Source of the DNA: a virus
Length of the DNA stretch: 64,000 nucleotides
IMG/VR virus record: IMGVR_UViG_3300034170_000100
Span: 10,795-74,794 of that record
Strand: one strand, 5' to 3'
Shown here: piece after piece, positions 1 to 64,000 of the stretch
How the letters are laid out: the number at the start of each line of letters is the position of its first letter
How positions within the stretch are numbered: position 1 is the stretch's first letter
The notes under the pieces: model-generated
Databases searched by the model: none
What the model was told of the DNA's origin: nothing
What the model saw: only the letters and a program-made list of their open reading frames with translations
Made by a program: the position numbers and the translations under genes

Positions 1-312
1 CACTGGCCCACAATTGGGCTGCGGTTTGCGTTTATAGTGACGATCACCCTTACGTGGCAATGCATAAGGCATATTGATGATGTCAGCATAGCTATAGGGC
101 CTTAACTCCACCATATCAGGCAATGTCCACACATATTCGATGATTATGGGCCCAGTTACTGCCAGTTGTGCCATGATGCCTGCCGTGAAGTCTTTACCGT
201 TGGCACGGTCAACAGCAATCACACGGCACTCGTGCAGGCCAGGGGCCAGCTTAGGTGCTGCATCTGATTTGCCAATGCCCGCTTGAGCACCTAACACGTT
301 CACATCTTTCAT
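1..312 (-). CDS. hypothetical early protein (runs off the window edge)
   Basis: ATG at 312 (MKDVNVLGAQAGIGK...) with an upstream AGGAG Shine-Dalgarno; open to position 1. Confidence 0.6.
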   Translation of the reverse strand, partial: MKDVNVLGAQAGIGKSDAAPKLAPGLHECRVIAVDRANGKDFTAGIMAQLAVTGPIIIEYVWTLPDMVELRPYSYADIINMPYALPRKGDRHYKRKPQPNCGPV

Positions 313-324
313 GGATTTGCTCCT

Positions 325-361
325 AAAAATTATGGCCACCACCCCAATGGGATGATGGCCA
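325..361 (-). terminator. intrinsic terminator after the gp2-like gene
   Basis: minus strand GGCCATCATCCC-ATT-GGGGTGGTGGCC followed by ATAATTTTT. Confidence 0.65.
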
Positions 362-366
362 GAGGA

Positions 367-711
367 TTACACCAGATCCAGCATCGACTCTTCGTCGGTA
401 CGGGTCGCGTTGAAGCTGAAGGTCAGCTTGGAAGCAACGACACCGAGACGACGTGCTTTTTCAGCAGCCATACCTTCGACCGAAGCGGTCTTGGCAAAGT
501 CAGCATCGCACGCCTGGGACACCGAGAGGTACGCAGCCAGTTGCTCATGCTGCTTGTTGCCTTCGATGAAACGGATACCTTCCAGACGCACAGGTGCGCC
601 AGCTTTGGTCTCGATGTTCACGTTGAAGAACCCGAGGGTTTTCTTCGCGGTACGATCAGCAGCAGTGGAGGTAGCAGGGGCAGTACGGGATGCATTACGT
701 TCAACAGCCAT
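367..711 (-). CDS. N4 gp2-like ssDNA-binding activator of middle transcription
   Basis: low-complexity N-terminus, KTLGFFNVNIETKAGAPVRLEGI core and acidic/hydrophobic tail resemble N4-like gp2 as I recall it; early position downstream of a hairpin promoter. Confidence 0.6.
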   Translation of the reverse strand: MAVERNASRTAPATSTAADRTAKKTLGFFNVNIETKAGAPVRLEGIRFIEGNKQHEQLAAYLSVSQACDADFAKTASVEGMAAEKARRLGVVASKLTFSFNATRTDEESMLDLV

Positions 712-763
712 GGGAAATACTCCAGAATAACGGAAAAGATGAGGTTTATTGGCACAATTGCCT

Positions 764-1042
764 TTAAAGGGCCGAAGGCCGCTCTTGATTCACCAGCGCA
801 GTCAGCGCCTTCAATTCGAACTCAGGTAGCTTGAACAGGCCATTTTCAGGCCCGTCCATGAACAAAGTGTTACCGATGTACAGATGCCACTGATTGTTGC
901 CCAGTTTGAATTTACCGATGATTTCACCTGCTTTATGCAGATAGCCATCGCTATCGACACGATAAATAGGCTCACGCTCACCTAAAATGGTGTAACTGAA
1001 CGAATCATCGGTTAGATCGAGTTCTTGACGTAAACGGTGCAT
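764..1042 (-). CDS. hypothetical early protein
   Basis: ORF with AAGGAG SD. Confidence 0.75.
   Translation of the reverse strand: MHRLRQELDLTDDSFSYTILGEREPIYRVDSDGYLHKAGEIIGKFKLGNNQWHLYIGNTLFMDGPENGLFKLPEFELKALTALVNQERPSAL
770..780 (-). promoter_or_regulatory. virion RNAP hairpin promoter
   Basis: template (+) strand GGCC-GAA-GGCC, upstream of gene 367..711. Confidence 0.65.
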
Positions 1043-1051
1043 GATTGCTCC

Positions 1052-1312
1052 TTAATTGGGTACGGCCAGCTTCATACTGACAGTCATGCCCGACATAACT
1101 GCTGCATGATGCAGAATTTCGAAGGACATTTCGTCTTCTTTGAAGTTTGCGATCTTACAGATCGTAGGAATGCTTACATCGAAGATTTCAGACGCTGTCT
1201 TATAAAGCAGTGTATTTGCATTGATATGCGAGCGGATTTCACTCGCAATGATGTGTTTCATATCCTTCAGACACAGAGATGCGAAGGTTTCGAACTTGTT
1301 TGCAGTGGGCAT
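1052..1312 (-). CDS. XRE/HigA-like helix-turn-helix protein
   Basis: YKTASEIFDVSIPTICKIANF...MSFEIL pattern; GAGGT SD before ATG 1312. Confidence 0.6.
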   Translation of the reverse strand: MPTANKFETFASLCLKDMKHIIASEIRSHINANTLLYKTASEIFDVSIPTICKIANFKEDEMSFEILHHAAVMSGMTVSMKLAVPN

Positions 1313-1413
1313 AGACACCTCAGTTAGCTTACCGCCAAGGCCCAAAAGGGCCACATAGGCGTATGGTTTTCATCGCCGAATATGGCACTTTCTGTATTCT
1401 TGAAATATAGGTA

Positions 1414-1704
1414 TTAGAAGACGAACAATTCGACTTCGATACCTTGGGCACGCAGCTTGTTGTACTCACGTACAGCTACAGCCTCGGCTTCGCCAGGTGT
1501 ACCGCAACCGGACTCCTTGCGCACAGCGATCAGCGACAAGTCGGCAATCAGCACAGACTGAACAGCATCGTTTTGCAGCACAGCAGCAGCGCGAGTGCAG
1601 TCGGTCAGTGTCTTGGCGACACTATCCATTTCAGTGTGGGACACCGAACAGTTCATTGCACCAACAGCATTCATGACACAGGAGACAAAGTAAGCAGCGA
1701 GCAT
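1414..1704 (-). CDS. hypothetical early protein (Cys-containing, hydrophobic N-terminus)
   Basis: ORF with AGGA SD, tightly packed in operon. Confidence 0.7.
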   Translation of the reverse strand: MLAAYFVSCVMNAVGAMNCSVSHTEMDSVAKTLTDCTRAAAVLQNDAVQSVLIADLSLIAVRKESGCGTPGEAEAVAVREYNKLRAQGIEVELFVF

Positions 1705-1706
1705 GA

Positions 1707-2012
1707 TTATTTATCCTGGTTTATGATTGTGAATGTAATGCCAGCCTTCTTGTAGGCCAGTGTAATTCGATTGAGCACAGCATCACGATGTGCCACTGAT
1801 TCGAAGCAATTGTGCGAACCGGGGAACAGTTCGTCAGTATCCAAGCGCTTCATCAAATCGGCCGCAGCTTTAAAGCGAATGCGGTCCAACTTGCCATAGC
1901 AGATGGGCTGACTGATCTGGTGATACTTATCTTGCGTGACGATGTCACACACTGCGTTGGTGCCTTCTTTATTCAGGGCACAGACAACAACCATAGTTGC
2001 AAACAGTGGCAT
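1707..2012 (-). CDS. hypothetical early protein
   Basis: ORF with AGGAG SD. Confidence 0.7.
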   Translation of the reverse strand: MPLFATMVVVCALNKEGTNAVCDIVTQDKYHQISQPICYGKLDRIRFKAAADLMKRLDTDELFPGSHNCFESVAHRDAVLNRITLAYKKAGITFTIINQDK

Positions 2013-2014
2013 GA

Positions 2015-2140
2015 TTAAGCTCCTATGGCTTGGGCATCAAGATACCCGTCTTGCCAGTCTTGATCTTGAGTGTGGTCGAACTCTTCGTCGTCCATGAATG
2101 CTTCATAGCCGGCGTTGTAGTTGTTCATGTTGGAAGGCAT
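2015..2140 (-). CDS. 41-aa acidic peptide (MPSNMNNYNAGYEAFMDDEEFDHTQDQDWQDGYLDAQAIGA)
   Basis: below the ORF-track cutoff; AAGGA SD; fills the gap between neighbours exactly. Confidence 0.65.
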   Translation of the reverse strand: MPSNMNNYNAGYEAFMDDEEFDHTQDQDWQDGYLDAQAIGA

Positions 2141-2152
2141 AGGAATATTCCT

Positions 2153-2377
2153 TTAAGGTTTATTAAGCAGAGCAGCCTCTATGTGATCAGTAAGTTGATC
2201 ACGCAGGCGTTGGCAATCTTCAATATCCAGCAGCACCGACACTTTAGGTGCATTGGCATACTCGGAACTACACACGATAGCAAATGTGTCTTCCAGCCCA
2301 GCACCCTGCACACTGGTGTAAGCAACCAGTACATCAGCAGCAGCCGATGCACATTTATACGATTGACCTTTATCCAC
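2153..2377 (-). CDS. hypothetical early protein
   Basis: GTG start with GGGGA SD. Confidence 0.65.
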   Translation of the reverse strand: MDKGQSYKCASAAADVLVAYTSVQGAGLEDTFAIVCSSEYANAPKVSVLLDIEDCQRLRDQLTDHIEAALLNKP

Positions 2378-2380
2378 GGG

Positions 2381-2710
2381 TTATTCCCCTTTGGCTTTGA
2401 GTTTCATGCAGAGCATGGCCCAGAATTGAACACGAATATCGTTCTTGCGGCGTTTGTACGTGGAGCACGCTTGGCGGAACCCTTTCACGTCATTCGCCCA
2501 CAAGTGGGAGTACAGCGTGCAGCTGCCGTTGATAGCCTCGTCAATTGTTTGACGGGCAGCGTGACATTCCAGATGGGCGATAACACCCTCTATGCGCATA
2601 CATTCAAGCATGCGGCACAAGAACATCTCACCGTCATTGCCACGCAAGTAGCGTGGATCATTTACCGCGAGGGCAATTACATCACTAGTTTTGCGTTGTT
2701 GCTTAGTCAT
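2381..2710 (-). CDS. hypothetical early protein
   Basis: ATG 2710 with GGAG SD. Confidence 0.7.
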   Translation of the reverse strand: MTKQQRKTSDVIALAVNDPRYLRGNDGEMFLCRMLECMRIEGVIAHLECHAARQTIDEAINGSCTLYSHLWANDVKGFRQACSTYKRRKNDIRVQFWAMLCMKLKAKGE

Positions 2711-2876
2711 GACACTTCTCCGCGGCATTCTGTTTAATCATTTCAATAGCATGGGGTTCAGGAACCTCAAAGCCGTTCTCAAAACAGAATCGGTTGATCT
2801 GTTCTGGTGTCATGTTCTTGATCATTTCATTGTGTAAACGACGATCTAGTTCAACAGCCAGTTGATACGCATCCAT
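2703..2876 (-). CDS. hypothetical early protein
   Basis: ATG 2876 with AGGAG SD. Confidence 0.65.
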   Translation of the reverse strand: MDAYQLAVELDRRLHNEMIKNMTPEQINRFCFENGFEVPEPHAIEMIKQNAAEKCHD

Positions 2877-2892
2877 GGATATAGCTCCTATA

Positions 2893-3135
2893 TTAGAGGC
2901 GAGAGCACAGCACACAGTCACAATTGACAATGTGTGCAAACATACGAGGCTTCGTGACAGTTACTTCACACTCACGATGATCATCATGAATGGCAGCAAC
3001 AATGTCAGGTACAGCAATACGACGCATACGCTTAGTACTCAATTGCTTGAGCACACGACGCTCAGTTGCAGTGTTGTACTTACAAATAGGATGTGTAGCA
3101 TCAGCACGAGACAAGCTAGATACATTGCATTGCAT
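2893..3135 (-). CDS. hypothetical early protein (Cys/His-rich)
   Basis: AGGAG SD; just downstream of hairpin promoter 3174. Confidence 0.6.
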   Translation of the reverse strand: MQCNVSSLSRADATHPICKYNTATERRVLKQLSTKRMRRIAVPDIVAAIHDDHRECEVTVTKPRMFAHIVNCDCVLCSRL

Positions 3136-3173
3136 GGATATAACTCCTGTAGTTGTGGCAATTGCCTACTTCA

Positions 3174-3186
3174 TCCCCGAAGGGGA
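3174..3186 (-). promoter_or_regulatory. virion RNAP hairpin promoter
   Basis: template strand TCCCC-GAA-GGGGA; shares the adjacent CAATTGCCT with the 770 site. Confidence 0.7.
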
Positions 3187-3187
3187 A

Positions 3188-3439
3188 CTATGTAAGCATT
3201 ATTGCAAGTTTGATCAGATCGGGTACATCAGCATAATCTATGCGAGTGTCCCCTTCGTGTTCAAATACAGGAAGCAGTACATACCAACCTTCAACGAGAT
3301 ATTGGATAGCCCCTGGCCAATAGTAGGCTATACCACGATATTCAATAAGCAAATACGCTATTTGATGCGCAGTTGGCACACCATTGGGGAATGGGAGTAC
3401 AGAACCGTCAGCCAATAGCATGTATTCATACATATTCAT
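3188..3439 (-). CDS. early protein, paralog of 3443..3670
   Basis: shared EYMLLxDGSV, GIAYYW and IKLAxML motifs. Confidence 0.8.
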   Translation of the reverse strand: MNMYEYMLLADGSVLPFPNGVPTAHQIAYLLIEYRGIAYYWPGAIQYLVEGWYVLLPVFEHEGDTRIDYADVPDLIKLAIMLT

Positions 3440-3442
3440 ACC

Positions 3443-3670
3443 TTACTCCAGCATGGCTGCAAGTTTGATTACAACAGGCAGTTCATCATAGGTTATTTGC
3501 TTGTTACTCACTTTTGGCGATGTATTAGTAATGCAATTCCAGTTAAAGGTATGGTTGTGCCAGTAATAAGCAATACCATCATAATCAGCCATAGCACCCA
3601 TAACATCTTCATGCATGGCCAGATTGTCGAAGGGTTTTACAGACCCGTCACGAAGCAGCATGTATTCCAT
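3443..3670 (-). CDS. early protein, paralog of 3188..3439
   Basis: ATG 3670 with GAGG SD; same motifs as its neighbour. Confidence 0.8.
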   Translation of the reverse strand: MEYMLLRDGSVKPFDNLAMHEDVMGAMADYDGIAYYWHNHTFNWNCITNTSPKVSNKQITYDELPVVIKLAAMLE

Positions 3671-3699
3671 AATTAGACCTCGATTGATACCGCGACAGA

Positions 3700-3708
3700 C
3701 CCGAAGGG
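3700..3708 (-). promoter_or_regulatory. possible weak virion RNAP hairpin promoter
   Basis: CCC-GAA-GGG (3-bp stem) 30 nt upstream of ATG 3670. Confidence 0.4.
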
Positions 3709-4004
3709 ATACGGATACACCACAGGTGTGTATAGGAATGATGAATGGTGTTGATAGGATACAGGAAAGGGGAAACCTGCATGTTGATGCCAAGCACATC
3801 ACAACTTGATCACTGTTTCACTCCAATTCCCTCTACCCCACTCACATATATACATCGATGAGTGGTAATACTGCCTAATGCCACGCTTCGCGGGCTAGCT
3901 GAAGGGAAAGGGGAAGAAAGGGTGTCTTCCTAACCTACTGTCTCAAAGGCTGGCGCTCTTGACGTGGATGTGTGCTCTTGTTGTGTGATGTTGTGTGTGC
4001 TTTT

Positions 4005-4048
4005 AAAAAAGAACTGATACCCAGCCCTATTTAGGGTTTGAGTACCAG
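4005..4048 (-). terminator. intrinsic terminator
   Basis: minus strand CTGGTACTCAAACCCT-AAAT-AGGGCTGGGTATCAG then TTCTTTTTT. Confidence 0.75.
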
Positions 4049-4156
4049 AGTGCTACGACCAGCAGTACAGTGATGGCAAAGCATGTGATAGCGAGTGATG
4101 TTTCGAATGTCATGGTGTGTCACCTGAATGGAGGCCCGAAGGCCCCCGATGGAGAG

Positions 4157-4453
4157 TTAAGCAGCTTGAGTGTTCTTGGCTTCAGCGTGGAGCAGACGGA
4201 GTTTGGACTCAGCGTCAGATGCAGCGAGCTGGGATTCGACAGCACGGATGCGGGAAGCAATGTCATACTTGCCACGGAGAGCGTCGAGTTTCTCGTTACG
4301 CTCAAGAGCAGAGATTTCATTGAAGCCTTCGGCAGCACCTTCGACGTAGGACGCCGTATGTACAGCAGCATTGGACAGCTTGGTGCCAGCAGTGAACAGG
4401 TTGGTCAGCATCAGGGCGAACTGGGCAACCATTGCGAAGATTTGCTTGAACAT
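4157..4453 (-). CDS. first early gene (N4 gp1 position), helical protein
   Basis: AGGAG SD; first ORF downstream of the outermost hairpin promoters. Confidence 0.75.
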   Translation of the reverse strand: MFKQIFAMVAQFALMLTNLFTAGTKLSNAAVHTASYVEGAAEGFNEISALERNEKLDALRGKYDIASRIRAVESQLAASDAESKLRLLHAEAKNTQAA

Positions 4454-4513
4454 GGGTGTATCTCCTAGCTAGGGATAAGAAAGTAGTGAACACCGTTATG
4501 GTATCCACCACAT

Positions 4514-4524
4514 AGCCGAAGGCT
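4514..4524 (-). promoter_or_regulatory. virion RNAP hairpin promoter
   Basis: template strand AGCC-GAA-GGCT; N4 spacing places +1 at C4508. Confidence 0.65.
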
Positions 4525-4653
4525 TAGTTGTTACGACACAGTTGGTAAGTCATGCGTGATACGTCTGCTACGTACAGGGATACGATGGCAATGCATACAA
4601 GTTCGACGAACATAGTGTGTACTCATGAGTAGGAGCAGGATTACTCCGTTACA

Positions 4654-4666
4654 GGGCCGAAGGCCC
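4654..4666 (-). promoter_or_regulatory. virion RNAP hairpin promoter (outermost)
   Basis: template strand GGGCC-GAA-GGCCC. Confidence 0.7.
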
Positions 4667-4844
4667 GTACAGACACAGTAGCGTAGCCATTGAGGAAAAT
4701 GGAAAGCAAGTGAACCCCGGGGGGGTGGTCGGCTTTGGCTGTGGCCACTACATATGTCCTGCATTGACCAGTCTATGAAAATTTCCCACCCACTGCGACG
4801 AACGGTATATCATCCCCTATATTCTATCGACGGACGGCTTTCTC

Positions 4845-5141
4845 ATGGCGGATAAGTACAAGCAGGCAGACAAGCCCTATTCCTACATCGCGGCAAGACT
4901 CGGCGGTACGTTCGACCCTTTACCTTATTGGTTTCGCCTTTTGGCAAATACCGGTATGCTAAGGTTCGATTCAGAGTTCAATGTGGAGGTTCAGCTCATT
5001 ACCGGTGCCTGGGATCAGGTGAAGGAAGGTGACTGGGTCGTCGTGCAGCGGGCGGAAGTGAATGGGCCAATCGGCTACGAGCGGGCCAACATCTGGCATG
5101 TTGAGCACGAAGACTTCATAAAAGGGTGGGAGCGAGTATGA
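4845..5141 (+). CDS. hypothetical protein
   Basis: first rightward ORF; GDWVVV...F.KGWE motif typical of a small phage beta-barrel family. Confidence 0.7.
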   Translation: MADKYKQADKPYSYIAARLGGTFDPLPYWFRLLANTGMLRFDSEFNVEVQLITGAWDQVKEGDWVVVQRAEVNGPIGYERANIWHVEHEDFIKGWERV

Positions 5142-5404
5142 ATACTGGAAATGTGGTAGATGCAACACGTTATGATCCTTACGGGGAAATGGGCCATGTA
5201 AAGGCTCTGCCTATCGCAGAAGCTGTTGAAGCCTATGTAAAAGCTGTTGAGTACTCAGGCAATGTGGGCCGGGTCACTGGTTATCCAGGTGGCACATTGG
5301 CCTGGGACTTAGAAGTCCATCACCGTACAAAGCTGGTTGAGGATGCTGCGTACTGCGTACTTCTCTCCGGTTTTGCTGCTCGTACAGAGGGGAAGGTAGA
5401 ATGA
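5138..5404 (+). CDS. hypothetical protein
   Basis: ATGA overlap with upstream ORF; GGGAG SD. Confidence 0.7.
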   Translation: MNTGNVVDATRYDPYGEMGHVKALPIAEAVEAYVKAVEYSGNVGRVTGYPGGTLAWDLEVHHRTKLVEDAAYCVLLSGFAARTEGKVE

Positions 5405-5649
5405 ACACACAAGATCCGTACAACGAGTTTGCTGACATATTGCCGCTGACTGTGGCAGATGCTGCCAAAGTACTGCGCATTATGACTGCGGAGTTCGCAT
5501 TGGCACAGGAGAAAGTGGCAGAGGCTCAGCGTATGCTGGCTTTTGTCACCACACAACAGGCCCGTGCGGAGTATGCAGTAAAGCGTGCTGAGCATTGCCT
5601 GAAGATCTCTGCCCTGGCAGATCTGAAAGATAGTGGCGGTGCCGCATGA
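5401..5649 (+). CDS. hypothetical coiled-coil protein
   Basis: ATGA overlaps on both sides. Confidence 0.7.
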   Translation: MNTQDPYNEFADILPLTVADAAKVLRIMTAEFALAQEKVAEAQRMLAFVTTQQARAEYAVKRAEHCLKISALADLKDSGGAA

Positions 5650-6338
5650 GTACCGAGGTAATGAGCCCGGATGACTTCAAACTGGCGTTACCTGTGCAGT
5701 TCCGCGGCAATGTGACGCAAGAGGTCATGGATGGGGTCAATGCGCTGTTGGCTGACCCTAACTTGGCGGAAGCGTACCGTGAGCGCATGATCGGGCACAC
5801 GTCTGTCTTGCGGGAAGGGAAGTTCAAGCTGGAGAGCTATCTGGCTGCTGTGAAGTTCGTTACGCAGAAGATGATGAACAAGAGCGACATTGATGCGTAT
5901 ATCGGTACGTTCCCAGCGAAGTACCAGGACTTTGTCGCCCGGGGCGTAAGCCAGAAGGATATCAGCAGCTACGTGAGTGCGTTCAAGAAGTCGAAGCTCG
6001 TGACGAAGATCATGGAGCAGGCTTTGATCCCGGCGTGGGTCGGCAATGCTGACATGTATCAGCAGGCGCTCAATGCACAGTTTGACCTGGGCATGAATGC
6101 TGCCAGCGAGAAGGTGCGCGTGGAGGCACTCAACAGCGTGCTGGTGCAACTCAAGCAGCCGGAGAAGACCAAGATCACCCTGGACGTTTCCGAGGAAGTG
6201 GGCGACACCATGGCGGCTGTGCGCAAGCAGATGCAGGATCTGGCTGACCAGCAGCGGTTGCATATCCAAGGAGGCTTTGCCAATGCCAAGGATGTGGCGG
6301 CGCAGCGCTTGCCGTTTGAGATTGAGGCCCCCCAATGA
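5646..6338 (+). CDS. terS: terminase small subunit (N4 gp69-like)
   Basis: immediately upstream of and overlapping TerL; YLAAVKFV...YVSAFKKSKLV and SEKVR motifs of N4-like gp69. Confidence 0.8.
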   Translation: MSTEVMSPDDFKLALPVQFRGNVTQEVMDGVNALLADPNLAEAYRERMIGHTSVLREGKFKLESYLAAVKFVTQKMMNKSDIDAYIGTFPAKYQDFVARGVSQKDISSYVSAFKKSKLVTKIMEQALIPAWVGNADMYQQALNAQFDLGMNAASEKVRVEALNSVLVQLKQPEKTKITLDVSEEVGDTMAAVRKQMQDLADQQRLHIQGGFANAKDVAAQRLPFEIEAPQ

Positions 6339-7996
6339 CAGCCGTTGTTGAAGTTCCTGTCGATGAAGTGCAACGTTCGGTGGATAGCTGGTTGGATAAT
6401 GTCGATTACAGCATCGACCCTCGTTATGTGCCCAGTCAGTTCGCTTTGGAGTTCGTCACCTTCATTAAGCTGGTGAATGGCGGGCAAGGCGAGGAAAACG
6501 AAACACCTGTGCTCCACTTGAAGATGTTGGACAATATTGACGACATCGAGTACGACGATAAAGGCGAGCTGAACAAGTTCCCTCGCTTGGCAAACATGGT
6601 GTTCCGGGGTGCGGCAAAGACCACACTGATGGGGGAATATCTGTTCCTGTACATCGGAATGTACGGTGGCCTGCCCAACTTCGGCCGAATTGAGCTGGCT
6701 CTGTACGTCTCGGACTCCATGGAGAACGGCGTGAAGAACATGCGCAAGAACTTGGAGTTCCGCTACGAAGAGAGCGACTTCTTGCAGAAGTACATGCCGA
6801 AGAAGTCGCCTGACTGTCCTAATGGCACCGAGTTCACGGATATGCGCTGGAAGTTCCGTAACCTAGACGGGAACATCTTTATCGTCAAAGGTTACGGCGC
6901 CAAGACCGGTGTCCGGGGTTCCAAGGAAATGGGTAAGCGGCCACGCCTGGCAGTGCTCGATGACTTGCTATCTGATGATGATGCACGTTCTCCGACGGTA
7001 ATTGCCGCGGTTGAGGACACAATCTACAAGGCGGTCGACCACGCACTGCATCCTGAGCGCAACATGATCATTTGGTCGGGCACACCCTTCAACGCGAAAG
7101 ATCCGCTATACAAAGCGGTCGAGTCGGGGGCTTGGCGGGTCAACGTGTACCCTGTGTGCAACCAGTTCCCTTGTGCAGAGGAAGACTTCTGCGGTGCGTG
7201 GGCTGACCGTTTCACCTTCAGCTTTGTAAAAAAGAAGTACGAGACTGCGGTAAAGGTAGGCAAAGTCGACACATTCAACCAGGAACTGATGCTTCGCATC
7301 ATGTCCGAGGAGGATCGGCTGATTCAAGACGGGGAAGTAGGCTGGTACAAGCACAAGAACGTGCTGGACTTCAAATCCAACTTCAACTTCTACATTACGA
7401 CGGACTTCGCCACATCCGAGAAGCAATCGGCGGACTTCAGCGTGATCAGCGTGTGGGCGTATAACTACAACGGTGACTGGTATTGGGTGGACGGCATCTG
7501 CAAACGGCAGGACATGTCGGCCAACATCAGTGATCTTTTCACTATGGTTTCGCGTTGGCGCCCTCTTGGTGTGGGTGTGGAGGTCTCTGGTCAACAATCT
7601 GGTTTTATTCCTTGGATTCAGGACCAGATGATGCAGAAGAACATCTATTTCAACCTGACCAGTGAGGGGAACAGCAGTAAGCCGGGTATTCGTCCGAACA
7701 CGAACAAGATGGTCCGGTTTAACACCGTGATCCCCTTGTTCAAGCTGCACAAGATCTACTTCCCTCTTGAGCACAAGATGGGGTCGATCATGATGGAAAT
7801 GATGAACGAGATCAGTCTTGCCTCTAGTTCAGGGTTCCGGTCGAAGAAAGACGACTTCATCGACACCATCTCGATGCTCTCGGTGATGAAACCAATTGCC
7901 CCGACTGCCCAGGAGATTGATCATCGCACGGGCGGTGGAATGTGGGATGATGACGACGTATCCACAGCAAGCCCGCTTTCCAATTACTTAGTGTGA
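6335..7996 (+). CDS. terL: terminase large subunit (N4 gp68-like)
   Basis: Walker A FRGAAKTT, Walker B LAVLDD, coupling motif SGTP, nuclease TTDFA...ADFS...DDFID. Confidence 0.95.
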   Translation: MTAVVEVPVDEVQRSVDSWLDNVDYSIDPRYVPSQFALEFVTFIKLVNGGQGEENETPVLHLKMLDNIDDIEYDDKGELNKFPRLANMVFRGAAKTTLMGEYLFLYIGMYGGLPNFGRIELALYVSDSMENGVKNMRKNLEFRYEESDFLQKYMPKKSPDCPNGTEFTDMRWKFRNLDGNIFIVKGYGAKTGVRGSKEMGKRPRLAVLDDLLSDDDARSPTVIAAVEDTIYKAVDHALHPERNMIIWSGTPFNAKDPLYKAVESGAWRVNVYPVCNQFPCAEEDFCGAWADRFTFSFVKKKYETAVKVGKVDTFNQELMLRIMSEEDRLIQDGEVGWYKHKNVLDFKSNFNFYITTDFATSEKQSADFSVISVWAYNYNGDWYWVDGICKRQDMSANISDLFTMVSRWRPLGVGVEVSGQQSGFIPWIQDQMMQKNIYFNLTSEGNSSKPGIRPNTNKMVRFNTVIPLFKLHKIYFPLEHKMGSIMMEMMNEISLASSSGFRSKKDDFIDTISMLSVMKPIAPTAQEIDHRTGGGMWDDDDVSTASPLSNYLV

Positions 7997-8003
7997 GGCA
8001 AAA

Positions 8004-8669
8004 ATGAAACTCTCGACCATCTTCAGTCAGATGGAAACAACTGAGCTGAATCAACTGAGCTGCATCGATAAGGTCACGAAGAAGATCAGCCCGGACAAAT
8101 ACCAGGCAATCGTCGACGTAATGAACCAGGGTCTTGTTGACTTGAACACTCGCTTCAAATTCCAAATCGGCAAGGTCGAGGTACCGATCGATCCTGCTAT
8201 TGGCGAGTATGACCTGAGCAAGTTTGACGCCCAGGTACGCGGACGCTTCATGCAACTGCATGATGTGAAGGATGAGTGTGGTAACACGATCCCGGTGAAC
8301 ACCTTCACCGACCGTGGGGTTAACTTCCGCTCGGCCCTGATCATGGAAGTGCCGGCCTACTTGCGGCAGGTGCACCCGATGCGGGTTGTGACAGTGCAGT
8401 ATCGCTCACTGCCTAAGAAAATTGGGGACTGCTACGGTGACATCGACCCGGAGATGATCGACGTTGATTTGCCGGTGATGTACGTTTGGGCATTGTGCCT
8501 CTATGTTGCGAGCCGGCTGCACACCCCAGTGGGTTTAACGGACGGAACCTACCGAACCAACGCATTCCTGGGGTTGTACAACGCAGAGTGCAACCGCCTG
8601 GAGGAAGGTGGCTTTGACCTGGACTATCAACAGGACATGGGCCATCACCGTCGAGGCGGCTGGGCATAA
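8004..8669 (+). CDS. head-tail adaptor (N4 gp67-like)
   Basis: synteny after TerL; ALCLYVASR motif and C-terminal GW. Confidence 0.75.
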   Translation: MKLSTIFSQMETTELNQLSCIDKVTKKISPDKYQAIVDVMNQGLVDLNTRFKFQIGKVEVPIDPAIGEYDLSKFDAQVRGRFMQLHDVKDECGNTIPVNTFTDRGVNFRSALIMEVPAYLRQVHPMRVVTVQYRSLPKKIGDCYGDIDPEMIDVDLPVMYVWALCLYVASRLHTPVGLTDGTYRTNAFLGLYNAECNRLEEGGFDLDYQQDMGHHRRGGWA

Positions 8670-8674
8670 CGAAG

Positions 8675-8702
8675 AAGGGGACCGTTTGGTCCCCTTTCTT
8701 TT
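8675..8702 (+). terminator. intrinsic terminator, probably bidirectional
   Basis: AAGGGGACC-GTTT-GGTCCCCTT then TCTTTT between convergent genes. Confidence 0.75.
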
Positions 8703-9216
8703 AAGTCGCGGCCACTATGGACACTTGCGTCTGCGGGAGGTCTTTTGCATGCACACGAACAGTGCCATTCTCATCCCGCAAGGTAACATCGACTTTATCA
8801 GTGCTACCAAACCCGCCGATACCGCGATCACTCGCTTCGCTGAACTTGTCGACGAATACCAGCTCAGGTGTACCAACCGGCACTACAATGAACTGAAACA
8901 GACGTTCGCCTGCTGCCCATTGAATAACATCTCCTGTGCGCCCACGCACGTTCACTTTCCACTCGCCTTCATAGTCGCTGTCGATAACACCAACAGTATT
9001 GCCCAATTGAATACCGTGTTTCACACCTGCGCTGGAACGTGGCAGAATCAGGGCAACATAACCCTTTGGCACTTTGGCTGCGAAGCCCAAACCCGTCAAA
9101 TAGGAGGGGGTGCCCAAGGTAGCGCCTGCTACAGGCATGAACAGGTCATAACCTGCGGCGCCTTCGGTACCGCGTACAGGGGTGATTAAATCCGGGTGAA
9201 GTCTAACGATTTCCAT
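8701..9216 (-). CDS. dut: trimeric dUTPase
   Basis: all five motifs present: AAGYDL, PRSS, GVIDSDYEGE, GERLFQ, RGIGGFGST. Confidence 0.95.
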   Translation of the reverse strand: MEIVRLHPDLITPVRGTEGAAGYDLFMPVAGATLGTPSYLTGLGFAAKVPKGYVALILPRSSAGVKHGIQLGNTVGVIDSDYEGEWKVNVRGRTGDVIQWAAGERLFQFIVVPVGTPELVFVDKFSEASDRGIGGFGSTDKVDVTLRDENGTVRVHAKDLPQTQVSIVAAT

Positions 9217-9252
9217 TAATATGCTCTCTTTACTGGTTTAGGGGATGTGCAC

Positions 9253-11406
9253 ATGGCACAAGATGAACAACAACCGCTGGATACGCTGAACCAGCATAAA
9301 CTGACAGATTGGTCTCACGAACCAACTCTGGCGGAATTAAAGCTCGATGTCGAGAACTCTGCTACTGCGCACAAAACGCAGGTGACGCTAATTGACGGCT
9401 GGCTTGAATATCTACACGCGACTGGTAAAGGTGCGGCGCCGAAGGAGAAGAACAAGTCTCAGGCCCAGCCAAAGCTCATTCGCCAGCAAGCAGAGTGGCG
9501 ATACGCTTCTTTGTCCGAGCCTTTCCTTTCTTCCCCAGACATCTTCGAACTGAAGCCGGTTACCTGGGAAGATCGTAATGCTGCGATGCAGAATGGTCTG
9601 CTGCTCAACAACCAGATGAACACCCGCATCGACAAGCAACACTTGATCGACACGATGGTTCGCTGTGCTGTTGATACCGGCGTGGCCTTCCTGAAGACCG
9701 GTTGGTTGCGTGAAGTCAAGAAGGTGAAGCGCCAGGTACCTCAATACGAGCTGACGCAAAATCCTGAATACTTGCAGATCATGCAGGAACTTGATGCACT
9801 CAAGGCTGAATCGCCGTCGCAGTATTACGAAGTCGATGAAGGTTACCGTCTTGCGCATGAAACCTACGAAACCGATGGCATTCCGTATGCTCCGGTGCAA
9901 GTAGGGTTCATTGAAGAAGAACAGGAAGACGTTATTCAGAACCACCCTACGTTGGAGGTGATTTCACACAAGAACATCATCGTTGACCCAACGTGCAAAG
10001 GTATCCTGGAAAACGCCGGCTTTATCGTGCACAAGTTCCTGACCAGCAAGTCCGAGCTGAAGAAGGACGGTCGTTACAAGAACCTGGACAAAATTGTCAC
10101 TGACAAGGCCCAGCCACTTTCAGAGCCTGACTTTGATGTGGGCGTAAAAGATCGGACGTTCAACTTCGCGGATAAAGCCCGAACCAAGATGGTTGCCTAT
10201 GAGTACTGGGGCTTCCGTGATATTGACGGCTCCGGTGTAGTGAAGCCGTTTGTGGCTACCTGGGTAGGCGACATTCTGATCCGTATGGAAGAAAACCCGT
10301 TCCCAGATGAGAAGCTGCCCTTTGTTGCAATTCCATACCTTCCGGTGTACGAATCGGTATATGGCGAGAGCGATGGCTCGCTGCTGATCGAAAACCAGAA
10401 GACTGTTGGTGCAATCCAGCGTGGCATGATTGACGTGTTCGCCAAGTCTGCCAACGGCCAGACCGGTATTGCAAAGGGCGCCCTCGACGCACCGAACAAG
10501 CGCAAGTTTGTTGAAGGTGGTGACTACGAGTTCAACCCGGGCAACGATCCACGGTCGGCGATCCACATGCACACCTTCCAGGAAATTCCTGTGTCGGCGT
10601 GGCAGATGTTGCAAGCGCAAAACCAGCAAGCTGAAGCAATGACCGGGGTCCAGGCTTTCTCTGCTGGCTTGAGTGGTACGTCTCTGGGCGATACTGCCAC
10701 TGGTGTGCGTGGTGCTCTGGATGCTGCGTCGAAGCGTGAGCTGGGCATTCTGCGGCGTCTCGCTGCCGGTGTAGTGAAGGCCGGCCGCAAGATGATCGCC
10801 ATGAACGCGGCATTCTTGGAAGACAAGGAAGTCATTCGGGTAACCAACGATTCGTTCGTGGACATTCGACGTGACGACCTGGCCGGCAACTTCGACATCA
10901 GCCTGGGTATCTCCACGGCCGAGGAGGACAATGCCAAGGCTCAAGAACTGTCCTTCATGCTGCAAACTGTTGGCCCTAACGTAGGCTGGGAAGTGACGGC
11001 AATCATCCTGGCAGACATTGCACGCTTGCGCAAAATGCCTGACTTGGCCAAGAAGATTGAGGACTATCAGCCGCAACCTGATCCTGTTGCTCAGCAAAAA
11101 GCACAACTGGAACTCGCCTTGTTGCAGGCGCAGATTGTTACCGAACAAGCGCGCGCCGCACAGTTCGGCTCCAATGCTCAACTGCATCAGGTCAAGCAGG
11201 GCACCGAAGTTGCGAAGGCCAACGCACTCAATGCGAACGCCGACAAAACTAACCTCGACTTCTTGGAACAGGAGTCCGGTGTTAAGCAAGAACGCGATAA
11301 GGAGATCATGGACAAACAGCACCAGGGTCAGGCACAGTTGCAGGCAGTTCAATCAGCTATCCGGCAACAAGAAGCAAGTCAGATGAATAAACCTGGCGCT
11401 ACGTAA
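9253..11406 (+). CDS. portal protein (N4 gp59-like)
   Basis: PKLIRQQAEWRYASLSEPFLSS motif, P22-like portal features, Q-rich C-terminal barrel. Confidence 0.93.
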   Translation: MAQDEQQPLDTLNQHKLTDWSHEPTLAELKLDVENSATAHKTQVTLIDGWLEYLHATGKGAAPKEKNKSQAQPKLIRQQAEWRYASLSEPFLSSPDIFELKPVTWEDRNAAMQNGLLLNNQMNTRIDKQHLIDTMVRCAVDTGVAFLKTGWLREVKKVKRQVPQYELTQNPEYLQIMQELDALKAESPSQYYEVDEGYRLAHETYETDGIPYAPVQVGFIEEEQEDVIQNHPTLEVISHKNIIVDPTCKGILENAGFIVHKFLTSKSELKKDGRYKNLDKIVTDKAQPLSEPDFDVGVKDRTFNFADKARTKMVAYEYWGFRDIDGSGVVKPFVATWVGDILIRMEENPFPDEKLPFVAIPYLPVYESVYGESDGSLLIENQKTVGAIQRGMIDVFAKSANGQTGIAKGALDAPNKRKFVEGGDYEFNPGNDPRSAIHMHTFQEIPVSAWQMLQAQNQQAEAMTGVQAFSAGLSGTSLGDTATGVRGALDAASKRELGILRRLAAGVVKAGRKMIAMNAAFLEDKEVIRVTNDSFVDIRRDDLAGNFDISLGISTAEEDNAKAQELSFMLQTVGPNVGWEVTAIILADIARLRKMPDLAKKIEDYQPQPDPVAQQKAQLELALLQAQIVTEQARAAQFGSNAQLHQVKQGTEVAKANALNANADKTNLDFLEQESGVKQERDKEIMDKQHQGQAQLQAVQSAIRQQEASQMNKPGAT

Positions 11407-11424
11407 CGACAAGCGGTAATATGC

Positions 11425-11448
11425 GGGACTTCAAACGAAGTCCCCTTT
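11425..11448 (+). terminator. hairpin / weak terminator after portal
   Basis: GGGACTTC-AAAC-GAAGTCCC with a short T tail. Confidence 0.45.
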
Positions 11449-11470
11449 AATTCACTCAGGAGCACCCCAA

Positions 11471-11812
11471 ATGGGCAATGCAACTAAAGAAATCGAAGTA
11501 ACCATCGAGCAGTGCAATGAGCGCATCGAAATGGCACGTAAGCTCGAAAGTCTGCTGAACAACCCCGACTTCAACGATTTGATCATGACCGGTTACATGG
11601 AGCGCGAGTCGCACCGCCTTACCCTCATGCTTGCAGACCCGGCGTGTGAAACTGCCCAAGGTCAGACCAACGTAGTGCGCGACCTGTCCGCCATCGCCCA
11701 ACTCAATGCCTACTTCCGCAAAGTGCGTCTGGCCGGCAAAGTGGCCCTTAACACCAAACGTGACCACGAAGAAGAACTTCAACTGCGTCTGATCGAAGAG
11801 TTGGAGGAATAA
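11471..11812 (+). CDS. N4 gp58-like head assembly protein
   Basis: synteny; LLNNPDFNDLIMTGY motif; AGGAG SD. Confidence 0.75.
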   Translation: MGNATKEIEVTIEQCNERIEMARKLESLLNNPDFNDLIMTGYMERESHRLTLMLADPACETAQGQTNVVRDLSAIAQLNAYFRKVRLAGKVALNTKRDHEEELQLRLIEELEE

Positions 11813-11815
11813 GCC

Positions 11816-12961
11816 ATGGCCGACTTCCTCTCTATGTCTGATGCGGACTTCTTGTCTGCCGGTCCCGCCAAGTTAGTGGAAGCGCAAGCCGCTTCAGAGG
11901 TTGCTGTCGATGCGGAGCCCGTCGTTGTTGCCGAAGTACCTGCCACCGTCGAAAGCACAGAAGTTTCTGCTGACGCTAATACGTCCCCCGAAGCTGAGCA
12001 AGAAGGCGAAACGCAGGGCGAAGTCAGCGAAAGTGCTGAAAGCCAAGCAGCTGACGACCTTACTGACCCGCTTGGCGAAGATGCCGACGTTGAGATTGAT
12101 GGCCTCGTAGCTGAAAAGCCCAAAGTAGCGGCGGAGCCTGCTGCTTCTACTGGTTTACCTGAAGGCGTAGAACGTATCTTTGGGACTATCCGGGCCAACG
12201 GCCGGGACATGCAAGTCAAGAACGTCGACGAAGCTATCCGTCTTATTCAGATGGGTGCCAACTATTCGCAGAAACGTGCAGCTGACAAGAAGAACCTGTC
12301 GTATGTGCGAGTTCTGGAACAAAATGGCATGCTCGACCACGAAAAGTTGTCGTTTGCAGTTGACTTGCTTGCCGGAAAGCCCGAAGCTATCGGCAAGTTG
12401 TTGAAAGACAGCAAGATTGACGTTCATGAACTGGACGATGACAAAGTTGCAGCTTACCGCTCGGAATCTCGGGCACCGTCTGAAGCAACTATGGCCATCG
12501 AAGAAGTTGTCAGTGAGCTGGAAGGCAACGAACACTTCGGTCGTTTGGTTGGCGAAATGAAGAACTGGGATACACAATCCCAAGCTCTGCTGGGTCAACA
12601 CCCACAATCGCTGGCACAACTCACCGAACAGGTCGAATCTGGCGTTTATGACAAAGTCATGGACGAAGTCAATCGCCAACAAGTTTTGGGTAACTTTAAA
12701 GGTGTACCGCTGATGCAAGTGTACAACCAGATCGGCCAGGAAATGGCTGCTGCTGGCGCCTTTAACGCCCCGGCCCCGAAGGGTCCAGTTACAAAGCTGG
12801 TAACTCCGGGCAAAAAACCTTCCGCAGCCCCAAAAGCTGATGAAGAACGCCGTCGCGCTGCTGCCCCGTCGAAGGGTGTAACGACTGCAACTGAAGAAGC
12901 AAAAGATCCGAAGTTTCTCGCTATGAGTGACGAGGATTTTATGAAGACCCTTAAACGATAA
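11816..12961 (+). CDS. N4 gp57-like scaffolding protein (often annotated tape measure)
   Basis: acidic N-terminus, ANGR...QMGANY motif, LSMSDADF/LAMSDEDF terminal repeats; precedes the capsid gene. Confidence 0.85.
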   Translation: MADFLSMSDADFLSAGPAKLVEAQAASEVAVDAEPVVVAEVPATVESTEVSADANTSPEAEQEGETQGEVSESAESQAADDLTDPLGEDADVEIDGLVAEKPKVAAEPAASTGLPEGVERIFGTIRANGRDMQVKNVDEAIRLIQMGANYSQKRAADKKNLSYVRVLEQNGMLDHEKLSFAVDLLAGKPEAIGKLLKDSKIDVHELDDDKVAAYRSESRAPSEATMAIEEVVSELEGNEHFGRLVGEMKNWDTQSQALLGQHPQSLAQLTEQVESGVYDKVMDEVNRQQVLGNFKGVPLMQVYNQIGQEMAAAGAFNAPAPKGPVTKLVTPGKKPSAAPKADEERRRAAAPSKGVTTATEEAKDPKFLAMSDEDFMKTLKR

Positions 12962-12975
12962 AAGGAAACGCCGAC

Positions 12976-14166
12976 ATGGCAGCGCCAAACGTATATAAAC
13001 CGATGTCTTACAACGCCCCACCGGGCACCCCTTCGAGCATCGGTCCACAGGCTTACGAGGAGTTTCACCAGAAACAAGCCCTGATCGAAGCTCGACGTGA
13101 ACAGTTCTTTACCCAACTGGCCGACGTGACCGTCATGCCCAAGAACATGGGCAAAAAGATCACCAAGTTCCACTACATCCCGCTGCTAGACGACCGCAAC
13201 GTCAACGACCAGGGTATTGACGCAAACGGCGCCGTAATCGCCAACGGTAACCTGTACGGTTCCAGCAAAGACATCGGTTTGATCCCGGGCAAACTGCCGG
13301 CTTTGACTGAACACGGCGGTCGTGTTAACCGTGTTGGTTTCACCCGTATCGAGCTGGAAGGCACCCTGGAAAAATTCGGTTTCTACGACGAATTCACCCA
13401 GGAATCGATGGACTTCGACAGCGATGCCGAACTGGATATGCACATCACCCGTGAAATGGTGACCGGTGCGCACCAGATGTCCGAAGCGGCTCTGCAAATC
13501 GACCTGATCAACGCCGCTGGCGTGATCCGTTACGCCGGTGACGCTACCAGCACCGCAACTATCGGCAAAGATGACTTGGTCACCTACGACGACCTGCTGC
13601 GCCTGGGCATTCAGCTGACCAACAACCGTACCCCGCGTACCATCACGCAGATCAACGGCACCCGTCTGACCGACACCCGTACCATCCCAGGCGCCCGTCC
13701 TCTGCACTGCGGCTCCGAGCTGATCCCGACGCTGAAAGGCATGAAGGATATGCACGGTAACCCGGCATTCATCTCTGTTGAGAAGTATGCTGCCGGTGGC
13801 GAAACCCTGATCGGTGAAATCGGCCAGATCGATGAATTCCGCATCATCATCGTGCCGGAAATGCTGAAGTGGGCTGGCGCTGGCGCGGCCATCGAAGTTG
13901 GTGATGCTTCCAACCACGATGACGGCGTGAAGTACGACGTGTTCCCAATGCTCTGTATCGGTCAAGGCTCGTTCACTACCATCGGCTTCCAAACTGATGG
14001 CCAGTCGACCAAGTTCAAGATCATCAAGAAGATGCCTGGCGTTGAAACCGCCGACCGTCTGGACCCGTATGGCGAGATGGGCTTCATGGCCATCAAGTGG
14101 TACTACGGCTTCATGACCCTGCGTTCCGAGCGCATCGGTCTGATCAAGACTGTAGCCCGCCTGTAA
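12976..14166 (+). CDS. major capsid protein (N4 gp56 family)
   Basis: YIPLLDDRNVNDQGIDANG, NLYGSSKDIG, GGRVNRVGF and DPYGEMGF motifs. Confidence 0.97.
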   Translation: MAAPNVYKPMSYNAPPGTPSSIGPQAYEEFHQKQALIEARREQFFTQLADVTVMPKNMGKKITKFHYIPLLDDRNVNDQGIDANGAVIANGNLYGSSKDIGLIPGKLPALTEHGGRVNRVGFTRIELEGTLEKFGFYDEFTQESMDFDSDAELDMHITREMVTGAHQMSEAALQIDLINAAGVIRYAGDATSTATIGKDDLVTYDDLLRLGIQLTNNRTPRTITQINGTRLTDTRTIPGARPLHCGSELIPTLKGMKDMHGNPAFISVEKYAAGGETLIGEIGQIDEFRIIIVPEMLKWAGAGAAIEVGDASNHDDGVKYDVFPMLCIGQGSFTTIGFQTDGQSTKFKIIKKMPGVETADRLDPYGEMGFMAIKWYYGFMTLRSERIGLIKTVARL

Positions 14167-14185
14167 CGGCAAAGTAATACCATTT

Positions 14186-14207
14186 GGGGAGCTTCGGCTC
14201 TCCTTTT
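14186..14207 (+). terminator. intrinsic terminator after capsid gene
   Basis: GGGGAGC-TTCG-GCTCTCC then TTTT. Confidence 0.75.
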
Positions 14208-14241
14208 GGGTACAACCCACACCGTTTCCAGGAGAAACGCA

Positions 14242-14940
14242 ATGTCCGAACAAACTTCGCAAGATCAAGCACCATCCGAACTGGAATTGCTGCAAAAACG
14301 TGCAGCTGCCCTGAACATCACCATTGACGGCCGCTGGGGCGTCGAAAAGCTGCGTGAAGTCGTAGCTGCTGCGTTGGCTGAAAAACCTGCGGCAACTCCT
14401 GCACCTGCGCCTGTTGTTGTACCAGTTGCACAACCTATTGTGGTAGCAGTAGCTAAACCAGTGGAAGAAGACGACAGCGAGATTAAATCTCCTGTTGCTC
14501 CTACTTTGATGCCAAGTCTCGCCGCTGCAACTGCCGCCGCCCTGGCGCCGGAAGAACTGGCCGCTGAAACCGAAGGCCAGAAGAAAAACCGTCTGCGCCG
14601 TGAAGCTCAGGCGCTGGTCCGTGTTCGCATCAGCTGCATGAACCCGACCAAGAAAAACATGAAGGGCGAGTTGATGTGTGTGTCGAACAAAAACTTCGGC
14701 ACCATCCAGCGCTTCATTCCGTTCAACCGCGACTGGCATATCGAGAAGGTGCTGTTTGATGCGCTTTCCGAGCGCGAGTACATGGTGTTCGACCGCGAGA
14801 AGACTGGCCGTGCCAACATCGAAGTCGTGACCCCGCGTTGCGTCCCTGAATTCAACATCGCTGTGCTGCCTCCACTGACCAAGGGCGAACTGAAAGACCT
14901 GGGTCAGCGTCAGGCCATGGCCAACGGTACTGGTGAATAA
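14242..14940 (+). CDS. N4 gp55-like protein
   Basis: LVRVRISCMNPTKK and LPPLTKGELKDL motifs; AGGAG SD before ATG 14242. Confidence 0.8.
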   Translation: MSEQTSQDQAPSELELLQKRAAALNITIDGRWGVEKLREVVAAALAEKPAATPAPAPVVVPVAQPIVVAVAKPVEEDDSEIKSPVAPTLMPSLAAATAAALAPEELAAETEGQKKNRLRREAQALVRVRISCMNPTKKNMKGELMCVSNKNFGTIQRFIPFNRDWHIEKVLFDALSEREYMVFDREKTGRANIEVVTPRCVPEFNIAVLPPLTKGELKDLGQRQAMANGTGE

Positions 14941-14942
14941 TC

Positions 14943-15659
14943 ATGGCGCTACCAGATCCAATCACACTGGCTTCGCTTACAGAAGCCCGGGTTGACGGGT
15001 CTGGTGTCTTCGACACGCTTATGCGTGCAATGGCCGGCCACCTGGAACGGGAGTTTGACGACAACCGTTTGCGAGGGGCCGACTATGCCAACGTCTACCT
15101 GAACGCACTGACCCCGGTATTGCAAAATGCCGTGGGTTTTTTGCTTCAAAAGGATGAAGCTGCGTATAAAGCGCAGTTGGTTGAAGCCCAGATCCGGCTG
15201 ACTGAAGTGCAGATCCGTCTGGCCGAGGCGGAACTTGAACGTGAGATTCTGACCAAAGCACTGCTTGCAGCGCAGGTCGATAAGATCACGCAAGAGATTC
15301 TGAACCTGAAGGCCGAAGAATGTGTGCTGAAGGCGCAGTACGACATCGCACTGTCGACCAATCTGCAAACTGTGGCACAGACCTCCCTGGTCAACCAGAA
15401 GATCGCCACCGAGAAGGCGCAGACCTCCGGTATCGGCATTGAGGTGGGTTCGGTAATTGGCAAGCAGGTTGCTCTCTATACCGCGCAAGCTGATGGCTTC
15501 CAGCGAGATGCAGAGCAGAAAGCGGCCAAACTGATGGTCGACTCTTGGAACGTGCGGCGGACCACAGACGTGGGCACCGTAGCGGATGCGACCAACCAAC
15601 TGAACGATGCCAACGTAGGTCGGGCAGTCACTGCTCTACTCGCAGGTGCCGGGGCATAA
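14943..15659 (+). CDS. N4 gp54-like virion structural protein
   Basis: GSGVFDTLM and GSVIGKQVALY...FQRDAEQKAAK motifs; synteny. Confidence 0.85.
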   Translation: MALPDPITLASLTEARVDGSGVFDTLMRAMAGHLEREFDDNRLRGADYANVYLNALTPVLQNAVGFLLQKDEAAYKAQLVEAQIRLTEVQIRLAEAELEREILTKALLAAQVDKITQEILNLKAEECVLKAQYDIALSTNLQTVAQTSLVNQKIATEKAQTSGIGIEVGSVIGKQVALYTAQADGFQRDAEQKAAKLMVDSWNVRRTTDVGTVADATNQLNDANVGRAVTALLAGAGA

Positions 15660-15677
15660 ACCAAGCGTGATAGGATA

Positions 15678-15704
15678 GGGGAACTTCGGTTCCCCTTTTT
15701 CTTT
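15678..15704 (+). terminator. intrinsic terminator
   Basis: GGGGAAC-TTCG-GTTCCCC then TTTTTCTTT. Confidence 0.85.
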
Positions 15705-15714
15705 GGAGTCAATA

Positions 15715-18003
15715 ATGGGGCTATTCAGCAGTAAGAAAAAATACACCGTGAACGTCACGGTGCAGCCCGTATTTCAAGATTCCCAGATCCCTACGAGTGC
15801 TCTTAATGGCATCATTAAGGGAATCATGCAGGATACTGATCTTGTGCCTACTCTTATGGAGGAACTCACGAACAGTATGGGAATTCGGGCAATGACCGGC
15901 TTAGCTAACACACGCAGCCGTCCTTATGACGTAGGCATCCCAAAAGCCAAAGTAGATACCGTCATTCAAGCGAAAGAGCAGGTAATTGCAGCAATCCAAG
16001 CAAACATCGGACTAGTAATCGACACCGAGTACTATTACATGGGTCCGCTGAACTCCGTGCACTACGGTTGGCAATATTGCTATGATGCCCTGGGTTACAA
16101 TCCAAGCACCAACGAACTTGCTGGACTATCAGCAACTGTGGGCTTTCCATGCTATTTGGCTGACATTATCGCTACATACCTGAAAAGCGATTATGAATGG
16201 ATGGTTGAAACCAATGATATGGGGATGCTAGCCCAACTCGGCCCTTCGCCACGTTCCGGCTATCGGCCCTCGGCGCCCTTCAATACTTTGTCGGGTATTG
16301 GGCAGTATGCAGAACAACCTGCATATGAAGTGAGCGACGTGGCTACTGATGACTTCATCACCATTCAGTACGAATTTAAGAACGAAAACGGCACTATTGT
16401 GCAACGTGGGATGACCGTGTCGATGGCCGCATTTGACAACACAACGGACTTCCACATGTGCCGTTATCAGGACACAACGGGAAAAACTGGATTCTTTACT
16501 TACCAGCATGGTGCAGGCACCTACCCATCTATTGATTTGGCTTATGCTTTGGAAGATTCCACACTAGGCACGTACTTTCCGTGGGCTTATTTCCGCGTGG
16601 CGGGGGAAGACGTATACCAGGTGGAAACTGAACAGTCTATTAACCAAATGAAGGCATGGTGCGACACCTTGGGAGTTAGTTACGACAAGCTGTATGAAGG
16701 GGTACAAGAAGACCCTAATGTGGACGATGTTGCACAAAGCATTTTAATGATGGCTGTTTGGCCTGGGCGGCAGAATATTGCGTGCCAAGAATACCTGTTC
16801 AAACACTTTTCAGCATTGCATGCTAATTCCATGTCTCAAGAGGCTCTTAGCTCCACCTTGCCCGGCCGTATGCAAAACTTCACGTCTTCCCCATCACAGA
16901 TGCAACGTATAGGGGACAACCGTTTCAATATGTCCTTGCAGTACAGCGGGATTACCAAACGCAGGCTCACGGGCAAGATAGGCAAGCGTGGCACCTACAG
17001 TTCTAAATATGGGGAGATGTCGCAGAATCAACAGATCTTTATGACACAAACACCGGAAGGCGCAGGAGTCGGTACGACTGCTACCAGTCAGCCTGGTTGG
17101 GTGTATCAATTCCAGGTAACTGACACCATCTTCGAAGAAGTTATTGTTTATGGTTTACGCTCTAACTATGAAGTGCATAGAAAGAAGGGATTTGCTGCGG
17201 GTAACAACGAGCGTGAGCTTATTATCCCAGTAGACTCTGCAATTGCACAAACAATGTCAGTAGCTGCACGAGAACAGCTGTTTTGTCGTGCTTTGACTAT
17301 GATGGTCAATACTGTGATCGTTACGAAGTCTCCATGGTATGCATCATCAGCGTTCCGCATTATCTTGATAGTTATTGCGATAGTAATCACTATCTTCTCT
17401 GCTGGTACGGCGTGGCAGACAATTGTAGCTGCGGCGTCGATAAGTATTACTGCACTGGCTATTACGGTGCTTACCATGATTGTGCAAGCTGTTGTGGTGT
17501 CTGCTGCGGTTAAACTGTTTGTTCGTGCAGTAGGTCCGAAGTATGCGATTATTGCGGCAATTGTTGCTGTAATTTATGGCAACTCTGGCTATGCCACTTC
17601 ACAGCTTTCGGCTACCTGGGCAGAAAGCATGATTCAAGTAGGCACTGCCTTAGTAAGCGAAGCTGCTACTGTGAGTCAGCAACAGATCGCCGCGGGCATC
17701 CAAAACATCGTGGACGATGCGCAGGCATTTTCTGTGTGGGCAGCGGAGCAACTGGATGGGCTTGGTGATAAGATGCAAGCCTTGGGCTTAAACCCGGCTA
17801 TTGTCGGGCTGGAAGCCTTTGATGTGGTAAGAATGGGTCCGCGGCTTGTGTTGGGGGAATCCCCTTCTGATTACTACAATCGCACCATTCACGCAGGCAA
17901 CATTGGTGTCTTGGGTATCGAGATGACGGAAACCTTCGTATCGGTACAGACTCAGCTACCAACCTTCAACCAAACGCAGGAGACTTTCAACTATGGCGAA
18001 TAA
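15715..18003 (+). CDS. N4 gp53-like virion protein with C-terminal transmembrane segments
   Basis: MGLFSSKKK start; hydrophobic stretch after PWYASSAF; GESPSDYYNRT motif; synteny. Confidence 0.85.
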   Translation: MGLFSSKKKYTVNVTVQPVFQDSQIPTSALNGIIKGIMQDTDLVPTLMEELTNSMGIRAMTGLANTRSRPYDVGIPKAKVDTVIQAKEQVIAAIQANIGLVIDTEYYYMGPLNSVHYGWQYCYDALGYNPSTNELAGLSATVGFPCYLADIIATYLKSDYEWMVETNDMGMLAQLGPSPRSGYRPSAPFNTLSGIGQYAEQPAYEVSDVATDDFITIQYEFKNENGTIVQRGMTVSMAAFDNTTDFHMCRYQDTTGKTGFFTYQHGAGTYPSIDLAYALEDSTLGTYFPWAYFRVAGEDVYQVETEQSINQMKAWCDTLGVSYDKLYEGVQEDPNVDDVAQSILMMAVWPGRQNIACQEYLFKHFSALHANSMSQEALSSTLPGRMQNFTSSPSQMQRIGDNRFNMSLQYSGITKRRLTGKIGKRGTYSSKYGEMSQNQQIFMTQTPEGAGVGTTATSQPGWVYQFQVTDTIFEEVIVYGLRSNYEVHRKKGFAAGNNERELIIPVDSAIAQTMSVAAREQLFCRALTMMVNTVIVTKSPWYASSAFRIILIVIAIVITIFSAGTAWQTIVAAASISITALAITVLTMIVQAVVVSAAVKLFVRAVGPKYAIIAAIVAVIYGNSGYATSQLSATWAESMIQVGTALVSEAATVSQQQIAAGIQNIVDDAQAFSVWAAEQLDGLGDKMQALGLNPAIVGLEAFDVVRMGPRLVLGESPSDYYNRTIHAGNIGVLGIEMTETFVSVQTQLPTFNQTQETFNYGE

Positions 18004-18439
18004 CAGCTTCATGCCCTTCGATTTCAGCAATCTTTTCGGGGGCTTGTTCGGCAACAATAACAACCAGCAAAATGCAGGCAGCTTCGGCTCCCAGGCAGGC
18101 AACTTCTTGGGTGGGCAATCTGGGTCTACTTCCCCTAGTTTGTTTAGCCGGCAGAGCCTGTTTGGCGGCACTGACGCCACTACCGGTATTTCCTCCGGTG
18201 GTTGGGCACCGGTGGCCCTGGGCGCAGGTCAGGCTATCTTTGGCGCCCTCCAGGGCAACAAAGCAACCAAGCTGGCAGAAAACCAGTTCAAGGAATCGGT
18301 TCGCCAGTTTGACTTGAACTTCAATGCACAACGCAAGTCGATGAACACTGAGTTGGAAGATCGTCAGCGTGCGCGTGTTGCATCCAATGCCGGGGCTTAT
18401 GAGCCGGTATCCGACTACCTCAAGAAGAACTCGGTGTAA
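17993..18439 (+). CDS. N4 gp52-like small ejection protein
   Basis: Gly-rich N-terminus; NTELEDRQRARVASN motif. Confidence 0.85.
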   Translation: MANNSFMPFDFSNLFGGLFGNNNNQQNAGSFGSQAGNFLGGQSGSTSPSLFSRQSLFGGTDATTGISSGGWAPVALGAGQAIFGALQGNKATKLAENQFKESVRQFDLNFNAQRKSMNTELEDRQRARVASNAGAYEPVSDYLKKNSV

Positions 18440-18441
18440 TC

Positions 18442-19752
18442 ATGGCCGGACCAATCACTTGGCGGAACATTGGCGGGGGTGGTGGAGGCAACTCCACCGC
18501 TTTGCTTGCCCTCGGCAATCAGCAGGTTCAGCAGAGCTTCAACGCTTTGCAGGACATTTTTAAAAACGAAACGCAGCTGCAAGCTAAAAACCAGCAAGCG
18601 TTGACAGCCAACAATACCGCTCAATATCTGGATGCGGTCAATGCGGCGGACCTCAATGGACTACAAGATCCTGCACAACGCTCGAACCTCGAAGCTCTCC
18701 GATCAGGCTTCGGTGCCGCAATTGATCGCAATGCAACTCGCAATGCAATCGACAACCGAATCGCCGGCATTCAAAAGCAGACCCTGGTCGGAAACCAGTT
18801 CCAGGATCAAGCGACGGAACGAGAACAACGGGGGCTACTCGACAAAGGTCTAGAGCTGGCCACGTCCGGGGATATGCAGGGCGTGCAGAAATTGCTGTCC
18901 GATACCCAGTTCTTGAACGAAGGCAAAGTCACCAGCGACCTCATGGGAGTGCTGGATGCTCGCACCCGACGTACTTATGCTGCTGAGGACCAACAGCGTC
19001 AGGATCGCGCTGAAGGCCGTCAGATCGCACAATTCCAGGAGAGCATGGCGGCTGCGGCAGAGAACCGTATCATGCGCAAGGAAGATCGTGCTGATCGTGC
19101 GGACGCTCGCGCGTTCACCCAGGGTGCTCGGGTTCTTGACGATGCGTCGAACCAGGCCAAGGAAATCCTGAATTCCCGCCTGGCGGGTAACGAATGGGCA
19201 AACGTATCGACTGATCCTGCTAAAGATACCCAGGTGCTGTTGAAAACTGCCGGGGGTCTGGATAAGTTCACCTCCTTCCTCAACACTGATGGCACCGATT
19301 ACAAGCAGATTCAAACTGGTGTCACAGACCTGCTGTCGAAGGGTATCGAGGTAGAAGGCGAGATCTACAAGGTGCCTCCGGCTATCTTGCAGCAGGTGCT
19401 GAACTCCAAGGCCGCCAATTGGAACATCACTGACAACCCGATGGATGCTATCCGTAACGAAATTAAAAATAGCCTATCGGGTAATGAAGGTGCGGGTAAC
19501 CGTGCAAAAGTGCGTGAAGCCGCCGATATTCGGGCCTCTGCGAGCAATTTCATGCAAACAGTTAAACGGGCGAAAACACAATTGGGGTCTAGCTCTTCCC
19601 TTGATACTTCTGGTATCGTTAGCGCTCTCGCTGAGTTGGCAGGCAAAAAACCGGTCACTTCTTCGAAGTCATCCCAAAACCTCCTGCCAAGTGCAGCTGA
19701 GGATTTACCAGAATCCTGGCCCCCTAAAGGACAGGAAATGAACTTCCAGTAG
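18442..19752 (+). CDS. N4 gp51-like ejection protein
   Basis: PITWRNI N-terminal motif; directly upstream of the virion RNAP. Confidence 0.8.
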   Translation: MAGPITWRNIGGGGGGNSTALLALGNQQVQQSFNALQDIFKNETQLQAKNQQALTANNTAQYLDAVNAADLNGLQDPAQRSNLEALRSGFGAAIDRNATRNAIDNRIAGIQKQTLVGNQFQDQATEREQRGLLDKGLELATSGDMQGVQKLLSDTQFLNEGKVTSDLMGVLDARTRRTYAAEDQQRQDRAEGRQIAQFQESMAAAAENRIMRKEDRADRADARAFTQGARVLDDASNQAKEILNSRLAGNEWANVSTDPAKDTQVLLKTAGGLDKFTSFLNTDGTDYKQIQTGVTDLLSKGIEVEGEIYKVPPAILQQVLNSKAANWNITDNPMDAIRNEIKNSLSGNEGAGNRAKVREAADIRASASNFMQTVKRAKTQLGSSSSLDTSGIVSALAELAGKKPVTSSKSSQNLLPSAAEDLPESWPPKGQEMNFQ

Positions 19753-19764
19753 GAGCAATGACAT

Positions 19765-22700
19765 ATGGCAAACGGCGATAACAACTTCGGTTTTGACGAA
19801 TTGTTCCCTGCCGGCCTGCCTGCTGCAAAAGAAGGGGCGTTCAAGCCCCTTTTTGACCTTTCAGCGAAAGCTGAGTCGGTTGCGGCAGCTTCTGAAGAAA
19901 AGAAGCAGACTCTTATCGGGAAAATGGGTTATGACGCCGAAGATACCGTGGGCACCATCGCTAACTATGGTGCTCGCTTTGCGTCCGGTCTAAGTCGCCA
20001 GGTTCTTGGCAACTTGGCTACCCTGCCTCTCGATGTGATTTCTGGCCTGGCCCAAGGGTCCGTTCCTGAAGAACAAGTGCAAGCGTTCAACCGCATGCAA
20101 ACCAATCAAGCAAGTGACGCGGATATGGCTCTGTTGAACCAGACTGCACCACTTGATGACGGTATCCCGCAGACTTACCTTGAGCGCCTGCAAGGCACCC
20201 AGGGCATTCAAAAAGTTGCGCAGAATGTCGGTGATTTCTTCGACATCTCTAGCATTGTGGACACCACCCGCTCCGAGCGACTGAGCCGCGATATTCGTGA
20301 AGCTGCTGGCGATGGTACTGCGCAGCTGCGCGGCGCCAAAGAAGCCTTCAACGAAGGCCAGTACCTGGAAGCTGCTGGTGAAGGTATCAAGGGTCTCGGC
20401 AATACTGTTGGCCCTGCTTTGCTTGCTGGTTTGCAGTCTCCTGTCGCTGCCGGTGAATACGTCGCAGAGAACATCCCTCAGATCGTTGCTGCTGCTTACA
20501 ACCCATCCATTCTGGTTGGTACCAACGCCGGCTACGGTTATGACACGTACCGTGAAGGTATCCGTGACTACGCCAAGAAGAACGATGGTCAACTTCCAAA
20601 TGCCGACGAGCGTGCGACCATGGGTCTGTTCGCTGCATCGGCTGCTGGTGCTGAAGTAGTTGGCGATGTTGGGCTGCTCAAAGGTATCCGCGCTGCGGGC
20701 ACCGGCTCTGGCAACAAGGCAATGAGCGCTGCTATGGGCATTGGTGGGGCCGCTGCACGCGAAGGCGTGACTGAGGGCTACCAGACCTATGCTGAGAACC
20801 GTGCTCAACTGAAAGACACCACGTTGGAAGATATCGTCGAAGGAGCCACCATTGGTGCGCTGGTTGGCGGTAACTTTCAACTGGCTGCTGAAATTGGTGG
20901 GGGACCGAAAGGTGATGCTGCACCTGCCAGGAAAAACGCTGTAGAAAACGCATTTACTTCCGCTGTGGAATCCGGTGATGTTTCATCCCTGACCGACAGC
21001 ACTTCTCCTGCATATAGCCCGGTGCGCGCTGTTGAAGCCCTGCATCAGATGAATCTGCAAGATGGTGCCAAGGCCGAGGAAAACCTCGCTCAAGTCGACC
21101 GTATTCAGCAAGACGTGACAGCAGACCTGTCTTCGATCCAAGCCCGTATGGAATCCACTACGCCTGAGCGTGTGGCCCAGATCGGTGCGCTTGTTCAACA
21201 AATGGAAGTCGCAGGTTCCGACCAAGCCGACATTGCTGAAATGCGCCAGATCCACGAAGCTGTATCGTCGTACACGCCTGCCCAACGTAAGGCTGATGAA
21301 ACTCGTGCTGCTCAACTGGAAAGCCAGCTGAGTGAGATTCACACTGCTGCCGAGCGCATGCGCGTAGACGCCAGCCCTGAGCAGGCTGATGTTCAAGCGC
21401 TTGCAACCGATGCACAGACAGGTGATCAACAAGCGGTTGACCGTTTGCTGACCCTGACCATGACCAATCCTGAAGCCGTCGACACCTCGGTCGCTGAGTC
21501 TCTTGCACAGAGCGAAGCCTTGACCGAGCCGCAACGTAACGCTATGCGCCTCTTCACAGAAGCACAGGTGGCCGCTAATGCCTTGAAGGGCATGCGTGGT
21601 GTTAGTTCGGAAATTGCCACTGGTGGCGATGGTTTCAAGGGTATCTCGCAATATCGCAATGCAATCCGTATGGCCCTGGCCAATGGCAATGAAAGCGCCG
21701 CCCGCTCGCAAGTCGATGGCGTTCGTGCTTTTGCTGCTAGTCGTGTATCGAAACTGGAAGCTATCACCGCTGCTTATGAGCAAGTGAAGGGCACAGACAA
21801 CTCGATCAACATCGTGCGGAATGAGCAAGGCGAATGGGGTCCGACTTCCTTGAAGGGCACAGCTCTCAAGAAAGCCAAAGGTCTGGTAGTTGATGCCCGT
21901 TCCTTCAACCTACGCGACGGTGTAGCTACTGAAGCGGACGTGTTAGCAAAAACTGCTGATGCATTCGAAGCTATGGTAAATGCTGCTCCATCTCCTGTAT
22001 CGCAACCGGTTGTGCAACCGACTGCGGATCAGGGTGAAGTTGCCGCTGCAACCCCTAAAGCTGATGCAAACGCCCCAGTTGACGCAGCACCGGTAGCTCC
22101 GGTCGCTGAACAGACTGCTGCGCCTGCACCTGCTGAAGAAGTTGTGGCAAAGCCGGAAGATGCCCCGAGCGTGACCGAGAAGGCTCCTGCAAATGCAGGC
22201 CAGCTCACCACAATCGGCGAGCGAACCGGTGAAGCGGTAACCGCGGACAACTACCGTTCTGTCAATCTGGTTTCCGAGCTGTTCGACCAAAAGGTCGGCT
22301 CTGACACCGATGCAAGCGTTCGCCCGCTGGTAGCTGTCAAAGACTTCGCTTCGGCCATTAAAGCCGGTGAAGTAACCGTGCAAGACTTCCTTACCCAGGA
22401 AGGTCCACTGCCGGCCCCACAAGTCACGGCACTCAATGCATTTTTCAACTTTGCTCAATATTCTGAGCAGGCAATCCGCAACCAGTTCAAGGTCACTGCT
22501 ACTCGTGCCAAACGCCCGGACTTCTTCTATCGGGACATGGCGCAGTTCATGCAGAACGCGGACGGCCAAATTGACGAGAACTTGGCGACTGCCGTGTCTT
22601 ACGGCATGTTCTCGTGGGCAAACGAAAACGCAACTCAACTGCGTAACAGTCCTGAGTCGATCAACACTATTCTGATGCGCGACCTGGACGATGAAGTCTC

Positions 22701-25700
22701 CAATGCTGCGTATGCGGCGCTATCGGCTATCGGTACACGAGAGTCGGTCGTCGCTTCGCAGCTTGGTGGCCGCATCCTGCAAGCCCTGGGCCTCCAGGTA
22801 AATCAGAACGGTACTCGTGCTGAGCTGAGTAAACTGGAATCGTCCGTAGGCGAGCGAGCCATTGCTGCCATGGTCAAGTTGGGTTTGGTAGAACGTACCC
22901 AACTCGCGGACCAAAAACTGCAAGTGCTGATGGGCAAAACTGAATTTGATCCTAAACTGACCCACAACTTCGTTGTTGTGAAGTCGGTGACCGATGCTGA
23001 AGGCAAACTGCAACCGGCACCGGTTGTGAAGCGCATTCGTGAGCGTTCGGTGGGTTCCCAGTCGGTTGTGTCCAAACTGTTTGCAGTAGAGGCTGCTGGT
23101 GTAGAGCCGAGCTACAAGCCGATCCCCTTCACCCAAGAATTCGCTAAACGTACTAGGCAAGCTGTGCCTAAGACCCTGGCCAAGATTTTGGACAAGGAAG
23201 GTGCAAAAGCTCACGTTGTTCGCCAGAACATGTGGCACGTTTGGGGCAAACTGAGCAAGCAGGCTCTCTATGAAATGGGCGGCGTGGTCTCGACCACCGA
23301 TGCACCAACTCACGTTGAGAACCTGGCTTCACGCCAGGCGAAGAATGATGGCCTGATCCAACAAGTGGACAACTTCGACGCATTCGTTAACGCGATGACC
23401 GCCGATAGCTCGACTGAGGGTCTGGACCAATCGTTGTACTTCGGCCGCTCCGTTTGGAAACCTCAACGTGTTGGTTTGACTGCAAACGTGATCAACCCGC
23501 AGACTTCGAAGATCCACCGTCACATGCTGGCCATGTCCGGTTGGAATGCTACCGTCAACCTCGACAACAAAGCCGAGATGGACAACTTCAAGCTCCGTGT
23601 GTTGGAAGCGTTCGGCAAGAAGACCGAAGCAACCACTACCGCCAAAGTGTTGGCCGGCTACGATGCTGTCGTGTCCAACCCTGCAATTCAGGCTGGTATC
23701 GACGCGCTGGCTGAAGTCCTGCGCGACAATGGCACCGTGAATGAAGCCGCTATCGTCGACGCTGTAAAAGCGGCCGGCGAGAAGTTCCATTCCTTCGATG
23801 CGCTGGTTGCCTTGGCTGAGCAACGTATTGCCGAGCAAGATGGCAAGCCTGCGTTCGAAACCGCGATGATGGGTGAAGTGGACGGTGTAACCAACGGCCC
23901 TATGCTGTCCCTGCTGATGCTGGGTGCCAAAGGCTTTGAAACTATGAACCAAGGTGGTTTCTTTGAGCTGGGTAGCCAGTTCACACAGTTCAACGACTAC
24001 AAGGCCCAGGGCAACCTCGACCTGTACGAGTCGAACATCGCTCAGGCACTGAACCGCCTGCAAGGTCGCCAGCAAGGTCAGCTCGACGCTATGTCGGTCA
24101 TCACTGGCCAACTGCAAACTGCCGAAGGCAACGTGACCTCTAAAGGCCGTAACATTATCAAGAAGCCGCTGACCGCCCTGATGTTCGGGTCCAACCCGAC
24201 TACCGCGGTACAAGGCATGGCCGACGGCTTCATTGAAGCGATCTACAGCCGTATCGAAGATGCAGCTGCTGCCCGTGACAATGATGCAATCGCCCCCTTG
24301 TTTGGTGCTGTGAATACCCTGACTCGCTCGCCGAAGTTCGCTTTGGATGTGAAGATGGGCTATGAGCGTGCCCTGGAAACCAAGTTGACTACTCAACAGC
24401 AAGACGCGCTGAAACGCTCGTTCTATGAGTTGCTGGGTGAGCCGACTGAGAAAGCTCTGGCCGACAACTACGCTACCTTCATCGCTCGCCGGAACGTGAT
24501 CAACCAGACAGCACAACTGTCGTTTGACCTGTTCAACGCTGTGCGTGATGGCGTGACTGAGTTCGTTGAGTCGACCAGCCAGGATGTGCCACGTAACAAT
24601 GCTGGCGCCGCCATTCGCACGCTGACTAAAGAGCAACAGGCACAAGTAGATGCACTGATGGGCGACATGGCCCCGATCCTGCAAACTGCTATGTCTCAGG
24701 CATCGAAGCAACGTGAAGCTGGTATGTACATGGCCAAGTCGAAGCGTTCGCTCGATTCGTCTGCTGCCTACGAGCAAGAAGTCGCTTTCGGTGAAATGGT
24801 TAACACCATTGCCCCGGACGGCTCCATGCAGGGTATCGGCTCGACTCGCCTGTCGTCTTCGCGCACTCAGGACATCGACCCAGGTGTAATGCCTTTCATT
24901 ACCTCCATTCACTCCAGCGACTCGGCTATTGCCTCGACTGTGTACGGAATGATGGAAGCACTGAACGTTCACGACGCCTTGGGCGTAGACCTGAACAATG
25001 TGGCCAAGGTTGGCCAGGAGCTGAACAAAGCGACGTTCAACACCATGCTGGAATACTCGTCCGCGACCGCAATGAGCAACATGCTCGATGAAGTCCTGGC
25101 CGGTGTATCCAAAGTGATGCAGAACCCTGAGCTGGCTGCACGCATTCAGCCTAAGCTGCGCGAGAAGATGGTTGCCCGGGCTGAGAAGAAGCGTGGCTCT
25201 ATTGCTGAGCAACTGACCGCTATTCGTGAGACTGCGACCCAGGCGGACACCGATAAGCTGAATATGCTGAGCAACATGCAGGCAATCGGCCAATACGCTA
25301 CCGACGGCGGTTCTTACATCGTGACCGACGCTGACCGTGCAAAAGCACAGGCCAAGTTGGACGAAGTGGGTTCCACCTTCAATGCTGCGGCTGAATCTGT
25401 GGCTGAGCAACTGGACGCCGAAGCAAGCATCGTCTCAGCTGTGTATGTTGCAGGCAAGCAAGCTGAGCTGTCCAACACGTCGGTAACGACTCTGGCGCCG
25501 GCCACTTCTCTCAATACTCTGGCTTCGCTTGAGCAGACCCCGGCTGTTGTGCAGGTAATTGATTCCATGGTTTCGGGTAACCGAACTCTGGCCGATGCCC
25601 TGCAAGTTCTGCCTGAGCATCAAGCTGCCGAAGTAGTTGAAGCGGTAAATGGTGCAAGTGAAGCGAAATTGTCTGTATGGGGCCGCTTGGGCACCCCTGT

Positions 25701-28700
25701 CGTACAGTCCGACGTGAACTTGGTGCAACTGCTGGACACCACGGGCATGACTGCTCACAACCTCGTTGATTCGCTGGTTGAGTACGTACAGAACCCGTTC
25801 CAGAAGACTGTGCTCAAGATGGCCAAGAAAGGCATCTCTGCTCGTATGCCGGTGACCTACATCACTGCCGAGACCGGACCAGAAGGCGCATTTGGTGAAG
25901 GCGTAGACAAATCCCGCGGTTGGTACGCACAGCGTAACGACCAAGCCGGGTTGTTCATTAAATCCCCGGACTTCGTTGAATCGGGTATCACCCCTGAGCT
26001 GCTGACCCATGAACTGGTGCATGCTGCTCTGGCAAACCTGATCGACGCAAACCAAGGTAAGAACACCCTGGCCGGCCGCGCTGTAGCGGATCTGGAAGTG
26101 CTGCGTACCCAAGCTGAAGACTTCCTCGCCAACAATGGCGCCCTGTCTGCTAAGTACCGCAACGCCACGTCGAACGTGCATGAGCTGGTCTCCTGGGGCC
26201 TGTCCAACCAAGACTTCCAACGTGAAGTGCTGGGCCAGGTATCGGTGCCACAGAAAGACCGATCGATCCTCGACGGCCTGAAGGGTTTCATCAAGTCGCT
26301 GACTGAAATGCTGTTTGGTGCCAACACTCCGTCGGCAAACAACGGTATGGCCAACTTGATCGCCAACTCTGCTGTTCTGTTCCGTGAAGCGGCCCAGGCG
26401 CAAGAGAAGCGTGCGACTGCAACCCACAAGTACGAAGACGCCATCGACCACATCAACGCTATGACTGCTGAGCAGGTGTTTGACGCTCTGGCTACCGTAG
26501 GCAACCACAAGACTGATGTGGTCCATGCTGAGTACCTGCGTGACCTGTTGGCGCAGACTGTTAACCCGGTCTACGGCCCATACGGCGCATTCAAAGAGGC
26601 AGCATCGGCAAACCGTGCGCTGACCCCGCTGGATGTGTTCCTGAAAGCGGTGAGCACCGGCCAAACTCCGTTCAGCTCCCAGGCAACAGCCGGCCAGTTC
26701 ATCCTGTCCCAGCAAGAAGCATTTGTGCTGGAATCGGTAGAAGCGACCATTTCCCACGCCATGGAAACGAAAGAAACTCTGTTCGTTCGCCAGGGTCTGG
26801 AAAACCTGTTCAAGGAGGCACGTTCGAAGCTGAACCCGGACGGGCGCAACTTGCACGCTGGCGATTGGGCAACCGCAAGCCAGAATGAGAAGGATGTCGC
26901 TAAAGCGAAGTGGGACTTCCTGTTCCGCCCACAAGTGAGCGCAACTGGTCGCAACAATTACTTGGCACGCTTTGCTGCCCTGGGCCTGGCCTCGGCCGAA
27001 GTCCGTAATGCACTTGGTTTCTCGACCAACAACTTCGAGACCCCGTTGAAGGGTCTGCCGATCACCAGCAAGCTGACTGAGTTGTTCCGTCGGGCAATGA
27101 CAGTCTTTGCCCGCCTGGCAACCAAAGTCATCCCTGGCACCTCGGGCAACGTCGCACTGAGCACTCTGGTAGAGCAACTGGTGGACATCGAGGCCAAGCG
27201 TAAAGCACGCATGGACCAGGAGAAGGTGAACCACTTTGACCAGCTCGAAACTGCGCTGGCCGGTGTGGGTGACTCCATCCTGGAAAAAGCTGATGCACTA
27301 GGCCGCGCCGGGTTCATTCGCAAGTCGAAGATCCCGTTTGTCGCCGGTCTCGGCGCTGTGGTATCCACCGCTGCCGGTAACCGCCTGGATGCGGTACTGA
27401 ATGCCATCACAATGATGCGCGATCAGTCTCAAAAGAGCCGGCACGGTGTGGTGATGGGCATGCTGACCGAATGGCGCGGTGTGTACGATTCTCGCCGTTT
27501 GGCTGCTGAATTGTTCAAAGGTGCCAAGGCCAACGAGCAACAGCGCAAATCGGTTATCGAGACCACTGCTGCATCGGTAAACGAAGCATTTGCAAACCAG
27601 GGCCAAGATTTGACCCAGGTGCAACGTGATGCGCTGACTCGTGTGTTTCTGCGGACCAATGCCCAGGCAATCGCCGCTGCTCGTGGTGTCGACGGACTGC
27701 GCGACCTCATGGAAGACCCTGCTGCAATGGCGGCATACCGTTCAGACTTGGAAGCACAGGTAACTGCGCTGACTCCGAACTATCTGTACATGATCAGCCA
27801 GGCCAAAGACTTGGCGCACCACAAGGTGGTGGGCGGCTCGACTTCGGCCAACCTGATGCTGTCGACCGGCAACATTGCGGCCATGTTCGGCACCAAGAAG
27901 AAAGTTGCTGCCAATGCCGCGGTTATCACGCTGCTTGAGCAACTAGTGGGCGTATACGGCCTGGACTACAGCGGTGATGTCGATCTGCGCAATGCTCGTG
28001 AAGTTCTGCGCACTGAGATGAATCGTACCGACGGCAACGGCGTGGACTACATGCTGAAGCTGCACACTGGTCTCCAGGCCAAAGCAACTGCTGACCTGTT
28101 CAAAGGCACCGAAGCGCTGCAACAGACCGGCTATGTGGCGGAGATCCACGACAACAAGATCGAAGTCTTGCTGGTAGCCAAGAGCGACGTAGCTGCACAC
28201 GAGCGCGCCGGCTACATCGTGGGCACTGCCCTGCAAATGGACCCGAATGTGAAAGGTCTGAAAACCACAGGCCGTGTACTGATGACTCGCCGTAGCGCCG
28301 GTCAAACTGCGCTGCTTACTGGTGCCATGTCTTTCACCGGCAACAATGCCAAGGGTTCTAGCCCGGTCACCGAAGCTGTCAACATGATGGCCGGCAACCA
28401 GACCTCTGCCGCTGTACGTCAGCAGATTGCACAGCAGAAGGCCCAGGCAGTGGCTGATTTGTTCCACCGCCCATTGTCTTACGACCCACGCAAGGCACAA
28501 GCTGGGCACATGGTCCCCACCCTGGCGCCTGACGGCCGAATAGCTGACTACCGTCACATGATGACCGAACAAAACCGCGATGTCCTTTTGGACCGCGATA
28601 ATTCGATGGATCAAGTGCTGGGAGTCATGGCTGGTCAAATTGCTGACAAAGTGTCCACTGTTCAACAGAACACTGACGTTGTTCGCTCGATGTATGATCA

Positions 28701-29901
28701 ATACCGCGCTGACTACACTTCGCGCCCTTCTTCGTACATTCGTGTGTCCGCGGACAGCAAAGACAAAGGTTTGGCCGAGACTTATCGCCTGTTGCCAGAA
28801 AGCACCAAGCAAGAGATCCGCAAGGTATGGAAAGACGACGCAATGTATGTGCCGGCTGACCAACTCGATCTGATCTTTGGCTATCGCAAGTTCAGCCTGA
28901 CCAATTCGTTTGACGAATTGCCAGGTGACCGCAACATGTTTGAAAAGGTGCTGGTTGCTGCTACTTCTGCGATCTACGGCGAGAAAGCTGCGCTTCGCGT
29001 AGGTCAAGCTGAAGACATCATGCAAACCCTCGTTAAAGAGATGAAAGACATTCTTGTTGTTAAGAACATCTTCACTCTGGCGGGCAACATCACGTCGAAC
29101 ATGACATTACTGGCTTGGGAAGGTGTTCCATTGCGGAAGGCCGCGGCTTCTCACGCTATTGCTATCAAAGGTGCAATCGATTTCCGTAAGGATTCGAAAC
29201 GCCTGCTGCAATTGCAACAAGCTGTAGAAATTGGGTACTTCGCTGATAACACTGCTGCTGGGGCAGAGATTCTGGAAATTCAGGATCGTTTGGCACGTAA
29301 CCCGATCAAACCATTGGTGGATGCAGGCTTGATGCCTACTATCGTGGAAGACGTTGAAGTTGATGACGACCGCTACACCTACAAAGCTCACTTGGCCCGT
29401 AAGGTGGAGAAGTTCACTGATAAGGTTCCAGCTTGGATGCGTACTGTCGGTAAACAGGTCTACATGACCCATGACACCGCCACGTATAAATTCTTGAGCC
29501 AAACAACTCAGTTGTCTGACTTGGTGGCACGTTATGCGCTATTTGAGCACTTGACTACCCGCACGAAAGATCCTCTGAGTGTTGCTGATGCTTTGCACCA
29601 AGCTGAGGACAGTTTCGTAAACTACGACCTGCCTTCGCACCGCACACTGCAATATCTGAACGATATGGGCATTGTGATGTTTACCAAGTACTACTTGCGT
29701 ATTCAGAAGGTGATCATGCGTCTTGTGCGTGAGAAACCTGTACGTGGTCTGATGTTGGCAGCAGTTGGTCATATGTGGGCCGGTCTGGATTCCATCATGG
29801 ATTCCAGCTGGCTCAACAAGATTGGCAACAATCCGCTGCAAGATGGAGCACTTGGTTACCTCGGCTCGTTGAAAGAGCTGCCAGCAATCAAGTTCCTGTA
29901 A
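19765..29901 (+). CDS. virion-encapsidated RNA polymerase (N4 gp50-like)
   Basis: 3378 aa; motif A GEVDGVTNG, motif B RNIIKKPLTALMFG, motif C NVHDAL; no Cys found on reading; hallmark of Schitoviridae. Confidence 0.97.
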   Translation: MANGDNNFGFDELFPAGLPAAKEGAFKPLFDLSAKAESVAAASEEKKQTLIGKMGYDAEDTVGTIANYGARFASGLSRQVLGNLATLPLDVISGLAQGSVPEEQVQAFNRMQTNQASDADMALLNQTAPLDDGIPQTYLERLQGTQGIQKVAQNVGDFFDISSIVDTTRSERLSRDIREAAGDGTAQLRGAKEAFNEGQYLEAAGEGIKGLGNTVGPALLAGLQSPVAAGEYVAENIPQIVAAAYNPSILVGTNAGYGYDTYREGIRDYAKKNDGQLPNADERATMGLFAASAAGAEVVGDVGLLKGIRAAGTGSGNKAMSAAMGIGGAAAREGVTEGYQTYAENRAQLKDTTLEDIVEGATIGALVGGNFQLAAEIGGGPKGDAAPARKNAVENAFTSAVESGDVSSLTDSTSPAYSPVRAVEALHQMNLQDGAKAEENLAQVDRIQQDVTADLSSIQARMESTTPERVAQIGALVQQMEVAGSDQADIAEMRQIHEAVSSYTPAQRKADETRAAQLESQLSEIHTAAERMRVDASPEQADVQALATDAQTGDQQAVDRLLTLTMTNPEAVDTSVAESLAQSEALTEPQRNAMRLFTEAQVAANALKGMRGVSSEIATGGDGFKGISQYRNAIRMALANGNESAARSQVDGVRAFAASRVSKLEAITAAYEQVKGTDNSINIVRNEQGEWGPTSLKGTALKKAKGLVVDARSFNLRDGVATEADVLAKTADAFEAMVNAAPSPVSQPVVQPTADQGEVAAATPKADANAPVDAAPVAPVAEQTAAPAPAEEVVAKPEDAPSVTEKAPANAGQLTTIGERTGEAVTADNYRSVNLVSELFDQKVGSDTDASVRPLVAVKDFASAIKAGEVTVQDFLTQEGPLPAPQVTALNAFFNFAQYSEQAIRNQFKVTATRAKRPDFFYRDMAQFMQNADGQIDENLATAVSYGMFSWANENATQLRNSPESINTILMRDLDDEVSNAAYAALSAIGTRESVVASQLGGRILQALGLQVNQNGTRAELSKLESSVGERAIAAMVKLGLVERTQLADQKLQVLMGKTEFDPKLTHNFVVVKSVTDAEGKLQPAPVVKRIRERSVGSQSVVSKLFAVEAAGVEPSYKPIPFTQEFAKRTRQAVPKTLAKILDKEGAKAHVVRQNMWHVWGKLSKQALYEMGGVVSTTDAPTHVENLASRQAKNDGLIQQVDNFDAFVNAMTADSSTEGLDQSLYFGRSVWKPQRVGLTANVINPQTSKIHRHMLAMSGWNATVNLDNKAEMDNFKLRVLEAFGKKTEATTTAKVLAGYDAVVSNPAIQAGIDALAEVLRDNGTVNEAAIVDAVKAAGEKFHSFDALVALAEQRIAEQDGKPAFETAMMGEVDGVTNGPMLSLLMLGAKGFETMNQGGFFELGSQFTQFNDYKAQGNLDLYESNIAQALNRLQGRQQGQLDAMSVITGQLQTAEGNVTSKGRNIIKKPLTALMFGSNPTTAVQGMADGFIEAIYSRIEDAAAARDNDAIAPLFGAVNTLTRSPKFALDVKMGYERALETKLTTQQQDALKRSFYELLGEPTEKALADNYATFIARRNVINQTAQLSFDLFNAVRDGVTEFVESTSQDVPRNNAGAAIRTLTKEQQAQVDALMGDMAPILQTAMSQASKQREAGMYMAKSKRSLDSSAAYEQEVAFGEMVNTIAPDGSMQGIGSTRLSSSRTQDIDPGVMPFITSIHSSDSAIASTVYGMMEALNVHDALGVDLNNVAKVGQELNKATFNTMLEYSSATAMSNMLDEVLAGVSKVMQNPELAARIQPKLREKMVARAEKKRGSIAEQLTAIRETATQADTDKLNMLSNMQAIGQYATDGGSYIVTDADRAKAQAKLDEVGSTFNAAAESVAEQLDAEASIVSAVYVAGKQAELSNTSVTTLAPATSLNTLASLEQTPAVVQVIDSMVSGNRTLADALQVLPEHQAAEVVEAVNGASEAKLSVWGRLGTPVVQSDVNLVQLLDTTGMTAHNLVDSLVEYVQNPFQKTVLKMAKKGISARMPVTYITAETGPEGAFGEGVDKSRGWYAQRNDQAGLFIKSPDFVESGITPELLTHELVHAALANLIDANQGKNTLAGRAVADLEVLRTQAEDFLANNGALSAKYRNATSNVHELVSWGLSNQDFQREVLGQVSVPQKDRSILDGLKGFIKSLTEMLFGANTPSANNGMANLIANSAVLFREAAQAQEKRATATHKYEDAIDHINAMTAEQVFDALATVGNHKTDVVHAEYLRDLLAQTVNPVYGPYGAFKEAASANRALTPLDVFLKAVSTGQTPFSSQATAGQFILSQQEAFVLESVEATISHAMETKETLFVRQGLENLFKEARSKLNPDGRNLHAGDWATASQNEKDVAKAKWDFLFRPQVSATGRNNYLARFAALGLASAEVRNALGFSTNNFETPLKGLPITSKLTELFRRAMTVFARLATKVIPGTSGNVALSTLVEQLVDIEAKRKARMDQEKVNHFDQLETALAGVGDSILEKADALGRAGFIRKSKIPFVAGLGAVVSTAAGNRLDAVLNAITMMRDQSQKSRHGVVMGMLTEWRGVYDSRRLAAELFKGAKANEQQRKSVIETTAASVNEAFANQGQDLTQVQRDALTRVFLRTNAQAIAAARGVDGLRDLMEDPAAMAAYRSDLEAQVTALTPNYLYMISQAKDLAHHKVVGGSTSANLMLSTGNIAAMFGTKKKVAANAAVITLLEQLVGVYGLDYSGDVDLRNAREVLRTEMNRTDGNGVDYMLKLHTGLQAKATADLFKGTEALQQTGYVAEIHDNKIEVLLVAKSDVAAHERAGYIVGTALQMDPNVKGLKTTGRVLMTRRSAGQTALLTGAMSFTGNNAKGSSPVTEAVNMMAGNQTSAAVRQQIAQQKAQAVADLFHRPLSYDPRKAQAGHMVPTLAPDGRIADYRHMMTEQNRDVLLDRDNSMDQVLGVMAGQIADKVSTVQQNTDVVRSMYDQYRADYTSRPSSYIRVSADSKDKGLAETYRLLPESTKQEIRKVWKDDAMYVPADQLDLIFGYRKFSLTNSFDELPGDRNMFEKVLVAATSAIYGEKAALRVGQAEDIMQTLVKEMKDILVVKNIFTLAGNITSNMTLLAWEGVPLRKAAASHAIAIKGAIDFRKDSKRLLQLQQAVEIGYFADNTAAGAEILEIQDRLARNPIKPLVDAGLMPTIVEDVEVDDDRYTYKAHLARKVEKFTDKVPAWMRTVGKQVYMTHDTATYKFLSQTTQLSDLVARYALFEHLTTRTKDPLSVADALHQAEDSFVNYDLPSHRTLQYLNDMGIVMFTKYYLRIQKVIMRLVREKPVRGLMLAAVGHMWAGLDSIMDSSWLNKIGNNPLQDGALGYLGSLKELPAIKFL

Positions 29902-29907
29902 CAAGGA

Positions 29908-38325: not shown

Positions 38326-39309
38326 TTACAGGATGAGGTCGCCGGCTGCAATCAGCGCATCCTTTTGCTTGCAAGCAAGGAATGCATTGCAATATTTGCA
38401 GCCAGTTACACCGCCTCGCTTGGTAACGAGGACGCCGCCTTTGGTAGCAACGTGCAGGTCAGCTTCAGCTTTGTCGGTGAAGTTTTTGGAGGAACGAGCA
38501 CCAGGCTCATGTGCTTTTTCTGGTTTGGCGAACCACCGGTACGTGTCTTCCTTGCGCCACAGCTCTTTGTCGGTGCATTGAGGCATTTGCTCCTCATCTG
38601 CATGTTCAAGGTCGATCAGCTGCTGAACCTTGCGTTCCACCCACTTATCCGTCTCTTCATAGCTCATAAGCTGGAGCTTGCGAGTATGCATGCGGGCCGG
38701 TGGGTAGTTGTCAGGATTCATGTTGCGGTCCCGGCCATTCCAGTCGGTGAACTGGAACGTCAGGTTCATCCAGTCCTTGGTGACCAAGGTCGGATTCAAC
38801 CACCGATACATGCTGCCCTGCAAGATGTAGTGCTCGAAGTCAGCGTTCAGGAACTTCCACACGGATGTGTTCTTCAAGTCCTCGACGGCACCGTCGCCGA
38901 TGAAGTCGAACTTGCCGGTCACACGGACGCCTAGGACTGTCTTGGCGCTGCGGATCTCCGTATAGACGGCGATGATTCCGCCTGCGGCTACTTCCTCGGC
39001 AGAGGGGTTCACACGCACCTTGCTGGCCACACCCTTCGGGTAACCCAGGCGAATAAGTGTGTTTACCAGCTTGGGGGATTTCCAGGCCGCTTCGAAAGCG
39101 TCGTGGATCGCGGTGCCATTACTGGATGCAGCTAGATCAGCCACATCGGTGGACGCCATGCCCTCGGGCACTCGACGGGCCAGGATGATTTGCTTTACTG
39201 GTTTCAGCAGTGCTGTTACCGACAAGCCGGCCTCTTCCCGGTCATACGTCTCGTGTGCCAGGTAAACCTGGGCGAACAGCGACAAACCAGTGTTATTGGT
39301 GTACTTCAT
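38326..39309 (-). CDS. PD-(D/E)XK Cas4-like exonuclease (N4 gp42-like)
   Basis: GTAIH, TGKFD, EDLK motifs and C-terminal CKYC...C cluster. Confidence 0.85.
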   Translation of the reverse strand: MKYTNNTGLSLFAQVYLAHETYDREEAGLSVTALLKPVKQIILARRVPEGMASTDVADLAASSNGTAIHDAFEAAWKSPKLVNTLIRLGYPKGVASKVRVNPSAEEVAAGGIIAVYTEIRSAKTVLGVRVTGKFDFIGDGAVEDLKNTSVWKFLNADFEHYILQGSMYRWLNPTLVTKDWMNLTFQFTDWNGRDRNMNPDNYPPARMHTRKLQLMSYEETDKWVERKVQQLIDLEHADEEQMPQCTDKELWRKEDTYRWFAKPEKAHEPGARSSKNFTDKAEADLHVATKGGVLVTKRGGVTGCKYCNAFLACKQKDALIAAGDLIL

Positions 39310-39668
39310 GCGTTGTGCTCCGGTTGTTCAGCCAGCCACGCCCCAAGGGTGCGATGGGCTTCTTTGAGATCTTGGTAGACAGTTTTACCTCCCGTGCGGC
39401 ACCCGGGCACCAGCAATTTCTTGCGTGTGTGGTACAGGCGGGACGAAGGCAGTGGGAACAGGTCATCGATACGGTAGGTATCGATAGCTGCCCAGTGAGC
39501 TGGAAGGACTTTCCAGTACGCCGGATAGTCCTTGGCGAGCTGAGCAGCTTCTTTGTCGTTTAACCCTTTGGTAACCAGCGGAACGACGAGGGTCGAGTTT
39601 TCCCCCTTGTTGATCGTTACATGGTATATGCCGGATTCGAAAATCTGGGCGTGCAGGGACTCACTCAT
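39306..39668 (-). CDS. hypothetical protein
   Basis: ATGA overlaps with both neighbours. Confidence 0.7.
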   Translation of the reverse strand: MSESLHAQIFESGIYHVTINKGENSTLVVPLVTKGLNDKEAAQLAKDYPAYWKVLPAHWAAIDTYRIDDLFPLPSSRLYHTRKKLLVPGCRTGGKTVYQDLKEAHRTLGAWLAEQPEHNA

Positions 39669-40126
39669 GAGGTTTCCTTCTTCAGTTGGTGGCGTTGGCG
39701 CAGTTCGGCCAACGATGGTTCATGACGCACCAAAGAGCGGGGCTCCAGGTGCTTTGTCATACGGAGGATGACCAGCTTTGCCGCTGCCATGTACCGGCGT
39801 GCTTGCCGGTCCGATAGGCGCAGTACGCTGGCCAGATGCTCGCTTGAGATGTTCTCCATGTAGGAGAGCACGGCGAACAGGCGCGTCGGTGACAAGTTGC
39901 CACCGGAACCATGATCCAAGGTGCAGACACCGGTCACGATATTTTCGATTAGCGTGTTGTCGCCCAGGCGTTTGAAAAACGCGAAGCGTTGGTGATGCGG
40001 GTTCTGTAGAAAGCGCACACGGTTGGAGCTTGGCGTGTACTCGCGCTGCAAGTGCATGTTCACTCGATCCGTTCCTGATTGGCCCAACGATGCGGCCAGC
40101 GATGGGTAGCTATCCTGCAAATTCAT
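39665..40126 (-). CDS. hypothetical protein with possible HTH
   Basis: SSEHLASVLRLSDRQARRY resembles an HTH; AGGT SD. Confidence 0.65.
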   Translation of the reverse strand: MNLQDSYPSLAASLGQSGTDRVNMHLQREYTPSSNRVRFLQNPHHQRFAFFKRLGDNTLIENIVTGVCTLDHGSGGNLSPTRLFAVLSYMENISSEHLASVLRLSDRQARRYMAAAKLVILRMTKHLEPRSLVRHEPSLAELRQRHQLKKETS

Positions 40127-40372
40127 GGGGTCACCTGTGGTTAATTTTTGGTCAATCGAAACGGACCCATGTATATAGAGGGGACTCTCCTCCCCGATTC
40201 GCTATGCGATCATGAAGGCTCCCGGAGGGAGCGACTCCCCTCATCCCCCACACCCACACCCACCCACGGACTCGACACGCCGAGCGGGGTGCCAGGAGGG
40301 TCGCGCAGCGAACCCGACGCCCGCACCGTAGCGGAGGCGGGGAGAGGCCAAAAGAGATAAAAAATAGACAAC

Positions 40373-40401
40373 AAAAAACCCGCCAGAGTAGTGGCGGGTT
40401 T
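40373..40401 (-). terminator. terminator-like hairpin in the divergent intergenic region
   Basis: minus strand AAACCCGCCACTACTCTGGCGGGTTTTTT. Confidence 0.55.
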
Positions 40402-40620
40402 CGGTCTAGAGCACTGATTTTCAAGGAGAAAGATAGGATTTTGCTGCTGACCGTGGATGCAGAGTATTACGGTAATAGCGCTGCGTCAAGCACGCAAACC
40501 CCACCGTCTTACCCATCCCGGCACTCGTTCGCTACGCTCACTCGATTGGGCGGGACGACGGATGGTGTTTGCTAAGGGAAAGGGGTGTAGAATCCCGTTC
40601 AATTATGTTAAGGGGGCTTT

Positions 40621-41913
40621 ATGAGCCAAGTTTGTTCAATCACCCCAACCGGTGACTATGTTTGCGGTACAGGGGACTGGACCGGGCCAAAGCCTGGCGA
40701 TCCAAACACATCCGATATTCTGCTGACGGCAGTGCCTGCCTTTGGTGGCATTGACGTGAACTGGACATGGCCAGATACCTACCCGGAGGCTGTTGCGTAC
40801 ACCACTATTTATCGTGGCACTGGCAATGACTTTAATGCGGCAACTGTCCGTATTGCAGCTGCCTCCGGCAATTTCTTTTACGATGCTGTCGAAGATGCTG
40901 TAGCAACTCGGTACTACTACTGGATCATGCTCACGTCTATTTATGGTACCAAATCTCAGTTGATCGGCCCTACCTGGGCAGTTGCGAAGCCTCGCATCGA
41001 ACAAATGATCGAAGATTTGACAGGTCAGATCGATAATGGTGTTTTGGCTCCGGCCCTCAAGAATGAGATTGCCCGGATCGAATTGAACGCTCTGGGGATT
41101 ACCCAGGAGATTCTTGATCGTGCTGCCGAAGACGAAGCCATTGGCGCTGAAGTGCGCACAGTAGGCGCGTACACGGGTGAAACCCGGGCGCTGCTGCAAG
41201 AGGAAGTGCTAGCGCGTACCGAGCAAGGCAGTGCTTTCGTTTCCACGGTAAACACGTTGTGGGCTGAGGTAAATGGCAACATTGCCTCTATCCAAGTGCA
41301 GCAGACAGCCTTGTCTAGCCAAGTGCAGACTTTGGCACAGCAATTGACCACCTTGGAGTCACAGGTGGGCGAGGATTTAGCCCAGGTACTGCAAACAATG
41401 CAGACCAAGATTGATGTGGTTGACGGCAAAGTCGTCGCTATCGGCGCCTTGTACACAGCACAAGTGAACGTAAATGGGCTGATCGGCGGCTTTGGTGTTT
41501 ACAACGATGGTACTACAGTAGAAGCCGGTTTTGATGTCGATCGGTTCTGGATTGGGCGCACTGGCACCAATAAGCGGAAACCTTTTATCATTGATAACAA
41601 CGTCGTCTATATCGACGATGCTGCGATCAATAAGTTGGTATTTAGCAAGCTCCGTGATGAATCCGGTAGCTTTGTTGTCGCCAATGGCAAGATCCAGGCA
41701 CAATACCTGTCTGTCGACACCCTTGTTGTAAACCAGGCACAATCTCTGAATTTTGTTTCTGGTATATCAGGTTGGTCTTTCAACCGTGACGGTACAGTGG
41801 AAATTAATGGTCCTACTGGTGGTGGTGGGCGACTTGTAATCACCAACAGGGCAATTAAAGTATTTGACGGGAATAACGTCAAACGTGTTCAGTTAGGGGA
41901 CATGACAGCATGA
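40621..41913 (+). CDS. tail tip / central fibre protein with lambda-J-like C-terminal region
   Basis: FN3-like N-terminus (YYYWI), coiled coil, then YTAQVNVNGLIGGFG...FDVDRF...KPFII...VRVQLG-type end. Confidence 0.8.
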   Translation: MSQVCSITPTGDYVCGTGDWTGPKPGDPNTSDILLTAVPAFGGIDVNWTWPDTYPEAVAYTTIYRGTGNDFNAATVRIAAASGNFFYDAVEDAVATRYYYWIMLTSIYGTKSQLIGPTWAVAKPRIEQMIEDLTGQIDNGVLAPALKNEIARIELNALGITQEILDRAAEDEAIGAEVRTVGAYTGETRALLQEEVLARTEQGSAFVSTVNTLWAEVNGNIASIQVQQTALSSQVQTLAQQLTTLESQVGEDLAQVLQTMQTKIDVVDGKVVAIGALYTAQVNVNGLIGGFGVYNDGTTVEAGFDVDRFWIGRTGTNKRKPFIIDNNVVYIDDAAINKLVFSKLRDESGSFVVANGKIQAQYLSVDTLVVNQAQSLNFVSGISGWSFNRDGTVEINGPTGGGGRLVITNRAIKVFDGNNVKRVQLGDMTA

Positions 41914-42239
41914 CTTATAGTCTAGGTACTTGGGGGCCGACAGGCGGGGCTGAAATAACTGATGATTCTTTTACAGTTAGCACTACTTACACGGCTATCA
42001 TCTCTAAAGGTGCAGGGCGTTCGGTATTTATACCAATTACGGGCGTAAGTCCGTCTACGCACTCTGCTGTGTGTATTCCGGTGACTGACTACCCTACAGA
42101 TGGTCAATTTACTCAGGCTATTCAGTTCACCCCTATTGTTTCGGAGGGGGGCGTAACTGTTTATTTTGGATCGCCTGCGGCTAACACTGGGCCTACAGGA
42201 AGTACCCCACAACGGCTTCTTGTAATGAGGTTTCGATAA
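41910..42239 (+). CDS. small tail-tip accessory protein
   Basis: overlaps the J-like gene; beta-rich; MTYSLGTWGPTG start. Confidence 0.7.
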   Translation: MTYSLGTWGPTGGAEITDDSFTVSTTYTAIISKGAGRSVFIPITGVSPSTHSAVCIPVTDYPTDGQFTQAIQFTPIVSEGGVTVYFGSPAANTGPTGSTPQRLLVMRFR

Positions 42240-42895
42240 TGTCCTATGGTTTGGCTTTTACCAATAACGATAGCACTGTTATTCTGGACTCGGAGTTTGC
42301 ACGCCTGGTTATTGTGCAACAGGGCACGTGGTCAGGCACTGGGGCGGGTGTGGGCGTGGCTTTCACTGTGCCTGTTACTACAGCAGAGCCGCCTTTGGTA
42401 TTTGTGCGTCCGGCGCAGTCAAATGTATTTTGTTTCTGTAAAATATTAGGAACTCCAGGTAACTGGACAGGTTTCTCTTTTGTTGGCATTACAGGCCAAG
42501 CCACATCAGGTTCCTGGTTTTCTGGTGTCTTTAAATCTCAACCGTTAGAAGACTACGGATTACGCTTGTGGGATGCCGCTTCGACATTGCTTTTTGACTC
42601 CGGGACACCCGTAGCACAATTCACACGGATTTTATCTTCGTGGCAGTACTTAGGGTCTGTACCAACTTCTCAAGGTGTATCTATGTTGTCATGGACTGCA
42701 CCTTCACCCCTTAATACAGGGGATTTTATGTTATTAAACAATATTGCAATGGATATGGCAGGTATCACATCCAGGCAGGGTAATATGTACGCTTACTGGG
42801 AATACAACAACAATAGGCTTGTTATTAAAGCTGTTGGTGTGGATTTGCCTATAGCCTTTTATATGCCTGTTGTGTTTGCAAAAGCACCTGCATAA
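42239..42895 (+). CDS. tail-tip accessory protein
   Basis: internal repeat YGLAFTNND...ILDS / YGLRLWD...LFDS; PPLVFVRP motif. Confidence 0.75.
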   Translation: MSYGLAFTNNDSTVILDSEFARLVIVQQGTWSGTGAGVGVAFTVPVTTAEPPLVFVRPAQSNVFCFCKILGTPGNWTGFSFVGITGQATSGSWFSGVFKSQPLEDYGLRLWDAASTLLFDSGTPVAQFTRILSSWQYLGSVPTSQGVSMLSWTAPSPLNTGDFMLLNNIAMDMAGITSRQGNMYAYWEYNNNRLVIKAVGVDLPIAFYMPVVFAKAPA

Positions 42896-42963
42896 TGCTG
42901 CGTAACTGGATTTTGTGTATACTATTTTTCGTAGTGCCATGATAAACACATAGGAGACAGTCG

Positions 42964-45207
42964 ATGACTGCCGTTATTTTCAAATTTCAAAAGCCTGATG
43001 GCGAACCGGTGGTGGGGGCACCCTTCACGGTTACGTTACGTAAGCCTACATTCGACGAAACAACTGAGGAGGGCATTCTGCTGCCTGGCGTTATCGAAGG
43101 CATTACTGATGCCCAAGGCGTGTGTACGCTTGAATTGGCGCCAGGCTATGGCCTGTATTACCTTTCCATGGTCACGCCTGGGGCGGTTGAAGATGTTGAA
43201 GGATGCGTATCCGGGTTGCATTACAAATTCATCGTCCCTGAAGGACTGGTCACTGCCCGGGTAGAAACCCTGATTGTTACCTCACCAACATGGTCACGGC
43301 CCTGGGATGAACAGGCTTTGGTTGTTATCACTGAGGCAAAGGTGTCAGCCTTGGCTTCGGCTGAGCGTGCTGAGACAGCTGCGCAAACCATTGAAGGCGA
43401 TGCTGAATCTGCCCGAGATAGTGCGGTAGAAGCACTGCTCAGCAAAAATACTGCTGTTGCCGCCGCTTCCATAGCCTCCGATGCAGCTACTGCTGCCGGG
43501 CTCTCTGAGGTTGCAGCCAAGGCCAGCGAAGACGCGGCTGATGCATCTGAACTTGCTGCCTGGCAGTCTGCAATTACGGCAAGCACTCAGGCGGGTATTT
43601 CCATAGATGCAAGCAACCTGGCAAAACGCTGGGCGTCTGAAAATGAAAACGTAGTGGTAGCCGACGACAAAGAGTCGTCCTACTCCTATTCGCGCAAAGC
43701 TGCTACCAGCGCTACGGATGCTGCTGCATCTGCGGGCACTTCGGGTACTCAGGCTGGTCTGGCAACTGCCGCTAAAATGGCTGCTGAAGCTGCGGCGGTC
43801 ACTGCTACAGATGGAGCCAATGTGGCATCGGGTTCTGCTGCTACTGCATTGACTGAAGCCAACCGCTCCAAGGTAGAAGCGGATCGTGCAGAGGGGTATG
43901 CAAGTGCGTTGACGGGTTCGTTGGTTGAGGCCGGCTCTGTTGATCTGTCCAGTAACCAGTATCCTGCAAAACCCGTTTTTTCCAGTTTTTGGAAGGTGGT
44001 TATAGGTGGTGCGGTCGGCGGTGTTGACTACGGCATCGGCGACACTCTCGTTTATTCCAAGACCCTGGACCAATTCTACAAGATCGACAATACCGAGTCT
44101 GTCAGCTCTGTAAACGGTAAAACCGGTGCGGTGACTCTGGTCAAGGCTGATGTGGGTCTGTCCCAGGTTGATAACACGGCCGATGCAAACAAGCCTGTCT
44201 CTGCGGCGCAGCAAACTGCTTTGAACGGTAAACAGGCAAGCGCAGCCAACCTCACTGCATTCGCTGGTTTGACTGGTGCTATTGACCAGCTCCCTTATTT
44301 CACCGGCGCCGGGGCATTGTCGCTGTCAACCCTGACTGCTAAAGCGCGTCTGCTTAATGCCCGCACTGATGCTGCTGGTATGCGCACTGAGATATCCGCC
44401 GCATCAAGCGGGGCGAATAGTGATATCACCAGTCTATCAGCAATGACTACCCCGCTATCTGTTACACAGGGAGGCACAGGGGGAAGTTCGCAAGCAGGTG
44501 CTCAGGCGGCCTTGGGGCTAGTTCCAGTTTCTTCTAATGTTGATACCACCCCAGGTAGGGTATTAACCACTGGCTGGATGGGGTTGGGTGGTAATGTTTT
44601 ACCGTGGAGTGGTAACGCACAAAACCCTGACGTGTACCTGACCGGTGGATCATACTGGGGCGAGTTCACTATGGTCGACTGGAATGGTACCGGGACAGGA
44701 TCAAGTCCTGTTGCTGGGTATCTGGTTGTCACTTGTGGTGGTGATGATACATTTAAGGATCAAGTATTTAAAAACGGCGCTAATGGTACGATGTTTACAC
44801 GTTCGCGTAATAGCTCTACAACATGGAGTGGATGGGCGAAAACATACAATAGTATTAATGCCACGCAAGACCCACAAACACTATTTGGCCTTATGTCTTC
44901 TACAGTAGTTAGTGGTTGGACAATTGAAAAATTTGCAAATGGTACTTGTATTGTCGCGGGCACCTTTACTAGCGCTAGTCTCGCCGCTAACTCGGTAACA
45001 TATGCGGATATAACTGTACCCACTGTTTTAGTTAACGGAGCCGTGGCGGGAGTTACAGCGTCAGCAACTCCAACTATAAATTCGGATATTTCGGCGATAA
45101 ACGCCGTTATGAGTACCGATACTTTGGCGCGTTTAACTATACGTAATGGATCTTCCCCTCAGTCATCGCTATTTCGTATAAAAATTATTGGACGGTGGAA
45201 AGCATGA
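42964..45207 (+). CDS. tail fibre protein
   Basis: Ala/Ser-rich coiled coil; VSSVNGKTGAV, DVGLSQVDNTADANKPVS and GANSDITSL...QGGTG fibre motifs; C-terminal receptor-binding region. Confidence 0.9.
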   Translation: MTAVIFKFQKPDGEPVVGAPFTVTLRKPTFDETTEEGILLPGVIEGITDAQGVCTLELAPGYGLYYLSMVTPGAVEDVEGCVSGLHYKFIVPEGLVTARVETLIVTSPTWSRPWDEQALVVITEAKVSALASAERAETAAQTIEGDAESARDSAVEALLSKNTAVAAASIASDAATAAGLSEVAAKASEDAADASELAAWQSAITASTQAGISIDASNLAKRWASENENVVVADDKESSYSYSRKAATSATDAAASAGTSGTQAGLATAAKMAAEAAAVTATDGANVASGSAATALTEANRSKVEADRAEGYASALTGSLVEAGSVDLSSNQYPAKPVFSSFWKVVIGGAVGGVDYGIGDTLVYSKTLDQFYKIDNTESVSSVNGKTGAVTLVKADVGLSQVDNTADANKPVSAAQQTALNGKQASAANLTAFAGLTGAIDQLPYFTGAGALSLSTLTAKARLLNARTDAAGMRTEISAASSGANSDITSLSAMTTPLSVTQGGTGGSSQAGAQAALGLVPVSSNVDTTPGRVLTTGWMGLGGNVLPWSGNAQNPDVYLTGGSYWGEFTMVDWNGTGTGSSPVAGYLVVTCGGDDTFKDQVFKNGANGTMFTRSRNSSTTWSGWAKTYNSINATQDPQTLFGLMSSTVVSGWTIEKFANGTCIVAGTFTSASLAANSVTYADITVPTVLVNGAVAGVTASATPTINSDISAINAVMSTDTLARLTIRNGSSPQSSLFRIKIIGRWKA

Positions 45208-45584
45208 AAATTAAACTTTGGCCTGATCTTGTAAGTTGGCCACTTGCAGCCTCAGTAAGTGGTGATGTAATCACCATTAATGGTGAAAAGATCGATCTTT
45301 CTGGTATTCCTGAAGGATTTCGCTTACCGGGTAGCGCAGTTGGCAATAACTGTTTTGTAGGCACCGAATATGTGGAACGTATTAACGGAGTGCTACATTT
45401 CACCTTGTTCTTACCGGTTGCTTGGGAAAGCCCAGAACATCTGCGTAATCCGGCTACTCCAATTATTTTGGATGTAACTGAAGGTGATGTACCATTCCCG
45501 GTCACTGCCCCACCAGTGGTGGATGTATTTGAACCAACACCAGTATTGGAGGAACCAGAAGATGGTGGACTTGAGCCAGCTTGA
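45204..45584 (+). CDS. tail fibre assembly-type protein
   Basis: GDVITINGEKIDLSGIPEG.RLP...VERING motif typical of genes following Pseudomonas phage fibres. Confidence 0.75.
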   Translation: MKIKLWPDLVSWPLAASVSGDVITINGEKIDLSGIPEGFRLPGSAVGNNCFVGTEYVERINGVLHFTLFLPVAWESPEHLRNPATPIILDVTEGDVPFPVTAPPVVDVFEPTPVLEEPEDGGLEPA

Positions 45585-45762
45585 AAAAGTGAAAACTGTG
45601 GCAGACGTTGAAGCTGAAAATGCTAGAACTGCTGCCATCCAGTATCTGAATGACACTGATTGGTACATTATCCGCTTGATTGAAACACAAGCGGCTGTGT
45701 CAGGCGAAATCACAGCTAACCGGGCAGATGCCCGCAAAAAGATTAAGGATGCAAGCAAATGA
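45562..45762 (+). CDS. small tail-associated protein
   Basis: YLNDTDWYIIR...RADARKKI motif; GGAGG SD. Confidence 0.7.
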   Translation: MVDLSQLEKVKTVADVEAENARTAAIQYLNDTDWYIIRLIETQAAVSGEITANRADARKKIKDASK

Positions 45763-46289
45763 CACTTAAAGAAGTAAATCAAGTCCTTAACCGGATGTTC
45801 AGCTACTTTCCGGCCAACTATGACAGTTTGGCTGTGCGCGTCCTCCTTTTCACCATTGGTTTGCAGGAATCGCGCTTTACTTCGCGTCGTCAGATGATCA
45901 GCAAGATCGTCGACGGCAAGAAGGTGCTTGTACCCGAAGGGCCGGCAATCGGCTTCTGGCAGTTTGAACTTGGCAACGAGGTCAGTCGTGGTGGTGTATG
46001 GGGTGTCCTTAACCACTTCCGGGTTGGTCCAATCGCCAAGCAGTTCTGTCGCCAGATGGGTATCGCTGCCGATCCGAAGACTGTCTGGTTGGCCTACCAG
46101 ACCAACGATGTGCTGGCCGCTGGTTTCGCTCGCTTGTTGCTCATGTGCGATGCCCAGGCGCTGCCAAAGATCGGTGATGAAGAGGCTGCATGGAAATGCT
46201 ACGCTGATCGCACCTGGCGCCCGGGTAAGCCTCACCGCGAGACTTGGGACGGGTTCTATGCTCAGGCACGCAAGGAATTGGGGGTCTAA
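45759..46289 (+). CDS. endolysin (lysozyme-like fold)
   Basis: IGLQESRF, GPAIGFWQFE, GFARLLL and WRPGKPH motifs; directly upstream of the spanins. Confidence 0.85.
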   Translation: MTLKEVNQVLNRMFSYFPANYDSLAVRVLLFTIGLQESRFTSRRQMISKIVDGKKVLVPEGPAIGFWQFELGNEVSRGGVWGVLNHFRVGPIAKQFCRQMGIAADPKTVWLAYQTNDVLAAGFARLLLMCDAQALPKIGDEEAAWKCYADRTWRPGKPHRETWDGFYAQARKELGV

Positions 46290-46801
46290 TGAACTGGAAG
46301 GTACTGGCGGCTGTGGTCTCCACCCTTTCACTCCTGGCTTGGATACACTTTGACGGTGTATCCCGGGGGGAACTGAAAGGGAAGCTGGAAGTCACAGATT
46401 TACGGGAGCAGTTGGCAACGGCCAGGGCCGATGCCCAAACTGCGTTGATTGCACACCAGCGTCAGATTGACGCTCAAGCCAAAGAGATGACCGATGTACA
46501 TAATCAAGAAATGGGCGATTTGCAACGCAGTGCTGTTGACAGTCGCAATGCTGCTGACGGCATGCGGGGTGAACTCGCCGCACTCCAAAGCCGACTGCGA
46601 AACCAGCCAACTGACAGTACCGGCACTGGATTCCAGCTATCGGCAGCAACCAAAGCCGCAATGGTGCTCTCCGAGTTGCTCAGTAGCTGTAGCGCTGAAA
46701 GATCGGAACTCGCAAGAGCTTTTGATGACTCTCACGCCCGCGGAGTAGGGCTGGAGAAGCAGTATGATTCACTGTTCAATTCGCTGAACAAAGCCCCCTG
46801 A
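46289..46801 (+). CDS. Rz: i-spanin (Rz-like)
   Basis: N-terminal TM helix, coiled coil, VLSELL...LARAFD...CE/LE.QYD-type end. Confidence 0.85.
   Translation: MNWKVLAAVVSTLSLLAWIHFDGVSRGELKGKLEVTDLREQLATARADAQTALIAHQRQIDAQAKEMTDVHNQEMGDLQRSAVDSRNAADGMRGELAALQSRLRNQPTDSTGTGFQLSAATKAAMVLSELLSSCSAERSELARAFDDSHARGVGLEKQYDSLFNSLNKAP
46494..46748 (+). CDS. Rz1: o-spanin lipoprotein (Rz1-like) embedded in Rz
   Basis: signal peptide with lipobox LTAC; Pro/Cys-rich; nested in the +1 frame of Rz. Confidence 0.85.
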   Translation: MYIIKKWAICNAVLLTVAMLLTACGVNSPHSKADCETSQLTVPALDSSYRQQPKPQWCSPSCSVAVALKDRNSQELLMTLTPAE

Positions 46802-46817
46802 TTGGGGGCTTTTTATT
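46790..46817. terminator. bidirectional terminator
   Basis: AAAGCCCCC-TGATT-GGGGGCTTTTTATT between convergent genes. Confidence 0.8.
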
Positions 46818-47079
46818 ACCCCAGAATTTCATCGCCGTCTAGGTCGTTGTTTTCCGCCCACTCTCGCACGATTTCATCGGGGTCATGGCCGATCTCCAAT
46901 GCGAACTCGTTCAAGGCATCCGCCTGGGACATTGCGTCACCTTCACCACAGGCCGTCACGCGAACGCCGTCAATCGGGCCAGTCCCTGTATCCATACTGC
47001 CGGAGGCGGCACTGGCTACACGTTTAAACGCCTCGTCGTTGTGGATCTCATAGACCACGGTGTAATAACGCTTACTCAT
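46816..47079 (-). CDS. hypothetical acidic protein
   Basis: ATG 47079 overlapping the upstream stop. Confidence 0.7.
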   Translation of the reverse strand: MSKRYYTVVYEIHNDEAFKRVASAASGSMDTGTGPIDGVRVTACGEGDAMSQADALNEFALEIGHDPDEIVREWAENNDLDGDEILG

Positions 47080-47459
47080 TTGAATATCTCGATGATGAAT
47101 GGCGCCGACAATGCGGTCAGCCAGAGTTGAACTGCAAAGGGGATGTTCCAAAGGGCTCGCAAAGCGCGCTCCGGCTGGTACCGGTCCCATTCTTGAAGGG
47201 TCATGACGTAGTGTTTATCACTTGGTTTCGCCATGCGATAAGTGCCTGCGTCAAGGCCGGTGCATAGCCCCACAGAGCCTGGCATAAGGCTGCATCCTTG
47301 CACATCCCCATCGAGATGCGGGTTGTTGACGATAAGCATGTCGCCTACCGCCTGGGACTGTTTACCCTCGGCACCTTTATGGGTGTAGAAGGCAATGTCA
47401 GTGGCGATCACTATGTCACCATGCAGCAGGTTCATAGGCCCGCGGCGCTCTCGTTTCAT
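47076..47459 (-). CDS. hypothetical protein with C-terminal hydrophobic segment
   Basis: GGAG SD before ATG 47459. Confidence 0.65.
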   Translation of the reverse strand: MKRERRGPMNLLHGDIVIATDIAFYTHKGAEGKQSQAVGDMLIVNNPHLDGDVQGCSLMPGSVGLCTGLDAGTYRMAKPSDKHYVMTLQEWDRYQPERALRALWNIPFAVQLWLTALSAPFIIEIFK

Positions 47460-47474
47460 AGAAACTCCAGGCGT

Positions 47475-47497
47475 AAAAAAGCCCCTTTCGGGGCTTT
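47475..47497 (-). terminator. intrinsic terminator after the holin-like gene
   Basis: AAAGCCCC-GAAA-GGGGCTTTTTT. Confidence 0.8.
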
Positions 47498-47499
47498 GG

Positions 47500-47826
47500 T
47501 TAGTTGGCAGATGGGGGAGGTGTGTACCCGATCCGTTTACCGAGCACAAACTCGGCGATGTTGAACAACTTGCCACCAAAGTGGGCAGCGATGGACGTTG
47601 CGATTGGCTGAGTCAGCCAAGCCGGCACAGTTTCATCAATTGCTGGGTACATGTCCCAAACAAGCCATCCTGCGATGACAGCCCCGAGGAGCTGTGCAAT
47701 CAGCCAGAAGATGGAGAATTTGTGGCCGGTTGCCAGTGCCTGGGCTACCGATAAAACACCAGTGCCAAGACTGATAACAAACGCAATGACCGCACCGGTA
47801 ATGGTAGGATCGTCTTTCCAGGGCAT
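47500..47826 (-). CDS. putative holin
   Basis: 108 aa with 2-3 TM helices; MYP...AAHFGGKLF motif resembling N4-like holins; GGAG SD. Confidence 0.7.
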   Translation of the reverse strand: MPWKDDPTITGAVIAFVISLGTGVLSVAQALATGHKFSIFWLIAQLLGAVIAGWLVWDMYPAIDETVPAWLTQPIATSIAAHFGGKLFNIAEFVLGKRIGYTPPPSAN

Positions 47827-47900
47827 ACAACTCTCCAGTCAAAATTGGCCTAAAATGTAACAGCGCACATGATAGTGGCATTTTGACTGGAGCGGAACAT

Positions 47901-48422
47901 TTAACCGACCAGAGCACTGCGAATTGTGGAAATTCGCTTGAACAGTTCGGTATAGTTTGGGTGCTGGCCCAGGAAGCGTTCGTTTACCTGATTGGACCAC
48001 ATAGGGCCGTAGATCTCGACCATAAGCGGGCCATTCAAGGCAACAAGACCGTTCACGTCGGAGATCGGTGACAACTCCACCAAACGGCTGGTCAATTCCA
48101 GCTTTTGATTATCGTCCAGTTGTTCCGAATTGCTGATGTCCATGGCGATGATCCCTTTCAGAATCTGTGGGTCGATCTTGCGGAACAAGGTGCCGAAAGG
48201 GTCGAGACAGCCAACGACATAAGCGTCAGTGGCGAGGGCGAAGAACTCGCGCACAGTCCGGTCGCCCATGGCGTTCCAATAGCATGAATAGCTCATGCCG
48301 TTGCACACCACGGAGAATCGGCCTTTACCGGGTGCCTCGTCCGTCATGCTGACCGTGGCGACCCGGGAACCATCGTCATCGGTGATGGTATATTCTTGCG
48401 TACTGCGGGTGGTTACTTGCAT
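47901..48422 (-). CDS. hypothetical protein
   Basis: GRFSVVCNGMSYSCYWNAMGDRTVREFF motif; GGAG SD. Confidence 0.8.
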   Translation of the reverse strand: MQVTTRSTQEYTITDDDGSRVATVSMTDEAPGKGRFSVVCNGMSYSCYWNAMGDRTVREFFALATDAYVVGCLDPFGTLFRKIDPQILKGIIAMDISNSEQLDDNQKLELTSRLVELSPISDVNGLVALNGPLMVEIYGPMWSNQVNERFLGQHPNYTELFKRISTIRSALVG

Positions 48423-48425
48423 GGT

Positions 48426-48587
48426 TTACAGCTCCATAAGGGCGTCGGCCACCGCCTGGATGATCGAGATGCTCTCTTCGGGCATCTGGCCGGTAGCAAT
48501 GCTAACAGCCTGAGCCCGGGAAGTGAGCGGGAAGTATTCGGGATGCTGCTCTTTAATGACCGCAGCTACTTCGTCGGCCTCGCTCAT
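48426..48587 (-). CDS. 53-aa hypothetical protein (MSEADEVAAV...)
   Basis: ATGA overlap; fills the gap between neighbours. Confidence 0.6.
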   Translation of the reverse strand: MSEADEVAAVIKEQHPEYFPLTSRAQAVSIATGQMPEESISIIQAVADALMEL

Positions 48588-48802
48588 TTCACTTCTTCGA
48601 ACGAGTGACGGACTTCGGTGCCAACGATGGTGTCGAAACTGGCGCAGTTGGCTTGCGAGGATTGGATGTCCTCGATTTCGTAGTTGTCCCCGTCGAGTTT
48701 GTCTCCGTAGCGGCTGAAGATTTCCGCACGCGCTTCTTCGAAGCTGGCGCCGGAGGTGACTTCGATGAGGGTGCTGATCGTGGTCGTGAGTCGGACTTGC
48801 AT
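48584..48802 (-). CDS. hypothetical protein
   Basis: ATG 48802 with GGAG SD. Confidence 0.7.
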   Translation of the reverse strand: MQVRLTTTISTLIEVTSGASFEEARAEIFSRYGDKLDGDNYEIEDIQSSQANCASFDTIVGTEVRHSFEEVK

Positions 48803-49038
48803 GGTAATTCTCCGTAGAGTGAGGCGTGAAGCGCTTTGCGCTTTTTCAGTGGAATGAGCAGGGTCTCTTTGCGGAATTGAATCCATTCCTCAAGAGATAC
48901 CTGCTCCCAGTTGCCTGGAACCGGCAGGCTGTCCATGTCCCAGCTCCGCACGCAGCGGCTGGAACGATGAACGAAGAAATACCGGCCATTGACTGGTGCG
49001 TTACCGTATCGGCCGGGCGAGTGCAGAGACTTGGACAT
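48589..49038 (-). CDS. hypothetical protein whose 3' half overlaps the next gene out of frame
   Basis: AAGGA SD at the start; only the first ~78 codons are non-overlapping. Confidence 0.5.
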   Translation of the reverse strand: MSKSLHSPGRYGNAPVNGRYFFVHRSSRCVRSWDMDSLPVPGNWEQVSLEEWIQFRKETLLIPLKKRKALHASLYGELPCKSDSRPRSAPSSKSPPAPASKKRVRKSSAATETNSTGTTTKSRTSNPRKPTAPVSTPSLAPKSVTRSKK

Positions 49039-49052
49039 TTTATTTCCTTGGT

Positions 49053-49325
49053 TTAGAAAGTCAGGTTTTTCAGTTTGACCAGGGTTTTTTCAACAGAGGC
49101 GATCTTTTTGATCACCATCTCATTGGCGCGAGCTTTCGCATCAGCCAGTGTGCGGTGAAAATCTTTACCGTGGACATATTGAGTCCAGCCATTAACCTTG
49201 TAAGAGGCCATGGATCCTTCATTGCTAATTTCAGCAGTTACTTGCTGAATGCCTTTGGTAAGCGCATATCGAGTTACCCAAATCTGCGCCATTTCTTTTT
49301 TTGGTGCTTCGTGCTTTTTCTGCAT
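49053..49325 (-). CDS. hypothetical protein
   Basis: WVTRYALTKGI motif; GGAG SD. Confidence 0.75.
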   Translation of the reverse strand: MQKKHEAPKKEMAQIWVTRYALTKGIQQVTAEISNEGSMASYKVNGWTQYVHGKDFHRTLADAKARANEMVIKKIASVEKTLVKLKNLTF

Positions 49326-49327
49326 GA

Positions 49328-49783
49328 TTACTCCGTAGGGCGTTTCAATTGGAAGACTCCCAGCCCGGCTTGAGCCATAAGCTCAATGCCGGTCATGTCG
49401 TCATGAACACGGTGGAAATACACCCGCTTAATACCGGATGGGATGATTGCACGGGCACATACGTCGCAGGGTGCTACAGTGGAGAACAGCCAGGCACCAT
49501 TGAGTGATGTACCGCTGCGCATAGCCCAGCCCATAGCGTTATTTTCTGCGTGAAGCACAGAACGATCGGTCTTCATCCGCTCTCTGCCATCTTCCACCAC
49601 AGGTGTGTTTTCGCAGCAGTTGGTGTGGTGACCAGCAGGCTGTCCATTCCAACCGGTGACCATAGCCCCGGAAGGGGACACGATGACACAGCCAACGCGC
49701 TCACGTAGGGCTTCAGTCTGGGCTTCAGCTGCATAAGCCTGGGACATGAACATCTGAAGATACTTGTCACGCAGCGGAGTCAT
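49328..49783 (-). CDS. dCMP deaminase
   Basis: VGCVIV, GWNG, HAE and PCDVC zinc-deaminase motifs. Confidence 0.9.
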   Translation of the reverse strand: MTPLRDKYLQMFMSQAYAAEAQTEALRERVGCVIVSPSGAMVTGWNGQPAGHHTNCCENTPVVEDGRERMKTDRSVLHAENNAMGWAMRSGTSLNGAWLFSTVAPCDVCARAIIPSGIKRVYFHRVHDDMTGIELMAQAGLGVFQLKRPTE

Positions 49784-49950
49784 ACGCAATCCTCGAAGGT
49801 GGTGGTGACGTGGCTCACGCCACTGATAAGACCACGCCCGATTTGATCTTCCAGCAGGTCATTCACGATGGTCTCGTATTCCTCACCTGTCAGCTCTTTA
49901 CCGGAGCCTTCAGGGACGTTCAGTGCAACTTGAATAATCACTTGCATCAT
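49780..49950 (-). CDS. 56-aa hypothetical protein
   Basis: AAGGAG SD; ATGA overlaps on both sides. Confidence 0.65.
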   Translation of the reverse strand: MMQVIIQVALNVPEGSGKELTGEEYETIVNDLLEDQIGRGLISGVSHVTTTFEDCV

Positions 49951-50273
49951 TTTGCTCCTTTTTCAAAGCAATTGACGCAATTGACGCCATGTTGGGGGCC
50001 ACCCATACCACGGATGACCGTATGGCATTCAACGCAGGAGATGACACAGGCAGTGGTTACCCTTCCTGGTTTTATTGCGAAGATTGGGGCACCATTTTTG
50101 GAATAGCCCAGCGGGGTATCCTCACCGATTTCGATGTACGAAATTTCGGTTGTACCTTGTTCATCCTGCGAAACTACACGAATAGCCGGGCCTAATGCAC
50201 GGGTAAGTGTATCCATGACGCGAGTCTTACCGGAGCCGGTAGGGCCGGAGATTTCAATTTTAATACTGATCAT
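49947..50273 (-). CDS. small protein with a P-loop-like motif and a CxxC...CxxC zinc ribbon
   Basis: GPTGSGKT; CVEC...CVNC. Confidence 0.7.
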   Translation of the reverse strand: MISIKIEISGPTGSGKTRVMDTLTRALGPAIRVVSQDEQGTTEISYIEIGEDTPLGYSKNGAPIFAIKPGRVTTACVISCVECHTVIRGMGGPQHGVNCVNCFEKGAK

Positions 50274-50890
50274 GCTGCGTCCTTCTCACGAATTTTGACC
50301 ATATGCGCTTTGCACACGGCCTTGATGGTTGGAATGTCCGCGTTCACAGGCAGAGTCACAGGAGTTGCCCAGTTCGGATAGAACAGGTCCAGTGCAGCGC
50401 CCAGTTTCACGGTGTCATGTTCAAGCTCCGGCAGTTCCTGCCAGGACATTTCTTCGATCAGCACCCGGTTGGCAAACTCCACCACTACTGGGTCATTTTT
50501 GATCAAGAGGTAGATAGAGTCATGAATCATAGCAACTGGTTTAATGTCGTACCGAAACGGGCTATCGTGCACACGTTTCATGAAAGCCACGGCAGCGCGG
50601 TTATTGAGCAGCCCATATGACTGTCCCATGGCATTACCGGCAGAACGGCCTTCAGCAGCGACTTCTTTAGGTGTACAATCCAGCCCTAGTACAGAACGGC
50701 CTAGCATTGGGGTACGTAAACGTAAACCAAAGGCTACAGTTACGTACCCATCGACTGTTGCTTGTTTTAGGCGGTCCATGATGTATTCAGTGGAGGCTTT
50801 ATACAAATCGTGAAAATTTGCTTCGATGCGCTTGGCTTTATCTTCTGCCCAACCAAGATTCTTCATTAATGTCGCAAAAGTGCCTTGATA
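50270..50890 (-). CDS. polA: family A DNA polymerase, C-terminal segment (from motif B Tyr through motif C)
   Basis: YQGTFATLMKNLG...RSAGNAMGQS...MIHDSIY; the first ATG (50866) lies 8 codons after the conserved Tyr. Confidence 0.9.
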   Translation of the reverse strand, partial: YQGTFATLMKNLGWAEDKAKRIEANFHDLYKASTEYIMDRLKQATVDGYVTVAFGLRLRTPMLGRSVLGLDCTPKEVAAEGRSAGNAMGQSYGLLNNRAAVAFMKRVHDSPFRYDIKPVAMIHDSIYLLIKNDPVVVEFANRVLIEEMSWQELPELEHDTVKLGAALDLFYPNWATPVTLPVNADIPTIKAVCKAHMVKIREKDAA

Positions 50891-50892
50891 AG

Positions 50893-51036
50893 CTAGGTGA
50901 GAGCAAAGGTTGGGGCTTTGCTCTCTTGGCGTTCCTCCTTATAAAGTTTTGCGATGGAGTTAATACGGAACGTGTCATGCTCCGTACTTTCAATTACTTT
51001 GATGCCCTCAATGGGCGTGTTGATTTTTAGCACCAT
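50893..51036 (-). CDS. polA: family A DNA polymerase, 47-codon segment carrying the first part of motif B
   Basis: MVLKINTPIEGIKVIESTEHDTFRINSIAKLYKEERQESKAPTFALT then TAG; AAGGA SD; absent from the ORF track. Confidence 0.85.
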   Translation of the reverse strand: MVLKINTPIEGIKVIESTEHDTFRINSIAKLYKEERQESKAPTFALT

Positions 51037-51604
51037 TTATCCTTGCGCGGGTTACGCGCTGCAAATAGAGAGATTCGTCCAATTCACCTTCCAATCCCAA
51101 CTCTTGTGCTATTTTCCGCACCTTAGTTGATAGAAAGGGTACTTTATATGGGACTCTTGATGTTAGGCTCTGATAAGACTCACCTTCGATGACGGCGTAC
51201 AGACAATCCACAAATTCTTCTTTAGTGAGTCTGGTTGTGTACACACGCAGCCCTTCGCCAATAGCGTGCAGCTTATTTTCTAGCGAGGTGACCCATTCAA
51301 GATTGGTGCGCGCGTTATTACTACGTACCCCATCCTTATGATTAACCTCTGGTTTGTTTTCTGGGTTGGGTATATGCGCAAGTGCTACAAGCCTATGTAC
51401 ATAAAACGATGTGCCTACATTGCCTGCCCACAAGCTAACTTGAGGGTATTGGGTGTCTTTGTGTGGACTTTGACGTAGCACACGCCCCTTACGGGGGTAA
51501 GTCACACCATCCCGTCCTACGATGATGCGATCTATTGACCGCACCACACCACAGTCACTTACTTCGTAAAGTCCCGTGTAATCAGGCACATTGGAGAAGT
51601 TCAT
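51008..51604 (-). mobile_element. NUMOD4-HNH homing endonuclease inserted in the polymerase gene
   Basis: VPDYTGLYEVSDCGVVRS (NUMOD4), VHRLVA, EVNHKDGVRSNNARTNLEW (HNH); overlaps both polymerase halves. Confidence 0.93.
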
Positions 51605-53645
51605 ACAGTTCCTTACCGGTCATTAAATTACCCAGGTACTCTACTTCCTCCGTAGCGTAAAAGCAAACGTCGGTATCACCAACCTTTGCTCGGTAACACA
51701 CGGCATTCTCCGGTGCCGTTTTAATATCTGACATCCGTTCAGGAAAGTATGCAAAAGCGCGTAAGCAGTGCCCATCATAACCGTCGATGTATACTTTCAG
51801 TTTGTTTGGGTCGCGTGTCGTCAAAGCAGAGATGTAATCTTCCAAAGATGCAAAATCTGCGCCTGCAAAGATCCATCCTGGCGGCCCCATGAACAGTTCC
51901 TTGATTAACTTACCGTAAGCGCTACCACTTGGTATATTTTGCATGTTTGGGTCGGAAGACGACAAACGTCCTGAAATTGTGCCGCCCAGGTTGAATACGC
52001 CATGCAAATAGCGCATGCCGTCGGCTTTGAGGATGCCATTCTCGAATGCAGGCATGAATGCCTGAATGATCTTGGTTACCGCTGAATAGTCGATCAATGC
52101 TTGCAGCAATACCACATATGGCTTGGCCGCTTCGTGATCGAGCAACTGCTTGATGATCTTGCCCCCGGTGGCTGGCGCCTTGGTGGGTGTCCGTGCAAGC
52201 ACAGGCAAGTCCATCAGTTCGTACAACAGGCGGGCCAATTGCAATGGCGAGCCTGGGTTGAAGATCGTGTCGCTGAATTTCTCCAGCGGGTGCTGTTTCG
52301 TCTTCAGTTTGGCGTTGGCCGCCTCCATTGCAGATACCTGCAACAGATAGTTCAGCTTGGCCACCATCGGATCACTTTGGATAACGAGCAGGTATTCCTC
52401 CTGCATCTTCTCCAGTTTTTCCTTGGTTTCGGTGACCTTCTTCGGGTCCATTGGCAAGCCCACCAACTCGACGTTGATGATCAGCTTCATGGAATCCTTC
52501 ATCAGGCCGTCGTACAACTCCAGCTGCTGATCCTGCACCACGACAGGCATATGCTTGTCATAGGTGAAGTTCGTGGCCATACAGTCCACTCCGTTGTAAC
52601 GGAGTAGGTTTGGCAGTGGAATTTTGCGGATGTCCTTGATGTCGTCCTCTGCGTAGTTGCCGGTGAACTCCTGGGACTGGTACTTCAAGCCGAGGGTGTT
52701 ACCCGAGCATGAGTTGACCGAAAGGTAGCTGAGGATCTTGGTGCAATCCAGATTGCTACACATGATGTCCAGACCTTCCAGACAGCTCACGTAATCCAGC
52801 GGATCACGCATCCAGAGGTTGTAAATCAGGTGCTTCACGTCAAACGTGGCACTGTGGAACCGCTTGGCGCCGATGTACTTCTTGAGGAAGTCCTTGAGTA
52901 TTTCACGAACCTCGACGTTGTCCTTGCGGTAGTGATAGTTCCCATCTTCGTCCTTTGCGCCCAGATCGTTCAAATCGACAGGGAATGCAATGAAGTCGTG
53001 GTGGGTCCAGGCTAAAGCGAAGGTGGCAATACCACATTCGTCCAGACGCAGGCTGTAGCCCTCGATGTCCATGGCAAGGTGGGGGAACTTGTGCAGTTCC
53101 ATCAGCGCGTTGCGGATTTCGTTCGGGGTCTTGGGGTAGAACTCCGAATGGATGATCTTGTCACCAGGCGGCACGTAGTTGCCCAGCACTTTGCTGCACA
53201 GCGCGTCCAGACCTTGTTCCAAGTGCGCTTGCTTATCCGGTGCGTAGATCAGCACCTGATAGTTCACACCCAGGACCACTTGCATGTGCTCGTAGCCTTT
53301 TACAGCACAGGGCAGCGAGTAGCCCAGGTGAACCTCGGACTTCTTCTGACCGGTGAGGTACTTGAAGTACGTACCATCGGTGCAGTAGATGAACTTGGTG
53401 CCGGTGCGCTCCAAGACGTTCAGCAGGCGAGCGGAATACTCCTTCACCTGTTGCGCGGATACCTTCTTCGCATTTTCATACGAGAGGGTGAAGGCAATGC
53501 AGTCCTCCTTCTTTATCCCTCTGGTTTCCAGCGGAGCGATGTAGTTTTTGTAGATCAAGTTCTGATCGAACGTGTATTGCTTCATGAGCATGGCAACGGG
53601 ATAATTACCGGACTCATTTTTACCGAAAAACAGGTGGTGACGCAT
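51582..53645 (-). CDS. polA: family A DNA polymerase, N-terminal part (3'-5' exonuclease, thumb, motif A)
   Basis: ExoI DIEG, ExoII FDVKHL, ExoIII YNGVD, TISGRLSSSDPNMQNIP, motif A ADFASLE, YDGH. Confidence 0.95.
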   Translation of the reverse strand: MRHHLFFGKNESGNYPVAMLMKQYTFDQNLIYKNYIAPLETRGIKKEDCIAFTLSYENAKKVSAQQVKEYSARLLNVLERTGTKFIYCTDGTYFKYLTGQKKSEVHLGYSLPCAVKGYEHMQVVLGVNYQVLIYAPDKQAHLEQGLDALCSKVLGNYVPPGDKIIHSEFYPKTPNEIRNALMELHKFPHLAMDIEGYSLRLDECGIATFALAWTHHDFIAFPVDLNDLGAKDEDGNYHYRKDNVEVREILKDFLKKYIGAKRFHSATFDVKHLIYNLWMRDPLDYVSCLEGLDIMCSNLDCTKILSYLSVNSCSGNTLGLKYQSQEFTGNYAEDDIKDIRKIPLPNLLRYNGVDCMATNFTYDKHMPVVVQDQQLELYDGLMKDSMKLIINVELVGLPMDPKKVTETKEKLEKMQEEYLLVIQSDPMVAKLNYLLQVSAMEAANAKLKTKQHPLEKFSDTIFNPGSPLQLARLLYELMDLPVLARTPTKAPATGGKIIKQLLDHEAAKPYVVLLQALIDYSAVTKIIQAFMPAFENGILKADGMRYLHGVFNLGGTISGRLSSSDPNMQNIPSGSAYGKLIKELFMGPPGWIFAGADFASLEDYISALTTRDPNKLKVYIDGYDGHCLRAFAYFPERMSDIKTAPENAVCYRAKVGDTDVCFYATEEVEYLGNLMTGKELYELLQCA

Positions 53646-54169
53646 TAGCTGTCCCCTCTGATGATGTTGGTCATTAAACGAATTTTCAAAGCGTCTAATG
53701 ACCGTTCTCCGATACCCATTTCATGGGCAGCGTCGTCCATGTCCACATCGGTCAATTTCATGCCCTCAGTGTCTAGAACTGTTTGGAACGGCACACGAAG
53801 TGCCGTCGGTAACCGCTGAAAGAGAACTTCTGCGTCGTCTGACGAGTTGAGCCACTTTTGCAAGTAGCCCGCGATCAGAGGGCGTTCTTCACGCTCAATG
53901 AGGCGCTCTTCGTCGAGAATCTCGTCCATTCGAGCATGAAGACTGCTAAACAAGCGGGGTATATTTTGTGGCGGTCTTGCGTAACGCGACTGCGTGTGAA
54001 ACTTGTTGCGGTAAACGAAACCGAAGTACTGAACGCCAACCAAGGCGTCATTTTCGTCAATCAGTTCCTTTAGGCGCAATTCATTCCTCTTCAGCACAGG
54101 GCTGTAGATAAAATCGAGCAGTGCCTCGCGGACCTTCAATTTGAAGTGTGCCTTGGTGCGGCGATCCAT
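53645..54169 (-). CDS. conserved protein between helicase and polymerase (N4 gp38 position)
   Basis: GGAGG SD before ATG 54169; synteny. Confidence 0.75.
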   Translation of the reverse strand: MDRRTKAHFKLKVREALLDFIYSPVLKRNELRLKELIDENDALVGVQYFGFVYRNKFHTQSRYARPPQNIPRLFSSLHARMDEILDEERLIEREERPLIAGYLQKWLNSSDDAEVLFQRLPTALRVPFQTVLDTEGMKLTDVDMDDAAHEMGIGERSLDALKIRLMTNIIRGDS

Positions 54170-55416
54170 TAATTCCTCCGAAGATCTCCGGTCATAACGA
54201 TTCTGAAACGAGCACGGCTCAAGCCCACATAAAGCAGGCGTGCGAGCTGTTCCAGCGTCCGAGTCATCGAACACACGTCGTCCAGGTCGATCATGATGAT
54301 GTCGTAGGTAGAACCTTGCGACTTGTTGATTGTTTGGGCGAATGCCGGCCGAAGTTCAATCCAGGTGTCCAGGATTATCTTCATGGCTTGGAAGTCGTCA
54401 TCGTACACAGCTTGCTTGTGCGCTTTGTCCTTATCGCCGCGGTCCTTTGGCATGAAGAAATAGCCACCCTTGCCGAGGAAGCGAATCGTGTAGCCTTCTA
54501 CGGAATACTCCATAATTGGCTCGATTGTCTCGATGGTGACCTCTTCATTTGTTGTGCAACGGCAGGCATTGCTTTGCACCGCCTCGTTGACAAGCATTTT
54601 TTGCCCTGCCTGGGGAACAGTAGACCCGAGGATCTTCTTTGACAGGTAGTTGTTGAACGCGGTTACTCGGTCATTGGTGTAGGCCAGGATTTTGACATGT
54701 TTGTCTTTTTCCTCGGTAAATAACCGAACAGCCTCAGCATTAAACGCCGGCCGATCAAGGCGGTCGATAACACCAGGGGTGAGCGGGAATCTGGACCAAT
54801 TGCCTTCCATAACGGCAGCACGCAGAGAACCCATAAAGGCTTCCAGCACGCCACCGTTAAAACGCACCAAGTCGGTCAGTTCAATCTCGCAAGCGTTCAT
54901 TTCGAACACTGGCATCTTTTCTGAGCCAACGGGTGTCAATTGCGCAGGGTCGCCGATAAAGACGATCTTACACTTGCGGCACTGAGCCAAAATTTTGGCT
55001 AATGCCTCTTGGTCGAGGAAAGACGCTTCGTCGAGGAATACCAGCTTGTTTTCCAAGCCGTCCCCGTATGGAACGAGATGTGACTCTCGTGTCTTGTAGT
55101 CCCGGACCACACGCAGTTGGCAAGCCGAGTAAATCGTTGAAGCTATCGGCTTATAGCCGACGGCCAGCGAGAATGCTTCAGCTGCCTGGTTTGTTGTTGC
55201 CGTCAGAACAATTTCAGGTGGAATGTAGCCAGGGGCCACCAACTTCGCCATTTCATCCATCATCGGCAGCTGTTCTATCAGGTATTTGACCAAGGTGGTC
55301 TTACCGGTGCCGGAATACCCCTTGAGCACCATTACCGTCTGATTTGGGTCGAGATAGAACGGAAGGAATGTATCATACCCCCGTTCTTGGCTAGGGGTGA
55401 GGTTAAATTTACTCAT
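54169..55416 (-). CDS. dda: Dda-like SF1B DNA helicase
   Basis: GYSGTGKT, FLDEAS, IGDPAQL, TINKSQGSTY and LYVGLSRA motifs. Confidence 0.92.
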   Translation of the reverse strand: MSKFNLTPSQERGYDTFLPFYLDPNQTVMVLKGYSGTGKTTLVKYLIEQLPMMDEMAKLVAPGYIPPEIVLTATTNQAAEAFSLAVGYKPIASTIYSACQLRVVRDYKTRESHLVPYGDGLENKLVFLDEASFLDQEALAKILAQCRKCKIVFIGDPAQLTPVGSEKMPVFEMNACEIELTDLVRFNGGVLEAFMGSLRAAVMEGNWSRFPLTPGVIDRLDRPAFNAEAVRLFTEEKDKHVKILAYTNDRVTAFNNYLSKKILGSTVPQAGQKMLVNEAVQSNACRCTTNEEVTIETIEPIMEYSVEGYTIRFLGKGGYFFMPKDRGDKDKAHKQAVYDDDFQAMKIILDTWIELRPAFAQTINKSQGSTYDIIMIDLDDVCSMTRTLEQLARLLYVGLSRARFRIVMTGDLRRN

Positions 55417-56575
55417 CCACGTCGAACCTGATTGTGGTGCCAAAATCACATTCGAACATGTCCTTGCTGTATCCATGGATCATCCACATGATTGGGCACC
55501 CGGGGTTGAAGGAAGGATGCGAATATTCGCCATCCGTGAACACGCAGAGTGCTGTCGGTTTGTTTTCCTTGGCCCACTGCATGAGAGGCTCGATATCGGT
55601 GCCCCCGCGGCCGCGCAGTTCCACTTCAGCCAGCTCGCGGACAGACTTGATACGATGCACCGACTTCAGCTCACAAGTGAACTGCACCAGACTTATACGG
55701 TCTGGTTTGAGGTTGCGCACCACAGCATACAGCTCACTGACGTAGCGCTTGATGTCTTTGTCGCTTACCGAACTCGACATGTCGAACGCGAAAGCGATGT
55801 GCCCCAGTTTTTTACCTTGGAGCCCTGGCATCAGTTGCGGCTGAAACCGGCGATTGAGCTTTTTCCAGCTGTAGTCTGATTTGTCTACAGCCTTGAAGAA
55901 CTTACGCAGGTGTGCAGCCATAGGCAGCTTGGGCTTCAGGAGGCCGTCCAAGAAGACTTGAACGTCAGCGGGTATATTGCCCGCCATATCGCCGCCTTTC
56001 ATCTTGGCGGCTACAGCAGCGGCTGTCACGTTGGACTGCACTTGCTGTTTCACTTCGGATTCGGACAGGCCAGGTTCAGATGCGCCGGGGTCCATGAGGT
56101 CATCCATAGGATCACCCGCACCTCCGCCTCCACCATTGGCTTCGTCTTCCTCCAGCAGTCGATAAACAGCCATGGTTGTCATGCCGCGATACTGCACGTC
56201 ATGGCACCAGCCAGGGATTGGCTCGAAACCTGCCTGGACCAGGAAGTCGTTGATCACGAAATCCGCTGCTTTATTGAAGCGTTTGTGCTGCTCGGGGGTG
56301 ACGTTATGAACCTGGGCCAGGAAGATATGGTCAAGTGCCGAATGCATCGCCTCGTGCGCAATTACGGTTGGGCGTTGTTTGCGCGGCAAGGCCAGGAAGA
56401 AGCCAGTATTGTAGAAAATACACAGTCCGTCGGTGGCTGCTGTTTGACAGCGCACATCGTCGACCTTTTGTTTCATCATGAGCGCCAGCGTTGTCAGAAA
56501 CGTCGCTTTTGGCATCTGCATGAGATCCAGGCGTGCCTTGGTGATGGCTTTCCAGAACTCTTCAATCTGTGTCAT
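55409..56575 (-). CDS. metallopeptidase-VWA protein (N4 gp25-like)
   Basis: TAATDG, HEAMH (HExxH), MIDAS DMSSS, GRGGTD and FTDG motifs. Confidence 0.9.
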   Translation of the reverse strand: MTQIEEFWKAITKARLDLMQMPKATFLTTLALMMKQKVDDVRCQTAATDGLCIFYNTGFFLALPRKQRPTVIAHEAMHSALDHIFLAQVHNVTPEQHKRFNKAADFVINDFLVQAGFEPIPGWCHDVQYRGMTTMAVYRLLEEDEANGGGGGAGDPMDDLMDPGASEPGLSESEVKQQVQSNVTAAAVAAKMKGGDMAGNIPADVQVFLDGLLKPKLPMAAHLRKFFKAVDKSDYSWKKLNRRFQPQLMPGLQGKKLGHIAFAFDMSSSVSDKDIKRYVSELYAVVRNLKPDRISLVQFTCELKSVHRIKSVRELAEVELRGRGGTDIEPLMQWAKENKPTALCVFTDGEYSHPSFNPGCPIMWMIHGYSKDMFECDFGTTIRFDVDE

Positions 56576-56598
56576 TGGTTTGCCTCCAAGGCAGTTGA

Positions 56599-57033
56599 TT
56601 AGGTAAGTAGCAAACGCATTTTATGCATCTGCCCGTTTGCTTCACGGTCATCCCAGGAATCCTGGCCGCAACAGACGAAACAGATCCGCATGCGGTTCAC
56701 ATCGTCTAAAGCATTCTCCCCGGGCAATTGCCTAGAGTAGATTGCTGCAAGTTGTGGGTCAGGCACCAAATTCAGGTGCATTTCGGTACCATCATGGCCA
56801 TAGCGAACTTGTCCTGCTTGCCCTGGGGACATCGCTGTACTATTGCCATAACTGGCATAGTTGAACGATATCCCCTGCGCTTGCAGGGATCTCCCGATAG
56901 GGCCAGCCTGTCCGGAGCGCAGCAGTACCATCATGTCCCCCAAGCTCCAAATGCGGGGCATTTGTTTGACGTTGAGAGCTTCAAGTACTGCAACGCAGTC
57001 GTCAGGTTTAAATGCCAGAGCTGTAGTAGACAT
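56599..57033 (-). CDS. hypothetical protein
   Basis: AGGAG SD before ATG 57033. Confidence 0.7.
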   Translation of the reverse strand: MSTTALAFKPDDCVAVLEALNVKQMPRIWSLGDMMVLLRSGQAGPIGRSLQAQGISFNYASYGNSTAMSPGQAGQVRYGHDGTEMHLNLVPDPQLAAIYSRQLPGENALDDVNRMRICFVCCGQDSWDDREANGQMHKMRLLLT

Positions 57034-57052
57034 GCCGGGTCTCCTGACTGTT

Positions 57053-58120
57053 TTAGCTCGTGAAGTCTGCGGCATTGGCTTTCATCCAAGCCGAAACGGC
57101 CGGGTTGCCCAATACAGCCATTCCTTGACGGCGAATGATGTTGCGCATGGACACGATTTGGAACTCGGCCGGGATGCGTTCGATGTATTCCATCATTGCC
57201 GCTGCGTTACCGGCTTCAAACCAGTCGCCCAAGGCACCGGTTAGGGCATACAACGGTCCCGGGTTACCCGCCGACGGCACAGGTGCAGTTTTTGGATTGG
57301 CCAATACATCGGCCTTTTTCGGCAGATCCTTACGCATCATTGCGAAAGCGACGAACTCATGTGCAATGGCGTTCACACAGCCAGCAATGACCGGTAGTTT
57401 ACCTGCTGGATTGCCGTTCCAGACGTTCAGCAACTTGTGGACGAATTCCCACGAACGTGGGCAAGCGAAAGGCTGGTCCGGGTTCTTGTTGTCGAACGTG
57501 TAGAAGGCGATCGGGCGCCATTCCAGGTATGAGGTGATCAGCGAGCGGATGTTGCCTTTCTGTGCCCACTTCAGCCAGTGTTCCATGTCTTCAGTGACCG
57601 ACAGGTTTACCAGGCGGGAGATCAGCGCGGTGGACATTGCAACTGTCACAGCTTGGTCATCATCATGGTTGCCGGCCGCAGCGATGTGAGCCAGCGGGTG
57701 CAGCTTACGCTGCCCTACCATACGGTCGAGGAAGAACTTGTAACTGGCCGCTTGTACCATTTCCGGCGCCGAAGTCAGCTCGTCGCAGAAGATCAACCAG
57801 CCTGCATATGGTTGCCCTGTTTTTGGGTTGATTGGCAGTTCATCGCCTTCCAGTGGGAAGCCTTCCAGTGGGTAGTAGCGAGCAATGCCCTTAGCCATGT
57901 CCAGGCCCGGGAAACCGTTCATATCGGTTGGGTCGAAGCCTGCGAAGCGAAGGTCGATCAACAGCAGGTTCATTTCATCGGCGATCTCAGCGATCACCGC
58001 CGATTTGGAGATGCCAGGGCTACCGCGCAGCATTGGGACCAGGCCCGCGGCCAGGATGTCACGGACGTAGGTAGTTGCTTCGCCCATTGGGATTTGGAAG
58101 TCTTCGAGCATAGTTGCCAT
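57053..58120 (-). CDS. MoxR-like AAA+ ATPase (N4 gp24-like)
   Basis: GSPGISKS, FCDE, AAGN, MSTALISR and PRSWE motifs. Confidence 0.9.
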   Translation of the reverse strand: MATMLEDFQIPMGEATTYVRDILAAGLVPMLRGSPGISKSAVIAEIADEMNLLLIDLRFAGFDPTDMNGFPGLDMAKGIARYYPLEGFPLEGDELPINPKTGQPYAGWLIFCDELTSAPEMVQAASYKFFLDRMVGQRKLHPLAHIAAAGNHDDDQAVTVAMSTALISRLVNLSVTEDMEHWLKWAQKGNIRSLITSYLEWRPIAFYTFDNKNPDQPFACPRSWEFVHKLLNVWNGNPAGKLPVIAGCVNAIAHEFVAFAMMRKDLPKKADVLANPKTAPVPSAGNPGPLYALTGALGDWFEAGNAAAMMEYIERIPAEFQIVSMRNIIRRQGMAVLGNPAVSAWMKANAADFTS

Positions 58121-58156
58121 GGTTTATTGTACCTTGTTTAAAATTTGGGTTGAGGG

Positions 58157-58984
58157 TTAGGCGTCGGCGAACAGGTTGTCCGCTTTCGGGAGAGTCAGCG
58201 CCTTTTTGAACACAGGCTGCTTCTTCTCCGATTTCAGCGTGCCGTTGATGAAGTATTGGTGCAGCAGTGCTGCAATTTGGCGATAGCCCAGGGTGTTCAG
58301 CTCGTAGTTTTCACGAACCACGTCCTGCACCATGGTCACCACGTCTTCACGCACAACGTCGGTGTAGATTTTCAGGTAGTTGTCCAGTAATTCACTGGTT
58401 TCAACTGCCTTCAGCAATGCGTCGAGCTGCACCTTCTCCATGGAGTAGACCAGGCCAACACGGCCTAGCAATTCGGTCTTCACGCCAAAAGCGCGCAGAC
58501 GATCCAGATCGATATCAGCTTCACCGTTCCAGGCGCCGCCGAAGATGAACAGACAGTGATTGATGGTGATTTCTTCGTACTGGCCGTACTTGCCGGTGTA
58601 CACGCTGGTGGTGCGACCTTCCAGGATCTTCAGCAACTCATTCTGGATGCTGGTGGTCGAATCGTCCGCCAGATCAGAGTTGGAATTGCCACGAATGAAC
58701 AGCTTGTCGAATTCATCGAAGAACACGACACAGGGCGACATCGCGCTATTGGCGATTGGGGCCAGGGCTTTGGACAACGAGTTGCCCGACAGACCTTCTT
58801 TGGTCAGCTGGGCGCAATTGATCTCGTACATCGGCATCATCAGCTCGTCGCACAGACCTTCGACGTTATACGTCTTGCCCGAACCGGATGGGCCGGTCAG
58901 GAAGAAGTGCGGGCGAATAATGCCCTGAGAGGTGCAGTGGATATCAAGAATACGACGAACTTGAGCAATCGTTTTGGTGGACAT
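58157..58984 (-). CDS. ClpX/HslU-like AAA+ ATPase, truncated module
   Basis: GPSGSGKT, FFDEFDKL, IQNELLKILEG, LFIFGGA and ELLGR motifs. Confidence 0.85.
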   Translation of the reverse strand: MSTKTIAQVRRILDIHCTSQGIIRPHFFLTGPSGSGKTYNVEGLCDELMMPMYEINCAQLTKEGLSGNSLSKALAPIANSAMSPCVVFFDEFDKLFIRGNSNSDLADDSTTSIQNELLKILEGRTTSVYTGKYGQYEEITINHCLFIFGGAWNGEADIDLDRLRAFGVKTELLGRVGLVYSMEKVQLDALLKAVETSELLDNYLKIYTDVVREDVVTMVQDVVRENYELNTLGYRQIAALLHQYFINGTLKSEKKQPVFKKALTLPKADNLFADA

Positions 58985-59027
58985 ATGAGTTCCTGTATAG
59001 TGGGGTTTCGTTTAAAAAGGAGGTTTT

Positions 59028-60794
59028 ATGAGTGAAGTACAACTGGTACAAAAAACTGGCGTTGCGCCCCTAAGCAAGTTGATTACGCAGCAACTTACCT
59101 TTGGGTGGGTGCTTTATGGCACCCCCTTTGATTATCAAGGCAATCCTGCTCAATTGATGGTCAAAGGAGATGTCCCCACCCTCGAAACTGGCGAGTATCG
59201 CCTAATCGAGAAAGATGGGAAAATGTCTATGGAAGTGCAGTTAACTGCTCTTCTTGACAACGGCTGGACGCTTTATGGCAATCCTTTCGTTGTTTATGGT
59301 CTTTCTGCGCAGGCAGTGGTTAAAGGAAATGTTCCCTCACTACCGGGGCCGTCAGGCACTGGTGAAATTCCCCCTGATTTACTTTCCCGGGTCACCGCTG
59401 TCGAAGATAAAGCAACAGATGCCTTATCTGGTTTAGCTGTGCTGGATGGTAAGTTGTTGACCAAAGCCAACTTGTTAAACGGCAAAGTGCCGTATGAGCA
59501 GCTTCCGGAGTTCCCGGTAGGGCGTAAGATCAAAGTAACTGACCAAGCTGAGCGTTTGGCGTTATCAGTCTATGCCGATCTAACAATTGCTTATCAGACC
59601 GACACCGGCGATGCTTGGGGCCTTGATGCAAACGATAATCCGGCAGTAGCCGGCAATTGGTCCAAGTTGGGCAATGCTCAAGCACTCGGTGTTGCCTCAT
59701 TTAACGGCCGCACGGGCAATATTGCACCACAAGCTGGTGATTATTCTGCTTCGTTGATTGCAGAGACTGCGGATCGACGCTTTGTCTCTACCGAGCAAAT
59801 TGCTCAGTGGAATCAGGCTCCAAACCCTGGATTGATTGATACCAAGATTGCAGAGCAGAAAGTGGCGGATGATTTGGTTTATGAGACCAAACAGCACGCC
59901 ACTGCTACATTTTTAGCGAAAGCTGACTTACCCGCTCCAGTTGACACATCTGGCTTCATGTTGAAAACATTGCAGGATGCTGCAAATGGGGTGGCCCCTT
60001 TGGGGGCTGACCGTAAGGTTCCGTTGGCTAACCTCCCATCTGTCATTGGCACGAGTGAATGGGTAATCCCAGTCAGTTCCTACACTGACGTCAAAGCAAC
60101 TCGTGCTGCCAGCACTTGGTACAAGAATAGTGGGCAATATGACCGACATGTGCGGGTGATGACCAACTCTATTGCGGGGAAGGAAGCCTCGTTTATGCAC
60201 CTGCGGGATAAATCCGGTGCTATGCTAATCCTTAATTCCGTGGATGTTGCGGGTAGTGTCATTTATTCACAGCTTATGCAGTTTGTTGTTCCTGCTGGGT
60301 GGGACTACCAAATTGTGTTGGCTACGGTAACCCCCCGAACTATTGCTTCGTGGTTCGAAGTGAATATGGTGGCAGGTAGCACGTTTACCCCTGTATCTGA
60401 AAAGGGCAAAGCTAGCGGTGTTGCACCGTTGGATAATGCCGGCCGTGTTCCCTTACTTAACTTGCCATCACATTTACCCCAAGCTAAACGAGAGTGGCGT
60501 GATGTGAAGGCTAGCCGTGTTGTGGGTACTTATTACAAGAACAACACTGGCAGTGAGCAAGTGGTATGTGTTCGTCACAAATCACTCACTGCATCTGGTC
60601 GTTTTACACAAATTGTTGTTCGATTTAGTTCTGCAACCAAATGGTACGATTTTACTACAATGAAGAACGGATCAATTGGTACGCAAGAAGAAGTAACAGC
60701 TCTTGTTCCCATTGGTTGGGAATATGCAGTTACAACTGCCGGAGGTACTACAGATATCAGCTTACTTGATACTTGGTACGAACTTGGCGAGTAA
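59028..60794 (+). CDS. virion fibre / decoration-like protein, solitary late-strand gene
   Basis: AGGAGG SD; two N-terminal GWxLYGxPF repeats; GVAPL..GKVP..LP and VASFNGRTG fibre motifs; two C-terminal DVKAxR...YKN...VPxGWxY...W(F/Y)E modules. Confidence 0.8.
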   Translation: MSEVQLVQKTGVAPLSKLITQQLTFGWVLYGTPFDYQGNPAQLMVKGDVPTLETGEYRLIEKDGKMSMEVQLTALLDNGWTLYGNPFVVYGLSAQAVVKGNVPSLPGPSGTGEIPPDLLSRVTAVEDKATDALSGLAVLDGKLLTKANLLNGKVPYEQLPEFPVGRKIKVTDQAERLALSVYADLTIAYQTDTGDAWGLDANDNPAVAGNWSKLGNAQALGVASFNGRTGNIAPQAGDYSASLIAETADRRFVSTEQIAQWNQAPNPGLIDTKIAEQKVADDLVYETKQHATATFLAKADLPAPVDTSGFMLKTLQDAANGVAPLGADRKVPLANLPSVIGTSEWVIPVSSYTDVKATRAASTWYKNSGQYDRHVRVMTNSIAGKEASFMHLRDKSGAMLILNSVDVAGSVIYSQLMQFVVPAGWDYQIVLATVTPRTIASWFEVNMVAGSTFTPVSEKGKASGVAPLDNAGRVPLLNLPSHLPQAKREWRDVKASRVVGTYYKNNTGSEQVVCVRHKSLTASGRFTQIVVRFSSATKWYDFTTMKNGSIGTQEEVTALVPIGWEYAVTTAGGTTDISLLDTWYELGE

Positions 60795-60944
60795 CGTGTT
60801 GTGATACGTGCCGAATAGCTGACGCAAACGGTTAGTGGACAATTCCCCATCATCCAAAGCATAAACAGCCTCCATGACTACATCGTGGAGGCTGTCTGCT
60901 GTTGGGAAGACTGGATTTGGCACAGGTGGGATTTCCTGGTGCAT
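60762..60944 (-). CDS. small hypothetical protein
   Basis: PVFPTADSLHDVV...YHNTLL motif; in operon orientation. Confidence 0.6.
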   Translation of the reverse strand: MHQEIPPVPNPVFPTADSLHDVVMEAVYALDDGELSTNRLRQLFGTYHNTLLAKFVPSIK

Positions 60945-60958
60945 AATCGCTTCTTGTT

Positions 60959-61759
60959 TTAGATCGGCAAGCCCTTCTTGAGCTTGGCGCGGATTTCGTT
61001 GATCGCCTTTGGATCGGCGAGTTGTTTGGTTGGTTTGACATACGTCAACGACGCAGGGAAGTGCTTCACAGCTTCAGGCATCAGTTCTGCCAGTTGGGCC
61101 GCAGTTTTCACCGGAGCGATGGCCGAACTCAGTGCCTGGTAGGCAGTCTCGCAGGAAAAGATCAGAGCCTTTAGCTCATGCAGCAAAACTGCAACTTTTT
61201 CTTTAAGGAGCACAAATGCTTCGTTTGCCACTGCGTCCAGATCATCAGGCACTTCTAGGCCGGCTTCATACAAGTAGCCCGGTTGGTGCCCTTGAATGAT
61301 GTCGGAGTAGCTGTGGTTGATCTGCACACTGGAATTCCAGCCGCTTGTCACGCTTTCGCTTACGATACCCACCGCACCTGTGCAATTTTGCATGAGGCGT
61401 GAAGCCAGGTCGGCCAAGCGTTCTTTTTCAGGCACAGTGCCACTGTTTTGCCAGGCCACTTTGCCGAACTCGCCAATACACTTTTTACTTTCTGTACCGT
61501 CCAGATTTGGCTCACCGAGAGCATAAATGTTCGGACGAAAGCTGAGGCTGTTAGCCCCACGGCTTTGGATCAAGGAAAGCTGATCAGCCCGAGAAATGCC
61601 AGGGTACTGGTCTTCCCAGTTGTTCAGCAGCACCCCATGCACTTGCAGGCGCAACTGAGTGAGGCTGTCGACGATCTTTTGTGCAGAGGGGGCCGCCGAG
61701 GCAACTACGACGGCAAGCAGGATCTCGTGACGTTCTTGCTTATTGATTGCTTTTTTCAT
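60959..61759 (-). CDS. Nmad5-like protein
   Basis: AAGGA SD; C-terminal KTAAQLAELMPEAVKHFP resembles the Nmad5 family signature. Confidence 0.6.
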   Translation of the reverse strand: MKKAINKQERHEILLAVVVASAAPSAQKIVDSLTQLRLQVHGVLLNNWEDQYPGISRADQLSLIQSRGANSLSFRPNIYALGEPNLDGTESKKCIGEFGKVAWQNSGTVPEKERLADLASRLMQNCTGAVGIVSESVTSGWNSSVQINHSYSDIIQGHQPGYLYEAGLEVPDDLDAVANEAFVLLKEKVAVLLHELKALIFSCETAYQALSSAIAPVKTAAQLAELMPEAVKHFPASLTYVKPTKQLADPKAINEIRAKLKKGLPI

Positions 61760-61763
61760 TGGT

Positions 61764-62237
61764 TTATTCCTTGGTTTCGTTGATGGCGAGGTCGATTGCC
61801 TCACGTTTGATTTGCCGACCTTGCTCGCTAGCGCCGTCGAGTTCTTCTTGGTTAAGCCGCACAGCCTGATACGTTTTATCGGACATAAAGCCCTCTTCAA
61901 CGTAGACTGCAAAATGACGACCTTCACTGCCCCAGCCTTCAATTTCGACAACCACCTTACGGCATTTATCCAGCATGAAGTTCAGGCGTTCGGTGTCAGT
62001 GATGCCTTCAGGTTCTTGCCGATTTCGCATGAAACCTTTAACATAACCGGCCAAGCCGGTAGGAAGACCTACTATCCCTTTGGAGTTGGTGGTAATTGCT
62101 GTCCAGCGCCCATCAAGGAGCACTTGACCCAGTTCCCAGGTGGAACCGCCGGGACGGGTGTCGTAACCATCAGCGGAGATAAATTGCAGGAATTCAGGCA
62201 CTTTGTCGGCCGGGATCAAACCTTTAATGTAGGACAT
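61764..62237 (-). CDS. hypothetical protein
   Basis: AAGGT SD; TDTERLNF...REAID motif. Confidence 0.75.
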   Translation of the reverse strand: MSYIKGLIPADKVPEFLQFISADGYDTRPGGSTWELGQVLLDGRWTAITTNSKGIVGLPTGLAGYVKGFMRNRQEPEGITDTERLNFMLDKCRKVVVEIEGWGSEGRHFAVYVEEGFMSDKTYQAVRLNQEELDGASEQGRQIKREAIDLAINETKE

Positions 62238-62238
62238 A

Positions 62239-62571
62239 TCACACCTTCACGCTGATGATTGGGGTGTCATCCAGGCTTTCTGGTAGAGCACCGAGGAGGT
62301 TGTAACGCTGGAGCAGCGAGTAGTAGCGGTTGTTGCACGCTTCGACTTCTCGCATACGCTCAGCGTTGTTGCGCAGCACAGACATATGACGCCGGCTGAA
62401 TTTCTGCGCATCTTTCAGCAGCTTTTTGGTTTCAACCAACTCTGCCGATACCGCGTCAAAGCGGGCCTGGGTGACATACGGAATCACCGTGAGGTATTCC
62501 AGACTATCTGCCCAGCTCGGGTAAATCGAATGCAGCGTTTCAGCGCCGTCGGAATCACGGACAGTCCACAT
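62239..62571 (-). CDS. hypothetical coiled-coil protein
   Basis: GGAG SD before ATG 62571. Confidence 0.7.
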   Translation of the reverse strand: MWTVRDSDGAETLHSIYPSWADSLEYLTVIPYVTQARFDAVSAELVETKKLLKDAQKFSRRHMSVLRNNAERMREVEACNNRYYSLLQRYNLLGALPESLDDTPIISVKV

Positions 62572-62575
62572 GGCG

Positions 62576-62785
62576 TTACTCCGGTTGAGGATCAGGGATT
62601 TCTTCGAGGGTTGCGTACCCTTCGAGCACCAGGCGGTCGGTGATGGCCTGACGGCGCTCAGCGATACCGTCGGCTTCGAAGGGGTAAGCGATGGAGTCGT
62701 TCCCGAGAAGCCACATGTCATGCATGATGGCACGCAGCTTTTCGGAACGTAGTTTCAGATGGCGGATGTATTTCGGACGAAGCAT
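62576..62785 (-). CDS. hypothetical protein
   Basis: ORF in packed operon. Confidence 0.65.
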   Translation of the reverse strand: MLRPKYIRHLKLRSEKLRAIMHDMWLLGNDSIAYPFEADGIAERRQAITDRLVLEGYATLEEIPDPQPE

Positions 62786-62793
62786 TCAGTTCT

Positions 62794-63159
62794 CTATTTG
62801 ACTAGAGCGTCCCTGACCAAACGGATACGGCGCCGGGAAATTTCCAGCGGTTGTGGTACAAAGCGCACATGTGCCTCGAATTGCTTCGGGTTGTGGTCTT
62901 GAGGTCCGTACCCGAGCAGGAATCGCTTACGGATGATGATATGTCGGTTGCTGTGGACGAAACTGCCCGGATGGGCGGCTAACATCTGCAACAACGACGT
63001 TTCGTTGGTAGACACCACGTCCATGACGTTGTCATGGCGCATGTAGTGAATATGGACTTGCTTTTCGTCGGCTACTGCGTAGACGATTCTTTCGGCTTTG
63101 CAGCCCTTTTGCGAGTCCCCGTAGTAGTATTGACGGTACTCTTTTTCTCGGTCGTGCAT
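62794..63159 (-). CDS. stand-alone LytTR-like DNA-binding domain protein
   Basis: IVYAVADEKQV...SLLQM...FVHSNRHIII...LEISRRRIRLVRDAL follows the LytTR pattern; AAGGA SD. Confidence 0.7.
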   Translation of the reverse strand: MHDREKEYRQYYYGDSQKGCKAERIVYAVADEKQVHIHYMRHDNVMDVVSTNETSLLQMLAAHPGSFVHSNRHIIIRKRFLLGYGPQDHNPKQFEAHVRFVPQPLEISRRRIRLVRDALVK

Positions 63160-63491
63160 GACTGGCGTTCCTTGTAGACCTTTGGCGGTCGTTGCGAGAA
63201 TACGCCCATATTCCGGGCGGGTTTCTTGCTACGATACACCGTTAGTCGAGGAATTTCACCACGCAGGAATCGATCGACATCTTTCGGGCTGGCATAGCCC
63301 AGCTTCACATCACAGACGGTCAACTCTTTGCGGTGGTAGCCTTTGTCTACTAGGGCGCTGGCCTTCTTCAGTGCGTCGATCAAAGTGCGGGCCGCAGCGG
63401 CTTGTTCAGCCGGCGACATCTTCCCATTCATGGAAGCGATGAATGCATCCACGGCCTTCTTGGGGATGGCCAGATTTTGTGCTTTGGACAT
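63072..63491 (-). CDS. hypothetical basic protein
   Basis: AGGAG SD; 3' end overlaps the LytTR gene. Confidence 0.65.
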   Translation of the reverse strand: MSKAQNLAIPKKAVDAFIASMNGKMSPAEQAAAARTLIDALKKASALVDKGYHRKELTVCDVKLGYASPKDVDRFLRGEIPRLTVYRSKKPARNMGVFSQRPPKVYKERQSCTTEKKSTVNTTTGTRKRAAKPKESSTQ

Positions 63492-63575
63492 GTTGGATAT
63501 GCTCCTGTTGCCTGGGCGTACCCAGGCGTTTAATTATGGAAGGGTCACCAGACTGCGGGGACCGCAGAACTCAAC

Positions 63576-63899
63576 TCAGGATTTCATCCAGCGAGTAAAG
63601 CGCGCCCAGAAGCCAGCAGGTTTGCCAGTAGGCAACGGCGCCGAAGAAGATGGCAGCTTGTGGTGAACATGGGCCACGTTCTCACTGACCAGGGTCAGCG
63701 GAGCACCAGTTGCACGTTTGGTTTGATCCTGGCCGTGACGGTAGCCGATGTGGTAACGATGGGCATGCCGGTGAGTTTTCTTGATGGTTTTGGGGTTACC
63801 CACCAAACCGTCGGAATACCCACGATTGTAGGTCTCGTTGCCCAGGTTGATTTCGGACATGTTGCGCTGGTTATTCTTGCTCACTGAGAATTTCCTCAA
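63576..63899 (-). CDS. hypothetical protein (start uncertain; alternative ATG 63860)
   Basis: ORF with YNRGYSDG...YHIGY motif and C-terminal GFWARF. Confidence 0.6.
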   Translation of the reverse strand: MRKFSVSKNNQRNMSEINLGNETYNRGYSDGLVGNPKTIKKTHRHAHRYHIGYRHGQDQTKRATGAPLTLVSENVAHVHHKLPSSSAPLPTGKPAGFWARFTRWMKS

Positions 63900-64000
63900 G
63901 TTGGTTCAATGGGTGGGTGAAAAACGGATAATCGCCATCAGCTTTGAAAGTCACGCTGATATGCTGAATACCCGTATGGCGGGTGTCATCAGAAGCACAA

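Follow-up and report, generated by a model that had tools for sequence, protein, structure and literature searches.

A putative homing-endonuclease and coding-gap cassette in the split family A DNA polymerase gene of an N4-like phage

The window analysed here, a stretch of 64,000 nt, comes from the record of an uncultured N4-like (Schitoviridae) virus. In this window the family A DNA polymerase gene is divided among several ORFs, which lie on the minus strand together with the other genes of the locus (Table 1). Part 1 is followed by an ORF for an HNH protein, which shares 23 nt with the end of part 1 and 29 nt with the start of part 2a, and the remainder of the polymerase is encoded in part 2b. 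Pfam assigned DNA_pol_A to part 1 and part 2b, and NUMOD4 and HNH_3 to the middle ORF. The three polymerase segments show 83-91% protein identity to the 877-aa polymerase of Pseudomonas phage phCDa, which served as the intact reference. The initial annotation had described a polymerase split by an intron-less HNH gene that overlaps both polymerase parts and leaves no room for an intron, and the ORF layout, the Pfam domains and the phCDa comparison all bear this out, with only 118 + 43 nt (161 nt) of the insert lying outside the HNH ORF. The record is rated 100% complete, and the split polymerase is the sole polymerase match in it.

Table 1 Features of the split polymerase locus (coordinates are those of the window)
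Feature	Position	Strand	Remarks
Polymerase part 1 ORF	53645..51582	-	687 aa
Part 1 core, residues 1-641 (3'-5' exonuclease domain and polymerase domain through motif A)	51723..53645	-	91% protein identity to phCDa 1-641
C-terminal tail of part 1, 46 codons absent from unsplit polymerases	51585..51722	-	stop codon 51584..51582; no phCDa counterpart
HNH ORF: free-standing NUMOD4-HNH homing endonuclease gene, I-HmuI-like	51604..51008	-	198 aa; Pfam and PDB 1U3E matches
Part 2a ORF	51036..50893	-	47 aa
N-terminal leader of part 2, 24 codons, starting MVLKI at ATG 51036	50965..51036	-	no phCDa counterpart
Polymerase segment INSIA...TFALT, first half of motif B (Arg, Lys, Phe)	50896..50964	-	aligns with phCDa 649-671; ends at the proposed take-off Thr codon ACC 50898..50896
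Hairpin, 10 bp with 7-nt loop, formed by the Glu-Ser-Lys and Phe-Ala-Leu codons	50899..50925	-	ends directly before the proposed take-off codon
Putative 5-nt coding gap TAGCT	50891..50895	-	stop TAG 50895..50893 overlaps the proposed landing triplet GCT 50893..50891
Part 2b ORF (open)	50890 to 50270	-	
Polymerase part 2 after the gap, YQG... (motif B Tyr, motif C, C-terminus) to the stop	50270..50890	-	88% protein identity to phCDa 672-877
Probable imported (co-converted) tract around the cassette	50595..51755	-	drop in third-position identity and low GC

The homology of part 1 to phCDa stops at residue 641 (..MSDI), at the end of a core that matches PF00476 and, weakly, PF01612. The tail beyond this point, put at about 45 aa in the initial annotation, is 46 aa long in the phCDa alignment. 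The leader of part 2, put at about 20 aa, is 24 aa long, with phCDa homology resuming at INSIA, and the Shine-Dalgarno sequence claimed for it is AAGGA, located 3 nt ahead of its ATG. Homologues of the tail are present in the relatives L149-L154, L161, L144, L153, L157 and L165; it evolves as a protein (pN 0.2-0.46 vs pS 0.5-0.9) and under purifying selection (dN/dS 0.14-0.68 where computable). The leader is conserved in 8 database proteins and at many loci, and tails and leaders together are conserved across more than 15 loci in divergent phages. The arrangement is, as read from these alignments, that of a free-standing homing endonuclease gene within an ORF, which is predicted to be translated as two pieces with conserved added extensions.

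The HNH protein matched PF07463 (1e-9), PF13392 (1e-10) and the PDB entry for I-HmuI (1U3E; E=4e-11), and its catalytic columns H89, N101, N110 and H113 are invariant in alignment A3. These domains, the similarity to I-HmuI and the conserved catalytic His and Asn residues place the predicted protein among the I-HmuI-like NUMOD4-HNH homing endonucleases, and the I-HmuI match and the invariant columns suggest that the nuclease is probably active. The genome holds one copy of the gene. Its nearest relative, with 52-53% identity, is encoded in a group I intron of phage nACB1 that is inserted in motif B, 5 nt from the gap site; the homing site of this intron and the recombination boundaries described below point to motif B as the putative target. 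Unlike the nACB1 homologue, the HNH gene of the window is not inside a group I intron: an Rfam scan of the window gave no RF00028 match at E<=10, whereas the nACB1 intron, used as the positive control for the same scan, was matched with E=1.5e-8.

About 115 nt downstream of the HNH ORF end, directly after the Thr codon of motif B (between TFALT and YQG), lies the sequence TAGCT. It is a true extra 5 nt, as phCDa reads motif B without it, and skipping it restores the canonical motif B spacing of this polymerase, a family A enzyme of N4-like phages by its DNA_pol_A domain. The position within a conserved motif of the downstream piece, the stop at its start and the matching take-off and landing codons (ACC, TAG and the overlapping GCT) identify it, at the level of sequence, as a coding gap. 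Downstream of the gap, all 8 third positions of the 8 codons preceding the first ATG (50866) differ from phCDa, with 8 synonymous and 0 non-synonymous changes, and two relatives (L150, L161) have neither Met nor another start codon at this place, suggesting that the post-gap codons are translated. Upstream, the hairpin folds with a dG of -17.8 kcal/mol and a z of -3.4, as compared with a z of -0.5 for the same stretch in the gapless phCDa.

The 5-nt insert of the initial annotation is indeed present in the window, but it is one of a series ranging from 5 to ~48 nt. Gaps of 5, 6, 7, 40 or 46 nt were found in at least 11 other divergent metagenomic contigs, ten of them at the window's codon and one 12 nt upstream. 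Every gap in those contigs begins after a Thr codon (ACN), has an early stop inside and ends in ACN or GCT; with the database protein P0009, which has a ~48-nt gap, the relatives show six gap sizes and flanking by ACN and ACN. TAGCT follows a Thr codon in L149-L152 and also in L099, where it stands at the Thr codon 12 nt upstream and falls between the helix Lys and Phe. L161 and L171 carry TAACT, and L195 has a 6-nt gap that stays in frame (Thr, stop, Thr, Tyr). The gap of L164 measures 7 nt, that of L153 40 nt (3642-3681) and that of L154 46 nt (1426-1471). In the two longest of these contig gaps, a stop codon of the resuming frame directly precedes the final Thr codon, so that a simple frameshift cannot join the frames. 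The gaps change rapidly in sequence but keep their pattern of a stop plus a Thr-like codon, a design retained in at least 12 divergent phages. The gap is present at 10 of 10 loci with a close HNH relative (the window included), the polymerase is continuous and gapless at 130 of 149 loci, and the hairpin pairs at 10 of 10 positions in 7 of 9 gap-bearing sequences vs 3 of 103 gapless ones; since the gap-bearing loci share cassette ancestry, these association counts and the hairpin enrichment represent non-independent events. The cassette was absent from every cultured phage in the phage collection.

Comparison of near-isogenic genomes located the exchanged unit. L153 and L163 have flanks that are 99.2% identical and differ in one block, comprising the HNH gene, the leader, the exon and the 40-nt gap, with identity resuming at the first base past the gap. 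A further pair with 99% identical flanks, L149 and L228, has the same right-hand boundary, at the gap. From these two pairs and the association counts, the endonuclease and the gap are inherited as one block, in line with the mobile cassette suggested initially. The cassette was also thought to split the polymerase; the HNH gene does lie in a recurrent split site of this gene, but the split is separable from the unit of HNH and gap and exists without either. Splits with the same tail and leader lack both in L144, L155-L163 and L165, and thus the split itself needs no such nuclease. In some relatives that have neither HNH nor gap, a Tad2-like gene is found inside the split; the presence of Tad2-like anti-defence genes at the same split site suggests a cargo slot. 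In addition, a second cassette type with a different HNH gene, another split site and no gap occurs in L228, L206, L212 and L113.

The composition of the window's cassette points to import as well. Its AT-richness, earlier judged by eye, is real but modest: the GC content of 50891-51722 is 0.470, whereas the part 1 core has 0.519 and the window as a whole 0.526 +/- 0.032, which ranks the cassette within the lowest 6% of equal-sized windows. Over a longer tract, third-codon-position identity to phCDa drops to 0.2-0.4, vs 0.5-0.8 elsewhere, although protein identity is still 0.87-0.97, and the GC content is 0.47 with both flanks at about 0.51-0.52. This tract was probably imported by co-conversion.

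Taken together, each element of the proposed cassette has comparative support, all the evidence being of this kind, and we consider it likely that a homing-endonuclease cassette, analogous to but independent of T4 gene 39/mobA/gene 60, resides in this polymerase gene. The nuclease would probably nick or cut gap-free polymerase alleles at motif B, repair from cassette-bearing genomes would copy in the nuclease gene together with the adjacent exon as far as the gap, and the gap would probably break the target, making the carrier immune. The two polymerase polypeptides would assemble via the tail and the leader. At the gap, peptidyl-tRNA-Thr probably hops: it would leave ACC at the slow UAG codon, slide 5 nt and re-pair with GCU (G.U, C-G, U.G), and translation would restart at UAU to give the canonical TFALTYQG and a tryptic peptide, APTFALTYQGTFATLMK, without inserted residues. 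The 10-bp hairpin upstream of the take-off codon may assist the hop. With somewhat less confidence, we favor the broader reading that one codon boundary of the motif hosts a natural series of programmed ribosome hops, from 5 to ~48 nt and one of them a candidate for a natural in-frame stop-hop, and that an I-HmuI-like homing endonuclease has spread them all as target-site immunity. Several observations count against the cassette explanation: the landing GCT is only near-cognate for tRNA-Thr, short unassisted hops are inefficient in published constructs, the ~48-nt gap of P0009 is in frame without a stop and could simply be translated, and the divergent low-GC tract of the window extends ~300 nt beyond the gap, unlike the exchanged blocks of the two near-isogenic pairs, which end at it.

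The cassette might hold while its short gaps are decoded by ordinary means: frameshifting by -1 or +2 for TAGCT and TAACT and by +1 for the 7-nt gap, and readthrough of the stop for the 6-nt one. The O-helix of the polymerase would then end with one or two extra residues. The 5-nt and 7-nt gaps are open in the resuming frame, so that a shift immediately ahead of the stop codon would connect the two frames; the in-frame gap of P0009 is open as well, and the insertion at the last O-helix residue would presumably, from Klenow-type structures, make a small bulge that may be tolerated. We nevertheless regard such decoding as unlikely, because ACC-TAG offers no slippery sequence and tRNA-Thr cannot re-pair there in the -1 or +1 frame, the motif spacing of L099 would be lost with two extra residues between the helix Lys and Phe, frameshifting cannot join the frames across the 40-nt and 46-nt gaps, and a single rule, from a Thr codon to a Thr-like codon, accounts for all sizes. 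The link between nuclease and gap could instead be one of descent only, with an HNH protein that does not home or cuts elsewhere and a gap that is a fixed lesion or a regulatory device throttling the polymerase. The gap-bearing loci do form one cassette lineage, the second cassette type is gapless, and regulatory roles and pseudogenised MobA have been discussed by Manning & Atkins (bioRxiv 10.1101/2022.08.31.505936). The recent exchange between 99%-identical genomes with its boundary exactly at the gap, the conserved catalytic columns, the homologous intron-borne enzyme at the same motif and the fast turnover of gaps that retain their design make descent alone improbable.

That the polymerase is defective, or is made without recoding in three pieces (part 1, the 47-aa part 2a and part 2b from ATG 50866), seems very unlikely. 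Gene callers do split the gene at this ATG, but it lacks a Shine-Dalgarno sequence and its use would lose the motif B Tyr; furthermore, strong purifying selection acts on the 8 codons before it, the corresponding place in L150 and L161 lacks a start codon, and the design is kept in at least 12 divergent phages, in the window as the sole polymerase match of a complete record. Least probable of all is rejoining of the polymerase as RNA or protein, by a degenerate group I intron or a split intein that contains the HNH gene. It would fit the intron-encoded closest relative and the known "fractured genes", whose split inteins lie on either side of a nuclease gene (PMC2677866). The P3-P8 core modelled by RF00028 gave no match in the window at E<=10, however, and 161 nt is all that lies outside the HNH ORF; the tail is selected as a protein, and a single contig comes from an RNA library, which matches the DNA collinearly and has no joint, though DNA carry-over is possible in that library. 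A split intein is likewise rejected: no Cys, Ser or Thr is conserved as the first residue of the tail, the frequent Cys being Ala or Pro in L144, L153 and L157, and the tail and leader, with 70 aa in total, amount to about half a Hint domain and match no Pfam intein domain.

Programmed translational bypassing in bacteria and phages has essentially one published case, T4 gene 60 and its homologues, and a 2022 survey of the MobA/gene 60 element termed its bypass cassette unique (bioRxiv 10.1101/2022.08.31.505936). An independent family would offer a natural mutational series for the requirements of ribosome hopping, differing from T4 in the essential gene, the nuclease type, the use of Thr for Gly codons and gaps of 5 to ~48 nt. 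If the proposed cassette is real, homing endonucleases can shield their carriers by a coding gap in place of an intron or intein. If the hop-series reading is also true, the pairing of nuclease and bypass would be a recurrent solution rather than a T4 oddity, and very short hops would occur at levels that sustain a replicative polymerase. A consequence for annotation is that gene callers break such polymerases into two or three fragments or label them pseudogenes.

The proposed cassette shares individual properties with several known systems. I-HmuI, I-HmuII and I-BasI are HNH nicking endonucleases whose genes lie in introns of the family A polymerase genes of the Bacillus phages SPO1, SP82 and Bastille. 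The window shares with this group the nuclease family (NUMOD4 and HNH, with the 1U3E match given above) and the class of host gene, and its nACB1 relative resides in a motif B intron; unlike these enzymes, the one in the window has a free-standing gene, located where the polymerase is split at the protein level, and it is a coding gap rather than an intron that interrupts its presumed target. The nrdA gene of Aeh1 is split by MobE ("genes in pieces"), and its two polypeptides with terminal extensions reassemble into an active enzyme (Manning & Atkins, bioRxiv 10.1101/2022.08.31.505936). An HNH gene within an ORF and two polypeptides with added extensions are common to both, whereas the Aeh1 element, as presented in that account, has no associated coding gap. 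Stop-hops between matched codons work in E. coli constructs, and these and the byps of Magnusiomyces mitochondria resemble our proposal in that peptidyl-tRNA crosses a stop or a short untranslated block between matched codons (PMC5009743). Unlike the window, they are laboratory constructs or mitochondrial elements; the same review knows of no natural in-frame stop-hop, for which L195 is a candidate.

The closest parallel is T4 gene 39/mobA/gene 60, which combines the HNH endonuclease MobA with a 50-nt translational bypass (Bonocora et al. 2011, as cited in bioRxiv 10.1101/2022.08.31.505936). The extensions that come with the MobA element are a C-terminal one of ~44 aa and an N-terminal one, and its bypass gap confers protection against MobA (bioRxiv 10.1101/2022.08.31.505936). 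Common to it and the window are a free-standing HNH gene splitting an essential replication gene, the two kinds of extension, with a C-terminal one of about 44 aa in T4 and 46 aa in the window, and a downstream gap in a highly conserved motif that has a stop or slow codon first and matched flanking codons. In both, the nuclease and the gap move together, and lineages that have lost them keep the split with its extensions. The window is not the MobA element proper, which is inserted only in T4-like phages, always in the gene for the large subunit of topoisomerase II (bioRxiv 10.1101/2022.08.31.505936). The host sequence is motif B of a family A polymerase in Schitoviridae rather than the Toprim domain of topoisomerase II, and the nuclease, I-HmuI-like with NUMOD4, is of another type than MobA. 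Bypass and cleavage are putative in the window. The take-off and landing codons are of the Thr type instead of Gly, the gap is 5 nt in the window and 5, 6, 7, 40, 46 or ~48 nt in its relatives as against a fixed length of ~50 nt, and, unlike in T4, the short-gap forms carry a hairpin upstream of the take-off codon.

The virus record from which the window was taken (IMG/VR) is 74,794 bp long, has direct repeats at its termini and is rated complete, and the closest cultured relative of the window is the Pseudomonas phage phCDa (Schitoviridae, Shizishanvirus), which was isolated on P. fluorescens, encodes an intact family A polymerase of 877 a.a. and is 83% identical to the window in DNA over part 1, the upstream half of the split polymerase. 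The initial annotation had described an HNH ORF overlapping both polymerase parts, a tail of ~45 a.a. on part 1, a leader of ~20 a.a. on part 2 and an AT-richer cassette, and each of these was borne out. The overlaps are 23 nt with part 1 and 29 nt with part 2a, the piece of part 2 before the gap, and the HNH ORF covers all but 161 nt of the insert. Homology to phCDa ends at residue 641 and restarts at INSIA, leaving over a C-terminal tail of 46 a.a. and an N-terminal leader of 24 a.a., and the compositional difference is modest (GC 0.470 in the cassette versus 0.526 ± 0.032 in the window).

Features of the split polymerase locus in the window and Tad2-like genes at the split in related loci
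Feature	Location	Strand	Length	Remarks
Polymerase part 1	53645..51582	-	687 a.a.	DNA_pol_A (Pfam)
HNH ORF	51604..51008	-	198 a.a.	NUMOD4 + HNH_3 (Pfam)
Part 2a ORF	51036..50893	-	47 a.a.	
Coding gap TAGCT	50895..50891	-		between Thr and Tyr codons; uninterrupted KAPTFALTYQG in phCDa
Part 2 after gap	open frame to 50270	-		DNA_pol_A (Pfam)
Tad2-like gene	L144:3599-4336; L153:2500-2979; L163:3029-3508; L157:3008-3505; also L155, L159			Thoeris anti-defence, PF11195; at the split

An IMG/VR scan, a scan of one metagenome and scripts yielded 149 N4-like polymerase loci (numbered with the prefix L), in 130 of which motif B was uninterrupted. The TAGCT gap follows the identical Thr codon in L149, L150, L151 and L152; L149 is 65% identical to the window over a ~1-kb cassette stretch, unalignable elsewhere, and was all that the scans of IMG/VR with the gap junction and with the hairpin arms recovered. 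In L099, TAGCT lies four codons earlier, following the Thr codon of KAPT, and the gap reads TAACT in L161 and L171. Other lengths were found in L195 (6 nt, in frame), L164 (7 nt), L153 (40 nt, 3642-3681) and L154 (46 nt, 1426-1471), the two long gaps both containing strong G+C hairpins. All of the gaps start after ACN, run into a stop codon straight away or no more than eight codons in, and have ACN or GCT as the last triplet, immediately ahead of the Tyr codon (the Phe codon in L099). Since the resuming frame of both long gaps carries a stop just before the last Thr codon, only a hop landing there joins the frames. Sequencing or assembly error as the source of TAGCT was ruled out by the presence of the gap in independent, divergent contigs. 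Eight more part 2a fragments, database proteins of 47-52 a.a. (P0001-P0008), show four kinds of ending (TFALT, TFALTR, TFALTL and TFALTRPSPY), from which gap types were read by the protein ends alone. Two further database proteins have related inserts: that of P0009, at TFALT|YQG, is an in-frame, stop-free stretch of 15 codons plus a Thr codon, for which translation and bypass are both conceivable, and that of P0010 is frame-shifting. No cultured phage with the full leader was found in the phage collection.

Codon comparison indicates translation of the stretch that follows the gap. In the eight codons from the gap to the first ATG, all eight third positions differ from phCDa with the amino acids unchanged, and L150 and L161 are devoid of any start codon between the gap and downstream part 2; these two observations make a three-piece or dead polymerase unlikely. 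A 10-bp hairpin (50925..50899; dG -17.8, z -3.4) abuts the take-off codon on its upstream side and pairs perfectly in 7 of 9 sequences with a gap versus 3 of 103 without one, a contrast inflated by shared ancestry. In the proposed hop, the peptidyl-tRNA-Thr would let go while ACC occupies the P site and UAG the A site, the mRNA would slide by 5 nt, and the anticodon would re-pair with GCU through a C-G pair flanked by two wobbles. The Tyr-tRNA would enter next at UAU, and the junction of the hop product would read ...APTFALTYQGTF... A perfect AAGGAGG also lies within the coding sequence (50934-50940, minus strand), where it spans codons for Lys-Glu-Glu at a distance of 35 nt upstream of the take-off codon; this motif has no start codon after it, recurs in L149 and L150, and is absent from some gap-bearing loci. 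The sole tRNA gene of the window (29905-29988, minus strand) encodes a tRNA-Leu with the anticodon AAG, and no link between this gene and the gap was found.

In Vibrio N4-like phages, a polymerase gene split with an HNH gene has already been noted and was taken as intronic (PMC3670811). The initial annotation had argued against an intron at the split in the window, and the search upheld this: a permissive Rfam scan found no group I intron in the window, and the same scan recovered RF00028 (E=1.5e-8) in the positive control, the Acinetobacter phage nACB1 with its intron-borne HNH gene. In addition, the tail evolves as a protein, with synonymous sites near saturation (pS 0.5-0.9) versus a pN of 0.2-0.46. 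The only public run containing the stretch is a peat metatranscriptome, available as contigs, whose contig is identical to and collinear with the window, jointless, with rare spliced forms beyond its reach; this argues only weakly against splicing and is no sign of transcription, because the contig may be DNA carry-over or the record's own source. Intein hallmarks were absent from Pfam matches and from the tail comparison. Taken together, the sequence comparisons indicate that the cassette is neither an intron nor an intein.

A gap was present in all ten loci whose HNH protein is 58-72% identical to that of the window (the window's own counted in); L099 and L195 carry more distant HNH genes, and the closest match in an IMG/VR scan with the window HNH was a partial one at 55% identity. 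Two pairs of loci capture the unit as a block. L153 and L163 are 99.2% identical in their flanks and differ by a single replaced block between them, which in L153 comprises the HNH gene, leader, exon and 40-nt gap, with identity returning at the first base past the gap. Between L149 and L228, identity is 99.5% on one side and 97% on the other, and the right-hand boundary is the same as in the first pair. The idea that the nuclease and the gap travel together is thus supported by movement as one block in both pairs and by the 10/10 co-occurrence, and by these comparisons the two form a single mobile unit. In the window lineage, around residues 631-770, third-position identity to phCDa falls to 0.2-0.4 with the protein conserved and GC low. 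On the left side, the junction of the HNH block falls inside the opening three codons of part 2 (Met-Leu-Lys; L153:2975-2990 versus L163:3504-3520), which suggests recombination through short shared sequence. The inserted HNH ORF in L153 uses the start codon of part 2, and the block's own MVLKI start stands at its 3' end.

The window HNH protein matches I-HmuI (1U3E, E=4e-11), and its HNH columns are invariant among relatives. Its nearest relative (52-53% identity) is encoded within the group I intron of nACB1. Judging by the reading frame and by the P1 alignment from Rfam, we infer that this intron is inserted after the first base of the TFALT Leu codon, which places it 5 nt ahead of the gap site. 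The nuclease probably cuts near the motif B gap site. L218 breaks in motif B exactly at the nucleotide of the nACB1 intron site (L218:60-75) and continues into a lysozyme-like lysis gene; no intron signal was found, and the locus, which probably reflects chimeric assembly or a break by recombination, was set aside. A 'DNA polymerase' CDS annotated on the opposite strand just past part 2 in the nACB1 record (L003:5343-5666) looks like an annotation artefact.

The polymerase split is, on the locus comparison, separable from the nuclease. L144, L155, L157, L159 and L163 share the split, each having a recognizable tail or leader, and carry a Tad2-like gene, no HNH gene and no gap; L156, L158, L160, L162 and L165 also lack both the HNH gene and the gap, and hold other small genes or none. 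Where a Tad2-like gene is present, it replaces the HNH gene or stands beside it, and the split site seems to be a cargo slot for accessory genes. A second cassette type occupies another split site, KLKVYT|GYDGH (L228:2732-3430, L206, L212, L113, L195), with its own tail and leader and an HNH protein of 204 a.a. that shares no more than 29-39% identity with that of the window; a motif B gap accompanies this type in L195 alone, as the 6-nt in-frame form. Part 1 is interrupted again near PNLQNIP/motif A in L171 (1577-2600, with a 235-a.a. ORF) and L123 (2017-2224), which may reflect additional introns or nuclease insertions. The unsplit 931-a.a. N4-like polymerase P0026 has a continuous insertion of ~50 a.a. 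(residues about 654-703) resembling a shortened tail plus leader, which could have arisen by secondary fusion once the inserted gene was lost, or could represent the ancestral state; in its AlphaFold2 model, insertion residues 665-692 have pLDDT <50, too low to read a fold. MAFFT misplaced the tails in alignment A4. Complex prediction for residues 420-687 of part 1 (with alignment A2) and part 2a (with alignment A1) gave a score of 0.26, under the 0.32 mark, which counts neither for nor against binding.

The evidence for the cassette, gap and hop is comparative throughout, and our literature searches found no coding gap reported for N4-like polymerases. Stop-hops function in constructs, with no natural in-frame case known (Atkins et al., 2016 review, PMC5009743). 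L195:1222-1233 reads Thr codon, TAG, Thr codon, Tyr, a candidate natural in-frame 'stop-hop' that would belong to this class without a known natural example according to that review. The T4 MobA element adds a ~44-a.a. C-terminal extension, an N-terminal extension and a bypass, and its bypass cassette has been described as unique, found only in topoisomerase genes of T4-like phages (Manning and Atkins, bioRxiv 10.1101/2022.08.31.505936). The nuclease-free splits and the unsplit P0026 parallel the stepwise loss and secondary fusion that the same authors describe for MobA elements.

Follow-up and report, generated by a model that had tools for sequence, protein, structure and literature searches.

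The C-terminal subunit gene of a split N4-like family A DNA polymerase, carried on the 64,000-nt stretch of viral DNA analysed here (the window), is interrupted within motif B by five nucleotides that open with a stop codon, and this gap is real and conserved under constraint. Judged from the sequence and its relatives, the best reading is that ribosomes cross the gap by a programmed +5 hop of peptidyl-tRNA-Thr, a 'stop-hop' bypass, and we consider this reading probable. To our knowledge, efficient bypassing has been proven at the bench essentially for T4 gene 60 alone, whose homologues are restricted to a single topoisomerase gene. An earlier note on this DNA had interpreted the gap as such a hop, and that interpretation gains support here, as every comparative test that was run favours it.

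Layout of the split locus and the gap in motif B

The polymerase locus lies on the minus strand (Table 1). The N-subunit ORF encodes a UDG-like/exo region followed by family A polymerase sequence through motif A, with an added C-terminal tail at its end. Residues 443-640 of this protein match Pfam DNA_pol_A (E=3e-25), the ORF is collinear with nt 1-1901 of the Pseudomonas phage phCDa polymerase at 83% identity, and a homologous-protein search recovered three close relatives of the N-subunit (P0001-P0003). The tail is absent in phCDa, but alignment of the tails indicated that its protein sequence is kept in all split carriers; a tblastn search of isolate phages with the tail returned chance matches only. 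The HNH ORF overlaps both the N-subunit ORF and the 47-codon ORF and is in a different frame from each. The ATG of the 47-codon ORF falls inside the end of the HNH ORF and is preceded by an SD sequence, AAGGA, at the short spacing of just 3 nt. Following its leader, the 47-codon ORF continues with a copy of the exon that belongs to the cassette itself, INSIAKLYKEERQESKAPTFALT, and ends in RQESKAPTFALT and then TAG (mRNA CGC CAA GAG AGC AAA GCC CCA ACC TTT GCT CTC ACC TAG). The length is exactly 47 codons, with Thr as codon 47, in 11 of the 11 split carriers aligned, and the leader is conserved.

Table 1. Positions of the features of the split polymerase locus in the window
Feature	Position	Strand	Basis and remarks
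Polymerase N-subunit ORF, 687 aa	51582..53645	-	ORF list
N-subunit C-terminal extension, 46 aa, KTAPENAVCY...ELLQCA	51585..51722	-	Alignment with phCDa
HNH homing-endonuclease gene, free-standing, NUMOD4 + HNH, 198 aa	51008..51604	-	Pfam HNH_3 (E=1e-10), NUMOD4 (E=1e-9)
47-codon ORF plus TAG	50893..51036 (sense codons 51036..50896)	-	ORF list, sequence
Added N-terminal leader of the 47-codon ORF, 24 aa	51036..50965	-	Carrier alignment
10-bp hairpin, GAGAGCAAAG / 7-nt loop / CTTTGCTCTC	50899..50925	-	Strand fold z = -3.8
Proposed take-off codon ACC (Thr, codon 47)	50896..50898	-	Sequence; ACC, ACT or ACG across carriers
5-nt coding gap TAGCT	50891..50895	-	Absent from phCDa; TAG (50895..50893) overlaps landing triplet GCT (50893..50891)
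Resumed polymerase frame, 206 codons	50270..50890	-	Motif B Tyr TAT (50890..50888), YQGTFATL... through motif C, TGA (50272..50270)

The resumed frame is 91.7% identical to the C-terminus of the phCDa polymerase and covers Pfam DNA_pol_A profile positions 224-361. The earlier note had read the minus strand as a 47-codon ORF followed by TAG, by CT, and then by TAT CAA GGC ACT in another frame, and we confirmed this reading along with two claims built upon it. Skipping the five nucleotides does restore, on the sequence, both motif B and a 253-aa subunit, as omission of 50895..50891 yields RQESKAPTFALTYQG and a product of 47 + 206 codons, and the motif B Tyr does lie upstream of the first ATG of the resumed frame, which is found eight codons past the Tyr at 50866. 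Comparison by blastn with the intact 877-aa polymerase of phCDa, the closest isolate, revealed a single 5-nt gap exactly at this place, where phCDa reads ...RQESKAPTFALTYQGTFATLMKNLG and exactly these five nucleotides are missing. A degenerate form of the pattern, PTFALT-TAR-NN-Y, produced 9 matches in IMG/VR, of which 8 lie in N4-like polymerases, whereas the same gap pattern in 596 Gb of prokaryote genomes produced 15 matches, none in a polymerase and all attributable to chance. The gap at motif B exceeds chance. A reassigned genetic code is not indicated, since stop-codon usage includes ordinary long ORFs that end in TAG.

The genome is 100% complete, with terminal repeats, and encodes no PolA besides the window polymerase; it is for this reason that we call the gene essential. 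A tRNA scan detected one odd tRNA-like gene, with no evident tie to the hop. Complex prediction for the last 173 aa of the N-subunit with the 47-aa ORF product gave a score of 0.47, compared to 0.00 for the best of three controls; the runs had at least 85% of their contacts in common, and the pLDDT of the partner was at least 67. Among solved complexes, 58 of 80 pass the mark used for such predictions, but only 7 of the 80 do so at a score of 0.60 or less; among mismatched pairs, 2 of 110 pass. The pass provides weak support for association of the two chains, as they are halves of a split gene and the prediction may only mirror their likeness to solved PolA structures.

Variation of the gap and of an upstream hairpin across phage contigs

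Pattern scans and related-locus searches placed a 5-nt gap at the same spot in 13 contigs, the window and 12 others, in lineages whose polymerases are just 45-63% identical and whose HNH genes are separated by tree paths of up to ~1 change per site. Five gap sequences were observed (TAGCT, TAACT, TAGCG, TAACA and TAACG). The length of five, T at position 1, A at position 2 and C at position 4 are invariant, position 5 is free, and position 3 is limited to G or A, so that a stop is kept: TAG or TAA directly follows the Thr codon in 13 of 13 contigs. With C at position 4, the TAR stop makes the triplet before the Tyr RCN in every case, and YQGT is in frame right after the gap in every carrier.

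The take-off and landing triplets are ACC and GCT in the window, ACT and GCT in L003, L084, L085 and L086, ACG and GCG in L149 and L150, ACG and ACG in L154, ACG and ACA in L153, L236 and L237, ACG and ACT in L087, and ACT and ACT in L238. The landing triplet is thus a true Thr codon (ACN) in six contigs with the short gap, including the arrangements ACG-TA-ACG and ACT-TA-ACT, and the same is true of three contigs with long gaps. The window's landing triplet, GCU, is not a Thr codon, and a GGU anticodon would have to form G-U pairs with its first and third positions in order to re-pair. The three long gaps, of 41, 47 and 40 nt, are found at the same site and with the same HNH cassette, and each contains a GC hairpin and is flanked by matched Thr codons (ACG..ACG, ACT..ACT and ACT..ACA). 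The codons 3' of take-off in these relatives are ATA-TAA, CTC-TGA or GGA. In L238, the gap is kept in an unsplit polymerase with neither HNH gene nor leader, and take-off would occur after 648 codons.

A 10-bp hairpin, the 3' arm of which stops at the base preceding the take-off codon, is present in all carriers, with other 5' arms in L149/L150 and L156. All 10 pairs are Watson-Crick in five carriers, compared to none of 51 distinct gapless sequences encoding ESKAPTFALTYQG. About half of the gapless controls partly pair the same segment in their minimum-energy folds; pairing in such folds is therefore no discriminator by itself, while the perfect 10-bp stem and overall stability are. A first covariation alignment, which included two contigs with alternative 5' arms, was not significant, with 93 of 500 shuffles scoring as high. 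In the hairpin alignment, 95.5% of cells are paired and three pairs display compensatory change, a result equalled by 2 of 500 shuffles. The compensatory changes are GAG..CTC to AAG..CTT and GAG..CTC to GCG..TGC, the latter entailing the amino-acid replacements E>A and L>C. These results indicate that the hairpin covaries. As the carriers share ancestry for this segment, inheritance may account for some of the conservation of the gap and some of the hairpin signal.

The HNH cassette and comparable interruptions

The earlier note had raised co-occurrence of the gap with the HNH gene, and it holds in every carrier whose contig includes the upstream region, except L238; the HNH gene is present in 0 of 60 gapless loci. 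Between carriers, the HNH gene is more conserved than the flanking polymerase. The contigs L129 and L156 are 99% identical save for one block, in which 695 nt of L156, comprising the HNH gene, leader, exon copy and gap, stand in place of 126 nt of L129, and homology restarts exactly at the landing codon. L153, L236 and L237 have one and the same sequence upstream, across the gap and for ~13 nt past it, and then diverge into different backgrounds. From these comparisons, the gap is linked to the HNH gene and, on the sequence evidence, is transferred with it as one block. When a single HNH protein was used as the query in the related-locus search, only distant HNH genes were recovered, whereas an alignment-based query succeeded. 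A megablast search of isolate phages with the cassette produced no match, and no cultured phage in that collection has it. By analogy with T4 MobA, the mobile block would consist of the HNH gene, the N-terminal leader, a re-coded exon copy and the 5-nt gap, and the gap most likely disrupts the sequence in conserved motif B that the HNH targets, which would render the carrier immune to its own nuclease.

The Acinetobacter phage nACB1 (OQ032511) carries a group I intron with an HNH gene in polymerase motif B (Rfam RF00028, E=8e-9). Its HNH is 52-54% identical to that of the window and the same motif is interrupted, 5 nt upstream of the gap. The nACB1 insertion has a group I core and non-coding flanks of ~140 and 130 nt, while the window has none of these; its HNH gene lies between two translated gene halves, and five nucleotides alone interrupt motif B. 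Consistent with this, RF00028 had no match at E up to 10 in positions 49800-52600 of the window, with nACB1 as the positive control, and there is no room for a group I core because the HNH ORF overlaps both flanking ORFs. The locus also resembles the fractured genes of split inteins (Dassa et al. 2009, PMC2677866), which likewise have two ORFs, an endonuclease gene between them and short peptides added at the break. A split intein was rejected: the added peptides total ~70 aa, too small for a Hint domain, and have no Pfam match, the putative C-terminal Asn is followed in L003 by Gln rather than by the Cys, Ser or Thr of an intein junction, and the INSIA at that place is native exon sequence, already found in the unsplit phCDa protein.

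The closest parallel in organization is the T4 gene 39/mobA/gene 60 cassette with its 50-nt bypass, which has homologues in topoisomerase genes of Myoviridae (Manning and Atkins, 10.1101/2022.08.31.505936). In both cases, an insertion of ~0.7-1 kb that encodes an HNH homing endonuclease breaks up an essential gene of replication, giving the upstream half a C-terminal tail and the downstream half an N-terminal leader (10.1101/2022.08.31.505936), and a second small insert opens with an in-frame stop, just after codon 46 (T4) or codon 47 (here) of the new downstream gene. The codons for take-off and for landing match or nearly match (here across the family as a whole), the nuclease and gap travel as one block, and some relatives keep the gap without the nuclease while others are split without a gap. 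In contrast with the T4 topoisomerase, the target here is a Schitoviridae family A DNA polymerase, the take-off tRNA would be Thr rather than Gly, and the gap is 5 rather than 50 nt, too short to hold a take-off stem-loop, an internal SD or an AU-rich tract. Moreover, the stop overlaps the landing triplet, and the conserved RNA element is the hairpin 5' of the take-off codon. The window HNH has no tblastn similarity to the gene 39-mobA-gene 60 region; the search covered T4 bases 1-6500, with a best E of 0.37 elsewhere than mobA, and is a weak test, given that T4 mobA is defective.

Proposed decoding and its alternatives

In the decoding that we favour, the programmed +5 hop, ribosomes would start at ATG 51036 and read 47 codons, and would then stall, the P site holding peptidyl-tRNA-Thr on ACC and the A site facing the weak stop signal UAG-C. 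The tRNA would unpair, the mRNA would slide by 5 nt, and the anticodon would re-pair with GCU, or with ACN in those relatives that have an ACN landing triplet. Decoding would restart at UAU to give ...APTFALT-YQGTFATL..., with an intact motif B and the 253-aa subunit, and the predicted junction peptide is APTFALTYQGTFATLMK. The 10-bp hairpin probably re-forms as its 3' arm exits the ribosome, pulling the mRNA forward; refolding upstream hairpins reportedly favour forward shifts (PMC6321510). Synthetic stop-hops in Escherichia coli (Weiss et al. 1987, reviewed in PMC5009743) offer a precedent, albeit engineered and at low level: the stop is skipped by a peptidyl-tRNA that lands on a matching codon a few bases further on, and slow decoding of the stop in the A site is the trigger (PMC5009743). 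Natural short stop-hops had long been predicted but not documented, and according to the same review no in-frame stop hop was known from nature. The hop proposed here differs in being natural, conserved, frame-changing (+5) and located in an essential gene.

A programmed -1 (or +2) frameshift near the stop, which would leave two extra residues (FALT-LA-YQG) or one within motif B, is unlikely. In its favour, no stop interrupts the -1 frame from 17 codons upstream, frameshifting too is stimulated when the A site holds a stop, and the dipeptides that would be inserted (LA, VA and VT) vary conservatively among lineages. However, no slippery X XXY YYZ heptamer is found around the stop (GCT CTC ACC TAG), and neither CAC or TAC at -1 nor CUA at +2 would allow tRNA-Thr to re-pair. 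The first inserted codon would end in TA in 13 of 13 contigs, while neighbouring third positions are free, a pattern that fits selection for a stop and not for Leu or Val. The extra residues would also break the F-x3-Y spacing that is retained by phCDa, by XC38 and by the nACB1 gene once spliced, and the relatives with gaps of 40-47 nt would be unreadable by a frameshift.

We regard as quite improbable that translation simply stops at TAG, leaving the polymerase in three pieces: the 687-aa N-subunit, a 47-aa peptide and a fragment started downstream. In the window, the downstream start would be Met 50866, and the product would lack the motif B Tyr plus seven more residues. The window, L003, L084, L085 and L238 share an ATG located eight codons past the Tyr, and split family A polymerases exist (PMC10201439). 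Against this, ATG 50866 has no SD ahead of it, and six carriers (L086, L087, L153, L154, L236 and L237) have Val or Gln at the position of this Met ('TLM') and hence no start codon there, so that reinitiation is no general solution. The in-frame YQGT directly past every gap also speaks against termination, which would leave the fixed gap length, the stop position and the RCN triplet unexplained.

More doubtful still is removal of the five nucleotides from the RNA by micro-splicing or editing, perhaps guided by the hairpin, as the last remnant of a group I intron of the nACB1 type. In nACB1, the homologous HNH gene belongs to a true group I intron, located 5 nt upstream of the site, and the conserved hairpin abuts the gap. 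However, the Rfam search of the window (E up to 10) revealed no group I core, no mechanism for excising 5 nt is known, and a conserved stop with a Thr-like triplet suits a ribosome, not splicing. Finally, the window does stem from an uncultured metagenomic virus record, but the chance of an assembly or sequencing error, or of a dead gene in a defective genome, is negligible, as the gap is carried by 13 contigs of different samples in five sequence forms and the genome is complete, with terminal repeats and no second PolA; the independence of these contigs, from several metagenomes, makes assembly error untenable.

If the +5 hop is taken together with the cassette comparisons, a broader reading emerges that we put forward tentatively, at slightly less than an even chance. 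The locus would represent a minimal natural bypass device, built from a Thr codon, then UA, then another Thr-like triplet completing the stop, and driven only by the 10-bp hairpin re-forming at the mRNA exit. No structure within the gap, SD or nascent-peptide signal would be needed, the last because L238 would hop after 648 codons without a leader. The same HNH family would then record a series at one site, from a group I intron (nACB1) to a hairpin bypass of 40-47 nt, to a 5-nt hop, and to an orphan gap without a nuclease, with the interruption serving in each state as a mark of immunity to the nuclease.

Gene callers split or truncate such polymerases, and 'frameshifted' essential genes are readily dismissed as errors, so the finding bears on annotation as well. 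The few parts of the 5-nt version (a stop, two Thr-type triplets and an upstream hairpin) make it small enough for full dissection in reporters, and it would offer a direct test of whether forward movement is driven by mRNA that pairs on leaving the ribosome, with natural variants on offer in the form of five gap sequences, three long gaps, the intron form and the orphan gap. For the phages themselves, the +5 hop would mean that the logic of pairing a nuclease with a coding gap is now found in another essential gene and in another phage family.

A split polymerase gene with an interrupted motif B

The interrupted gene codes for the DNA polymerase of a phage of the N4-like group (Schitoviridae), and this split family A polymerase is the sole one in the complete genome. 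The source record is a 74,794-bp genome of an uncultured virus, rated 100% complete and bearing direct terminal repeats. The closest isolate is Pseudomonas phage phCDa, whose polymerase is a single unbroken 877-aa gene reading ...RQESKAPTFALTYQGTFATL... and is 92% identical in the C-terminal part. The earlier note had described a stop-containing 5-nt gap within motif B, and comparison with phCDa by blastn confirmed this to the base, placing one 5-nt gap precisely between the phCDa ACG (Thr) and TAC (Tyr) codons. The N-subunit ends in a 46-aa C-terminal tail and the C-subunit begins with a 24-aa leader; both are missing from phCDa, and their protein sequence is conserved in every split relative. 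By analogy with the MobA and MobE insertions, these tails probably help the halves to re-associate, and the predicted fold of the two halves as a pair lends weak support to this idea.

Features of the polymerase locus and other features of the window
Feature	Coordinates	Strand	Remarks
DNA polymerase locus	50270..53645	-	
N-terminal ORF, 687 aa	53645..51582	-	
NUMOD4 + HNH endonuclease ORF, 198 aa	51604..51008	-	second frame; overlaps both neighbouring ORFs
47-codon ORF	51036..50896	-	ends RQESKAPTFALT then TAG
GGAG-type run	50926-50943	-	Shine-Dalgarno-like
Hairpin 5' arm	50925..50916	-	GAGAGCAAAG
Hairpin 3' arm	50908..50899	-	CTTTGCTCTC
5-nt gap	50895..50891	-	TAGCT
Resumed polymerase frame, 206 codons		-	YQGTFATLMKNLG...; after TAGCT, third frame
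tRNA-Leu (anticodon AAG), 84 nt	29905-29988	-	ARAGORN call

The tRNA-Leu called in the window has no evident link to the hop proposed below; its anticodon arm seems too short by eye (~13 nt, TTCCCATAAGGTC), and it had no match in isolate phages.

Conservation of the gap and its association with a nuclease

A search with the degenerate pattern APTFALT + 5 nt + YQG recovered L003 from IMG/VR and the four metagenome contigs L084-L087, and an alignment-based search for the HNH together with a looser pattern added L149, L150, L153, L154, L236, L237, and L238. With the window included, 13 contigs thus carry a gap at the same spot. Identity of the polymerase on either side of it is just 45-63% from one carrier lineage to another, and carrier-to-carrier paths in the HNH tree reach ~1 change per site. 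The gap is 5 nt long in all 13; T1, A2, and C4 are fixed, position 3 may be either purine (G or A), and position 5 varies freely. A stop codon therefore always lies directly 3' of the Thr codon. The triplet preceding the Tyr codon is RCN in 13/13 and a true Thr codon in 6, with take-off and landing codons exactly matched in L154 (ACG-TA-ACG) and L238 (ACT-TA-ACT). The third base of the landing triplet fits the tRNA of the take-off codon (ACY with GCT; ACG with GCG, ACG, ACA, or ACT). Among 596 Gb of prokaryote genomes, the gap pattern gave 15 matches, none in a polymerase.

Take-off codon, gap, and resumed Tyr codon in the 5-nt carriers
Contigs	Take-off	Gap	Resume
Window	ACC	TAGCT	TAT
L003, L084, L085, L086	ACT	TAGCT	TAY
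L087	ACG	TAACT	TAC
L149, L150	ACG	TAGCG	TAT
L153, L236, L237	ACG	TAACA	TAT
L154	ACG	TAACG	TAC
L238	ACT	TAACT	TAT

As had been anticipated, the gap co-occurs with the HNH gene in every carrier whose contig covers the upstream region, the exception being L238, which has the gap without the HNH. This HNH was absent within 1.5 kb of all 60 gapless loci encoding the same motif. L129, a gapless locus lacking the HNH, and L156, which has it, share 99% identity across 2.5 kb on the upstream side and 0.6 kb on the downstream side and differ in one block, where 695 nt in L156 (HNH, leader, re-coded exon copy, and gap) stand in place of 126 nt in L129; homology restarts precisely at the landing Thr codon. 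Likewise, L153, L236, and L237 share an identical sequence over as much of the upstream region as is available, across the gap, and up to ~13 nt past it, and then diverge. The HNH is also more conserved between carriers than the surrounding polymerase (67% between the window and L003 versus 46% and 45% for the N and C parts; 99% between L084 and L085 versus 85% and 92% for the polymerase parts). These comparisons indicate that the gap moves together with the nuclease. The split can persist independently, since seven gapless loci (L091, L103, L114, L125, L129, L143, and L144) retain it and both added tails with neither HNH nor gap. In several of these seven, the halves are separated by another ORF, which is 160-215 aa long, has the C-terminal sequence ...TADG.IVPWL.SQTDM.A.DW, and also adjoins the HNH in L155 and L156.

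Homologous HNH cassettes accompany long gaps at the same place in three contigs (41 nt in L151, ACG...ACG-TAT; 47 nt in L152, ACT...ACT-TAC; 40 nt in L156, ACT...ACA-TAT), each with a strong GC hairpin within the gap and matched flanking Thr codons. In the Acinetobacter phage nACB1, an HNH with 52-54% identity to those of the cassettes lies within an ~850-nt intervening sequence (L002:3343-4190, OQ032511) in motif B that is a group I intron (Rfam RF00028, E=8e-9; the inserted ORF keeps this match under the curated cut-off). The intron is flanked by GCG-T and TA-ACA-TAT, and its site is five bases to the upstream side of the window gap position; joining the flanks restores APTFALTYMG, and the exon junction is borne out by the intron-less relative XC38. 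The nACB1 record annotates the polymerase as two separate CDS with the HNH gene in between. In L238, the 5-nt gap lies in an unsplit polymerase. One nuclease family at one site is therefore associated with four states: an intron, a long gap of the bypass type, a gap of 5 nt, and a 5-nt gap with no nuclease.

In L155 (3140-3170), whose HNH belongs to this family, one extra base breaks motif B (ACC TTT C GCA CTT ACC TAT); this may be a +1 shift site (tRNA-Phe moving from UUU to UUC) or a homopolymer read error. In the gapless loci L130 and L135, other endonuclease-like ORFs interrupt the polymerase elsewhere, upstream of or just after motif A, and this gene seems to be a hotspot of selfish nuclease insertion.

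A hairpin at the putative take-off codon and a proposed decoding of the gap

The arms of the window hairpin pair perfectly, the 3' arm directly abutting ACC. The hairpin folds in all carriers (z-scores -2.2 to -4.6), with 10/10 Watson-Crick pairs in five, compared to mostly 3-6/10 and never 10 in the 60 gapless controls (51 distinct) encoding the identical ESKAPTFALTYQG, many of which partly pair the same segment. The upstream 63 nt fold with a mean of -18.6 kcal/mol in carriers versus -10.8 (sd 4.8) in controls. In an alignment of 11 carriers, which are related sequences, 95.5% of cells are paired and three pairs changed on both sides, matched by 2/500 shuffles; in an earlier count that included L149/L150, covariation was not significant. 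GAG..CTC is replaced by the compensatory AAG..CTT in L154 and L238 and by GCG..TGC in L151, the latter at the expense of two amino-acid changes, E>A and L>C, while L149/L150 and L156 keep the same 3' arm with other 5' partners. Most carriers also have the GGAG-type run 33-37 nt upstream of the take-off codon, kept despite differences in the residues it encodes (KEE, TGE, DRR); it may be meaningless, as phCDa has GGAG there too.

From this anatomy and its constraints, which are observed directly, we infer how the gap is decoded. The conserved gap length, stop, and RCN triplet in 13 contigs favor the earlier note's reading, a programmed +5 hop, which we consider quite likely. Thr-tRNA would occupy ACC in the P site with UAG, followed by C, in the A site, a context in which termination is poor. 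The hairpin would then have its 3' arm within the ribosome and its 5' arm already outside, and re-formation of the stem would draw the mRNA forward. Refolding of upstream hairpins is reported to attenuate -1 frameshifting and to stimulate +1 (PMC6321510), and the same driver has been proposed for gene 60 bypassing (10.1101/2024.12.09.627546). After a 5-nt slide, the anticodon would re-pair on RCN, bringing the Tyr codon into the A site.

A variant, misreading of UAR by Tyr-tRNA followed by a hop to UAY, would yield an identical protein and is conceivable, but two rare events are needed. A -1 frameshift would place two extra residues within the F-x3-Y spacing of motif B, which is intact in phCDa, XC38, and the spliced nACB1 gene; moreover, there is no slippery site, tRNA-Thr is unable to pair at -1, and in all lineages the first codon inserted would have TA as its last two bases though adjacent third positions vary, implying selection for a stop rather than for an amino acid. 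Reinitiation at the window ATG 50866 is not general, as Val or Gln takes that position in L086, L087, L153, L154, L236, and L237, and none of the six has an alternative start codon nearby. Removal of the 5 nt at the RNA level is countered by the absence of an intron core at the window gap locus according to Rfam, and we know of no mechanism for such a removal. Reassignment of TAG was rejected: the zero frame closes nine codons later anyway, and TAG also terminates ordinary long ORFs of the window.

Relation to the T4 gene 60 cassette

The layout resembles the T4 gene 39/mobA/gene 60 cassette almost point for point. In both, an HNH nuclease goes with a split gene, each half has gained a conserved tail, and a gap that opens with a stop follows codon 46 (T4) or codon 47 (window family); landing triplets equal or resemble the take-off codon, and there are relatives without the nuclease or without the gap. 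In contrast, the host gene, phage family, and tRNA differ. The gap here is a tenth as long and lacks all the in-gap signals, and no similarity could be detected between the window nuclease and the T4 gene 39-mobA-gene 60 region. According to one review, short natural hops had been expected but were not known (PMC5009743). We found no published description of a 5-nt polymerase gap in the literature, and a survey of family A polymerases does not mention such a split or gap for the N4-like cluster.

Follow-up and report, generated by a model that had tools for sequence, protein, structure and literature searches.

Introduction

Knowledge of programmed translational bypassing has so far rested almost entirely on gene 60 of bacteriophage T4 and its homologues. 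In the gene 39/mobA/gene 60 arrangement of T4, an essential replication gene is interrupted by an HNH endonuclease gene, and the two resulting parts have gained extensions at the C and N terminus (10.1101/2022.08.31.505936; PMC5462505). The insert, located in highly conserved DNA that is a likely endonuclease target, lies about 46-47 codons into the second part, and UAG, followed by A, comes directly after the take-off codon; the ribosome skips 50 nt and lands on a matched codon, with a mini-Shine-Dalgarno (SD) motif 6 nt before the landing site. The T4 cassette occurs solely in Topo2L genes, and the same source attributes to the bypass insert a protective role against the endonuclease, MobA (10.1101/2022.08.31.505936). 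A stem-loop 5′ of the take-off site is separated from it by 9 nt and lacks conservation across clades (10.1101/2024.12.09.627546; 10.1101/2022.08.31.505936). Pairing of the mRNA as it exits the ribosome has been proposed as the driver of gene 60 bypassing (10.1101/2024.12.09.627546), and the role of this pairing behind the ribosome is debated.

Several other systems involve ribosome movements of a related kind. On the 70S ribosome, a hairpin adjoining the E site promotes forward (+1) frameshifting and dampens −1 frameshifting, mimicking the SD duplex of prfB (PMC6321510, PMC3639245); these stimulators, mostly characterized in engineered reporters, combine a stable duplex directly 5′ of the E and P sites with a slow A-site stop codon and move the ribosome by +1 onto overlapping codons. 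Short peptidyl-tRNA hops over a stop codon flanked by matched codons have been obtained with synthetic constructs in Escherichia coli and are described in PMC5009743 as artificial, of low efficiency and operating without stimulators. The byp elements of Magnusiomyces capitatus, as portrayed in the same source, are short mobile inserts in conserved coding sequence that are bypassed in translation and tolerate imperfect matches between take-off and landing sites; they are 27-55 nt long and GC-rich, belong to a mitochondrial system without SD and, in that account, are unlinked to homing endonucleases (PMC5009743). No natural in-frame stop hop is known, and short natural counterparts of gene 60 have long been expected (PMC5009743).

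Here, we analyze a stretch of viral DNA of 64,000 nt (positions 10,795 to 74,794 of the IMG/VR record IMGVR_UViG_3300034170_000100), hereafter referred to as the window, the numbering of which is used throughout. The virus record from which the window is taken is complete, measures 74.8 kb and has direct terminal repeats (DTR); the closest cultured relative of the phage is the N4-like Pseudomonas phage phCDa (Schitoviridae). Comparison with related loci supports a putative homing endonuclease-associated bypass in which a 5′ hairpin abutting the take-off codon is the clearest conserved signal. Full-text searches of the literature did not turn up any account of bypassing for the polymerases of N4-like phages.

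Results

A DNA polymerase gene split by an endonuclease cassette

The family A DNA polymerase of the window is encoded in pieces on the minus strand. Polymerase part 1 (51582-53645, minus strand; 687 aa) encompasses the exonuclease region and motif A and has about 45 aa of cassette origin added at its C terminus, a tail that is homologous in the related loci L063, L068 and L070. The adjacent free-standing homing endonuclease gene (51008-51604, minus strand), assigned to NUMOD4 and HNH_3 by Pfam, overlaps both of its neighbours, part 1 at its end and part 2 where it begins. The first 47 codons of part 2 (ORF2a; 50893-51036, minus strand), with AAGGA positioned 3 nt before the ATG, encode about 22 aa of N-terminal extension, derived from the cassette, and the first half of motif B, and end at UAG. 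The fourth residue of the motif B sequence FALT is the Thr encoded by ACC (50896-50898, minus strand), the putative take-off codon, which is followed by a 5-nt coding gap, TAGCT (50891-50895, minus strand), consisting of the in-frame UAG (50895-50893) and CU (50892-50891). The polymerase resumes in a frame other than that of ORF2a (50270-50890, minus strand), beginning with the Tyr codon TAT (50890-50888) and reaching a stop at 50272-50270; this frame encodes the rest of motif B and motif C, aligns with positions 219-361 of Pfam DNA_pol_A and shares 91% amino acid identity with phCDa. Thirteen homologous short ORFs, 14 with the window's own, end at the same motif as ORF2a.

In a blastn comparison with the intact polymerase gene of phCDa (877 aa), the window aligns in two blocks, the second of which (window positions 50919-50274, 646 nt) contains a sole indel: motif B of the window is longer by five bases, placed between its Thr and Tyr codons, which follow one another uninterrupted at the homologous site of phCDa. 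Skipping 50895-50891 restores the invariant RxxxKxxxFxxxY spacing. Given that this spacing is intact in 64/64 gap-free IMG/VR relatives, the exact join is what selection demands.

The 5-nt gap is not an assembly or sequencing error, as the original prediction had held. A separately assembled 8-kb Logan contig, with a depth of 21.5, is identical to the window over 50200-53700 and keeps the gap with no indel; it originates from a peat metatranscriptomic library, the only public run with this stretch, which may be the source sample. No joined form lacking the gap was found in this contig, although contigs can miss rare forms. Furthermore, the complete 74.8-kb genome contains a single PolA and no second copy, and the TAGCT gap is also present in L068 and, four codons upstream, in L018. 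Compared directly, window GCTCTCACC/TAGCT and L018 GCTCCCACT/TAGCT display the same pentanucleotide after two quasi-repeated 9-mers, four codons apart, which comprise Ala-Leu-Thr and Ala-Pro-Thr codons in the two phages. The process of insertion may have been specific for a sequence, or selection for UAG and GCU may have been convergent.

Other ways of rejoining the polymerase were also considered. A search of Rfam with window positions 49500-54500 yielded no group I intron or other family at E <= 1, and the overlap of the ORFs at this locus leaves little non-coding room for an intron. A split intein or fractured gene was rejected, no Pfam intein (Hint) domain being found in part 1 or ORF2a; the extensions, about 67 aa in total, would be too short for a Hint fold. 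Decoding of the gap by a phage tRNA was rejected as well, given that the window encodes no tRNA-Thr. Its sole tRNA is a tRNA-Leu with the unusual anticodon AAG (29905-29988, minus strand). Neither megablast of the region against GenBank phages nor an exact 19-mer scan of IMG/VR returned a match, and tblastn of the 47-aa ORF against GenBank phages retrieved ordinary polymerases only, so that no cultured phage with the cassette was found in this set.

A hairpin abutting the take-off codon

Immediately 5′ of ACC, the mRNA can form the perfect hairpin that had been predicted from the window alone (hairpin 1; 50899-50925, minus strand), which covers codons 38-46 of part 2 (ESKAPTFAL). The 5′ arm (50925-50916) and the 3′ arm (50908-50899) form ten Watson-Crick pairs closed by a 7-nt loop (50915-50909), and the last base of the 3′ arm immediately precedes ACC, i.e., the stem ends at −1. 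Hairpin 1 alone has a calculated energy of −13.3 kcal/mol and is present in both the MFE and the centroid structures of a 201-nt fold (−56.6 kcal/mol, z = −3.9), which is equalled by 0/200 shuffles. A 4-bp stem 3′ of UAG, also present in the window MFE, was not counted because it loses a pair in L068.

The codon sets for ESK and FAL are reverse complements of one another, so that some of the pairs arise automatically when AGY is used for Ser. Because of this intrinsic pairing, hairpin 1 was tested in three ways, by recoding, by comparison with gap-free relatives and through the codons of L068. When the synonymous codons of the 20-aa peptide were resampled with the usage of this phage, a stem as good ending at −1 was obtained in 0/3000 recodings of the window. 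At the homologous register, 56 non-redundant gap-free relatives show a mean of −1.1 +/- 2.2 kcal/mol. The expectation that the hairpin would be absent from gap-free relatives holds for the closest of these, which keep just 3-6 of the 10 pairs, but not for the distant relatives L041 and L044, in which a version with 8 Watson-Crick and 2 G-U pairs (−10.8 kcal/mol) constitutes the only comparable stem among the 56; in five further gap-free relatives, 9/10 pairs can form. In the comparison of the window with L068, all stem codons are identical (7/7) against a baseline of 38% (190/503 identical-residue codons; p = 0.001), the corresponding value inside the HNH gene being 40%, whereas both loop codons and the take-off codon differ. 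Such a codon pattern, with the stem codons kept and the loop and take-off codons changed, is the hallmark of selection that acts on base pairing as such.

Independent gap alleles with their own stems

A search with the short ORF, degenerate DNA patterns and alignment of HNH proteins identified five more DNA loci with the part 1-HNH-part 2 architecture, L068, L018, L070, L075 and L073, along with eight further short ORFs (P0001-P0008, Logan/ENA) that end at, or 1-5 codons after, the same Thr. The metagenome scan added no locus beyond L070. In the window, the proposed hop leads from ACC to the landing triplet GCU (50893-50891, minus strand), and L068 has the same 5-nt gap, with putative take-off at ACT and landing at GCU, and the same 10-bp stem (−13.1 kcal/mol) ending at −1. 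In L018, it is the other Thr codon, lying four codons upstream, that TAGCT follows (ACT to GCU), and the stem is an unrelated, GC-rich one of 8 bp (−13.5 kcal/mol), again ending at −1. The gap of L070 comprises 40 nt between ACU and ACA, with a stem of 6 bp (−7.3 kcal/mol) ending at −1; that of L075 comprises 9 nt in frame (AGG, UAA, CUU), with take-off at CUC and landing at CUU, and a 10-bp stem with the register shifted by one codon (−9.7 kcal/mol), also at −1. Finally, the gap of L073 is a single nucleotide (UUU C; UUU to UUC), and its 7-bp stem (−8.9 kcal/mol) ends at −4, that is, 3 nt before UUU and beside the E-site codon. Whereas GCU is only near-cognate for tRNA-Thr, the codons for take-off and landing match in L070 (ACU/ACA), L075 (CUC/CUU) and L073 (UUU/UUC).

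The window and L068 share cassette ancestry and, therefore, count as one of five independent lineages rather than two of six. Each of the five independent gap alleles (1, 5, 5, 9 and 40 nt, at four motif B codons) has its own stem 0-3 nt before the take-off codon. As the stems of all six loci end by their own take-off codons, the register of the stem moves with take-off across the four codons. With the best of three registers considered, a stem of −7.3 kcal/mol or better is found in 5/5 gap lineages compared with 2/56 gap-free relatives (Mann-Whitney p = 2e-4). The synonymous nulls yield 0/3000 for L068, 0.0007 for L018, 0.008 for L070 and 0.0017 for L075 (L073 was not included). This recurrence lends comparative support to the proposal, originally made for the window only, that the 5′ stem aids the hop.

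Some of these alleles have features of their own. In L075 (3677-3700, plus strand), the Leu codon CUC is followed by AGG, UAA and CUU, and then by the Thr and Tyr of motif B; this locus is a candidate natural in-frame stop-hop, with nine bases skipped between matched Leu codons. L073 (3638-3662, plus strand), where UUU C is followed by GCA, has the textbook layout of a +1 slip, with tRNA-Phe moving from UUU to UUC; the ATG of its short ORF is mutated to ATA, and the likely start is GTG. Within the 40-nt gap of L070 (9755-9794, minus strand; same contig as L071), there is an 8-bp GC hairpin, the 3′ part is rich in AU, and a G-rich tract precedes the putative landing codon, ACA, by 7 nt; no stop directly follows take-off in this case, the next codon being GGA. 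In its layout, the L070 gap is nearer to T4 gene 60 than that of the window.

Association with HNH endonucleases

Homologues of the HNH protein are encoded in all six gap-bearing loci, and every locus with HNH has the gap (6/6), the HNH of L068 being 67% identical to that of the window. In L063, the polymerase is split at the same place, but another ORF replaces HNH, and motif B is intact. This ORF, which we take to be DUF2829-like, is found between the polymerase halves both in L063 (2099-2839; alone, without HNH or gap) and in L070 (10452-10919; together with HNH), suggesting that parts of the cassette were gained or lost stepwise.

In Acinetobacter phage nACB1 (L072, OQ032511.1), an HNH protein with 52% identity is encoded within a group I intron (Rfam Intron_gpI, E = 1e-8) in the same motif. 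The intron (2834-3694) interrupts motif B after the Phe-Ala codons, the GenBank record lists two separate ‘DNA polymerase’ CDSs, and joining of the exons (the 5′ exon ends with T and the intron with G) restores Phe-Ala-Leu-Thr-Tyr. Given that this intron sits in the same motif, the DNA encoding motif B is the likely target of this HNH family. A free-standing HNH gene located about 110 nt upstream would leave the target in its own genome intact unless it were disrupted. By analogy with T4, the insert probably protects the genome carrying the cassette from its own HNH enzyme.

A second stem and a Shine-Dalgarno-like run

The second stem, proposed together with hairpin 1, is located in the N-terminal extension (50963-50987, minus strand), where 9 pairs, including two G-U, enclose a 7-nt loop; counting an outer A-U brings the number of pairs to 10. 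This stem is real insofar as it belongs to the MFE structure and the 111 nt on the 5′ side of hairpin 1 reach −30.0 compared with −19.9 +/- 4.2 for synonymous recodings (p = 0.017). Relatives, however, showed no stem at this position and, accordingly, we assign no role to the second stem. Between the two stems, 8 nt 5′ of the base of hairpin 1, there is an internal SD-like run, AAGGAGG (50934-50940, minus strand), for which pairing with the anti-SD is calculated at −10.0 kcal/mol. In the window, L068 and L070, this duplex attains −9.3 kcal/mol or better, whereas 0/56 gap-free relatives fall below −7.3, and the four codons of the run are identical in L068. In the window, L068, L070, L073, L075 and L018, the take-off hairpin has AAGGAGG, GGAGG or AAGGAG on the 5′ side of its base, at a distance of 1-10 nt. 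The SD-like run may act together with the stem where the mRNA leaves the ribosome, or it may set the spacing of trailing ribosomes.

Discussion

Our analysis reveals a perfect stem that ends at the last base before a coding gap in the only DNA polymerase gene of an N4-like phage, with similarly placed stems at independent gap alleles in related phages. We consider it probable that hairpin 1 is the 5′ stimulatory element of a programmed hop that repairs the 5-nt insert. The event would be a +5 stop-hop, in which Thr-tRNA moves from ACC to GCU. On arrival of the ribosome, peptidyl-tRNA-Thr would be paired with ACC in the P site, and UAG, which is decoded slowly, would fill the A site; by then, the 5′ arm of the hairpin and its loop would have left the ribosome, with the 3′ arm still in the E site and the first part of the exit path. 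By zipping up, the stem would draw the mRNA out in the 5′ direction, favour both release of the E-site tRNA and dissociation of codon and anticodon, and block backward slippage. A tRNA-Thr with the anticodon GGU is part of bacterial tRNA sets, and such a tRNA could re-pair 5 nt downstream on GCU through G-U, C-G and U-G; UAU (Tyr) would then enter the A site, with the exact RxxxKxxxFxxxY spacing restored. The mechanics of these steps are uncertain because a shift of 5 nt lets only a few stem pairs form outside the standard exit path. A Leu pair, CUC to CUU, was also considered as take-off and landing sites of the window and rejected because it stays in the dead frame. Extending the model to all alleles, we tentatively suggest, with somewhat less conviction than would make it our expectation, that the N4-like motif harbours a series of 1-, 5-, 9- and 40-nt hops, each driven mainly by an E-site-invading stem and a slow A-site codon.

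Arguably, the hairpin could be a by-product of the ESK and FAL codons that hitch-hikes on the cassette, with the hop itself brought about by the stop codon and the nascent peptide. Such an origin would fit with the shared ancestry of the window and L068, the presence of all 10 pairs in the gap-free L041 and L044 and of 9/10 in five other gap-free relatives, and the lack of conservation of the 5′ stem-loop in the gene 60 family, where it may be dispensable (10.1101/2022.08.31.505936). However, the stems of L018, L070, L075 and L073 differ in sequence and register and yet follow the take-off codon, the synonymous nulls are at most 0.008 in every lineage run (L073 not among them), and the 7/7 retention of stem codons between the window and L068 contrasts with the 40% of synonymous codons kept in the HNH gene, which makes this explanation unlikely. 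Very unlikely, in our assessment, is a different purpose of the stem, such as mRNA stability or processing, a brake on the expression of part 2 or HNH, or a DNA inverted repeat involved in endonuclease recognition or immunity: the whole 201-nt region is unusually structured, with the second stem and the SD-like element nearby, and the stem lies within the presumed HNH target region, but none of these functions would explain why the 3′ ends of five stems track their take-off codons. A terminator, in particular, is disfavoured by the lack of a U-tract after the stem.

It is also conceivable that the gap is read by a +2 or −1 frameshift that adds 1-2 residues to the O-helix, or that it is not decoded at all, the gene representing a defective variant or the polymerase functioning in three pieces. 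In all of these cases, any event stimulated by hairpin 1 would be one other than the +5 hop. Sequence alone cannot distinguish a +2 from a +5 event, and GCU is not a cognate Thr codon. Nevertheless, several observations make such scenarios distinctly unlikely: the motif B spacing does not vary in the 64 relatives, and inserts occur at differing helix positions across phages; the gaps of L075, which is in frame with a stop, and of L070, with 40 nt and stops, cannot be read through; and −1 shifts are attenuated by upstream hairpins (PMC6321510). An undecoded gap, in turn, is at odds with the consensus at depth 21.5, with the sole PolA in a complete genome and with the termination of 14 short ORFs, including that of the window, at one and the same motif. 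Removal of the five bases from the RNA, by a micro-intron or editing, could be envisaged considering that a related HNH resides in a true group I intron in nACB1, but there is no Rfam intron in the window, 5 nt cannot form a ribozyme, and the metatranscriptomic contig, which could miss rare forms, keeps the 5 nt and includes no joined form; the recurrence of TAGCT in L068 and L018 likewise speaks against an assembly artefact, and we regard both possibilities as most improbable.

The programmed hop assisted by hairpin 1, which we favour, resembles T4 gene 60 in many respects, including the splitting of an essential replication gene by HNH, the extensions added to both parts, the placement of the gap and of UAG directly after take-off, the insertion in highly conserved DNA and the presence of mRNA structure 5′ of the take-off site. 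The host gene, however, is PolA, interrupted in motif B, rather than Topo2L, the phage is an N4-like podophage, and the endonuclease combines NUMOD4 with HNH_3. Moreover, because the gap of the window comprises 5 nt instead of 50, it contains neither a stem-loop of the take-off or A site, with which the T4 gap starts, nor a mini-SD; take-off is followed by UAGCT rather than UAG(A), and the landing is near-cognate (ACC/GCU) rather than matched. The parallel with T4 that was drawn initially therefore stands for the existence of a structure 5′ of take-off but not for its geometry: the stem of the window abuts the take-off codon, is conserved and tracks the codon, whereas the 5′ stem-loop of the T4 family lies 9 nt away and is poorly conserved.

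The nearer experimental precedent is the refolding hairpin juxtaposed to the E site (PMC6321510). As with prfB and the synthetic stimulators, a stable duplex directly 5′ of the E and P sites would act in combination with a slow A-site stop to promote forward movement, and the geometry of L073 is that of the tested E-site-juxtaposed hairpin; unlike these cases, the window, where the gene is essential and of natural origin, would involve a +5 movement to a triplet that does not overlap the first, with a stem that includes the E-site codon. The short hop of a peptidyl-tRNA over a stop codon links the window to the synthetic stop-hops as PMC5009743 describes them, from which it would differ in changing the frame and having a dedicated hairpin. 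With byp, to the extent portrayed in that source, the window has in common a short mobile insert in conserved coding sequence and the imperfect match of take-off and landing sites, but neither the length of the insert nor the absence of a homing endonuclease.

Bypass-type reading of a gene is rare. If the mechanism outlined above is correct, the +5 stop-hop of the window would be the first natural one to change the frame, L075 would add a natural case that stays in frame, and a two-element module that pulls the mRNA from behind would be sufficient for short bypassing. Stems that track the take-off codon, together with the traces of selection at synonymous sites, in a gene unrelated to that of T4, amount to comparative evidence that pairing of the exiting mRNA matters. 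The natural cassette is very small, about 190 nt, and hence suited to reporter and single-molecule assays; if the model holds, it would offer a compact system to address whether exiting-mRNA pairing is the motor of bypassing. For annotation, the implication is that N4-like polymerases that seem frameshifted or truncated may be intact at the level of the protein. More generally, these findings extend the strategy of a homing endonuclease plus a protective coding gap to DNA polymerases.
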